Source: Octopus vulgaris
Taxonomy: Eukaryota
Direction of reading: 5' to 3'
Assembly (NCBI GenBank): GCA_951406725.2
Contig: OX597825.1
Coordinates: forward strand, 3,720,001 to 3,784,000
DNA: 64,000 bases
In this document: one piece after another, positions 1-64,000 of the stretch
Numbering within the stretch: the first letter of the stretch is position 1
Layout of the letters: each line of letters starts with the position of its first letter
Position numbers and translations under genes: made by a program
Notes under the pieces: model-generated
The model's input: only the letters and a program-made list of their open reading frames with translations
Databases searched by the model: none
Told to the model about the DNA's origin: nothing

Positions 1-1461
1 AACAATATACAAAGCAAATAAGAAGACAATTATTGTGTATCAAAAAAGCAATATTACACAATTGTCGTTAAGCTGATATGTTTAAGGCTTAAAATGTTTA
101 TGTAAAGCGAACAGATATTTTATCAATAATGTTGCTATTTATCATCGCTCTTGTAGGCGTATGAACGTATGTCAACAGACTAATTATAGATAAACTTGAG
201 ATCGTTTCTGTAATTTCCATCTTGTGTTACTTTTCGGATGAATAGCGATATGATCTCTTGTTCAAGACGAAAAAGATTACAAGAATTTTGTACGACATAT
301 CCTGAATGAAATACAATCAATGAAATAGCTATACCAACAACTCAAAAAAAATAATTGATAACAAAGAAAAATATTCAGATGATGAAGGTAATTACAATGA
401 TCAAGATAATGATGATAATGATATCGATGATGATGAAGGAAATGATGACAATCATTGCAGTGGTTTTGATGGTGTTTTTCGTAATGACGTTGACTAATGC
501 AATAATATCGACATATGTTTCATGGAAAGAAATTGAGGGAACAAACCGAGAATTTGTCGTCAATTAATTGTAATTTCAATCGAAGAGTTCAGTGTAGATT
601 AAAAGATAACCATATAAATAATGACAGTATATTCGTAAATGTGAATGTAATTGATAAATTAAAATGCGGTGCTTATATGTTCGTGTCATAATTATTTGAG
701 AGAGGAATATGCAACATTGCACATGATTAATTGTAACACAATAGACTGACAAATTAGGGTCTTTTCTCGTTACTCGTTAATTTATTGTAGAATAAATTTA
801 TAATTACTTTTTTAAGTTCATCAAAAATCATGGTTGTGTATAAGCATATATACAGAAGGAATGAGATTTAAGTTTTTATACAGAATATTAGGGGATGACC
901 AACTTTTCCATTCTTCATCTCCTGTCTTGTAGTGTGTACGAGAAATATCTGCATTTTTTTAGAAATAGTGTGGCACGTTGGTCGGCGAGCGAAAGAGAAT
1001 TGTGGAATCAAAAGGATTTATTTGTGCCTGGGCTAGTCTGCCATGGTTCAGTGTTTTTTGGGGATTGGTCTTGCAGTTCAAAATCGTGTGTGAGTGTGAG
1101 TGTGTATATATATGTGTGTGTGTGCTTGTGCGTGTATGTGTGTGCTTGTGTTTGATGAACTTAAAATAATTATTCAATTATTTCATTACCTATTTTGAAC
1201 ACTTTCATATAAACTGTTTAAACAAAAAGACCCTCTTAACATGTTCTTCTCATTGTCAAAGATTTCATTTTTTAGCATTTTGTTATCATTATCAAATACT
1301 ACATAACTGTATTTTAATGCAATTATGCTAACAATTTTTAACGCAACAAAGCTTTACATTTTAGGTTTGATAATGTTTTATTTTTGTTTTCTATTTTGGA
1401 AAAATGAAACTGGTCAAGTAAATAAACATCTTTAAAAGACCGCTGCATTTTTCAAACCTAT

Positions 1462-1514
1462 ATAAACTTACTTGAGAATTAATGCGTAGCGTTCTATTAA
1501 ATAAATAAATAATA

Positions 1515-1579
<65 letters not shown>

Positions 1580-1642
1580 CGATATATATATCGTATTATT
1601 TATTTAACTGAACGCGAGGTGTCAATTCTCAAGTAAGGTTAT
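1462..1642. repeat. Degenerate inverted repeat centred on a (TA)n tract
   Basis: Left arm ataaacttacttgagaatt..gcgttc..ttaaataaataaataatatgatat matches the reverse complement of atatcgtattatttatttaactgaacgc..aattctcaagtaaggttat. It also contains a perfect 22-bp palindrome aatacgatatatatatcgtatt (1576-1597). Confidence 0.85.
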
Positions 1643-1958
1643 CTTCACCATTTGTTGTGCGAGTCTCTTCTCTATACTGTTTCTTCCTCACGTATTTGGT
1701 TCTTTCTTCTCGCATGATTCTCTAATTCCCTTTCCCCCCACTCCTTCACCGGTTTTATCTATCTCTCTCTCCTGTTTCTCTTTGTCTTTCTCTCCCCACT
1801 TTGTCTTTCTCTCTCCCCCACTCTTTCTCTTTTTTCTCTACCCTTCTTACTCTTTCTTTTTCCCTGTCTCCCGTTACTCACACGTGACCATCGTTCATCC
1901 TTCTTTTTCTCAGATGACCAAATTACTTTTTGTGCTCGGACGTCTAAAAGGCTGAACG

Positions 1959-2005
<47 letters not shown>

Positions 2006-2455
2006 AGTTTTTCTCTTTTCAATAAATACCTCTCCCAGCTTTCACTATTATCTTTTCGTTCCGGTCTAACGACCCTCCATGTTTGTTTTCGTTCGGGTTC
2101 CTTGTATGTTACCACTGTTTTTGTTCCAAACATTGACCATCCATAAATTCAAAATTTCATTTTGGTATAATATGGGTGCATTTGTCTTTGAAGACTCATA
2201 TTGCGGTTTGAATGCTCGAAATGAGGGTTAGATAGAGAGCCGATAGCTGTATTAACATACCATGTCATCCATTTAAATCGCCGATTACATATTTCACTCG
2301 TTTTCGTCCGGTAATTACTGTCCACGTCTTGTATCTGTCTCTAGTGATAGTTGCACCGTTGGGCAAACTCTAAACAACTGTAAGGGAACATGGTAAATTT
2401 TTTGTAACTAATAAATTATATTAACGCAAACTACTCTTATGGATTTTAATTTGAA
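1590..2455 (+). mobile_element. Probable PLE pLTR remnant ending in a decayed hammerhead
   Basis: Pyrimidine-rich body between microsatellites. HHR-like motif at 2338-2387: tct-CTAGTGA-tagttgc..gcaaactc-TAAAC-aact-GTA-aggga, with mutated core. Confidence 0.45.
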
Positions 2456-2989
2456 ACACACACACACAGACACACACACACACACATATATCTATATATA
2501 TATATATATATATACATATATTTAGGCATGTATATATCTCTTTATATATATATGTATGTATGTATGTATATATGGGTGCATCAATATATTCAGAGAGAGA
2601 GAGAGACAGAGAGAGACGGAGAGATGTAAATACATTCATATATTTATACATACATTTGTGTGTGCGTGTGCGTATGAATGAATAAGTAAATAAATATGTA
2701 AATATACATACATATATACACAAACAGCGTTTACACAAATATACGCTTACACACTTCCAAGTCATTCGCGTCGTTCGTCAGTGACCATGATTGTATAACT
2801 TAACAATATTCAAGTCCAGCTCAGTTGCTAGATGTCACTTCTCGTAAATCAACAAAGAGCACGTGGCACATTACAAATAGATGAGCAATAACTTCCATCG
2901 ATTCTTCTGCGCCAAAATCTTAACTTAGTGTTCCTATACGGATCAAAGCCAATGATAGCAGATGTAATTAACAATAGGAAATTAAGATG

Positions 2990-3680
2990 AGATTGATTGA
3001 ATATATATATAAGGGATCACAAATGAAACTTCCGTAGCGAACTCCTCAGTTCGCCTAATCTGACTCTGCAGCTCCGACATAAGTAAGCTCAGCAAAATTA
3101 TTCTCAATCACTTAACACCGTAAATTCCCGCCACATTCACATAAAAACTTTGGAGCAAAACTACTGAAGCTCTATCGTGGTTCAATTCTCTATGCTGTAA
3201 GCAGACTTTTACATTCATACGAGTCGACATCAATAAATACTACTCCAGTATATCTACTATTTTTCTATATAAGGTACTAAAAATACTTATCGCGATGATA
3301 TTGATATAATATTAGCAGCCCGCCAAAAATATTGTTTAATGGAAAATACTGGACCTGCAACGATTCATCCAACGGTAGCCGATAGAGAGACGACGCTCCG
3401 TTCGTCATCCAAAATTCTAGCAAATGGAAAATCGATTAGACTTGAAAAGTATTAAGATACGTTTTTTTAAACGTTGCCTTTAGCATCTCATTCTATAAAA
3501 ATGCTAAAACTTTAAATTTCTTGGACGTAACTAGACTTGCAAAACCAAATCATCTACCCATACCACAAACCCGAAGAAAACATCAACTCCGTGAACGTCT
3601 ATCCTACAACCCATCTCCGTCTTAAAATCTACTGTGGAAAGCTTTATCTATCGGATTTCATCAATATCTGCTAAACATCG
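2990..3680 (+). pseudogene. Degraded Penelope-like (Naiad-type) reverse transcriptase
   Basis: Manual translation across frameshifts gives, in order: RDHK*NF; RLI*..SDISKLSKIIL; LWSKTTEALSWFNSL..FIRVDINKYYSSIS (motif A, D at 3226); DDIDIILAARQ; *RDD (YRDD, 3383-3394); KTLNFLDVT (FLDV at 3518-3529); YPYHKP; RISSIS. The motif B region appears deleted. Confidence 0.85.
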
Positions 3681-4564
3681 TATATATCTATGCATATATG
3701 CATAGATATATTTATACTTATACACATACACACATACATGGAAATGGAACGTAAGCTTGTATCATTTTCGAGAAGGCCATGACGCACATAAGCAGTAATC
3801 ATTCCTGAGTGACAAATACCATGTGTAGAATACTGAAACCTGATACTAAAACATTATTTCCACGCAAAACTTACTACACCCAGAAATTCATTAAATGCTC
3901 TCTTTGATATGAACGACAAAAAAGCGTAAGCTAATAATCTACGAAATTGAGACAGAAAAGCTCGCTCTTCATCGAGAGTCATGAAATAGGCTTAAATTAT
4001 GTCGCTGCTGAAATACAAAATATGCCATTTTGATCTATGCAAATATGTTCACACACACATTGAAAAATTTCTCCTGTGTAAAATTAGTTGTCTACCTACA
4101 CAACAATTACTTATTAACTCTCACTTCCGCCTACTTTCCTCTCTTTATCTTGTTTAGTCAAATTTTCTATGAAACTTCGGAAGTAGGACGTTATTAAAAA
4201 TAGATAGAATCCAATGTCAGTTTTAAATATTGGGATTGAAAGAGTGAATGAAAAGCGAGGTAATTGATACTGAGATAAATTATTCAAATTCAACACCAAA
4301 CACGCGCATGACAAATGTTGAAATGCAAAACGAATCTTGCACAAATATCAGTAAAGGTAAATATAACGAACAGAACATGAAGTAAGCAAATACGTTCTGT
4401 AACTCTGAAATATAATTCTATGCAATAATATACATGTGCGTGTATGTAGTTTTATGTCAATATGTACGTATCTATATTAACATTATATACATGTATACTC
4501 ACATGCGTATTCGCGCGCGCACACGCTTACACCCACACACTCACACAGGAGGAGACATGCATTA

Positions 4565-4720
4565 TATATTTGTTCATATTTAGCAGAAGCAGCAGAGTGA
4601 CCCGAGGGCTGAAAGTTTCCTGCGTTGGCATCTATCAGAATTTTGGTAAGTGCCAAAGCAGGAATATGCCGACCGTTGCGTCACGCTGTTGCTACTGATA
4701 AATATGTTAATAAAAATATA
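4565..4720. repeat. Foldback palindrome (MITE-like), about 155 bp
   Basis: ttcctgcgttggcatctatcaga / tttggtaagtgccaaagcaggaa pair with almost no loop. Outer arms tatattt..catatttagcagaagcagcagagtgac / gtcacgctgttgctactgataaatatg..aaatata also pair. Confidence 0.75.
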
Positions 4721-4787
4721 AACATACTCATATTTTGGGTTCTGTTTTGCATCAACATAAGTAAATATATATATATATATATACATA

Positions 4788-4847
<60 letters not shown>

Positions 4848-4930
4848 GGTCCCGGGTTGATTCGGGGTTAACCACAGTAAGTAAGGTACTCAATACATAG
4901 CAGAGTAAAATTAATTTATTATATAGAAGG

Positions 4931-4981
4931 AGCTTCTACAGGACTAGTACTGTTTCATTCAAGAGAAATCTTCAGGAAGCT
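4931..4981 (-). ncRNA. Type I hammerhead ribozyme, identical minus-strand copy
   Basis: Exact reverse complement of 5356-5406. Confidence 0.85.
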
Positions 4982-5355
4982 ATTTAACAAGAATTGTATT
5001 AGCATTTATACATTTAGGCAGGTTTAAAGGAGTGGTTTTTATGTATATATTTTTTATATATGTTTTTTATTTTTTTTATTTTTTTATTTTTTTATTTTTT
5101 ATTTTTTTATTTTTTTATTATATTTTTTTATTTTTTTATTTTATTTTATTTTTTTATTTTTTTATTTTTTTATTTTTTTATTTTTTATCTTTTTATTTTT
5201 TTATTTATCTATTCTTTCATCTAACTTACCACTGACTCCTTGACCACTCCCCCAAGTATGATATTTTGCGCTATGCCTACCCCCAAAAAAGTCCCCCACC
5301 ACCACTCCTTTAAACCTGCCTAAATGTATAAATGCTAATACAATTCTTGTTAAAT

Positions 5356-5406
5356 AGCTTCCTGAAGATTTCTCTTGAATGAAACAGTACTAGTCCTGTA
5401 GAAGCT
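5356..5406 (+). ncRNA. Type I hammerhead ribozyme, intact core
   Basis: Stem I agcttc/gaagct; CTGAAGA (5362-5368); stem II ttc-tctt-gaa with T.T closing pair; GAAAC; stem III acag/ctgt enclosing near-palindromic tactagtc; cleavage triplet GTA (after 5400). Confidence 0.85.
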
Positions 5407-5417
5407 CCTTCTATATA

Positions 5418-5509
<92 letters not shown>

Positions 5510-5759
5510 CATTTAAGTTGTGAAAACAAAAGTATTACATCCAATAAAACCCCAAAAACAGAAGAAACATTGCCTTCCTAATAAAAAGGGCACTCCTACA
5601 AGCTTATTTTCAAAGGTCTGCATGCATGAATAGTTTCGAAACGAAAACATAACCCAAAAGTTAACCTTTCCATAACAGGCAACGTAAAAACTTAATTACC
5701 ACTTCATTGAGACCCACTCTCCAAAAGATGGTTTTACTTCAACAAACACTATACAAGCG

Positions 5760-5867
<108 letters not shown>

Positions 5868-6048
5868 ATATATATACATATATATATATATGTATACACA
5901 CATATATATATATACATATGTATATATATGGATATTTATATATGTGTGTGTGTGTGTGTGTGCGTGTGCATGCGTGTGTACATCTACATATATATACATT
6001 TGTGTATATGTATATGAATGTATAAATATCTATGTCTATCTCTCACTC

Positions 6049-6092
<44 letters not shown>

Positions 6093-6247
6093 CACACACC
6101 CAACATACATTAAATGAATATTATGCCAACGGCTCCCCGCTCCGTTTTGGGCGATGTGAAAATGTGTGCCTCATTGCACAAATATACGAGAGGACTGCTG
6201 ATAACTTAAAAGGCAGACCAGAATAGTTCGTGAGAATGTGACCAAAT

Positions 6248-7214
6248 GAGGGATGTTTTTAAGAAGAATCTTGGTTCGAACTTCTTTACTTACTTCTTCC
6301 ATATACTTCTTAATTTCTTCCATCGATGTTTCAATACTTAGATTCTAGGTAACAGGATTTCATCATAATTGTGATACTGGTTCCCAGACGAGTTTTATTT
6401 TTTATGTTGCAAACATACAATAATCACGGACTTGCTTGCTCCAGATTTGTCCAGCTGAAACAAGACACCTGTCTTCAGTTTTCCTTGGTGTCAGATCTGT
6501 ATAGACTTTCACATTTGCCTCAGTATGTTGACACAATTCTCTCCATTGGTGGTGTGCCCATTTTGAAAGCCAATAAAATATGCATATTACATCCCCAAAA
6601 CTGAAACCATTACCATATTTACCGATGAAACACCTCCATCATGGAGCGAGTAGGGGCATTTTCCACTGCATTGATCCTCACCTTGCCTCTGGCTCAAAGT
6701 AATGTTGTCAACACTCTTCTTGGGTTAGGAAACGTTGACGGAAACAGGTTGGATGTGCCTCAAACAATGTCAGATTTTCCTTTTATGCGATCAGTTTTGT
6801 GCGCTTTTGGTCAGCTGTAATAAGATGTGGAACCCACTGAAGAGAAACTTTCACCATACCAATTTCCTTATGAAGAATACTCTCAAATCTCTCGTGGAAT
6901 ATGCTAATAATATTGGCTATTCCATTTATAGTCAAACTCCCATCATGAGATATGGAGTATGTCCAAAATTTACTCTGATAGTGAAAGTTGCAAAGTTCCA
7001 ATGTTGTGTTTTCTTCGAAGTTCAGCTGCCCCATTTGCACTTTTGACGATACTGATGCTGCAAACCCTACTGAGATAGCCATGTCAGCATGAATGACCTT
7101 GTGTCCATATTCAAGAGATTTCGTTGCTTGTTACACTGGACGACGTCATAGAATAGTCCGATATCAGAAACAATTCAGTTTTTCATGAGGGCAGATTATG
7201 AACACCTCTGCTCG
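6248..7214 (-). mobile_element. Mariner transposon relic
   Basis: ORF 6783-7082 encodes ..LTINGIANIISI..ESILHKEIGMVKVSLQWVPHLITADQKR, matching the mariner WVPHxL motif. Degenerate TIR-like ends. Confidence 0.85.
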
Positions 7215-7427
7215 CCATAATACATATATGTAGACACACACACTAAAATATATGCAATCACACTCATAACTACACACTACTACATATACACTATTAAACT
7301 ATATCGTATTAATTCATATGTTTTAATTCACTGAGTAAAAGAAATATTAAATATGTTACTGTGGCTGATGGAACTTAGAAATTTTTAGCTATACTTTTGC
7401 TGATTGGGAACTTTGAAACTATAAAAA

Positions 7428-8010
<583 letters not shown>

Positions 8011-8732
8011 TAAACACAGACATATCAAAAGTAATTCTATTTTGAATTCAACATATGACGAAGAATAGTTCACAGCTTGCTTTACTTACGCTTTCTGTAT
8101 CAACACTATATCCTACTAGAAGGCTATTTACTCAGAACGTAATCTATTTGATACAGCGTCGACGTAGCGTTTATCAACTGAAAATATTTAGTGAATGTCT
8201 GCAGTAGATAGCATCGTAATTGCATCAGCATTGTATGATTGAAGTAATTGCGGTATAAAGAGGAATAGAACAAGTGTTATTAAAATGGCTATAGCTGTCA
8301 GGGTAATTACATCACTCATTGCAAAATATTGCATGCAGTGGCTGGACATTGTTCTAGAAATATATTGTCAATAGAACATATTCTTTAAAGTACACGAATG
8401 TGATTGACAAGTATATAGTCTATTATATTAATGCTAGTTATAATGATAGCTTCCTTCAATCGATTTCTGAATATACCAGACAACTGAACACATCCACAAA
8501 ACTGAAACCATGCAAAATTCGGTTGCCTTATTTTGTTGTGGATACTTAAAACCGGTCGGTTTCGTGTCCACTAAACATGTTGGATATCTATCCAACATGA
8601 ACCCATGCTTTAGTTTCTGTATTTTGATGTATGATACATGTCCCTGTGTTCGTAATTATACCGGTACTAAACAAAATAGTAATAGTTCCTGACCCACCCT
8701 CGTGTATATATATATATATTTATATATATATA

Positions 8733-9018
8733 TATAAACAACTTATAAATAAGGGCAATGCCAAATATGCCGAAAAATTGGACATATTGTCCATTACCGT
8801 ATAATTTTTCACAATATGACGAATGGAGGGTTCTTACGAACTAACCCTAAAATCGGTACGATATGGTAATAATGGAATTTTTTAGAGATTCCTGTCGGCT
8901 TTTTTTGGGGTAGCGTGCATAGTGTTAAAATTATATGTTAATGGACAATATATCCAATTTTTCGGCATATTTGGCATTAGAAATGTTTTCGTTTGCCCTT
9001 ATTTATGAGTCGTTTATA
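8733..9018. repeat. Inverted repeat (about 85-100 bp arms) next to (TA)n
   Basis: tataaacaacttataaataagggcaatgccaaatatgccgaaaaattggacatattgtccatta (8733-8818) matches the reverse complement of 8918-9018, with one indel of about 14 nt. Confidence 0.9.
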
Positions 9019-9121
9019 ATTTTAACCTTTAAAGGTATTTTTTAATATGCTGGCCATTGATACAATCTTTTTTCGAAAAAATGTTATCCCATATTAAATA
9101 TATATATATATATACAAATAG

Positions 9122-9390
9122 TGAGAGCGCATGACTTAGTGGTTAGTTTGTTGCACTCATGATGGCTAGATTATGATTTCAATTCCCAGACTCGGTGGGG
9201 TATGGGGTGTCCTTCGACACGCTATGTGTAGTAAATTATACAGCTGTCCAAGTAATGTCGCTTTGATAGAGAGAGGAAGCTACTGTGCGGCATAAAAAAA
9301 ACATTTAGTCAGCATATACAAATCATTTGTGAAATTCTTTAAGCAAAAACCTGACCCTTGTATATCGCATTTGACAGTAGAGTTCATCCT
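9122..9390 (+). mobile_element. Decayed tRNA-derived SINE
   Basis: A-box-like tgacttagtgg and B-box-like gatttcaattccc; head resembles the 48138-48439 SINE. Confidence 0.55.
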
Positions 9391-9423
9391 TCACACTCAC
9401 TCACACGTACGCACACACACATT

Positions 9424-9486
<63 letters not shown>

Positions 9487-9639
9487 ATGTATGCATATGT
9501 GTGCATTTATATAAATATTTATATACACACATATATGCATATATGCTGTTAACAGTGCTGTGATGGAATGTGACTTTTTGGCCCAGCTAAAGATCTACAA
9601 TGTCTTGTACAGAATTGGCACTTAAAACGATTACGATAT

Positions 9640-10006
9640 GCTTAGCCGTTTTTCGTCTGCCGTTACCTTCTGGGTTCAAATTCCTCCAAGTTTAACTTTG
9701 CCTTTTATCGTATCGGGTTCGATTAAATAAGTTCCGGTTACTACTGGGGTTGATGCTTTGTCTGTGATTGTTTGTCCCCTCTATGTTTTGTCTCTTGTGG
9801 GCAATAAACAAATAAATATTGATTCTAGCGATCAGGCAGAATCGTTAGCACGCTTTAGCTACTGAGCTCAAATTCTGCTGAGGTCAACATTGTCTTTCGA
9901 CTTCTCGGAGTCAATAAAATAATTACATGATGAGAACTGCGGCTAGGCGTAATTGACTCACCCCCTCACCGAAATTGCAGGCATTGTACCAACATTTGAA
10001 ACCAAT
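9640..10006 (+). mobile_element. Two adjacent SINE copies
   Basis: Both carry gagttcaaattc..aggtcaac/ttaactttgcc..ataaa..agt, homologous to 43493-43664. Confidence 0.75.
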
Positions 10007-10159
10007 TCTAATATTAACTTATCATTTACGGAAAATCTATGAAAGCCGAGTCAGCCGATTTAATTGTGCATTCACATAGTTGAACTTGTTACATAAGGTA
10101 AGCCAGATGTATGTACATATATTTGCTAATATTGGGAATACTAAGTTATTATTGATATA

Positions 10160-10565
10160 TACGTATCCTTACAAAAGAGGATAGAGGTTCAGAAGAAAAC
10201 GTGGTCTATCAGTCCATGTACACTTACAGACATCCATTCAGAAGATTACATGGTACAAAATATACTGACCTAGCAATAAATCTCTTTAAAATTTATTTAC
10301 TATCTGCCACTGTTGAAGTAAAAGTAGACACATTTGATGAACAATTGCAGTTTTCAACAAACAGAAGTCTACCAACAGAAAAACTATCATTCGAATCCCA
10401 TGTGTAACTTGCGTTTGTTTAGGTAACTACAACAAGAGACAAATTACGTTTTTCTCAAAACCTCTTAATTTCCTGCTGTGTAAGTGATTCAAAGAGGACC
10501 CCTTCTTAGTTCTAGAGCTTTAGGCAAACCAACAGAGCGCATGCACAATCTCGTAAACATGTGTT
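10160..10565 (+). pseudogene. Degraded PLE GIY-YIG endonuclease region
   Basis: Translation EENVVYQ...KYTDLAINLFK...PMCNLRLF...LGKPTE..H follows the order NVVY / YIG..FK / CxLCL / LNKRxE..H expected at the PLE C-terminus, but is strongly diverged. Confidence 0.5.
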
Positions 10566-11683
10566 TAAATGTGTATGTATGTATATATATATAGGTGTGT
10601 ATGTATGCATGTATATATATATATATATATACATATAGGTATACGTGTGTATAAATATATATATTATAATATATATATATGTATGTATGTATACACACCA
10701 ACCTACACGCGTGCACATGCACACACCCACGTGGACACACACATATACATATATGAGCACCAACACAAACACTGAAACACTCACAGAATCATATATATGT
10801 ATAATATATATATACATAAACACATAGTTATACATGCGTATATATGCATACGCACATACATACATGCATGTATACATACATACATATATACATACATATG
10901 TCCATTGTCAACATTTCCATGTATTCTCCAATATCGGCGATATAAGATTAATGAAAAAGTGATTATAGATCTGACTTTTAATCATAATAAAGAAAATACC
11001 TACTTCCATCAACTGACCATATTTCTGTAGGTCCTACTGCAACTTAACATCTGCTGAATTTTATACAGAGTCAGAAGAGAAAATAAAACACCATTGCATA
11101 AAGCTAAAAAAAAACGCCAAGACATATCTTACTAGAGGATGTTTACATTTAGACTATTCGATTTTAATTCAGGTTTCTGGATAAAATATAGAATGATACT
11201 GTGATTCCTTGCATCTATGATTAACCAATGATGCATAAAGAAGCAAATGCCAAAGCATTTTCAATAAGAAGGACAGTGGTATACGAAATAATTGTGATAG
11301 TTTTGAAAATATATAAAATATTTTAGGAGAAATTTCATATGGTTACCGTTAATTTAAATATGTTTACGTTATAAACGATAAGTGAATGGGATTTACTTAA
11401 TCAATTTCATTAGCATACTGCTGTTTCTGTTATAAGTCGTTGCTTACTGAACGGTTAATGCTTCTGCAAAAGCTGCCAGGAATCTATAGGGTAACAACCA
11501 AGTACTCGGCTATAATTGCTATGCATCTTGCTTCATAAATAACAGTAACCTAACGAATTGACTGTAATTTATGCATATCTTCAGATATTTGTTTTCATAT
11601 CCTCAGTTATCTCCTTTTACGGAAGCATTCGTATGTTGAGTTCTAGCACCAGGTTAGAATTAATGCTCTACCTGAGCAAGAAT

Positions 11684-11860
11684 GCAAACTGGCAGATCCG
11701 TTAGCAGAACGGGCAACATACCTAGCGACATTTCGTCCGTCCTTATGTTCTGAGTGCAAATTCCACCGAGGTTAGTCCTTCCAGTTACCCCTTTCACAAT
11801 ATATTCGACTTAACCCTTACACGAAATTGTTGGTCATCTTTCGAAACTTGAAACCAACAT
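11684..11860 (+). mobile_element. SINE copy
   Basis: ctggcagatccgttagca..ttctgagtgcaaattccaccgagg..gaaattgttgg..ttgaaaccaa. Confidence 0.75.
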
Positions 11861-11921
11861 TGCTATACCTAAGCAGCATTTAAAAATATATTTGTCATAT
11901 TGAATTTCGTGTGTCTATAAA

Positions 11922-12352
11922 TACTAATTTCACATTTTGGCAAAAGGCCAGCAATTTTAAGCGATGGGGTAAGTTGATTACATTGACCCCAATACTGGCC
12001 AAAATAAGTACTGGTACTTATTTAATGGACCCCGTCCTCGACGCAATCTGGACAGAGAAGGAACGAAATGTTGCTAAATATTTCGCTCGGTTTGCTAACG
12101 GTTCTACCAGCTCACCACCTCGTATCTGTAAATATCGATTTCAAATCTTGGCACGTGACCAGCAATTTCTGGACAGCGAGTCATTCCATTACATCGGACC
12201 CAGTGTTCAACTGGTGCTTATTTTGTCGACCATGAAAGGAAGAAATTGAAAGTCAACCTCGGCGGAATCCAATTTCAGAACGTGAAGACAGACGAAACGA
12301 CACTAGCCATTTTACCCTGGTGTGCTAACGATTATACCAACTTGCCGCCTTG
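11922..12352 (-). mobile_element. Two tandem SINE copies (11922-12120, 12135-12352)
   Basis: Both carry ccagcaattt..actggt(a/g)cttatt..gctaacg..ccagct/ccaact, the reverse of the same family. Confidence 0.8.
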
Positions 12353-15300
12353 TATCTCTAAATATTCAGAGTTGCTTGTGAATATCACATTGTACTTACA
12401 ACATGGGACGCGCTTACTGCCCTAAATATTTATATCTTTCATAACATTGCGATGAAATATAATTTTCATAATTGATAACCATAAATATGATGAAACATGA
12501 CTTAACTCCAATCATTCGTCTGTCTTTTCTACTAGTGAGTATTTAATATGCAGTCGTCAGTCTGAAATTTTACAGGGAATAAATTCAGAAGGATTTAATT
12601 ATTATGCGTGTGGAATGAGAGATTACTTCTACTGTTTCCTTCTTGACAGATTGGGAAATAAGGAAATGATGAAATTTTCTGCCGCAAATGTTCAGAATGA
12701 GATTAATTCTAAATCAACTAAGAGAGGGACAATTCCAAAACATCCGTACTACTCATGTTATTCGCTGAGTTATATAACTTTTCATGTGAAGTAAATCACA
12801 AAACCTAAGGCAACGATTTGAACTACAGAGTTGAGCGTTATATAGCTACTGGCTACAGGCTAATATATTAAGCAATACGAATTTACAAGAAATTTACTTA
12901 ATGTTGAAAATAGAAATATACATGGTCTTTCCACATAGGGAAAAAAGCTGGCTAGCATACATTACAGACCGGAAGGAAGAGAGTGAAATCGACTGGTTAT
13001 ACACTAGAAAACACATTTTTAATCATATATATATATATAACTTTTACGCGATTGGTTTGTCACTGTAAATACGTAAATTGTAAACGGTAATAATAATACA
13101 AAAAGAGCACATTTTGATATTGCGACGATGGCACGTTCTGTTCGTAGATAAGTGTTAGACAGTGAAAGAAAATACACCAACAACATTTTCATTTATTCAA
13201 AGCAGAGTTATTGTTACTAAATATAGAAGCTTCTTGATTAAATCAAATACCATGTCTTAATCTCTTTCAGCAAAAACTTCCTGTTTCCAAAGTCAGATGC
13301 TAGATAAGCATTCCATTTGCTACTTGCTGTTAACTGTTTTTATCTTCAATGTAGAATTACTGATACAAATGGTATTTTTTTATTTTCGTGAAATACTTTA
13401 TAGAGATTCTTCACACACGTACTACTTTGAGCAAATACATTATTTTGCACATAGGCAATACAAAATTTTTGTTTCTTTTTCGAACTGTCTTTACATATTG
13501 GAAATCATGGAGAATAGCTAAAATAAGATGAACACGCTACACGATAGAGAAAATGGCGATATGTGGTTTGTAATCAGTCAGTTCACTACTTGCAGATGCA
13601 TCGCTTAATACATTTTCAACTGAGTTTCGTCTTGTATGAGCAGTGAAATGCTCGCATTAGAGGTGAAATAAATTTCAAGTAGACAGACGTAAGCTGAATG
13701 TCAGAAATAAAGGGAGGCAAAAATCAAGATGAATATATCTCTTTCATTTATAAACGGCACAAGCATAACATTTATTTCAGTGGGGAAAAGAAAAGTTCGC
13801 GGAGGAAATGAACTCTTTTACATAATTCTTGCCTACATTTTCTTCTGGTTTTCCTATTTCAAATCGTAACAGGTTCATTTAATAATTTATTCATTTCATA
13901 ATTCATAAAACCATTGGTACATTGCTGTAACTCTTTTTACTCTACATTTAGAAAATGTATCACAGACATTTGAAACATATACATTTCTATACTTAGCATA
14001 CGTGAAATAAATCCACCATGGGCCTCTGCTGTTAATCTACATATTATGAAACTTGTGGTGCTTAAACAAACTATACCAGAACATTCAGAACGGAACTAAA
14101 TGTTACATGAATTCAGAACCGAAACAAACACAGCACACTCTGACAAAATACTTTATACTTTTTTTTCAGATTATAGTATTGCGAAACACGTAAATAATTT
14201 TGAAAAAGGACAGAACAAAATATGGCCACACAAACTCCTGAAAAATTCTACTCAACTTTACCATAAAACACACTCACTTATCTCCAAGTAAAACGTGTTT
14301 GACTTTTGTTTAAAAGTCGTGTTATCTTTCAGCCATGAAATTTATTATCTGGGAGCATAATTACGTCAATGTCTCTATCAATAATGGCATTGATGTTTCT
14401 TAGTATGCATTTGCAGATCATACTAATCTCCGATTTGGTCGCATCGTTGAAGCAGCACTTGGGATTAGAGGCAAAATTTAGTTTATAGTGCTTGAGTGTG
14501 ACAAACGCATTCCTTTTGGCTAACGCTGATATTCACCCAGAAATAACCATGCTGTTGACTAAATGTTTGCCTTGGCTGTTAATGTTGTTGTACCTGAGTG
14601 GGGAAGCGCATTTATATTTGTGTGTTAGGACAGTAAGGCACTAACAGAATGTTTTAGCAGTCGTAATTAAAAACCGAGTTTGCAGTAAAATAATGAAGAG
14701 AACTTACGGAATCTTAGATTGGATCTGATGCCCAGCAGGTCCGCATCAAAGAATCCTCTACATGAATATTTCGGATATATATTTCTTGTTTACAAAACAA
14801 ACTAACCATGACTATTTCCTCTCTCCTTCAGCAGGGATTTTATGTGCCTTCGGCCATTTCCGTATGGCGAGTTGAGTATACGGTTAAGCGCTTTATATGT
14901 GCGAAGCCAATGGTCACTCTCTGACCGGACATAACAATCTTAAAACTTAGTTCGTTTTATTAGTGTCGTTGTTGGAATACTTCTATTATTTAAACATCTA
15001 CATAATAGCAATAGTGGCACCACCCACCTCCTACGTAAAAATGATTAACGACAGATTGTTCGAGAACGGTTGTGAGAATCATTGACTTCGTCACAAACAT
15101 AGGGTTGAAAAAAAATATCAACATCATGGCACAAATGTTGACATCATATCGGCTCACACGTAATGGATGTCTTTATATCCTAACATTTTACCAAAATGTG
15201 TTACTGCGTATATGCACAATATAAATTAAGTTTTAGAATATTTTCTGAAAAAATACTTGAGGAGAAAAGAAATCACTGATGAAGGATAGGATAGAAAATT

Positions 15301-16213
15301 AAAATCTCATTAACTGAAAGTTACTTAGATGATTTGAAATATAGTTCAGTTTGATTTAATGTTGTTAATGCTGTGAGTATCGAAAAACCAATTAGAAATA
15401 GTATAACTGTTGTCACCGTATTTCCCTAAATGATTAATATTCTATTACTTACAGAACTAATGTGGGCGATTGTAACTACATAGCTAATCCTAGCGCATTT
15501 CGTGTGGTAACAAACTAATTAACTATTTTCGCCAACAGATTTTGAGGTTTTAATGTTTTATATATTATAATTTAACTTTGTCCAAATCACGTAGGCAAAA
15601 TAGAGCACATGTATCTAACGTCATATGTGTACGTGTACGTGTGTGTATGTGTGTGTTTGTGTCATAAATGAAATATATTTAAATGGATTTTTATCTCATG
15701 ACAAAAAATTCAAATGTCACTACAAATTTGTTTCATAACTCAAAAATATATAAATAACTTATATTATTATATTTAATGATGAATAAATTACTCACATGTC
15801 TGCGCGATTACAAAACCTAACAAACTCTTTCGGAATAATGCAGAATATGATGTTTGTCATCAAGTGAAAGAGATTTTATATTTAATGTATAACTCGGCAT
15901 AACGATATATGAACGCTATGTTAAAACTCTAAAAGATTGTGAAAGAAAATAACGACAGAATTAATATAAACTGAAAAAAGGGGTTTTTCCTGATTTGAAA
16001 GTATTTATCGTAATATAATGAAAATGTAAATATTATATAAACATTATTCGAATGTAAATAATTTCTAAATATGAATTATTGTTAAAATAAAGGTGTTATG
16101 ATTTGCTACAGCCCTTATACACACACACACATATACACATTCTGACCTGACATACACAAACACGTGCGGTCACCTTCGTTTTGGGATCACTAATACTTTA
16201 TCGTAAATATATG

Positions 16214-16246
<33 letters not shown>

Positions 16247-16289
16247 ATATATATATATATATATGTATGTATATGTTTGTATATGTATA

Positions 16290-16333
<44 letters not shown>

Positions 16334-16343
16334 TATATACATG

Positions 16344-16380
<37 letters not shown>

Positions 16381-16602
16381 CTGCTGAACTTGTTTCAAAA
16401 CACCTAATAACATAACAGTGTATTTTTCTACACTCCGATGAGATTTGTCCAAATACAATGATTTAAATATTGTAATTTAATTCTTTAGTCTAAATTAAAA
16501 AAGCTGTAATAGAATGTGTTGGATTTTTGTAGGTGATAGATTATATTAATGATGCATCTCAATGTTCTCAATATTTTTTACATACAAACATACATATATA
16601 CA

Positions 16603-16659
<57 letters not shown>

Positions 16660-17419
16660 TATATAAACACAATTACAGATATAAATATATGTATACACAT
16701 ACAAACATTCATATGTATGTTTATATAACGATATGTATATACGTTCATATATACATGTATAGATATACATATATATAAATGTGTGTGTTTTTTATATTTA
16801 TGTATGCATATATGTGTATATGTGTTTATATGTATATACACATATATACACACATAAGCAAGCATATATATATAAACAAACACACCTATGCACGTAAACA
16901 TACAAACACATATATACACATATTCATATAAAAGTTTACAAACATATTTAAACGTACATTTATCTAAAAGTATTAATGGAAACGTAAAGATATTAATTGT
17001 CACATATTCATAAATATATAAAGGCAACTATCAGATTAAATTGTCACGAATAAAGACATATTACAATTATAACTTACATAAGTTTATAATATAGCGGGGA
17101 TTTATATTTAAAACGTTGACATCTTCACATAAGCCCATCATGGTGACTAATGACAATCACATTATTTTCACTGATTTTATCAATGTAAAATGATAAAATA
17201 AAGTCATTTACATGCTTTATGATTTATGAAAGAATTTTGTCATTATATTTGGATTTTTATCGCTTCATCTAAATAATTCTCTGTCACTGATGATTATATA
17301 CACTCCTAATTCTTTTATCTTGTATAATACTATATATTCTATATGGTTTGTACAATGGCGCATTAAAGATCGTTTGTACGGGATTACATTAATTCATACT
17401 TTGTGACATATATGTGTAT

Positions 17420-17485
<66 letters not shown>

Positions 17486-17584
17486 GAATATATATATTTA
17501 TATATTTATATATTTATATATATATATATATATATATGTATAATATGTTAATAAAATAGAACATATGCATATATATAAACATAT

Positions 17585-18280
17585 ATGTACGTATATATAT
17601 ATACGACGTCTTTTACCTATAATTAATTACTTAATTTTGTGTATATATACGTGTTGCCTTATGTTTTTGTTTATATTTGCTTAAAACCAAATTCGCACTT
17701 TCCATCTCAATAATATGTTCTATATTTTTCATTATTCTATTAATTTACTTCATTTAAGCTTCTTCCAACTTTATCTCATCTCTATTGTATTTATATTATA
17801 TTATAATGCACCTGAGTAATGCATTTTATTAATTCACTATAATATTAATTTAAACACTGCTTATCTAAAATATTAATAACTGTTTATTATGTAATGCAAT
17901 TACATTATTATAACCACGTTCACAATTTCTTTTATTGAATACTCTAGAGAGATATATTACCATAATACTGTATCCTATTCTGTATTTTTACTTCTATTCA
18001 TTTTTTCTAACAACTTCGAGACTTATACTACCTTCCTCTCCTTTGTAGGATTCATACCATGTTCTTTTTATATAACGGTTTGGAGCCGTACACTTAACAG
18101 GCTGGAGTATGAAAATATAATGGTTTGTCTTTAGCCCCCTCCGATGAGATTCAACTTTATAAATTTTTTAATTATACTAATTAATTCCTAAATGCTTTGA
18201 ATCGAAACAGCTGTCAGAGATGACATCCCATTTCATAATTGATATATAATTATTAATTTAGTTATCTCTCTCCTTATTTT
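17585..18280 (+). mobile_element. PLE pLTR-like remnant between (TA)n tracts
   Basis: T-rich body ending in the HHR at 18137-18219, then a short tail into (TA)n. Confidence 0.55.
18137..18219 (+). ncRNA. Minimal type I hammerhead, CCGATGA core
   Basis: ccct-CCGATGA-GATTCAA..long AT loop..TTGAATC-GAAAC-agct-GTC-agag. Perfect 7-bp stem II and palindromic ACAGCTGT stem III. Confidence 0.75.
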
Positions 18281-18299
18281 CATATATATATATATACAC

Positions 18300-18375
<76 letters not shown>

Positions 18376-19063
18376 GAACACACACACATGTGTGTGTCCA
18401 TATGGCATGATTCCTAGAGATGGTGAGAGAGACAGAGAGACCACAGCTTTGGCAGCTATGAAGCACTTCAAGTGGCCGTAGGCATATAACCTCTCTGCAA
18501 CTGGACGCCATGGTCGGTTATCTTTCTAAACATGACATATACATCCCAAAAGGCCGGGCAGGTGTTATAGGGAAATCTCCCCCAGATAGGTTCCATATTA
18601 AACGATATTTGAAGCTGCTTTCCCAGTTCTGTTCATCGATTTCAAACTTGTAATACAAAACATCTCGGATGTGGAAACTGAGTAAATATTTCTTTCCTGG
18701 AGTTTAAAAAGCTTACATCGCATGCTCGCATTTTTATAAGTCCCTAGTAGTTCAAGAAGCTTCTATTTTATAAGTGACTGGCTAAGGAAGTTCTGTTGAG
18801 TTTTTCTGTTATCTTAAAAGAGGATTATTCAGATGTTCTATAAAAGGAACCATCGGTTCAACCGACAAATTGCTGTGTATGTGAACTGATAATGTGTTTC
18901 ATTCGTTGACTCTGTGCCTGGTGCATTTGTTGTTGTTGTTGTTAGAAGCGAGGCGTTGCTGTTATACATAGACGTGAGCGTGGGGATTCCCTTGTAGCTG
19001 GCGTAGACGCCATTTCTGACCGAAATGTTTGTCTTGTTACTGCGATGAGCTTCGTTTCGTTTC

Positions 19064-19155
19064 AAGGCTTTGGTCTCCCCACCAGACTATAGTAGAAGTG
19101 AACCACTGATGCACCCACGTAATGTGACTGAATTCAGAACAATATGGTTGTCAGT
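19064..19155 (-). mobile_element. SINE head fragment
   Basis: aggctttggtc..gactatagtagaag..gactgaa..cagaac..tggttg, resembling the reverse of an Octopus SINE head as I recall it. Confidence 0.55.
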
Positions 19156-19221
19156 CAAGATTCTTGTAACACAGACACACTTGCAGAGAGAGAAACGGAG
19201 GAAGAGAGAAACAGATAAGGA

Positions 19222-19297
<76 letters not shown>

Positions 19298-20229
19298 TAT
19301 TTGCGTACTGCTCAGTTGTAGCGATTACAGCTCTGTGTTCAAAGCGAATGGCATCGATATCATACAAAATGCAAAGGAATAAGAATTGATTTAGGCCAAT
19401 ACAATACCAATATAAAAGTACATTTCATCTAAAAGCAAAAAACGGACATTTGAAAATTTAATCAAGCGATACGTGAAATATATGCATATATTATTCTCTG
19501 TACGTCCCTAGGGATGGTCGTGTTTCCGCAGTAGACATTCGCACAAATTCATAAATATATGTGTGTGTGTGTGTGTGTGTGTGTATAATTAGATAGATAT
19601 ATAGATATATAGATAGATAGATAAGTAGATAGACAGATAGATACATTGATAGATAGATTAGTGAATGCACGTGTGTATGTGTCTTTATATGTGTGTTTGT
19701 ATGCGTCTGTCTGTGTTTTAGAATTATCTATTATGAATAATTAATACTGCTCTCCAAAAGCAGCAGCAGTAATAGAATTTAATATATTCAAAATTGTATT
19801 CCCTTGTTATCGATTAATGATTTAATAATATTTGTGTAGGAAATTTAGTGAATCATCGTAAGAAGAACTAACTTTATTCCGACTTATTATAATTCGCTAC
19901 AGACCCAACATTTTTCAAAAGCCTGTATTCAAAATATCAAGGAAACTTTCGTAAATATCAGAAGTTCAATGAATTTGGAGCTTCAAAATAAAATGAATAT
20001 ATTCATTGTTTTCTTTTTGCAACTTTTTTATTTAGTTGTCTAATTTTCCAATCACTCAAAACTTTTAGTTAACAAATCGTGCAGCAAATCTATCTTTGAA
20101 GATATATTGAAACATGATGTATCATCGGTATAAATACACAATTCTGATATGAATCATCTCGTTATACGATCACTTGTTACTCACTTCCAAACTGTCTCAA
20201 ACGAACACCTCCATCTACTCTAGACACAC

Positions 20230-20377
20230 AGCCTGAAATTGTGGTGGAACCGGATAGTCTATTACTTCGACTCCAGTGACTAACTGGTACTTATTTTATT
20301 GAGCCGGAAGGGACCTAAAGACGTATGAAATGCTACCAAACGTTTTATCCAATGTGCTCCCTCCTCTGCCAGCTCGC
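20230..20377 (-). mobile_element. SINE copy with internal deletion
   Basis: actggtacttattttattga..ctgccagctcgc. Confidence 0.65.
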
Positions 20378-20646
20378 AACTTTGTCTCTTACAAATAATC
20401 AAGCAAATACAAGCAGACCACTTCAGTGTTTGAAATACCTGTGCTTGAAACATATGTCGACAGTTGTTCTCGGGCTTCGTAAGTATTGAATCTGCAGGAG
20501 ATTCATTTGCTATCATTCGTACTTCTTTAATCTTCACACTACGACGAGATCATTTCCATTGTTTAAATAATTTAACAGAAGCACACGCGCACACACACAA
20601 TCACACGTGTACACACATACAGTGGAGGAAAAATAACAATAAGTTG

Positions 20647-21019
20647 TGTGTCTTTTGGGCGAGGAAGCCATTATTTAATTAGTTAAGAAAGGCGAGAGTG
20701 AGGACGAGTACTTCGTTTCTGTGTACCATGGTGAGGGAAAAAATATATTTTTGCCTCATTGCCACTTGTAGACATCATAAGAACGAAGACGTTAGAGGCA
20801 GAGGAGAGCGAAATGTCGAGAGATACATCGGAAAAGAAAAGGATGAAATGTTCGAAAGTTTTACATTATAGTTAAGTTCTCTGTTCGTTAAGTCCGTTGT
20901 GAATACAAGCCAGTTGAACTTATGGCCTCGTAGTTATTTCATAGCACGGCTTCCACGTGTCTGTGACTTCCGGGGGATGACCGACGCTGTAATGCAAGGG
21001 AGTGAACTATAATGTAACC

Positions 21020-21051
<32 letters not shown>

Positions 21052-21138
21052 TATGTTCCTCACCATGGAAGACAGCAACAATCGCTCTCACTCTCACCAT
21101 TCTTAATTAAATGATGGCTTCCTAGCGCAAAATACATG
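20647..21138. repeat. Nested inverted repeats
   Basis: Outer arms 20647-20748 (aggaagccattatttaatta..gagagtgag..ccatggtgagg) and 21051-21138. Inner perfect 13-bp IR ttacattatagtt (20861) / aactataatgtaa (21005). Confidence 0.85.
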
Positions 21139-21166
21139 TCTTATTTTTATTTTTCCTCCATTTTGT

Positions 21167-21252
<86 letters not shown>

Positions 21253-21665
21253 TGTGTGATTCAGTGTGTGCGTGGATATGTATTGTTTTGAGAAAAATAA
21301 TAGTAACGTCAATGTCTCTCCTCAATCAGGTAATACATGCTTAGCTGTTTATTCGATGAGAAGCAGATGTTTATAAATCACGTGAAATACTCTGTTATGA
21401 TTGAAGCTCATACAAGTCCTTTGCAGTGACATCTGCGCGTTTCAATGTGAAATGGAGATAACTTAATTATTTCACAGTAAAGCCAATATTTTGGTTTTTA
21501 TCCTGATTGCGAATCTAATATTTGTAAGATTCGACGTGGCTGACTAATATATGGTGTGGGGAGAGTGCGTATATGAGCCTGTGTGCGTACGTGTGTGTGC
21601 CCGCGCATGTCTGTATTTATTTATGACTAATATATTTACATACAAACATGTATATATGTATATAT

Positions 21666-21793
<128 letters not shown>

Positions 21794-22246
21794 GAGAAAT
21801 ATTGATGAACAACAATTGACAAACATCAATTATTTTCTTTTTAATATAAATAGATTGTAACTCATCTAACTGTTGTTTCTTCTTCCAATGTGCTACGGCA
21901 TTGCTATTGAAAATTCTGAAAATAGTACTCATCATATGTGGCAACGTATCCGATCTGGGACAAGGAGCTTCATCAGCGTGAAGAAATACATATGCAAAAT
22001 TGTACGATTTAGATATATTGTATTTTCAAATTCTTCTCGAAGCTCATTGTTTTTCTTTTATGCTTCTGATGAAGCTACTGGTTCCGGATGGGATGCCATA
22101 CCAAATATGATGAATATTTTTTTCAGAACTTTCAATGGCAAAGCCGTAGAACATTGGAAGCAGAAATAGCTTTTAGGTGGGATACATTTTATTTGCATTA
22201 AATGTACTAATTTATGTCAGACAATTGTTATTTATCAATATTTCTC
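21794..22246. mobile_element. Old inverted PLE pLTR pair, each arm with a decayed HHR
   Basis: Arms of about 190 bp, gagaaatattgat..cttccaatg..gcttcatcag and ctgatgaagc..cattggaag..atcaatatttctc. Plus arm: CTGATGA (22066)..GAAATagctttt. Minus arm: CTGATGA (21976-21970)..GAAACaacaGTT. Confidence 0.75.
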
Positions 22247-22472
22247 GATTTTCTGTTCATTTGTTTCCTAATAAACTCATGTTTATCTTTGTCATTGCCT
22301 GTAACCTATGAACATAATATGCTTGCATAGTATGTCCAGGGTTAACACACACACACATACACATATATATATATATAAATAATTATGTATGCATGTATAT
22401 AAATTATCGAGTTTGAAATCAGAGAGTTCTAATGGATACAAATTAAGTTATTAATTTATTAATTAACATATT

Positions 22473-22576
22473 CACCTAGAATAGTTTCATTTGTCAACCC
22501 AAATTCAAGCTACAGAACATATATAAATATACAATTTTTGATTTTAAAATACCTTAGAAGGAAAATCATCAAGGTG
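22473..22576 (-). ncRNA. Decayed hammerhead motif
   Basis: cacc-TTGATGA-t-ttt..aaa-t-GAAAC-tatt-CTA-ggtg. Stem I cacc/ggtg is intact; core and stem III are mutated. Confidence 0.5.
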
Positions 22577-22774
22577 CGCACAGGACAATGCAAGGTTTAT
22601 ATTATAATATGTGGGAATATCGAGAATATATATATAGTCTCGTTTATTATGTGTATGTATACATGTGCACGCATGCGATATGTTTATTACTTTAATTTTT
22701 AATGCAATAACAATAATAATCATGAATAATAAATTTTATTATATATGAGTAAAAGTACATAACAAATGAAGTAG

Positions 22775-22819
<45 letters not shown>

Positions 22820-22876
22820 ACTTGTATCATCTCAGAGCTGCGGCCAGGCTGATGCACCGCCGTTATATATATATGT

Positions 22877-22992
<116 letters not shown>

Positions 22993-23099
22993 TTATTAGT
23001 GCCTGTATGTATGGAATTATTATAGTATGTCTCTGAAGTGGACAATAACCGAAATATACCACAGCTTTGAGGAGCCTTTCTCCATGAACCATCGTTTTC

Positions 23100-23900
23100 C
23101 AGTTATTCCTTTACTGGGTTGTATAAATGATGCCTACCACTTGTTCACAAGGATCGATGCATTATATTAAAGATCACTGCTAACTCTCCAACTTGATTTC
23201 TGTATCATTCCATTGGTTCTGTATTATAACTTCAAAATGAGATTCCCTATATAAAATTCCCTATAATATATTTAATGTATCCTATTATATTTAAAGACTG
23301 TTGAATGTGCATAACCATTATCGATATGGTTGAAAATAAGTTTGAAGAGTATACATCATACCCGAACAATATTTCCCCAGACAACTATGACTAGTTGTGC
23401 ATCTTTTTATATGTAAGTACTATCCGATATTGGCAGAGTTAGAAACATTAACTTATTTAATACACCAAACTTATTCCTCTTTCTTTTTACAGAATCATAT
23501 TGATAACTTTTCTGTCTCTACTTGTCTTGTTTGCTAAAAACTGTACTACTCGCTAATCATGCCCCGAAAGTATGACATTGTATTCGAGTGTGTAAGTGGT
23601 TCATCAACTCATTCCAACACATGAAGTCTTAAAATGTAGTTTCACGATAAAAATCACTGTTCAAATATACAAACATTCGTTTATACAAACCGAGCAATGT
23701 CCTAAAAATTTTGTGTGGTATGTTTTCATATTTTCTCCTTGTTAAGAGTTAGAAATCATATTTAGATTATATGACTTTCTAGTTATATCACCAGATATTC
23801 GTTCGTGATATGGTTTATAACGTGGGATTTTTTTCCGACAATTCGCACACATTCAATATTTTAAATTAAGTATAATTATGTTATTGGAAATGTTAATACT
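23100..23900 (-). pseudogene. Possible highly degraded PLE thumb/GIY-YIG remnant
   Basis: Minus-strand peptides DITRKS, PHKIFRTLLGLYKRM..NSD, KRCTTSHSCLGKYC and SLNII..EFYIG appear in PLE-like order. Weak similarity. Confidence 0.3.
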
Positions 23901-24018
23901 CCTAAAAATTCAGAAGATATATCAACTTTAACGAATAAACAAAATTACAAGCATTTTTAATTGGATATAATTATCATACGTGATTAAAGTGGATCCATCT
24001 TCTATTCTAATTATATAT

Positions 24019-24079
<61 letters not shown>

Positions 24080-24104
24080 GTATATATATATATATATATA
24101 TATG

Positions 24105-24140
<36 letters not shown>

Positions 24141-24177
24141 TAATACGTGGCAATTATTCGTATCCATGTTAAAACTC

Positions 24178-24232
<55 letters not shown>

Positions 24233-25879
24233 TACATGTACTTCCACTTTCTTTCAATTAACAACTGGTTGTGATTTCTGATTACACTTTTGCTCTAATC
24301 CAAAAACAAGTTATTGCTGCCAGGATAATTTTCTTATGGATACACTGATACACTGAACATGAAATAAGTGTAGCTGTTAATTTAGGAATGTCTTACATAC
24401 TGCCAGACTTTTGATTTTTATTCCGCATTAATGAATATTAACATTCAGTAGGCGGGACATAGTTGTGTACATTATATTTCGTCGCATTATCTCAGTTTCT
24501 TTGCTAATTGGTGAGAACAATTCCCAAGCTCGTTACTTCCAAAATATCTTTGCAATTTTCGTGATATTATTCCTTATATTGAATTCTGGTCAGGGTGTAA
24601 TAATATGTCGCCATGTTGTTTTCATTCATAGTGTCTCATATTTCATTCAGTTACAGATTACTTGTTACATATTTATATACCTTGCCAACCGGTGAGTGAA
24701 TGCTGATAGGAAACAATCATTTCTAATATGATACTCTTATTACTCTAACACTATCCAGCCTCTTACTCATGCTTCCTGTTGCTAATGTCTCCCAGTCAGT
24801 GTTTTAAATGAAGCTACCATTCAAACTGTATGATAAACGTGTAAAATAGATAAATTACTGCTTTTAAAATTAATTGTAGGTATGCAGTAGCTTGGCTCAA
24901 TTACAGTTACTCATGTATGATTAAACGCCAGATTGTATATCAATTAAACCGTCAGACATATTGCATATTTCCCCTCTGCATTATGAACGAAAGCATTCAC
25001 ATCAATTTATTAATATTTTTAATGTCATTGGTATACAATCCTTTAAGTTTTTTAATGAAATTTGGTAGGGGCTTCTTTCAAAATAAAATATCTAAAACTC
25101 TGAAATTAGTTTATACTTCTTCCATATTTTATGATTAAAATCATGCTCTTTTAAGCTCTTGGATTTAGGATCTACGTTTCTTTTGATTAATGTTTATAGG
25201 TTATCTTACACACAAATATCTACAGCATACGAAATAACTCCATAACAAACGCCCTTAATATTCTAATCATCTTAGATGCCTATATGGATGTGAGCAGTCA
25301 TAGACATATCATTGAACCCCAAATTTCCGATGTACATATCATCGTCAAACGGAGGAATATTTAGGATATGACGACAGTATTTTAAAGCTGGTTTTCAGCA
25401 TTTTACTTGCACAAATTTAGAGTCGAGCAGAATATAGCAACCTAAAATAGAGCATCTCACGGAATGGCATAGGATGGTGTGTTGTTCAAAAATTTAAACA
25501 AGGATATTATGGTAGCACCTTCAACTGCAATGCATACGTAACTTCATTCAACAGTCTCAAGTTAAATCTGAGCAAAATGTTACAGGCTACAGCATCAAGT
25601 AGTGTGGATCAATATGCTCTATACTGGTGTGGGATTTGCCTTTTATACTTAGGAGTAGATAATATATTTTACAGTTGAACAGTGGTGTCGATTTAAGCAA
25701 CTAACTGGCCTTGTGGCAAAATTAAAATGGAAGTACCGTATCTATCTATAAAGCTAGCATACTCCAAACTGTTGTTACAATAATAATTTTCATCTCGGCT
25801 GAAATACATATGTCACAGATGGTATATCTTCAACCGACATTGTTCGGGGCTGCTCCAGTCTGTTTCCTTAAACCTTTGG

Positions 25880-26430
25880 TAATCCAGCATATGTGTTGGC
25901 TGCAAGTCTTTGAGCCAAAATCGACAATACATCTAAAACAAACAACCCTTTCTCACCTGTTCCAAAATTGCCATGTTCGTTTTACCCGCAGGGAAGGTAA
26001 TGGCCTCAAAGTTTTGGCGATGCAAAAGGCATTGTTGTTATTCTTTAGGTTGAAAATGTGCACAACATCACTTCAGTGGACTATGTCCATATGCTGAGGC
26101 ACTTACGGAAGGCTATGAAGAGGAAACGCCCAGGAAAACTAATGAAAAGGATATTTGTTTCTTCATTTCAATGATCTATAAAACAATGGTTTCATTGTCC
26201 GTTGTGCATGAATATGGCTTCGAACAGGATAATCACTGTTCCTATTCCACTATTAATTCTCTAACATGAAAAAATATAACACTTGGCAGGGAGCAAGTAT
26301 CACAGTGATGATGACATATTTACAGTTGACGATGTTTCAGACAAAGAGAATGAAAGTTCCATCAATGGGATCCAAGCACAACACCGATGGTATCTTGATC
26401 AGCCTGTTACCACTTCAGCCGTCCCCCTAT
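25880..26430 (+). mobile_element. Mariner relic, catalytic domain
   Basis: Across frameshifts: GKVMAS..(W)DAKGI..LRHLRKAMKRKRPGKL. Confidence 0.85.
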
Positions 26431-27585
26431 TAATAATATAAACTATAACATTTTAGAAGCAGTCATACTGAGAACACCTTAACTCAGAGTAACGCGTATA
26501 TTGTTTTACTTCTTTTGCGCTGCACAACAATGCTGACAGGTAAAAGGGTTTTATAGCACGAGGCTAGAAAAGTGTCACATAGTGTATGCTGTAAACGGAA
26601 ATTATACTTGCAAACATACATACATACATGCATACATGCATATGTGTGTGTGTGTCTGTGTGTGTGTTTGAGTATCTGTGTCCGTGCACATATTTGTGGT
26701 GGTGGGTGAATGTGTGTGTAAGTTTTATAGACTTTTATGCTTAGTGAAATGTATTTATGCATATATATTTTCTCTGCACACCGAAATAAGTGCGTTGGCA
26801 TCGGTGCACATGTGTTTATGTTTCTGTCGTTTCCAGTGTTATATTACGACTCAATTATAGTGAAACTTTGCCTAAGAGAATTGAAAATGAAGTAATTAAC
26901 GAAAGAAACATGGACTACAAATTGAATTACTGTCATATTTATAAAAGTAAATTCACTCGTGTAGCGGAATTAATATATATGAAATATAGTATTTTATTCA
27001 AAAAATAGCTATGTTTATGGAGTATCACCTTTCCTTCAACATATACAATATAATTTTAATGTATTGTTCATTTTTGGCATTGATTTTTTTTATAAAATAA
27101 TTTTCTATTTTACATGCGAATTAGTTTGCAAATTGATAATAGTCTCTGATAATTAAATATTAACCCGTAGCGTCAGGGGCTGTAGTTTTCTTTTCTTTTC
27201 TTTTTTTTTAGAAACACGGCCTACTTAACTACAACATAACTATAATCGCATTATAGGAGAAGGGAAATAGCTTACTCCGAATACAGCAAATAATATACGA
27301 GAAAGAATAATGTCTCGAATATCAATTGTGCTATTTTCTTTTCCATTTTTATATACGCCATTGACTGTTCAATTCGATATATGCTATATTCAGTTTCAGA
27401 AATTAAATCCGTATAAATACTATTTTAAGATTGATAATGTTTTACCTACAATAAGGAGAAGAAGAGAGTATTGTTCAAAGCGTTCATTTTTTGATAACTT
27501 TCAATCGGGAAAGTCTGTAATGGTAAGAGTCAAATTCCTAGACGCATACCACACTGAATTCTCTCCGATCCTACCGACACAACAA

Positions 27586-27662
<77 letters not shown>

Positions 27663-28339
27663 CATTTACTCTCAGTCGCTACTTTGATAGAATCTGATGT
27701 TATTCTAATATCCTAGCGAAGGGAAATCAAAGTTTGTCCCATATATTGTGAGAAAATGTATGGAAAATAAGTGTTATCTCATGTTATTTAAACGTATATT
27801 AAATAATCCATACATATTACTAAATATCTGCCATTGTTGTCTATGAAATGCAACAATAGAAGATTAATCGAATAACAGGAAATGGAAAGTTTCACAACAC
27901 GAAGAGAAGTGGGTTGGATTTTGAATTAAAAGACAAGTTGTAGCAACATGTGACATCTTTAATCATACTTACATCTCATCACTAACGCAAAAAATAATCC
28001 AATATAGGAAGTAACTCCATTAAGATATTTAGCAATTACTATGATAGATTTTACTTATTAAGCGCAAGGATACCAGCCAATCGATGATTTCATCGCTGTT
28101 GGACAAACACACACACACTCACAGACATACGGTGGTTGCTTTCATTTTCCAAATGCACTTATTATTTTCAAAATTATTCACTTAAAATTGTAATAGGAAT
28201 AGATGAGGATGAATATATGAAGGCAGTATTAGCAAATATTTTGGGACACATTGTGATTATATCTTTCCGGCCTCCCTCACAAGTAACCAAAGACTCAAAT
28301 ACATTTCGATAATAGGTTAAGCTCAACCATCTCTTTACA

Positions 28340-28760
28340 AACCGACGCGTCTTTTGTCAATGAACACCCGGAGAACAAACTGTGCGGAGATTTCGAGTAT
28401 ATTCAGATTTACATGAATAAATCTGTGCACAGTTTTCATAACAAATCCAAACTCTACAATTGTCTTTGCTAAAGACACATGGAAATCGCCATCCAGAAAT
28501 TGCAAATTAGCCCAGTCTTCTCAGATGTTTTGATCTGCCTCTGTCTCGCATATTTCACATTGTCTCTCACATCTCCTGCAGAGCCCTTAAACATATTGTG
28601 CATGGAGCCAACAGGTGTTCGTTTCGTACGAGTTCAGCACTCTGGGGCATTTGATCAGTTTCTGTAGCGTGTTTGCCCACTTGAACGCAATATTTGATGG
28701 CATAGCAAACTTTCAAATTGTCTCACGATTATATCCTGAAAATTAGTAAACTATGACAAA
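28340..28760 (-). mobile_element. Mariner relic, N-terminal HTH region
   Basis: YAIKYCVQVGKHATET..TVHRFIH..EISAQFVLRV. Confidence 0.75.
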
Positions 28761-29519
28761 CAGCATATAATAGGGCGCCTTTAAATCTGGTGTTACAGCC
28801 GTCTCCTTGAATCTGGAATTAAACAAATGTTGACATTACAAGATTTATTGTAATGATATTCTAAGTTAACAATAATCTAGGACAGGTATAACCGCTTCTT
28901 TCCACAAAATCCCACAACTTCTGAAATAAAATTTGTATAAAGATTTCGTACTTTTTAGAGATTGTTAACATCAACAAACCTTCTATTTCTCTCACTTTAT
29001 TCTTCACTCTACTTTTTTCTTTCTTTTAGATTGTTATTCCGTTTTTTAGACGGCGTTTTTTAACTACTAAATTTCATGGAGATATGCGTTGCCTTTGACA
29101 GCTGTCCACTGCCAGCAGTTTTATGGATGGGAGCATACTCGTCGATATTTCTTCGCCTTTCTTCTCTTATTCAAAATAACTGTTCGATGTCCATTATTTC
29201 CTAACAAAAGCTAAACAAACAAAATTGAAACTGTTTATATCCTATGTTAAAAAGCAACTTCTGCTAATTGCAGCCTGACTTATAGAAACAATAGGAAATT
29301 TTAATCAGTGAATTTTACTAAGATGACACTTCATCTTAGAAACTTTCTACCATTTCATTTAGGATTGAGAATTAACAGAAATATATAAATCTATGAATAG
29401 AATAGTGTCAAATACCAAATATAATTTCGTATTTTACTTTTGTTAACATAAGGTTGAAAACACATGGAGTGCTTTTGAAAGTGAAATCAATAAACACACG
29501 ATAACCAACGTGATAAGAT

Positions 29520-29551
29520 TCTCTATCTATCAATCAATCTATCTATCTATA

Positions 29552-29598
<47 letters not shown>

Positions 29599-29604
29599 TT
29601 ATCA

Positions 29605-29641
<37 letters not shown>

Positions 29642-29801
29642 CCTACCTATCTATCTATCTATCTATCTATGTATCTACCTACCTATCTATCTATATATCT
29701 ATCTATCTATCTATATATATATCTATCTATCTATCTATCTATCTATTTATCTATCTATCTACCTATCTATCTAATTATGTATCTATCTACCTATCTATCT
29801 A
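29520..29801. repeat. (TATC)n microsatellite
   Basis: Direct reading. Confidence 0.95.
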
Positions 29802-32145
29802 TTTAACTCTCTCTTTCTCTCTGTATATATACAAAAACACACACGCATATATATATATATATATACACAACACTCATAAATATAAATATACACGCTCTCA
29901 TGTGTGTACTTGCACGTATGGGAGCTTTTGTGCGTGTGTGTGTGTGCGTGTCGTGTGTCTGTGCACCTGTGTATGTGCGTACGCCCCCCCCAAAAAAACA
30001 CACACAGGTAATTCTGTATATTTGTGAAGATTTCCAGTCATGTTTGTAATTTTTTATAGAGAAAATAAATAAAGATATATTCTGCAATGCGTATAGCCTG
30101 AAACTGTTGCTAAAATGTTCTTTTAAATCTAACATAACTGATATGCATTTAATTTCAAAAGTTTGAATTTACTTTGATTTTTCGTCTCACTCAGAATTCT
30201 TTTTTCTGCCTTACTAGAAAAAAAAAATGGATATTTTCCTTTTTTTAATTTTTTCTCTCCAACAAAACTATTCGATGAATAGTTGTCTACATGGTATAAG
30301 TGGAGTATAGAATTTTCAGCTACGCCAGAGGCTACATTTTCGTTTAAGATCTGGAATTGTATTTAAAACGATCAAATCTATTTACAAAGCCTTTAACAAA
30401 CTAGTGTTCATCCATGTAGACATATTGAATGCTATTCACTCTATGCATTCAAACATATTTCTGTATTCTGTTAAAAAAAATGTAGGAATGTTTGAATGTG
30501 TGACTACATATCTCTTGAAATATTCACGAATATGACATAAAATAAAAGCGTCAAAAACTGTAGCAACAAAATTATTTGCTCGATAGAAGTATATTGTAAT
30601 TTTAATATCAAGTAGATATTTACATTCAGAACAGCATAGATTAAGACACAATTTTCTTCAATGCAGGTATATTTTGTTATAGACGAAATATTAATTACGT
30701 ATCCAAAACTAGATTGGGATTTCTTGTGTATACGTAAGAAATTTTCGTGGCGAGATATTGGCATTTTTTACGTACATCATTGCAATTTAAATATTTGTTT
30801 GGTGTACAGAAATTCATGAATCATTAGTAATACTTAAAGTATACATGCTTGATGTTTCATGTCACAAAACTATTTGAAGATACTTCACTAGATATTATTT
30901 ACTTTAGATAGTAACATAGAGATTACTATAGATAGTAACTTTAGATAGTAACGTATAGAGACGAAACAGCAGTAATATTCTCCTTGTACTAATGTCATCG
31001 ACACTTAGTTGTCGTTTAGAACATTTCCTTCTCGGATAATTCTATTCATATCTAACTTGCATATTATTTGTAGCTTTGCAAATTAACACACCTTCAGTCA
31101 GCAGGCCCAGGCTACGTGTCATTCACTGCTATCAAATGCACAGTTTCTCGTCAGCTGTCTGTTTTAGATGCGTGATGGTTATGCTTCATATTTTAGTCTC
31201 TCCGTTAATATATATATATTAGGTAGCAGTAAACTTTCTTATATTCTATAGAAACATTAGCAAGTGAGTATGAGGTATTTACCAAAGAAACGCTTATTCG
31301 AAAAAAACCATGAAACATGTATGTATATAATAAAACCGACTTCTTTGTCATAAGACTTCGGCGAATTCCTATTCTTCGACATAGTTTAATAAGTTTTCTT
31401 ATTTCTACCTTAAATACTCAAAGACGCAATCAATTAACTATATCTCTTGTCAAGGTCGGAGACCAGTAATTAAATTGGGACAGACAAAACCAAACTATAA
31501 GCCAATGTTATAGCTATGAGACAATTATTTGAATTCGTGTTGATAAATACGCCATGTCGAATCCGATGGAAAAAATTTTTATGGGAAATAATTATGACAC
31601 TTATCTGCAAAATTTTATCTTGCATACAAACATGCAGATGCCTATGCACGTGTATATTTGCATAGCAATATTATGATATGAAACCTTTAGTACCTGTGTG
31701 GATATGTGCCTGTGTACACACATGTGGCTGCCAGTCCCTGCCTACTCATGTCTATGTATATAAGTGTATACATATCTATCTGTATATGTGTTATTATAAC
31801 TCACTTTGCGTCAACCCAATAAAGAATGCGACTTCCATTCTGTTATGAACGAATACGTAACACGATACTGTATCGATAAGTACTCATACACTGCAATTTT
31901 ATGTTCCTGTTTATGATTGATCTGCAATTAGACAGGCATATGTCTGCCAAGTGATACATGACTCCTACCTAATTATAATATCGATAACGCAGAACTGATC
32001 TACATATATGTCTTCTTATCGATACTGAGTTTTAATCCAATACAATTTCTTTCTTATGTCAGTGGAATAACCAGCTTGTTTTTATGTATACTTTTTCTCC
32101 TTTCGTTTATGAATAACCGATGCCGCTATTATGTAATACACACAC

Positions 32146-32164
32146 ATATATGTATATATGTATG

Positions 32165-32195
<31 letters not shown>

Positions 32196-32210
32196 AGATA
32201 GATAGATAGG

Positions 32211-32244
<34 letters not shown>

Positions 32245-32245
32245 T

Positions 32246-32330
<85 letters not shown>
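32146..32330. repeat. (TATG)n-(TAGA)n compound microsatellite
   Basis: Direct reading. Confidence 0.95.
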
Positions 32331-32331
<1 letters not shown>

Positions 32332-32557
32332 TGCAGAACGCGCAATTCTCCTTACAGATTTTCACTCGCCTAACATATTCCTCTATTGCACCGCTGAATT
32401 TTAGAATATCTAGGGTTTGTAGAATGTACTACTACAAATATTTCTCGTTTATCACAAATGTAACATTGGTGGTCAGATACATAAGAGTTGTATCCAATAC
32501 TTTGGCGTCAGATATGCATATTTCCAGCTATATTATTCGTATGAATACATTCGTACA

Positions 32558-32686
<129 letters not shown>

Positions 32687-34480
32687 CTTTATAGGATAGC
32701 GTACGAATGGAAAGTTATCATGGACGTTCTCTGGAATACCTTATCTACGTTGAATCATAATAATCGAATCCATCATAAATTTCAAGAACTTTAATGAATG
32801 TAAATTTTTTTGTATTAAATAAACATTTTCCCTTTTGATTTTGATCCGAATGGAAATAAAAATAAGATCCAGCTAACGTCTCTTAATATAGATGTTTTCT
32901 CTTTTCTGTAAAATATGACCTTTAGGAATATGGTATGAATCGTTCCGTTTATCAAACTTTGTAAATATTTATAATCTTCACACATGACATTAATGCATAA
33001 ACTTGTCGTCAAGGAAAAAATATAAATTCTGAACAATCTTTTCTTAAGAGATTAGAAGGGTTTTTTTTTAATATTTGCTTTTCCGGAATTTCATATAATG
33101 TAAATTTTAAAAACTATTATTTTGCTTTTTCACTTGAAAATTACAATTGTAATATTTCGTATTTTCTCCAAAGAATGAATATTTATCACCACAAAATATT
33201 TCCTAAAATAAATTTGTGGATTTGTCTAAATAAGATATGGCGATTATACGCATTCATAAATACCGCCCAAATGTAGGGTTTCGATATCATTACGAGGACA
33301 AACTGCCGTTCATATAAAATAGAAAATATTTATTAAAAATTACGTTAATATATGAACCGTTAATTTCTGTTCATTCTTCTTTAATAGAACGATGTATTTA
33401 CCTCCGAAACGTCACGGACAGACAGTTTGTTCTCCATTGCAAATCTCATTCATATTCTCAATATACGGTCTAAACTGTTTCACACAATTTGCCTTCCTTC
33501 CTTTCACTCTGATGTATATGATATTGTATGTTATGCATATGGGATACTCTAAACTTTATTCATAAGAATTATGAAAAATGAATGTGGATAGATTTTAAAA
33601 ATGAAAAAAGTATGAGAGAGAATGAGGCTCCTTTATTTCTATTGCATTGTCTAATAGTAAATAGGAGACAACTTAACATGAAGATTAACAAACATTCAGT
33701 TAAAGATTTTCATTCAGCACTATCACATCGAATATGCACAATAAAGTGTGCGTGCAGATTTCAAATACTATGAGGAGTTATACACAATTACACGTGAATA
33801 CATATACATATCGCTATTTTCGTTCAGGCGAGTGTTTTGTGAGTGCGCGCATGAGTGTATGGTTTTCAGGTATCATATGCTGCGTATAAAGATCGAATTT
33901 ATCAAATATAGTCTTGGACTTGGAGTTGTGGCTTACATATTCAGAATATTGTTCTCCATTCAATTTATGTATCGAACAAGTCGCCCATCTTCAATTAAAA
34001 ATATCATTTCAAAAAACTTATTGTTGTCTTAGGAAATTACTTCCTGTAATTAGATAGAATCTGTTTGTTGTGTGTATCTTCAAAAGGTTAAACTGAAATA
34101 TAAAAATGACAGTTTTATGTCATTACTAAATTTAATTTATATATAGAATCATATAATAGCGTTTTAAGTAAACAATTATTTTCCAATTGAAATTTAGTTG
34201 TAAGTTGATGGTATGAGATTCATACTTTGTTAATGGCTTTATAATTACCACATGATGTTTAAGAAATTATTTCCAGACTGGATATGTGAGTGTGGTATGG
34301 CTTATAACTTTATCGATCAGGTCATCCTCCAAGTTCTGTCCGAATTTTAAATAAAGAAAACAAGTGATCAGATGTTATATTTAATTGAAACTTAACCATC
34401 AATGTACTTTCCCTGATTATCTATGACTTTCATCCATCTATTTACAAGCTTTTTAATCCCATCAAATCAATATATATATA

Positions 34481-34681
34481 GTTAATCCAAACATAAAAAC
34501 ACAAAGAAAAAAACACAACGCGAGGACGTGGAACAAGTATAGTGTTATTGGACGCTCAGGAAAGGAAAGAAAGAAGGACCATTTAACGTTTCGAGCGGAG
34601 CTCTTCGTCAGAAACATAGGAAAAGGAAAGGCCCAAGGAGGGGATGTTGGAGCAAAATATCGCCGACGGTACACACGCAGT
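34481..34681 (-). mobile_element. About 200-bp hammerhead-bearing element inserted in (TA)n
   Basis: Bounded by TA repeats on both sides. Shares HHR, tttcctgRgYgtc and the aactatata end with 53719-53887. Confidence 0.75.
34581..34615 (-). ncRNA. Minimal type I hammerhead
   Basis: gttt-CTGACGA-a-GAGC-tcc-GCTC-GAAAC-GTT-aaat; stem III is reduced to a palindrome, as in minimal PLE HHRs. Confidence 0.8.
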
Positions 34682-34734
<53 letters not shown>

Positions 34735-34832
34735 TTAATAATATCAAGGTAATCAACATTTTAGAAATGTTTACTACCAGTGGCGTAGCGTATAGAACAA
34801 TTAGTCAATAGAATATATATTATTCATTTAAA

Positions 34833-35144
34833 TACAGTATATATTTAAACACATAAGAGGTATCCGTCATATGAATCTTGGCTCGCTAGAAGGAACATCA
34901 AAAGTCCAACCTGCTATTAGGGATAAAACTTCGAAGGGAATGCAAAATAAAAACATTTACCATATATTTACCAATTATTTTATTTGCTAAAAACAGTCAG
35001 GAACCATGGTCCAGGAGATATATGGCAAATGTTTCATTACCTTCGAAGTTTTATCCCAAATAGTAGTTTGGATTTTGGTTGTTCCTTCTAGCGTGCCAGG
35101 AATCCTATGACGAATACCTCCTATGTATTTAAATCTACACTGTA
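34833..35144. repeat. Inverted repeat with about 130-bp arms
   Basis: tacagt..gaggtatccgtcata..cgctagaaggaaca..gggataaaacttcgaagg..aaacatttaccatatat (34833-34967) matches the reverse complement of 35018-35144. Confidence 0.9.
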
Positions 35145-35171
35145 TACATACATATATATGTGTGTATGTGT

Positions 35172-35231
<60 letters not shown>

Positions 35232-35390
35232 GTGTGATATGTTTAGTCGTTAAATTGAGACAGAAATCATTAATAATATCGAAGTAGAAAGAAAGTGCAT
35301 GCAAATGATTAATAGACCAATTGGAATAGAAAAGTGAAGTTGCTGGATTATTCAAGTAATCATAATCAAGGTACTAAAATTAATACCGGT

Positions 35391-35395
35391 ATTAC

Positions 35396-35462
<67 letters not shown>

Positions 35463-35564
35463 GTTGTTATTATTAATAAATCGGGGAAATTAATTAAATA
35501 CATTGAGAACGAGACTATAATATTAGAATTAACCACATTTAATACAAGAATTTCTACTAATAGC

Positions 35565-35644
<80 letters not shown>

Positions 35645-35650
35645 AAGAAG

Positions 35651-35682
<32 letters not shown>

Positions 35683-35708
35683 GAAGAAGAAGAAGGAGAA
35701 GAAGAAGA
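35391..35708. repeat. (TTA)n, spacer, (TAA)n(GAA)n triplet repeats
   Basis: Direct reading; explains the poly-I/poly-R ORF. Confidence 0.95.
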
Positions 35709-36300
35709 AAAACAGCAACAACATCAACAGTGTTCTATTGTGAAAAAGAATCAAAGAAGCAATACCCAACGAATATTGTCGCCATATTATATTTTGGCAG
35801 GGTTTCTTTTTCTTTCTTAGTTTTCTTTTTGTTTCGTTTATTCTTCCTGCTGATGAATACTGTCAGTTGAGAGATGAATAACAAACAGAGAATGCTGGAG
35901 ATGGATGTCCAAAGGAAATAGGCAATGAGATGGGAATACTAATTATGTTTCTGAGACAGTGTGTAAATCGATGTTAAAAAAAAACCTAGTTCTCTTTTTT
36001 TGCCATACATTTTCTGTTTTTATTTCTTTTGCCTTTTTTTAACGTTCTTCCATTTTCTTAGACGTCATAAGATTTATCTTCTACTATTTCTGTGTGACTA
36101 ACACCACTGCAAATCAGACGCATGGACATATATACAAAAAGCTTTCTTTGCATATACGAACTGAAAAACGGGAATTGAAGAAGGAGCATACAAGTTCTTT
36201 TTAGTGTATTTTATCACTTCCGCATATACTTATGCATATAAATAAATATATATACACACCAAGTATTTTATCACTTGCACATACACACATACGAACACAC

Positions 36301-36399
<99 letters not shown>

Positions 36400-36696
36400 A
36401 GTGTTTATGTGTGTAGATATATGTATACACATAGATAGGCAGAGATATAGATCACAGGCACGTACACACACACATACACACACATAAAATGCATAAATTG
36501 GAAATTTTCCACTTATCTGTATTGTTATAAAATAAGTCTGCAAATAATATTTCCATAATTTTCAATTTTAATATGAATTGTGAGTAACATACGGCAGCAA
36601 CTGAGGAGACTTGTTGATTATAATAAATGGAATACGCTGATTCGCTTAAAACGAAAGCAGCCAGGATTTACCCCACTAGCTACATGTGAATGAGCA

Positions 36697-36765
<69 letters not shown>

Positions 36766-36879
36766 ACCTATAATTAAAATACTGAGTGTCATTCCTCTTA
36801 TTAACTGTAATATATACATATATATATATACATGCATATATATACATGTTTGTGTGTGTGTATGTCGTGTGTGTATACG

Positions 36880-36951
<72 letters not shown>

Positions 36952-37845
36952 TGTGTTTGTGCGTGTAGCAATTTACGTGAGCGTTTCTGTGCTGTACTTT
37001 AGAGAGTTAACTTCGTGTTCTGTGTGTGTATTTACAGGTCTATAAAGTTATGCTGGCATATCTCTACATCTACGATGGAGGCATAGAACGAGGGAGGGAA
37101 GTCATAACAGCAGATTATGTATTGAGAACTGTGTAAATGGACTTGATATGTTAGTGGGTGATGTCTTAGAGAAATCGCATTATTCTTGGTTACACAAATT
37201 TCTATCGCAGCTCTATGACAGGCATTTGCGACTAAGTCTTTGTATCATGAATGTCTATGTAGGTCGTTCCCAAGGAAAGCCAGAGCTTTCTGCGACCACT
37301 ACATTAAAAGTATTAAGAAAAATGTTATTTAAATATACTTTATTTCAATTGTTTACACTATTTTACGCTTGTTTATACTCAGACATTCATAGTTCACAAA
37401 TTTCGTTATTTAAATTATGAATCACATTCCTTTCGATAATATCAATATGATTACAAAACTACTTTGTAGACGATATTTTTCTGTTTGGTCGACACTGATT
37501 TTCAAATTACAGGAATCTGTTGCTCTACTCATAGCGACGTATAACTGGGATGTGTGACAACACCTACACGTTCTAAAGACTGGTCCTGTGCCTTGTTTGC
37601 TGTGAATGCGCGAGAAGAATCTTTAGGGTTGCAAAAAATGTATCTAAGACTTACTTCTCACTGATGTATGCTAATAATGTAGGGGTGTTCTGTTACCATG
37701 GCTTATTTTGACAGAGAAAACTGAGATGTAAACAACATCCGCTTCGATTAGCCATTACGAATATTGCTCGAGTCTGACACACTTCAATGACCTCTAAATA
37801 ATCAGACAATATATGCTGACACACACTTTTTCTGTTTTATTTTCG

Positions 37846-38712
37846 CTATTAACCGTCCTACCGACCCCCGTTCTTACAATGAGGACACGAACTATTCAAT
37901 GGAAATCTGCTGTTACTCGTCGTTGGTGAAATGTTAATAAAAATGCGAAAGAAGTTTATCAGTTTCAAAATCGATATCCAAGGAATAATCATACTTTCTG
38001 ATTTTTTTATTCTAAAAACTTTCCTGACGACCATCTTTTTAATCGCAAAAAATATCGTAACCATTGGTCCTGCCGTCTGGCCCTGAAGTGGGAACAAAGA
38101 GACGAACAGACGGACAGACAAATTGAAATAGCGCCTATTATAGTAAGATAGCAAATCTGTCCGTCTACGATGGGAAATAAAGGGATAGTATCGGAAATGT
38201 AAACCCAGTAAATCCACGAAATATACGGGGTGGGTTGGGGGTTTAGAGTTAATCCTCGTGGTAGGAATTTTAACAAAAAAATTCAAGGGTGATTTATTAA
38301 TTTGAAACTCAATATCCATTGAATAATCGTACTTTATATCATACGTTAAAACCTTGCTGATTACCTCCTACGTCAGTGGTTTTCAACCAGGGTTCCGCGG
38401 AACCTTAGGGTTCCGCCAGTACAGTGCAGGGGTTCCCCAAGAAGTTACAAAACTGCTAAAATCGGCAGTAATTTTTAAGTCTTCTGTGCAGATATGTGTG
38501 CATAAGACTATTAAATTATTGCACAGGGGTTCCTCGAGCCAGTGGAATGTTTCCTTGGGGTTCCGCTCCAGCAAAAAGTTTGAAAAGCACTGTCCTACGT
38601 AATGCCTAAAAAACATCGTTAATATTGGAAAAGCAGCTTGATCGTGAAGAGAGAAGAGAGATATAGACAGCCTGACAGACAGACAGACAGGCAACGCCCA
38701 TTATAGTTAGAT
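37846..38712 (-). mobile_element. Two tandem non-autonomous Helitron-like repeats (37846-38149, 38150-38712)
   Basis: Both start atct(t/a)actataat(a/g)ggcg followed by a (tctg)n tract and share aaagtaYgattattc..tggatat. The second ends in a short hairpin plus gcta. Confidence 0.6.
38374..38592. mobile_element. hAT MITE (219 bp), Buster/Charlie-like
   Basis: TIRs cagtggttttcaacc / gtttgaaaagcactg; exact 8-bp TSD TCCTACGT (38366-38373 and 38593-38600) with central TA; repeated subterminal gggttcc. Confidence 0.93.
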
Positions 38713-40814
38713 GTCATTGAGCATTAAAATCGTATCGCAAGAAACAAGCTTAACATTTATAAGTTTATGAACGGTTATTCATACTTCCATATTTTTGTTT
38801 TAATTCCTTTTCATCTATATGTAATGTGATTCAGATTCACGACATGAAAAAAAGGGATCTTTAAGTTACCCCCATATGATTGCGTAACAGCTGCAATAGA
38901 GTTGCCTACTCTGTGTAATAATTGAATGATTGCTGTTTGAATGAATGACGAATGTCACAGATTTCCGAGAGCTAACTAAGGAACCCACCACCTCCTTTTG
39001 TTGCTAGAAGTTCTATTTAATTTAACAGTAAGTAAACTATCTATGCGATGTTTGTTTTAGCAGCATGTGTGCTTTTATGTATGAAGTTGATTGTATATAG
39101 AAATGTTGTAGAAATAATGTAGACAAAATATGCAGAGAAAATGGTTACAAAATTGCAACGAATTTCCCTCACATACATCTAAATTAGGCGACTCATGTTG
39201 CAAAGAAAACAGTAATTATGAAGAGATAGAAACTATTAACCGTTTGAAAATAAAGATACATTCTTGAAATATAATAATTTCCAATTCTGACAACCCTGCC
39301 AATAATGTAGCATTATTGACAACAAAGAGGCTCCTTTCGTTTATTCTCAATATAATATTGATATCATCATTTTAAAAACTCATTCTCTAATTGAATTATA
39401 TATCTCTGTCAAGTTTAATCGTTTCATGGTCAGTAGAAACACACATATCATTGCTTTGGAAGAACCGGAAAAAAATTGCAACTAACTTTATGTGAATAGA
39501 GACGTGAAAGTTTTTCGTCTCGCAAAGTACTGAATTTGTGATGATAGGGTTAGCATTGCAACGAAAATAGTTGGAATCGAAATCTGCAGCAGACACATGC
39601 ATAATAAGAAGATCGTGACATCAAATAATAATTCCGTATATAACGTCGGTCATGTCCAGGTAAATAATTTCTAATGTTCAGCAACTAATGAATAGATTAA
39701 AGAAACATGAATTATAGAAATAAATTCCACGAATCACGCTTGGTTTGGTGAATAATAACTTATATGTTATTTATGATGGATTCAATATGCCAATGAAGAT
39801 TTCATGACAAACACACGCGGTCACACACACACACACACATACACACATACATACACACATACGCATACATACATACATACATGTATACATACATACATAC
39901 ATGCATACATACATACATACATACATACATACATCTGGCGCCGTCAACATCAGGTGTGAACGTGTTGAGGACCGATTAAAAAATCCGTTTTAACGCCTTC
40001 CTCAAGAAATGTGCCAGTTCTTCCAGCCAAATCGGTAACTGGTTTATTTTTGCAATAATTAAATAGAGAATCATCTGTTCATCACCAACGTAGCTGTCCT
40101 GAACATATTTTAAAATATACATCTACACCACGTGGAATTTAACTAAGACGATTATGGCTGAAACTAACACAGAGGAAACTAACAACGTCACCACCGATGA
40201 AAACACTACTACATCACCTGTAAGTTATCTAAGAAGACGTCAGTACACTTTTCATATTACGTGGCTTGAACGACAACTAAAGTAAGCTTACTTCGACCCT
40301 ATGGAAAAGCCAGAAAGGACCCTTCAATCGCATATTGTAAGAGGGTATAAACAAACGGGGACAATGCGCATCCCAACTTAAATATCTTCACGTGAAACAG
40401 CTCCGACAACAAGCATCTTATGTAAAAAAAAAAAAAAAATCGACCGATCCTCGGTCCTCCCAAAAGACTTGGAATGGGCCAAAATCTTTCCAGAAGCAGC
40501 GTAAAATTTATTGTAAACAATCGACAGATCACGCCATCGTTAAATTCTATTGTGTCTCCAAATTTAGTTGAGTCAGATGCGAAGACTGCAGACTACATGC
40601 AACTCAAAAACATTTCATAATTACAATTCGCAAAAAGGTTTGCTACTTTCTCGAATCTTTCGTTGAGCAACAGACCCTTCCCAACAAGAGTGAGAAAAAA
40701 TCCGTCCGATCTAATGTTTAAGGCCATCATTTAATGTTAATTAATGGAATATAAATACTCTTATATACACAGTTATTATTACTCTTAAAGAATACCTAGC
40801 AGAAATGTACAGAT

Positions 40815-41595
40815 TGAACATGAACACTTCTCTAAATGCACACTAAGTTTTAAAGCTCTAGCCTTCTTCCGCTTGGAAGGAAGGCGTGTAGTGTGCTCGT
40901 CGCATTGAATCTGACAGAGAAAGTTGAGCAGAGAATCTGCATCAAACGTTTGACAAATTCTTGGCGATACCTCCTCAGAAACCTACGCAAAGTTTTCTAA
41001 AGATGTTTTCATCGTTCTTGAAACAACCAACGAGACATTCTGCAACTGAAACCCGAGTGTCTTTTCGGTCAACCGAAAGCAAAGTTGGAACAACATTGGT
41101 TGACATGCGTCTCATACACTTCAGTGATAATGGACTGAACTGAACCGTAACTAATCTGCACATCCTCTGGTAATTCACGGATGGTGTCTCGACTATTTCC
41201 CCTCACAGCTGCACGAACATTTGTGATATCTTTCTCAGTTCCGATATTAGATGGCCTCGCAGAACGTTCGTCAATATGGATATTTTTCGGTCATCTTGGA
41301 AACGTCTGAACCACTTGTGTGAGGATCCCACACTCCTCTCCGTACACCTTCTTCAGATTTGTGTAAGCTTCTGAGCAGGTATCGCTATAAAAAATTTCTC
41401 TCTCCTGATCAATACAACGACCACACGCGATACCCTTTAGTCCCAGGCACAGTTGTAAACAGCTGAAGTGAGCTAGAACGTTAAGACGTAGTGGGCAAGC
41501 ACAGTACAGTTCACGTTTTGTGCCAAGCGGCTTCACTCTGCTAGATTTGGTTCGTTACTACGTCAGCAGTCCGGTTACTTATTGACCAGGACTGA
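40815..41595 (-). mobile_element. Mariner relic
   Basis: Minus strand gives IDQEREIF..SEAYTNLKKVYGEEC and later WFRRFQD and RKLCVGF (cf. mariner RKLCARW). TIR-like end ggtcaataagtaaccggact. Confidence 0.8.
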
Positions 41596-41607
41596 TTTGT
41601 GTGTGTT

Positions 41608-41648
<41 letters not shown>

Positions 41649-42793
41649 AAACAAACCTTAGTCGCAAATTGTACCCATTTGCATACTTAGGAAAACATAC
41701 TTGAATATTTGAATGACATCCTTGTCCTTTATAATACTTTGAATATTGGCAAAAATCGGTCTCCGTAATAATATTGGAATGCTATTACCATAATATACGT
41801 CATTATATAATTTTCAATATAACATGTATTTTGATATATTCTATTATAACGATATACCCGATTTTTAAAATAATATCACAAATATAGTCTGCAATTTACA
41901 TATGTGCATATCTCTTCTAGACAACGACTAGACGTCACATCTAACAAATAATCTAATCTAAATACCCTCGAGGATAATTAAATTGTCTTTCTGATGGAGA
42001 CGTCTGGAGAGATAACATACACTCAAAACAGGATATCAATGTATTCTGATAATTTGATTTAATGTGCTTTGAAGATAAATATGTGACAGAATGATTCATT
42101 TTCGACTGAAAACTTATTGCTATTTTGGGCGTACACAGACAACCAAATGATAAATATCAATAATTTTGTTATGTAATAAAAGAATATTGCACGGTCGTGG
42201 CATTGGATCGCCATATGAATGGGCCTTGAAATGCAGACTGAATGAATTAATATTATGAGTAATACAAAAAAAAAATTGTTCGATTGTCTTTAAGGGCATT
42301 TCAGTAACTATTGGTTTTCTCTGAAAAACGAGAAATTAAAATTTTCTGTTTTATTTATTTGAAGTACATCATAAAAATGGGTTTCAATATATTGTATTTA
42401 TAGTATAAGTAATATACAGAATACCTCAGGTTCACAGCCAGATACACGCTTTTATATGAATATTATCTACACATATATGGCAATGAACGTGTGTGTAAAT
42501 GCATGTATGTATGTATGTATATATATATAACAATAATAAAAGCGTAAAATTAATTGATTAATTAATATAATAATTTTACCAAGTACTCGGTCGGTTAAAA
42601 TAACCTTTGTAGGTAAACTTATACAAATTATATACATAATTATAATCAATGGGCCAGCTAATTGCTTTGTCACGCACTGATTAAGAAATAGGAGCTAAAA
42701 GCCTTTTCTACTACCATCAAGATCTCCTAGGCAGTAAAACACTTTTTTACGGAGGCAAAAATACTAAATAATGAATCCACACGAGTCAGATTA

Positions 42794-42861
42794 GCTACAT
42801 ACGCGTTTCGAGATTAAAGTAAAGTTATATTTACTTACTTATTTCTCATCTTCGGTGCAGC
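42794..42861 (-). ncRNA. Minimal type I hammerhead, CCGAAGA core, in pLTR-like remnant 42530-42900
   Basis: gctgca-CCGAAGA-t-GAGA..TCTC-GAAAC-gc-GTA-tgtagc. 6-bp stem I and palindromic ACGCGT stem III. Confidence 0.8.
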
Positions 42862-43440
42862 ATTTCAAAATATAAATGATATTATATAACGACATTTCAG
42901 GGAAGGCATATTTCATACAAAACTGTTATATAGAAACGTTGCCAGTGGCTGGATAGCGTGCATACTATCGAATGCAAGGTGCGGAAATTATTCACGCCGT
43001 TATTAAAGATGTAAAACTAAATATTGTACAACAGCGAAATATCTGCAATAACATCATAATGACAATTTCTGGAAATGCCGATTTAAGATAATCAAATATT
43101 CAATTAACTAATATATCTATAGGAAAATTCTATTACAGCTTTACAGGAACTTAAGTTAAATATCAAATGCATTGCGAACATGCCACAATTGATTTAAATA
43201 TCTTAATAATACTATAGCATTTACGATGGGTATTTACTGAATAACGCTTTCTCTCCAATATGGATTCCAGTTGCAGGCATGTCTAATTTAATGAATCTAA
43301 CTGGAAATAGTTATTGCGTATCGAGAACTTCGGTTGATGTTCCATTAGTAAACTCGACAGAAATAAATGTTCGTTTCGATATCAAATGACTTGGAGAATA
43401 TATATATGTGTGTGTGTGTGTGTGTGTACATGTATATATA

Positions 43441-43487
<47 letters not shown>

Positions 43488-43492
43488 ACTCA

Positions 43493-43664
43493 CGTCTACC
43501 GCTACGTTCTGAGTTCAAATTCCGCCGAGGTCGACTTTGCCTTTCATCCTTTCGAGGTCGATAAATAAAGTACCAGTTTCGCCCTGGGGTCGATGTAATC
43601 GACTTAATCCCTTTGTCTGTCCTTGTTTGTCCCCTCTATGTTTAGCCCCTTGTGGGTAGTAAAG
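43493..43664 (+). mobile_element. 5'-truncated SINE with target-site duplication
   Basis: gagttcaaattccgccgaggtcgactttgcctttcatcctttcgaggtcgataaa..agtaccag, flanked by the direct repeat (ta)n-tataaacactca (43481-43492 and 43672-43683). Confidence 0.92.
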
Positions 43665-43766
43665 ATATATATATAAACACTCATGCGTGTGCGCGCACAC
43701 ACATGTGTATTGTACACGTATAGATATAAATATATATCTTTATATCTATAATTAATAGCTATATGT

Positions 43767-43821
<55 letters not shown>

Positions 43822-43886
43822 ATACACGTACGTATAACACATTTAACACTCACACACATACATACATACATACATACATACATACA

Positions 43887-43917
<31 letters not shown>

Positions 43918-44813
43918 GTACGCGTGTGTGTATGTGTATACAGATGCCTAGAGAGAGGTTTAGGATACCTTTCATGCGTAGAATAGGCTGCCTGCTTTTA
44001 CTTATTCAGTAGAGGAATAAATTTAGCTTCGACCAAGAGGTTAATAAAGGAACTTTTTTGTGGAACTCTGGAAAGTCCTCTGCTACATTCTAGGCTTCTG
44101 AAAATAATTGAAGCTATTGTGCTTCAATGGCCAAATTTTTATTGACAATGACTAAGTAACGAAATAGATCACCAATTAAATGGTAAAAGACTTGTTTCTA
44201 CAGACTCTATTTTCCAATAATTATCTATCTTAAAAATGTAACAGCCTTCAAATATGAGAAATATTCCAACGGCGCTAGGCTATTGTTTTATGTTCAATGC
44301 AAGCGAAGGTAACTTTCGATATATAAGAAAAGTTTATTGGCTTAATTTTGTTTAAACTTCTACGATTTTATTTTTGCATTCAGAGGAGTGCGTCTTATTG
44401 CTCACTGATAATTTTATCTATAATTAAGCAACAGGCTACATGATAAATTGCAGCTAGATTTTCCGCCTGCATAATCTGGATTCAAGTTAAGTGAAAACCT
44501 GCTGTTCACACCTATAAAGACAGTATCAAGTGTTCACAGCTGGAGTCGTATCCCCAGACACTCAATATTTAGATGTTGTCGTTAATTCCAAGTTGTAAGA
44601 CAATACTTTATTCTCGGAAATGCATCACATAAAATGCAACGAAGTAACAATTGCCGGAAGGCATTTGTTTTTCGAGAACTTCAAGTAATTCAAAGAATCA
44701 TAAACCGATCCCATGTTTTTTTTTAATTAGTTGTTATTTCCCAAATTTCTGCCAGTAGCCTCTAGAAAATTCATCTGAAGAAATTCATTCATGTGTATAT
44801 GCATACATACATA

Positions 44814-44846
<33 letters not shown>

Positions 44847-44850
<4 letters not shown>

Positions 44851-44921
44851 GCTGATGATTTATAGATGTTTATGTAAGTAAAATTACATACTACATTAGT
44901 AATGAAACAATTTGTCAGGGT
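44847..44921 (+). ncRNA. Hammerhead motif at the start of pLTR-like remnant 44850-45168
   Basis: CTGATGA (44852)-t-tta..taa-t-GAAAC-aattt-GTC-aggg. Stem I is weak and abuts (TA)n. Confidence 0.6.
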
Positions 44922-45169
44922 CAATCTATTTATTCGTTATATTTCACTTTCCTTCCGTTAAATGTATGTTATTTCTAATTGGAAACATCTTTTTCTGTGG
45001 CTATACTATCGGGGCTATTTTTAGCACTAGAGTTATTCACATAGTGGTTAACTCTCTAATAATTTATGTATACATTTGTATTTTCTCCGTAGTTTTTTTG
45101 TGCTAAGCCACTCGGTGTTAAATTAATGTTATTATTAAATTAATATCGATTTTTCACCCTCATTTATAA

Positions 45170-45221
<52 letters not shown>

Positions 45222-45264
45222 GTGTGTATGTATATATACATATGTATGTGTGTATATATATATG

Positions 45265-45309
<45 letters not shown>

Positions 45310-45439
45310 GTGTATGTATACATATAACATGGAAATATGCGAGCAAGACAAATATTATTCTTAAGATTATAAAGCTGGCAAATTGAGCTTGGAAAAGTTC
45401 AGGACAGCTTACTACATGTGGTAAAGTAAGGATCGAGAA

Positions 45440-45956
45440 AAGTTTTACTGATATTGCTGTCTATGAATCGGATTTTTCTGACATCTCCTTAGCCCGTATA
45501 TTTCTTTTCATGATATTAATTGGTTGAAGAGAGGCTTTCTTCTTGCTACTCGTCTATAATACCCAAGCTTATGCAGGTATGTAACACACGTTCTTGGACT
45601 AACTTCTAGCTGTTTTGCAATGTCCGAAACCTTCGAACGCAGCTCGTTTCACACAATTCTCTTCAAAGTTTCTTTTCCGAGTCCCCAAGTCGGCCGAGAC
45701 GAGAATCTGCTGATTCTTCTTCTTGGCTCCCCAATTAGTCTATAATTCGAGGAACAGTAGCAAGAGGAATTTGAAGACTTTCGACAATTTTTCGCTGGCT
45801 AAGACCAGCCTCCGCGTGCCCAACAATACGACCTCTTTGAAAATCTCATATTTCTACTGAATTATTTGTGCGTGGCATGGTCACACTTCACAGATAGTTA
45901 ATATAATGGCATCTGGAATGAAAAAGAATAATTACATTTTAAATTCTACACCGCTG
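45440..45956 (-). mobile_element. Tc1-like transposon relic
   Basis: [30 protein letters not shown] and DIAKQLEVSPRTCVTYLHKLGYYRRVARRKPL. Apparent start CAGCGG. Confidence 0.85.
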
Positions 45957-46001
45957 AAAACATATTAAGACGCTTAGATCAGAAATATTGAAAATTAAAG
46001 G

Positions 46002-46016
46002 TGTCTATTTACTTCT

Positions 46017-46075
<59 letters not shown>

Positions 46076-46093
46076 GCAAGAAGTAAATAGACA
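46002..46093. repeat. Perfect 20-bp inverted repeat around (TA)n
   Basis: tgtctatttacttcttgcat-(at)n-atgcaagaagtaaatagaca. Confidence 0.95.
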
Positions 46094-46197
46094 TACCTCG
46101 ATATGGCATCAATGCACTTCTTGGACCTGCAGTAAAAGTGGCTGAAATGTTATGTTTATATAAACAAATTAATATATTGTTATAAACAGAGAATTAG

Positions 46198-46245
<48 letters not shown>

Positions 46246-46825
46246 CATGAAATGATAATATACTAGAATAAATACCTTAGGGATGCTGTGAACCAGAACG
46301 TTTCCAATATTATTGAAATATACAAAGCAGCTTGTATTTTAATTCAATATCATATATGTTATTAAATTTTAAATTCCATTGCTGTTGTTCATATAAATGC
46401 GTTATTAGTATTTTTAGCGTTCGTGTAACGAATTCTTAAGAGACAATGTTGAAATCCAATTTGATTGTTTACAATATTTAATAGTGACCTAAGCATGGAT
46501 TTTCATATAAAATGAAATTATAGTAATATATCTGTAAGGCAACTATTACGCCTCGTGATACTTGAAAATGTTTTTCCTGATAAAATGAGACTTGGAAATC
46601 CATTTAAGATATTATATTTTGGAATAATAACCAGAATTGTATTAAAGATGGAACAGAATCCTATTGACGTTTTATCGCAAGAGTCGGTTGGTAACATCCA
46701 ATTAACCGTTATAAGATGGGGGGACGCAAAAGAAACCGGTGTTTTGCAGTATTATTTCATTCATTTAGATTTACATGTTTACACTTTCAATACTTTCAAA
46801 TTATTCTCCATTTGAAGCAATGCGT

Positions 46826-47583
46826 CAGTCCGGTCACGTATTCCTCTGTTCGAAACAGGGCTTGGACTCTTGCGAAGAGATACCTTTTAACGCCTACATT
46901 GTTTTGCTCTTCATCCTTTCTACATCTGCATATTCAATATAAAGGGCCGGACGAATTTCCAACTGTTCTTTCAGTTCTCAACATGCATTAAGCCGTGACT
47001 GCTTTTGAGATTCCGTGAGCAAGCGAAGCACTAATTGTGCTGCAAGTCATTCGCAATTCCTCGCTCAAAATACGTTGGCAGGAGCTCCAGGACACATTAG
47101 TCTTATCAACAAGTTCGTCAGTTATTCGGTTGACGGTCCTACATGTCTAATTCATGAATTTTCGTGATGTTTTCAATAGTTGCGGAGGTCGTCAACCCCT
47201 CCTGAATGAGGTTAGTTTCAAACGGCAAGTACCAATTACTAAAGCGGGGAAACCACTTGTAAAATTGTCTTTTGCTCACAGCAGCGAGTATGTAAGCTGC
47301 TGGTTAAAGCATGACATGTGTTTCGGCCGCCGTTTTCCCCAGCAGAAAGCAGAATTTCACAGAAGCACGATGTTCCTTCCTTTCAGCCAGCGCAAAAAAT
47401 TGATGAACAAGGGAGTAGCACTGCAAACCAAGAGGTACCACGTGGCAGTGCGGCACAAACGGACGACGCCGGTCGGCAGACTGATGCCTGAGGATTTCAT
47501 GAAATGGCTTCTAACGGTGGAAGCATGAACTATAACGGGCTTGTCTCACAAAGAACTTTTCCGGTAACTTTTGAGTACCCTTG
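46826..47583 (-). mobile_element. Mariner relic, 5' half
   Basis: TIR-like gggtactcaaaagttaccggaaa; EHRASVKFCFLLGKTAAET. Confidence 0.85.
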
Positions 47584-48137
47584 CGACGTCATAAGACATA
47601 GAAATATTTAAGAAATTGTTAGTATTCTTAACGTAATACACATAGAGCGTATGGATTGAAAAATAAAAAAAAAACAATATCTTAGTGGTAACTATTTGAC
47701 CATGTAATAATCAACCTACGCTTATGAAGCAGCCAAGAGACCTGGAGTAGTGAAAGCCTGTAATTAATGGGTTCCTGAATATCGGCGGAAGGACTGTGTC
47801 TGTCTAGCTCTCTGAATTAATGAGAGAACAATTAATCAAGCAATCAGATATTTAATCGGTTAATTAGTTAATTACTTCGCTAGTAAATAGTTAACAAGTT
47901 GACTAATAATACTACATGAAGTAAAATAGATCAACAGCGTGTGCTTCTTATGTGGATGTTGACCGTCATGAAGCACAAAATGGATGTGCATAAAATACTT
48001 TCAGAGAAGTGTATTCCGTAAATAGGTAATTAAAACAACAGAAAAGCCGTTGGAAAACCGAATTTAGCAGCTATTCCATCGATTCCTAGGGATATCGGAA
48101 GAAGGAATCTTTATTCAGAAATATCATATCAGACTAT

Positions 48138-48439
48138 TTTATTTATTTATGCGCCCTTTTCAAGCCTAGCCAGGCTCATGAACCCGGTTCCCCGGTTTCT
48201 ATGGCGTATCTGTCCCCACCAGATGAACGGGACGCCAGTCCATCGCAGCGTTACCCAAGAAGCAGGAAGATAGTGTGAGGGAAAGTTGGGACGAAAGAGT
48301 ACAACAGGGCTCGCCACCATCCCCTGCCGGAGCCCCGTGGAGCTTTAGGTATGTTCGCTCAATAAAGACACACAACACCCGGTCTGGGAATCGAAACCGC
48401 GAGTCCGCTGCTCTAACCACTGAGCCATTGCACCTCCAA
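48138..48439 (-). mobile_element. Full-length tRNA-derived SINE with 12-bp TSD
   Basis: A box TGGCTCAGTGG (48427-48417), B box GGTTTCGATTCCC (48398-48386), (AAAT)n tail, TSD atatcagactat (48126-48137 and 48440-48451). Confidence 0.92.
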
Positions 48440-50889
48440 ATATCAGACTATGGATGATTAAATTACAACAGTTGTTATAGTCCATTGTTTGTATTATAAT
48501 GCATTGTTGTGTCGTTCGAAATGTTTTAGGTTTTATTTTATTGAAATTTATAATGAAAGGTAAACAGTCCAAACAAACAACGAAATACCTCAAAAAGGAA
48601 TTTCCTTAGATTTGAACATTTTAAAGTTTGAAATAAAGGTAGAAAGTCAACTCATTTATTAAAGTGCTTGTCACTTCAGCCGTTTAATCATGGGAACGAG
48701 ATGTGGACATCAGTGGGATTTGAACACAGAGATGATACGCGTACTGCAAGAAATTCTGCCCGACGGGGTAACCATTTTATTAGTCTCCCACTCCGTTGTC
48801 CTCATTATAATAAAAAAATTAAGTAAATGAAAATAAAACAATATTGTGACCGACAGATTGCAATAACAACAAAATGTGATGTACAAAACGTGGAACTATC
48901 CCGTTCCCTTTGGTAATTAATATTCCTTAAATCATTCTGCAAGTGCTCTCGTGGGATTTACATATCTACATTATATTAACATTGCGAAGCACTAATCAAT
49001 GCAAGTTGATTCTATTAACCTATTTAAATTTAATAAAATGTCAAAGTCGTATGTGAAAGAGAAATCGGAATATGATATGGGAGATAAATTTGTCGGTAGA
49101 ATGGATAAATTTGTCTGTGCAAATCCCTAGTAATACATGTTTTACACGTTGGTCTTTTATTCATTTACTCTTCAGCTGCATTCAGTATCTGAAATGCGGC
49201 AAATTTCTGGCACCACTGTCGAGATAGTTTAATCGATTTTATTAAACCCAGCACTTTGTATGGTACATAATTTATCGATTTCTATTATGTAATAATGAAG
49301 TCAAAATCGGGTTATGGGTTTTAATTTCAGCGAAATGATTACTAGAAGATACGCCAAGATCCGATTCATCACTATCCATTATCCCACACACTATGAGATA
49401 CACATGGATGTATATATTGATCGATACACACAATTACACGCAAAACCGTATGTATTCAAAACCGTATGTATTCAAACAGACATATGCGATCATTTAAATA
49501 TACGCTCATGCATTCGCACGCACACACAGACATATACACTGATACATTGACACGGACACACGCACACGCTTATGAACGCACACGCAAGCTCTCATACACA
49601 TTTTCGGTCGTCTTCACCGTTGTAGGAAAGCAAAATATCGTGTACACCCGCCAAGTAAACCGGAATAAGAAATTACATTTGATACCAAACAAGGTTTCAT
49701 ATAATAATTCTGAACAAGTAAAGTTTGATGTAACAAGGTTTTATGTAACATTTAAAGCGGGTAAATCTTTCAAATGCCTATTAGGCTTATATTCGTCACT
49801 TCCTCGGGAAATATGAGCGATGGATTTATTTACACAATCCTGTTTAGTAAAACATGCCCATGTGGCATTCGATGTGTCTGTGAAACATTTTGACAGCAAC
49901 CGAAAAGTCTCCCAACGTCATGAATATACGACAAATATATTATATATTCCTTTGAAAGCAAAAGCTAGAGAACGTTCAATATTGCTTGTGGGGGATTTTC
50001 ACTTTGAGATTTACTCAGAACTGTGGATTAAAATATTTTGTTTCTTCTTAATTTGTAAAGAAAGCAAAGCAGAAGTGCTCAAGTTTGACAACACGAAACG
50101 GGAAAATTGCGCAGGCTTATCAAACATTGATTTTCTATTGTTTATTTTCTGTTTTCACAATGGCATTACAACGTGTAATCGACATAATTTGTTTGTTTGG
50201 TAATACCTTACTTCCCATAATATCGCGCTGTTAACTATTGCATTTGTCATTTCACTGATGTGATATATATGTTAAAGGTTCAGGAGCTGGATACTTTTAA
50301 TGATTGCTTATAAAACGTATTTAATATCAAAAGTTGTTAAGAAACGTACAGCTTATTTATCAGAGAAAAGGGCTTGCTCTTTTCATAAATCAGCAAAAAT
50401 GATCTTACAAACTAAAGAACCATACAAATAAAGTACCACATTGTATTCACATTTCTCTGCGTATTTCTGAATTTACACACATTTCTCTGCTCTTGTAGAT
50501 CTGAAGTTCAAGAATATCGATAACTTTTATTCAAAAGTCAAATGATATTTTGGTACATATGATACTTGTTCAGCAGGATAATAGAAAATAAAAAGAATAC
50601 AATAAATTATATTGTTTTCTGTAATATAATGCATTATGTGAATACAAAGAAAGATATTTAGAGTTCAATTAAAACCATCCTGAAAGGTCTGAGAAGTATT
50701 TTTATAATTTTCCAAAGATTAGTATCACAAAGTATGAGAACATATTTTTTCTATTTATTTTACTGAATATAAATATTCTTCAAAGTACCTAATTATTTTA
50801 CTTCTCTGATTCAAAAACTTTATGCTAGCGAATAAACAATTCACAACACAAGTTGAAACCAACACTTTAAAGAGATGTTTTAAGTATGT

Positions 50890-51000
50890 ATGTATGTCCT
50901 GGATATGATAATAATGTGCATCCGGTGGCGAAGCTAAAGTTTGCGATTTTCTGCAGCTTTGGGGAGCTTGGGCGGTGACCCCTTCACTTACTATTTGTCC
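50890..51000 (+). mobile_element. Decayed interspersed repeat fragment
   Basis: tgtcctggatatga..tgcatccggtggcgaagct..ggggag resembles an abundant Octopus repeat from memory only. Confidence 0.4.
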
Positions 51001-51705
51001 TATATCTCCTGTTCTATGAGTTAAATAGATTTCCCTGGGCAGAGGTGTCACAGATCTTTGGACAAACCTTTGAGGAAATTAACACTTTGACATATACCTG
51101 GCAATAAAAATAGCACCAACGGCCTTGCGAGGCTTTTACCTACTGTAACAACCGAGACACAACAAAGTACTGTATATTATTTTGTCACTTAAATCCAATG
51201 GTATACAGGCTTTAACTATCATTTTTAATCTCTTAATCCGTTCCGTTTTGATAAAAACATATCCTATGGCGATGGATGCGGAACATCATGTGCTGAATTC
51301 ACCGGTTGGTATTTACTGGTCTAAAAGATCATATTCACGTACATGCAAGTAAGAAACTGCACTGTTCCAGAGTTCAAACCATCTCGTCTCGTGTAAGGAC
51401 CAGTTACTGCAAAAGCTTGGGATTCAAAGACCTACAGATTACGGTGTATGTTCGAAGAAAATGCTCCACTGAGTGCGGGCCTCACAATTTAGAAATTTTA
51501 ATACTGAGTGTGCAGTAAAGACATACTTACACATCTCCTTTCGGACACTTGCAAATAACTGTGCTAGATGAGATCTTGGATATAACAGCTCTATACGAAA
51601 GGATAGCAAACTATATAAAGTTGATATAAAATAGGCCATTGATGAAATTTGCTAGCTTTTTAAAAATTAAATATTTTAGACCCTCTTCCAAATCTCCTTC
51701 ATGTT

Positions 51706-52265
51706 CCAAATCTAACCCTAACCTCGGTTGAAGGCCGAAGTCATGGAATACATTTTCAAGAGGAAGCTGATCATGTTCTAGGATATCGAGACTCCTTCCC
51801 TGAAAACCTGTAAGGATTTTACACGGGATAAATCTGCCTTAGACAGCTTCTACAGCATCATTACTTAATGAATGTAATATATCTCGATTCTACAATGGAC
51901 ATTATTCATAGGATGGATATGTCATAAGCTACGTAGAGTTGGCATAGTTGACAACAAGGAAAAGCGTTTGTATGACTTCTAAACAGAGAGTAGCTAGGCA
52001 GTAGCTACCAAAAGAAATTTTCTGTGAGTAGAAATTAATAGTGATTGTAGTTCCTGTCTTAGGACCCGTGCTATCTATGATTGGTAGGTTCCTATGATGT
52101 TCAAATATGGTAGCCCCAGTGACAAATTAATAGTGTAACTCCAGGCATTTCGGTGATGTGCACAGAAACGAGAGCATTAAAGATACCTTTGCATTGAGCT
52201 AATGGGAGACATGAAGAATTACAGCTGTATTCACTTGAATTGCAGTGACATAGATATAGGAAATG
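51706..52265 (+). mobile_element. CR1/L2-like LINE reverse transcriptase fragment
   Basis: LTLTS..VMEYIFKRKLIMF; GFYTG*ICLRQLLQH; VIYLD..HKLRRVGI..LYDF; VLGPVL. Confidence 0.85.
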
Positions 52266-52274
52266 CTAAAATCG

Positions 52275-52385
52275 CTGGCACCAAGCTTCGGCTTACAACG
52301 AATAAATCCTGGGGTGAATTCGTTCGACTAAAGGTGGTGCTCCAGCATGGCCGCCGTGAAATGAATGAAACAAAAGAATAAGAGA
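52275..52385 (+). mobile_element. SINE 3' fragment
   Basis: ggcttacaacgaataaatcctgggg..cgactaaaggtggtgctccagcatggccgc. Confidence 0.8.
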
Positions 52386-52630
52386 AAAGGATGTGTATTT
52401 TGTATGTGTCAGTGCCCGCGTATGCGCGTGCGGGTGTGTGTGTGTTGGGGTGGGTAGTGTGTGTCTCTGTATTCGCACGTGCATTTCTACACAAACACGA
52501 TCAGAAATATTCCAAGGTCCAATAACTCAATTCTATATAGCGAAACCAAGATTAAGTCATGTATGATTAGTGAATACGACTATGTCGACAACATTATAGA
52601 CCCATAGATAGATAATAATACAAATAATAC

Positions 52631-52764
52631 ATTATTTATACTATTTACATTTGGCGGATATTTGCCCTCATCTTATTTGTTGTTAACACAACGTTTCGGT
52701 TGATTTACCCTCCAACAACCAAGATGAGGACAAATGTCCGTCAAATGTAAATAATGTACATAAT
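52631..52764. repeat. Palindromic remnant containing half a hammerhead
   Basis: tatttacatttggcggatatttgccctcatctt..gttg (52642-52682) pairs with 52713-52753. The minus-strand spacer reads ..aatcaaccGAAACGTTgtg with no CTGANGA box. Confidence 0.8.
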
Positions 52765-53718
52765 TCCTCATCTCTTGAATATAGAACTGGAGAATAAATA
52801 TCAGCCAACCAGTATAATATGCTAAAGGAAAACGAAACCGGTCCACATCCATATTCATAAATATGTGTGGTTAATTCTTTTATAAAACACACGAACAATA
52901 TAATCAAATATTCATTCCATACCACCTTAGTACTTGAATGCATATATTGAAATTATTGCTTCTAATTAAAGATAATTGTCTTACACCGTGTCCATATCCC
53001 TGAAAGGGAATATTACTTTTCAAGTTTATCGGTGGGATATGTATGTTCAACTGATCGTATTTCGGCAAAGACAGAATTCTATGAATTCGGATGTAATCGT
53101 CGGTTCCATATTATTAAAAAATATATAGTAATTCGGCTTTTCTTTGAACAAAGTTTATAACTTATATCGTGTTCTGTAAGTATAAATGTTACTGTATTTA
53201 AAAGATGTCTGTTCCTGTAGGCAAAGCACTTACGCCCTATGTAGTCGTACATAAATCTCTTTTCTATAACATAAAATAATTTGTCGAGATATGTTTTTTG
53301 GGAATATTTTTATATATGTTTATCAAATTCTGTTGCAGAAGAACATTGGCAAAGAAAAATTTAATTCTATCAAAATTTAGAACATAATTCAGTTACAATT
53401 CATTTAAAGATGCATACTTAGTATTCTCATAAATCATGACTATATGTTTGAATAAGTAATGCAATTTCAGATATTTCTGAAATTATTTGATTAAACAATC
53501 AGCAGTAATATCACCAGTGGCACATGCAATCAAACACGTGGACGGGTGCTCACTTTTAATTAAATTTATCCTATCTACTAAATCTCTGGAGGCAAAAATT
53601 ATTATTTATAATCAAATATGGATATTAAAAATAAGACTGTTTGGTGATGCAAACATACATACATGCATACATACATACATACATACATACATACATACAT
53701 ACATACATACATACATAC

Positions 53719-53887
53719 ACTTTATGTTTTGCATTTTCTCTGTGTTTATTTTCTCTTAAAGCTTTCTGTTGAAGAGCGTAGGCTTGAAACGTAAAATACG
53801 CCCTCACTTTCCTGGGTGTCACACTAATACACCCCTTTCTACTTCATACCCGTGTGTGGGTCTTTTGCTTTTTCTGTAAATTTCAAC
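53719..53887 (+). mobile_element. Short hammerhead-like element between (TACA)n and (TA)n
   Basis: ttt-CTGTTGA-a-GAGC-gtag-GCTT-GAAAC-GTA-aaa (53763-53796); related to 34481-34681. Confidence 0.7.
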
Positions 53888-53907
53888 TATATATATATAT
53901 AAATATA

Positions 53908-54170
53908 TACGAGGGTAGTATGAAAAGTTTTGAGCCTATCCTGGAAACAGATTCTTCTGGTAAGTAAAAGTCTTTTCGGAGTATTCTTGTTCATTTTCTT
54001 GATTATGATATTTAAATTTTTTTTTGCAGATTTTTGAATAAACAAGTGTCGATGTTACAAGAAAAATGGAGAAAACTGAGTATCGTGCTGTCATTAAGCA
54101 CCTTTATTTGAAAGGCATGACTCCATCAGAAATCCATGAAGATATGGTGAGAACCTTAACAGACAATTCT
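53908..54170 (+). mobile_element. Mariner 5' end
   Basis: TA-CGAGGG..aaaagtt TIR; ATG at 54066 gives MEKTEYRAVIKHLYLKGMTPSEIHEDMVRTL. Confidence 0.9.
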
Positions 54171-55099
54171 TTAACTTTCCATTTCGACTGCAACTCAAAT
54201 AATATTAAAAGTTATGCAGCAGGAATATTATAGCTCCAGTATCAGAGTCAATACTGCTGCTACTAGTGTAATCTATAGCCTATGCAAAGAGAATTGAAAT
54301 GAATATCGCAGGACTCCTTGCTCATTCTACTCGTCTATGATATGTTCTTTATTAATATTAAAATCATTGACATTCAACAAAACGATGAAAATAGAGGCTC
54401 ATTGCGATATATTCAGAAGACAATAAAAGATTCTCATTCTGGAACTTTATTTCAGACCAGGCATTTCCGTAAATCATCTATTGATTGAGTCTTCACATGA
54501 CCTGAAATCTGCGCTAATCAAGGGATTTCATTCCACGCAACTGCTGCTGATACTCTAGTATTCTCTACCTCCATATTTTACCAATATCCATCAATTTGCA
54601 ATTATTTAAAAGGGACGTTTAGGAGGTGGTCTCAAAAGCCTTGTGTCCTCTCTAGTTGGGGATGACATATCATTACTCTTAACTTAGAATTCCTAATTAG
54701 AGGATATAGGAATATTAAGTTTTATAATCGCAGTAAGAAGATCGTTGCAGATTTACCTTTGAACTAAACAAAATGTTAAGATTGCCCGCGGAAACTTACC
54801 GTTTCCGACAGCAGATTGTATCTACTGGTTAAGGAAGCAAACTTAGATGTTCATGCTGATAATTTCATGTTGCTTTTTTTTCTGACAATGGGGCATTATC
54901 AATGTCCGAAACATACTCTTCTGCACAACTTTCAGAACCTAGATACATGCGTGCATTTATACGTATAATGCAACAGGTAAACGATAATCACCAAAACATT
55001 TGGCGTCAATAAGTTTGGCAAACAGGTGATTTCTACTTTACTACAACTATTTAGCGACTTGCGTGGTTGATTTCTGCTATCGGCTGCAGCAGAACAATT

Positions 55100-55204
55100 C
55101 ATTCTAGGTGAATTGCGCATAGGGAAACTGTGTGGAAGCCTGTTGAATATACATATTTATATATATATATTTATATATGAATCTACATGTATATATACAT
55201 ATAA

Positions 55205-55258
<54 letters not shown>

Positions 55259-55272
55259 GTATATATTCACAG

Positions 55273-55308
<36 letters not shown>

Positions 55309-55309
55309 G

Positions 55310-55397
<88 letters not shown>

Positions 55398-55635
55398 CAG
55401 AGTTATGTGTAGATATGTTTTTTATGTCTTTATTTTTTGTTTCCACCCCCACTTTACAGCTAATGTAAAAATTTTCATGTCACCATTACTGATAAGTCTG
55501 ACAAGTCTGATCGATAGAACAAGTAGCAGATATTGTTTTTTTTTATGACTGGTGTCGATTTGCTCGACCAAGTTCTTTAATGTTATTGTCGAGGATAGCT
55601 GCTGTCAAAACGAAGAAAATTAGTAAATGATAAAA
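55100..55635 (+). mobile_element. Decayed SINE with internal (TA)n(GATA)n
   Basis: ggaaactgtgtggaagcc, then microsatellites, then gatagaacaagta..gtcgatttgctcgac; same layout as 7428-8010. Confidence 0.6.
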
Positions 55636-58600
55636 CCATTGTACATAGACAGAAATGCGCGCGCACCCACTCTCACACACACACGCACACGCACACATAT
55701 ATACAGAAATATTTCTGATTTATATCATTTGATCACACTTGCATCCTTTATAATAGGATATTGAAATTGGTGAAGATCTATATTGCTACAGAGTTCGGTA
55801 TATGCCGCTTATTGAACAAATCTGTTGCGCTTCATGTTTAACACTGGTTCCTGAAATGTCTAAGGTATCATCATGTCAGCGTTGCAGCTTTTATACTCCA
55901 TCTGACCTCTGCGAAATTACCTGGCATTGGAATGACCCCAATTTTACAAACACAACTATTCGACTAACCGATGAGAATACTAATACACTAATAATGATAT
56001 ATTAGATGACATAGCTTTTGAATATAAAGCACTTGATATTCGAATGCTAGCAGAAATACTCTTCTCCAGGGGTTGAGGTTTCGAGTACAAACTATTTCAT
56101 AATTAAATTTTTTATGCTTATTTGCTTATTTGCTACGATCAAGAATCACTGATTGTATTGAAATTTCATGAAGCTAGCAATTACTTACTTGTATGGTTTA
56201 CATTCCATAACACAATGCACAGCATTAAATCAACTACCATTAAGAAACGGACGAAATGTTAGGAAATATATGATTTTCTTGATCAATAACAATTTGTTGC
56301 TATGTCATCTTGTCGAATAATTAACGTGCGATAAATTTCTCGAATCCGTTTCCTTATATGGAGTATATGAAACAAGATGGTGCATTATCGTCCTTTGTTT
56401 TAAATGTAAAAGTTTCCGAAACCCTGATGTTTCGACTCGTTTGTAAGAAAGTAAGTAATACTATATACAATAATTCATTAAAGAAACACGTCTTGTTGAA
56501 TGTGCATTTGTTCCTGGGAAAGTGAGAGAAGATTCATTTGCTCTTAGTACCTTGGCGTAATGTCGAATCTTTTAGAAAATGAAGAGAGGTGCCGAGCAAA
56601 TTTATTTTAACTGTGATGCAAAGACGTGTATATGGATCAGATTTGTTATTAAGAAATATAAATCTTACTTCAGCTTTTATACGATTTATTCACGTAAGAA
56701 ATATATTGTTATTTTAGAATACAAATAAAGAAAAACTTTGCGAGTATTCGAAGTACACGCTTTACATTTAATGGAATCCATCACATATTATTAATATTCC
56801 ACATGAAAACTTTGTATCTATCTCGTATGGGAGTTTATGCGTGCGAGTGTGAGCGTATGCGTGGGTGTGTAAAAGGTTTGTGCATGTGTGTGTGTGTGTC
56901 CGTTTAATATTAACACTAGGAAAAAGAGAATACTCGGTAACCTCATAGAGATTAATGACATTATATATTGGCTGTTTCACTATTTTGCGACTCTGATTCT
57001 AATCTAAGATACTCGGTTAATTAGATGTGTTTATACACGTGTATATAGTTGTATGCATGTCTCTGTACATTCTGACACAGAACGTCATACGCTGCTGAAA
57101 TTCAATCAAGAAACACATTTACCTTATATACAGTATTTGTAAAGACACATTCTCCATTGAGGAATGGACCGTAAGACATTATATATCTTTGGATGTGTTA
57201 GAGAATTATGACTATATCCAGTGTATCAATTTACTTCTCTTTTCAGCAGTTAGCGTTTCTTTCCTGTAAGACGCGACTGACAAGTGTATACGATCAAGCA
57301 ACATTGTAGGTGTATATGGTTAGTGTAACTGCCACAGATAGATTATTGCTTTATTAAATGTGAAATTTAACTCATAAATAAGTACAAATCGGCAAGGGAA
57401 TTAGGATTCCTACTTCCTGTGGTTAAGAACGTAAACTTAATTTAGGTAACTAAACGTGTACCTAGCTGCAATAAAACCAATATATCATTTCAAAGTTTAC
57501 CTAGTAATAATTCTACAATATCGTAAAATATAAATTAAGTAAATATTCTAGTGTAATATAAGGAAAAGAAAACGAGTAACACATGATATAAGATATATTT
57601 ATCCTTTAACAGAGTAACTTTAAAATTTCTCTTTGGTGAATATGTCTTAAAATCAATAAGAATTTATTCTACATAGAAGTAATTATAGACGCTGAAAAAA
57701 TATTTCACTGCTTTACAAAATTAATTTGTTATATTTTTGGAAACTTTATAAGAATATCCAACCTTTTTTGCGACAATTTCTATGACGACGGGGAAGCTCT
57801 TTAAAAGGATAACTAGATATATCATTATTTACTATTTTTTTTATTATTTTGTATCACGTCAGACTGCAATTAAATGTTAAAAATTCAGTTTAAACTCAGT
57901 TTGTGAATTTAGAAACTACTTGAAAGCCGAGGTATATGTAAAGCACTTATTCCGTTCCATTATGTCTATTTTTCGATGTAACATTATGGAATCGAAGAAC
58001 CAGCTGCTTACGAGACGAGCAATTAACCATAAGATGTGCCATTAGTTGAGAGTTCTGTAAAAAATTGTAGGAGGAATATATTTTTTGAGTGCAGTTGCGA
58101 AAGATCTTTTTTTTTTTTAAGTTGATGCATTCCAAGGATACAACTGCAATAACTAATAATGATATTCGCAACTTTAGTATTAATGGTGGCGATAATCATA
58201 ATAATATTGAGAACTAGAGGAGAGTAGAAGGAAGACGCGGAGGAAAATGATGCTGGTTATGTAGGTGGTGATATTAAGGATGTAATTAATACCAAAGATT
58301 ATTGACATTTTGTTACATTGTATATCATTGTAAGTTAGCGATATCGACGTTCTGAATTTAAATACCAACTGCAGCAATTTTTTCTACTTATTGCCCGTAA
58401 CAAAAAAATAGATTAGCATTTGGACAGTAACAGGATTTGTATTGTATATACCATGCATATGATGTTTTTATATCGGTTGGCAGATATGAACAGTCATCAG
58501 TAAATAATTCGAATGCCGAAGTTAAAAACTTGAGCCCACAACTCCTGTTACATTCATTAGTCTGGTGTTGCTCCGACTGACAAGTAACAATGATGTCGAA

Positions 58601-61149
58601 ACATCAGGTATCCCGGAGTATCCTAAGCTAAAGTAGCGGGTGTGTTATGAACAGACATTTCTTTCAAATGAGAAGTTGCTCTCTTATGACGAAGCACAGT
58701 AGTAGTAAGCAATATTAACGCTGAAATCTGTCAGAATATATATGAGGAATAAACATGAAAGCCATCGCATTCTATAGACTATCTCCTCGAATTCTGGCAC
58801 TACTTTTATTGCATTTCAATATTTGATTCCGTGGCTCTGCATTCTGCATCTGAATCATTTCGTTTATGCTGTCAGTCATTGCTTGGGAGTGTGTAAGTTT
58901 ATTGTGTTTGAGATTAGAGCGACGACTAGGTACATTGTATATTGGGTGGGGCAGGCTGTTAAATGAAGTTGCATGAACGACATTATCGAATTATTTTTTC
59001 ATACGATTCTTTAATATAGCTGAGTCCCGATTCTTAATGTTTGTCCCCTTTTGCTTTTATATAGAATTATTTTCTGCTTCAAGATAAAATTTTCGATAAC
59101 CGTTTGAATACTAATTCCAAGAAATATCTTTCAGAATGAAGGAGAATATCTATTGGGATTTGTAATTATTTCAAAATATGTTTTGTTGCAAGACATGTAG
59201 TTTTAAATTTTTAGGCTATGCTTGAATTTGAAGCGTAGTACTCAATAATCACAGTTATTTATTTTGCTATATATGTTTTATATTACGAAGACCGACATTA
59301 TGATGAGCTGTGAAGAGTGATCAAACAGCATATATATTTATTTATATGTAATTTCTGCATTTGCCAATATGCATTAAAACACTTAATCACATTTTTTCTC
59401 ATCTCTAAACCAAAGGCCATCGCTCTAATGTCGATGCAATGTGGCTTGCCACATCGTCGAAATCCTTAAAGTCAATACAAAAGCAATCGGAAGCAATTGA
59501 GAATGCCATACCGTTCAATGCTGAAGGAGATTCACCCATAAGCCAGCTTTACATCAAAACACTTTTTTAATAAAAGAAAAACATGGAAAAATACATTTAC
59601 ACAGATACGATTTGAACTCGGGTCACTGAGGATTGAGAAATATAGCGTGCAATAAACTATACACAAATAAATCAGTCAATTCGCAGTCTTTATTAACATT
59701 TACTATAAGGCAATACATACTAATACTAAGCTAGTATTCATTTAATCATGTATGTATAAATATGTATAAACACCATTATTGGTGAGGCCGCCATGCGAAT
59801 ACTTAGTCAATATTGATGCCATGTTCGATGTGTATTATTCATTGTGCGTTTCAATTAACGCATGAATAATGAAATGCAAAGTAATTGATTTCCCGCAAAT
59901 GGCTGTCAGAGTAACTCCATACAAGGTAAATAACTAAGCAATTTCCTATATTATCGTTTGAACATCTCGGCAATTTCCATGTTGACATTTGAATATGTAA
60001 ACGACACCTGCAACACAGGACCAATGATGACTCATCAAAAGGGTTGTAAATTTGGTGCATTTTACTTGATAATCGTGAAACAATTGCCGTTTTAATGACA
60101 CGTTCAAACATTTGTCTAGCATATGATTGCCAGATCAGTCAAATGAGTTGAATTAAAGTATGTAAAATACATTTTAGACAGTAATGTAAATAGATTCATT
60201 GCTATTCAAGATTACAATTGAATTTGTTTTGCTTAGAAAGGTTATTTTCGTATATTATAGGGAGCGTATTATCGGATATATTATTGCAATCGTTTTTATA
60301 GTTAGCGTTACGTTTGCATTAACATTCGTAATGAATTCAGATCAATAACATTTCACTTCAATGAAAGTTTGCTGTGAATTTTATTTTCGCCGAACAAATC
60401 TACACAGCAAATTAAATTTCTAACGTTTAGGCATAGTAAATATAACTAATTCTGAAAGCGGAATCTGAAGCCGATACTATTAAACATCATTTTTTCTTTC
60501 ACCGAAATTATGTGGATCGGAAGTGAAATTTTGTAACTGAGCAGTTTTGATGTGCTTGGTGACATATTTTAATAGGATGTCGGTAGATTTAACTCACTAG
60601 AATTAATATGTAATTATGTAAATACACAAGGTTATTTCAATATTCTTCAATATTATTAAAAAGGTAGATTTTCTAGCGAAATTAAAAGTTATATAAGGCA
60701 ATAAATAACAGACTCCTCTTCTCCATCTCTCTCTGTCTTTCCATCTCTCTCTCTCCTCTTTCTTCTCACCCTCTCTCTCTCTCACACTCTCTTAGATCCT
60801 CCAATGCTGTCAGAACAACGGGCAAAGAGCCATCGCCAAACACCTCGATTGCTAGCCTTCCCCTAAGATCCAACTGAGACAGCTACTACCGATTTCATAT
60901 CATCTTGGAACCGCTCAGTTTGCCCTGCCCCCACGTTATTCAAAATTTGGTGCTATCACTTACGTCCTTCATCTTCTCGCTCCTTTTCCTCCATTCGGTG
61001 CCCATTCCACAATAGTTGCAGCTTGTCTCTGTCACGGTAAACATAACGAGTAAGTCGTATGCACCACTTTGTCACCTTGTCCTGTAAACTTCCACTGACA
61101 GGCCATTTAACCTCCTCTCTATTTCTCGCTCTGTCTCGTTAAGAAATGT

Positions 61150-61590
61150 CCATAATTTTGCCGACCACAACTAGGTCCGATCTGTTATTCTGTATGACTT
61201 GAGCTGTTTGCATTGGGAGATCTCAGAGGAATTTTCTAGTCTTCGACTCTGACACTCTATCATGTCTCTAGACTCCACTTTAAGTAGTTTCCAATGTAGC
61301 ACTTTCGCTACGTGATCGTGTCGCCACAACTTGTAGTGGTTATGGTAAAGTGTAGTGCATTCGTTCGTGATTTGGACAATGTTTTCATCCACTCTATTGC
61401 AAATGTGGCACAGTGGAGACACACATTCCTTTGGTTAAACCTCCAGTTTGTGGCCCAAGATTTGTCTTCCACTACCAGTATACTGATCTCGGTCTCTCTT
61501 TTTAGTGTTGCATTCTTTTGTTTTCTTCTCTATCCTTTCTGGGCCTGCTTACAGTCACAGATGTCCATTTTGTCAGTGGTTCTAGCATAA
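61150..61590 (-). mobile_element. R4/Dong-like (RLE-type) non-LTR retrotransposon C-terminal fragment
   Basis: LKRETEISILVVEDKSWATN; CHICNRVDENIVQITNECTTL..WRHDHVAKVLHWKL (zinc knuckle plus RHD); DLPMQTAQVIQNNRSDLVVV (PD nuclease motif). Confidence 0.88.
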
Positions 61591-62265
61591 GCTCAACTGG
61601 TTGAGGTCAAGTAACCGAGAAACGATTTGGTGGTTTTCAGCAGATTATTTGCTGTAGACCATCTGTGTGTACCAAGACAAAACATGTACATTAAACCTCT
61701 ATTATCATTATCATTATTATTGATTGGAAGACCGGTACATGCCATCAAAATGAGTCTAGAGTGAAACATACGAAACCCAGTGTACCCATCATAACTAAAC
61801 GTCTCATAAGAGTACAACAATCACTTACATCTCAATCATATGTGCACGACATGATGATCTAATATCAAGATAAACAGTGCATGACCTTGCAAGTTGGGTC
61901 CAGTTAGAATTTTGTTCAAGTGTGGTTGCCTATCCCGCTCAAACGGTCCTTGAATAAGGTTTCTTTTACGATGTTCAACGAAACACCAAATTTTTCCAGA
62001 GGTGAAATATTCAAACCTCAAAGAATTAATCTCAAAATGTAGCTATGACTCCACCCCCTACTTCTTCTCGTGATCAGAGATGCATATATTGTCATCCAAC
62101 AAGGGACATGCTTAACTGGTTAAGGTCAAACAACTGACAAGCCAATCTGTGGTATTGAGCAGAATATGTATTGTAGCCCATATTTTATACCAAGACAAAA
62201 TATATACATGATAACACTTCCAATCAGATGAGATCAAAAGCCATAGGAGCCACGGCCTTATATTA

Positions 62266-62332
<67 letters not shown>

Positions 62333-62340
62333 CATTATTA
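61590..62340 (+). repeat. Two copies of one interspersed repeat with (TTA)n-like tails (61590-61722, 62065-62340)
   Basis: Shared gctYaactggttRaggtcaa..gtggt..agcaga..tgtag.ccat..taccaagacaaaa. Confidence 0.8.
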
Positions 62341-62957
62341 CTTACAAATCACTTTTTCGTTCATTCATTCATTCATCAATTCTACTATAGATAAATATTA
62401 TTTTTCAAAAATCTTCTTAACCGCTGTTTCTGTCTTTCAAATCTAACTGATATGTCACAACATGATAAATGTAATGCCTCCCTACCCTTGGATGTTATAA
62501 AATAAGTACACTATCGATCTCGCTAGAATTTCGTACCATGGTTTCATAATCTTTAGCGTCGTGAAAATGCTTCTCTTCGAAAATTGAAAATTCGTTTCTA
62601 TCAGTTCTAAGTAACCTTCTAATAATTTAATGAAATTTAAGGCATATACTGAAGTTTTTATAACCAAAACGTCCATGAAATTAATATAAACATTTCTTTT
62701 AAATGGTAGCTCTTCTCTAAATATTTGAAGTTTAGACACGATTTTTAGTTGAATACTACAGAGCAATAGTATTTTAGAATTCTAATCTCCGATACACTTC
62801 AATATATGTATAGTTACACCATCAACCATTCATCCCTTATAGAATCCTTAAATGGATATACAAAGGGAGGAACAACAAATGCCAATAAGCCATTTTTGGT
62901 TTTGCAAATAGTTTTACAGCAGTTTTAAATGTACGGAAATTAAAGAGGTTTAGAATA

Positions 62958-63335
62958 TTCGTTTCAAATTTTGTTTAAAGCTGCCAGCGTTGTTGAAGGC
63001 GTAAGGTTGATTAAACCGACAACAGTGCTCAATTTGAACACCGTAGAAATTGATCTAAGAATCTGAAGACATACGGAATGCTGCTAAGCATCAGTTATGG
63101 TTTGCTAACGATCCAACAAGCTAACGGCTTTATAAAGCAGCTTTAAATTTTATTTCCTGTTCATGTTTTTCGAGTCATTTTATATTCGTTTTTGTTATTC
63201 TTTTGTTTCAGACACTTGACTGCGTTCATGCTGTAGCACCTTGTTTAATCGTTCGAATCAACCCTAGAACTTAATATAAGTTACGGTACATAAGCACACC
63301 AACATTGGTTGTCAAACGATGGCGGGGGCAAACGC
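62958..63335 (-). mobile_element. Two decayed SINE fragments
   Basis: gtttcaaatttt..gctaacgatcc (62958-63128) and gactgcgttcatgctgtagcacc..ggttgtcaaacgatgg (63195-63335). Confidence 0.6.
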
Positions 63336-64000
63336 AAACACATGCATATATATATATATATACATACGCTTTCGATACAACTCTCTACGTGGAGAAAATC
63401 TCTGCTAAGATCGTTTTTATTATACATATGGGCGTATATGTGTGTGTGCGCTTGCGTATGTGTACACACGCACACATACACCCGCTTAAAATACATATAT
63501 TCAAACAGAAATCTGTTTTATAACCGTTATATTCTTAACATACATAGATATTTGTAAAATGTTATTCGTAACATACATATATATCTGTACTCTTGCTTCA
63601 TTGAGTTTATTGACATCGACTGAAACCCTTTACCGGACTGTCATATCTTCACACCAGGCACAGCATTTCTAGACATAAATAATAATATTAACGTTACTGA
63701 GGATATGTACAGTAAAGTAAACGTTCGGCATAATTTTGATACAAAATTAAATCGGTAAGCTAGAGTTCTTCAATATGTTATATAAACTTGTAATATATCG
63801 TTACACAATAAGTTTTAATTTCAAAATTTATATATAATATCCATGAATAGAATATCTTACTTTCATGATTGATGCAAATCTGTCAGCACAAGATTCTCGT
63901 ATGTAATTAATTTTTCGTTATTTCATCTGCATTTAGCTTCAAGCGATTTAACTTTCTGATAATGGGTGGTCGACGCACATTATTATAAATATATTGATTT

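Follow-up and report, generated by a model that had tools for sequence, protein, structure and literature searches.

What kind of event leaves a perfect inverted repeat, with a hammerhead ribozyme motif on each strand, between two (TA)n tracts of an animal genome, and what could the ribozymes do there? The question is raised by a locus of Octopus vulgaris within the 64,000-nucleotide stretch of contig OX597825.1 analysed here, called the window below, from whose first letter all positions are counted. A first-pass annotation, made from the sequence of the window, had placed the feature at 4845..5507 and read it as an insertion of the Penelope-like element (PLE) type. The window as a whole is rich in microsatellites, with ~33% GC.

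Architecture of the inverted repeat

The two arms of the repeat, 4914-5036 and 5301-5423, are exact reverse complements (123/123 positions) with a spacer of 264 nt between them, which upholds the perfect 123-bp inverted repeat first described. They form the only perfect complex inverted repeat of at least 30 nt in the 64-kb window, and no further copy of the arm or of the hammerhead repeat was found within it. Read on the top strand from 4845 and on the bottom strand from 5423, the locus opens with element antisense in both cases, and it divides into two antisense-starting copies, one of 192 bp (4845-5036) and one of up to 387 bp (5037-5423). The left copy, on the minus strand, is an inverted, 5'-truncated copy of the terminal repeat by comparison of the arms; it carries beyond its arm 69 nt of extra 3' sequence (4845-4913), the tail, which is absent from the right copy and had been put at about 70 nt. 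In element coordinates, the outer ends of the two copies thus differ by 69 nt. Both copies run outward into (TA)n, as had been noted, the left one into a microsatellite at 4765-4844 and the tail-less right arm into another at 5424-5507. These two tracts (delimited with TRF) are likely the halves of the target site, and with (TA)n on both sides no target-site duplication is readable. Of the extent first given, the start at 4845 stands, while the last 84 nt are flanking (TA)n and the element ends near 5423.

The spacer had been described as T-rich, which is true of its first part. Positions 5037-5217 hold a (T6-7A)n tandem array (plus strand, TRF), likely the upstream, 3' UTR-like part of the right copy, whereas the segment 5' of the right arm (5218-5300, plus strand) is C-rich from ~5222 and likely, by inference, element sequence. 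TRF alternatively reads the T-rich array as 1.9 copies of an 86-bp unit (5036-5205). The putative head-to-head junction between the copies lies at 5036/5037 in the assembly sequence.

Hammerhead motifs on both strands

In the right copy, the motif occupies 5356-5406 of the plus strand. Its stem I has 6 bp (5356-5361/5401-5406), and the core segments CUGAAGA (5362-5368), GAAA (5381-5384) and UA (5399-5400) follow in type I order. Stem II has 3 bp behind a U·U at positions 10.1/11.1, and stem III has 3 bp and an 8-nt loop containing ACUAGU. The left copy has its type I motif at 4931-4981 of the minus strand. With a GUA triplet, cleavage is predicted after 5400 on the plus strand and after 4937 on the minus strand. 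A descriptor scan of the 64-kb window returned exactly these two motifs, one per strand as had been claimed; with the same descriptor, 0 of 300 simulated windows matched as strictly and 18 of 300 matched loosely. The first-pass description of an intact hammerhead on each strand therefore holds for the complete core and the three stems, found on both strands, while intactness itself is a prediction for a motif in which the usual G10.1-C11.1 pair is missing and U10.1·U11.1 stands in its place.

The search with Rfam hammerhead models that had been proposed as a check gave no match at the gathering score in the window, and none of the 19 matches at E<=10 in 4700-5600 was to a hammerhead. These 19 weak matches, which lie over (TA)n and involve models of the microRNA, pestivirus UTR and snoRNA kinds, were set aside. 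The extra base between positions 9 and 10.1, a trait of metazoan PLE hammerheads according to PMC4209133, is absent here.

Is the U·U a sign of damage? Contigs of four sequencing runs (see below) show no variant of at least 4% at positions 10.1/11.1, and U10.1-U11.1 is found in natural hammerheads (PMC3088659). In addition, among 37 distinct metagenome sequences matching this stem II pattern, 9 can also form stems I and III, whereas 300 flank shuffles gave 0.57 on average and 4 at most. The constancy across the four runs, the natural precedent and the recurrence in metagenome hammerheads argue that the U·U is not damage. The metagenome motifs with a U·U-opened 3-bp stem II are of type I (L007, L041, L043, L028) or type III (L010, L013, L018, L025, L034, L038), and of the 9 distinct ones all but one have the GUA triplet. 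In L041 the motif occurs twice in direct orientation, ~705 bp apart. The exact motif pattern had 0 relatives in metagenome, viral and genome contigs, and the 50 metagenome loci matched by a looser pattern showed homology to the element only in low-complexity sequence or in the motif itself.

Folding predictions were then considered. The fold of 5340-5423 is no better than that of shuffles (z 0.18), and even the bare 51-mer would pay 3.9 kcal/mol, relative to its free ensemble, to adopt the hammerhead fold as a monomer, tertiary contacts being left out. In a dimer, stem-loop III would pair with itself at 12 of 14 positions (-11.8 kcal/mol), and a double hammerhead is modelled at -23.8 kcal/mol against 2 x -5.7 kcal/mol for the monomers. 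This self-pairing and the score of the double hammerhead make the dimer the likelier active form, and best activity is predicted for two ribozymes joined through their palindromic loop III. The plus-strand motif also contains an AUG, whose U is position 11.1, opening a 4-codon frame (5379-5393) that stops in loop III.

The repeat family in public sequencing runs

Of 24 sequencing runs listed, four, with three organism labels (X21, X9, X1 and X6), were aligned to 4836-5065. Half or more of 45 sampled words were found in 10 of the index-found runs. The aligned contigs numbered 1110, 97, 412 and 71 in X21, X9, X1 and X6, respectively, with 892, 74, 368 and 32 of them at least 95% alike. The sole common difference from the window falls at 4983 (mirror position 5354), outside the ribozyme, where the alternative letter accounts for 74%, 59%, 72% and 42% of the depth in the same order; both arms carry the window's letter. 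Near-identical copies are present under several organism labels, and 0 differences over 123 sites place the divergence of the arms below 2.4% (95%). The repeat family is abundant and young; within the bound on arm divergence, the insertion itself may be very recent, as first suggested, and a mobilising partner may be active.

Contigs also reveal where copies of the family end. Among the loose ends listed (20 of 37), those at 4910-4914, which mirror the right end of the locus, run on as (TA)n in all four runs, as do 7 of the 8 listed at 4910-4915. At least 14 contigs of X21 have a loose end at 4914, and the summed depth of X21, which may be the source sample, is ~385-413 thousand over the tail and roughly doubles past it, to 636-888 thousand, summed contig depths not being copy numbers. 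Cover of the tail extends past 4845 in all four runs. With recurrent ends at 4910-4914 and cover past 4845, both outer ends of the locus are standard ends of the family. Head-to-head palindromes with zero spacer were seen at other loci, in at least 3 contigs of X1 and at least 1 of X6. No contig spans 4836-5065, and the inner junction had no cover, repeat letters having been skipped there in the alignment; this speaks neither for nor against the junction. The share of sampled words found in a run (best 0.71 of 45 words) was dropped as proof that the spacer belongs to the family; six runs of other organism labels hold ~0.2 of the words, probably T-rich ones, which makes this measure uninformative on the spacer.

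Identity and origin of the locus

The layout of the locus resembles that published for PLEs, in which an inverted 5'-truncated copy lies beside a forward copy, a tail of 30-40 bp is present at one end only, and insertion is biased to microsatellites (PMC8557442, PMC3846280, PMC2377424). Hammerheads on opposite strands 100-700 bp apart have likewise been described in PLEs (PMC4209133). Here, an inverted 5'-truncated copy adjoins a 5' end at a head-to-head junction taken from the assembly. The tail (4845-4913) is at one end only, though at 69 bp it exceeds the published length, and the contigs point to a family of many copies dispersed among AT-rich or microsatellite targets. No reverse transcriptase (RT) or GIY-YIG match was obtained in 150 of the 199 complex ORFs of the window (at least 55 codons); with no RT/GIY-YIG gene linked to the family, it is the architecture that places the family among the PLEs, be it a non-autonomous family or truncated copies of an autonomous one. 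The insertion of PLE type first proposed, with its inverted ends and one-sided tail, gains support from the published layout and from the family ends that match the ends of the locus. We think it probable that the locus consists of two 5'-truncated copies of a hammerhead-bearing repeat, set head to head in (TA)n by an EN+ PLE insertion, likely dead, in which both cut strands were primed.

How could such an arrangement form? In work with a purified PLE protein, both strands of AT-rich DNA were cut and extended, and copying began at two internal RNA sites spaced by the length of the tail (PMC11167929). By analogy with this biochemistry, the RT-endonuclease would nick the AT-rich target on both strands. 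Priming from one 3'-OH would take place at the distal RNA start site, yielding the tail, and priming from the other at the proximal one. The two cDNAs, of 192 and up to 387 nt, would stop early and be joined at 5036/5037. The inverted repeat would then be the stretch copied by both cDNAs, and the two hammerheads would be passengers of the terminal repeat. Two-ended priming is our own proposal; wording on two-strand priming was located in a review in the openly available literature.

Self-priming has been published as an alternative for head-to-head PLE junctions with palindromes (PMC3846280). The origin would still be a PLE, with the inversion made by a single cDNA or template folding back or switching template. 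Other loci of the family do have their joint at stem I, in its AGCT palindrome, and self-priming fits the zero-spacer palindromes seen at other loci. At the present locus, however, the junction lacks a palindrome, with 264 nt separating the arms, and the 69-nt tail of the left copy is missing from the right one. This tail implies that the left copy was not copied from the DNA of the right copy, so that RNA or a second template would be needed, and we regard such an origin as rather improbable for this locus. It could also be asked if the palindrome is a chimera of the assembly or of a library, as the head-to-head junction is known from the assembly alone, the family has many near-identical copies, and structures of this kind trouble assemblers (PMC8557442). 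Yet the mirror symmetry ends with the element, the flanks being unmirrored apart from (TA)n, and both outer ends are recurrent ends of the family. Both arms also share at 4983/5354 an allele that is the minority by depth in 3 of the 4 runs, which argues that they were not polished to the family majority. The chance that the palindrome is artefactual therefore seems slim.

A still smaller chance is given to a repeat outside the PLEs (retrozyme-like, foldback element or MITE) that happens to bear a hammerhead. The lack of a coding partner in the 150 of 199 complex window ORFs would agree with this, and retrozyme monomers are reported to be dispersed in animal genomes. Against it, no head-to-tail tandem was seen at the locus, where the 64-kb window has one motif per strand, or among the contig joints listed, and retrozymes have themselves been reported as derivatives of PLEs. 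A MITE or foldback element should have terminal inverted repeats out to both ends, whereas the arms here are asymmetric, the left end lying 69 bp past the arm. The locus is likely the ordinary product of a known retroelement class, as proposed above for an EN+ PLE.

Read-through RNA and the proposed switch

The annotation had further suggested that a read-through transcript could either self-cleave or fold into dsRNA, giving two mutually exclusive folds. A transcript of 4845-5423 has a minimum energy of -229.5 kcal/mol (plus strand) or -234.2 kcal/mol (minus strand), and an ensemble constrained to the hammerhead lies 86.4 kcal/mol above the hairpin. As the copies are head to head, the antisense arm is transcribed first in either direction, and for all five transcript lengths tested the fold prediction had every emerging sense-arm base paired with the antisense arm. 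Read-through RNA is thus predicted to fold into a 123-bp dsRNA that would hide the ribozyme, and the ribozyme is predicted to be able to act only in RNAs starting inside the element. Of the suggested outcomes, the masking dsRNA is retained as a prediction; self-cleavage is disfavoured by 86 kcal/mol, and the choice between two exclusive folds was not sustained.

A selected RNA switch, in which read-through RNA would self-cleave or form dsRNA, can be defended in so far as both folds can be drawn and the motif core is complete. The energy difference and the order in which the arms emerge speak against it, no host gene was found in the window, and a PLE hammerhead that was tested remained uncleaved without protein (PMC11167929); a single minimal motif is also reported not to have cleaved when tested. 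We consider such a switch hardly credible.

A TATA-like block and the 5' edge of the ribozyme

A second set of loose ends falls at 4980-4981 (mirror 5356-5357), the 5' edge of stem I, in all four runs, and the depth about halves there. Among those listed, these ends are mixed: at least 2 contigs of X21 continue as (TA)n after a short linker, X1 and X6 have palindromic junctions, and in X9 at least 3 contigs belong to a diverged subfamily (agreement 0.78). Most of the 20-letter stretch 4982-5001 has been exchanged for other sequence in this X9 end and in a single contig of X6; by eye, the TATAAA block and stem I nevertheless keep the window's exact register. The TATA-like block lies at 5326-5335 of the plus strand, with TATAAA from 5327 (mirror 5002-5011), and its first T is 29-30 nt upstream of stem I, the usual distance from a TATA box to the start of transcription. 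This spacing and register, with copies ending at the edge of stem I, suggest from a few contigs that the hammerhead's first base is the start of transcription. In a rotifer, a pLTR had earlier been noted to hold a putative TATA box (PMC3846280).

If the TATA-like block does set the start there, then the RNA would carry the ribozyme at its capped 5' end, and cleavage would take away ~45 nt plus the cap. The ribozyme would then switch the RNA between message and template, rather than being a cutter of concatemers. The RT, primed ~68 or 137 nt downstream on both target strands, would run off the 5' end, giving many short copies and zero-spacer palindromes; at the present locus, a two-ended event of this kind would have copied a longer read-through RNA. 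We offer this combination of start site, capped-end switch and two-strand run-off tentatively, as possible but on balance doubtful. The ends at 5356-5357 could instead mark a 3' splice site at the AG found there, as in Penelope of Drosophila virilis, with a branch-like CTAAT at 5335. However, the CTAAT is not kept in the two diverged loose ends, and one unexplained loose end from the presumed RNA run matches no upstream exon, so that splicing appears a weaker reading than a start site. Contigs carry no information on strand or start, and the deepest one among those listed for this run, X6 (depth 1145, 4953-5030), crosses the proposed start; it fits read-through RNA or DNA and gives no support to the start-site idea. 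In the openly available literature, no paper joining Penelope, hammerhead, truncated, transcription start and TATA was found. A fixed spacing from a TATA-like box to the edge of the hammerhead, with copies ending there, bears on the purpose of the ribozyme.

Other features of the window

A Pfam match to Med31 (13261-13518, plus strand), which had suggested a host gene, scored 22.6 bits against a cut-off of 25; no further exon-like motif was found, and the match was rejected as spurious. A sigma-70 promoter scan gave a chance-level result and, having no bearing on an animal genome, was discarded. Old MITE-like fold-back elements lie at 21786-22254, 34832-35145, 52631-52764 and 20623-21160, with arms 73-76% identical and without a hammerhead core. 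Mariner-like transposase remnants are found at 6783-7130 (minus strand) and 54042-54230 (plus strand), with a WVPH motif (no Pfam match) and a sub-threshold HTH_48 match.

Comparison with known systems

The metagenome matches to the U·U stem II have no flanking sequence in common with the Octopus vulgaris element. In the U10.1-U11.1 hammerheads described in PMC3088659, stem II is opened by U·U as it is here. Animal non-LTR retrozymes (PMC7229834; bioRxiv 10.64898/2026.07.22.740005) are, like the locus, non-coding and low in GC with a type I hammerhead. They form head-to-tail tandems that release circular RNA, whereas the locus is head to head and would release no unit by double cleavage.

The dual PLE hammerheads of Schistosoma mansoni, on opposite strands 100-700 bp apart, have been read as truncated PLEs (PMC4209133); here ~390 bp lie between the cores. 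The S. mansoni motifs have a long stem II opening with G-C, in contrast to the short U·U stem II, 3-bp stem III and 8-nt palindromic loop found here. A palindromic stem/loop III that permits a dimer, given in the same source as a trait of metazoan PLE hammerheads, is present. Poseidon PAc of Anolis carolinensis (PMC11167929) likewise has two recurrent 3' ends past the hammerhead and an AT-rich target. Its ORF starts inside the hammerhead, whereas the AUG here opens four codons and the two ends are further apart.

A further likeness is to the inverted insertion units of EN+ PLEs (Penelope/Poseidon, Neptune, Nematis and Hydra; PMC8557442, PMC3846280, PMC2377424). The locus differs from these in having no remaining or linked ORF and in its tail of 69 bp against 30-40 bp, and shares with them the head-to-head inverted 5'-truncated copy, the one-sided tail, the hammerhead in a terminal repeat and the AT-rich or microsatellite target. 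The PLE papers cited here leave open how inverted structures arise and what role the hammerhead has. For these questions the locus is a clean specimen, in which a single insertion has left its record in two ends, one tail and a pair of identical arms. The layout is already described for PLEs, and this family is a further example of it.
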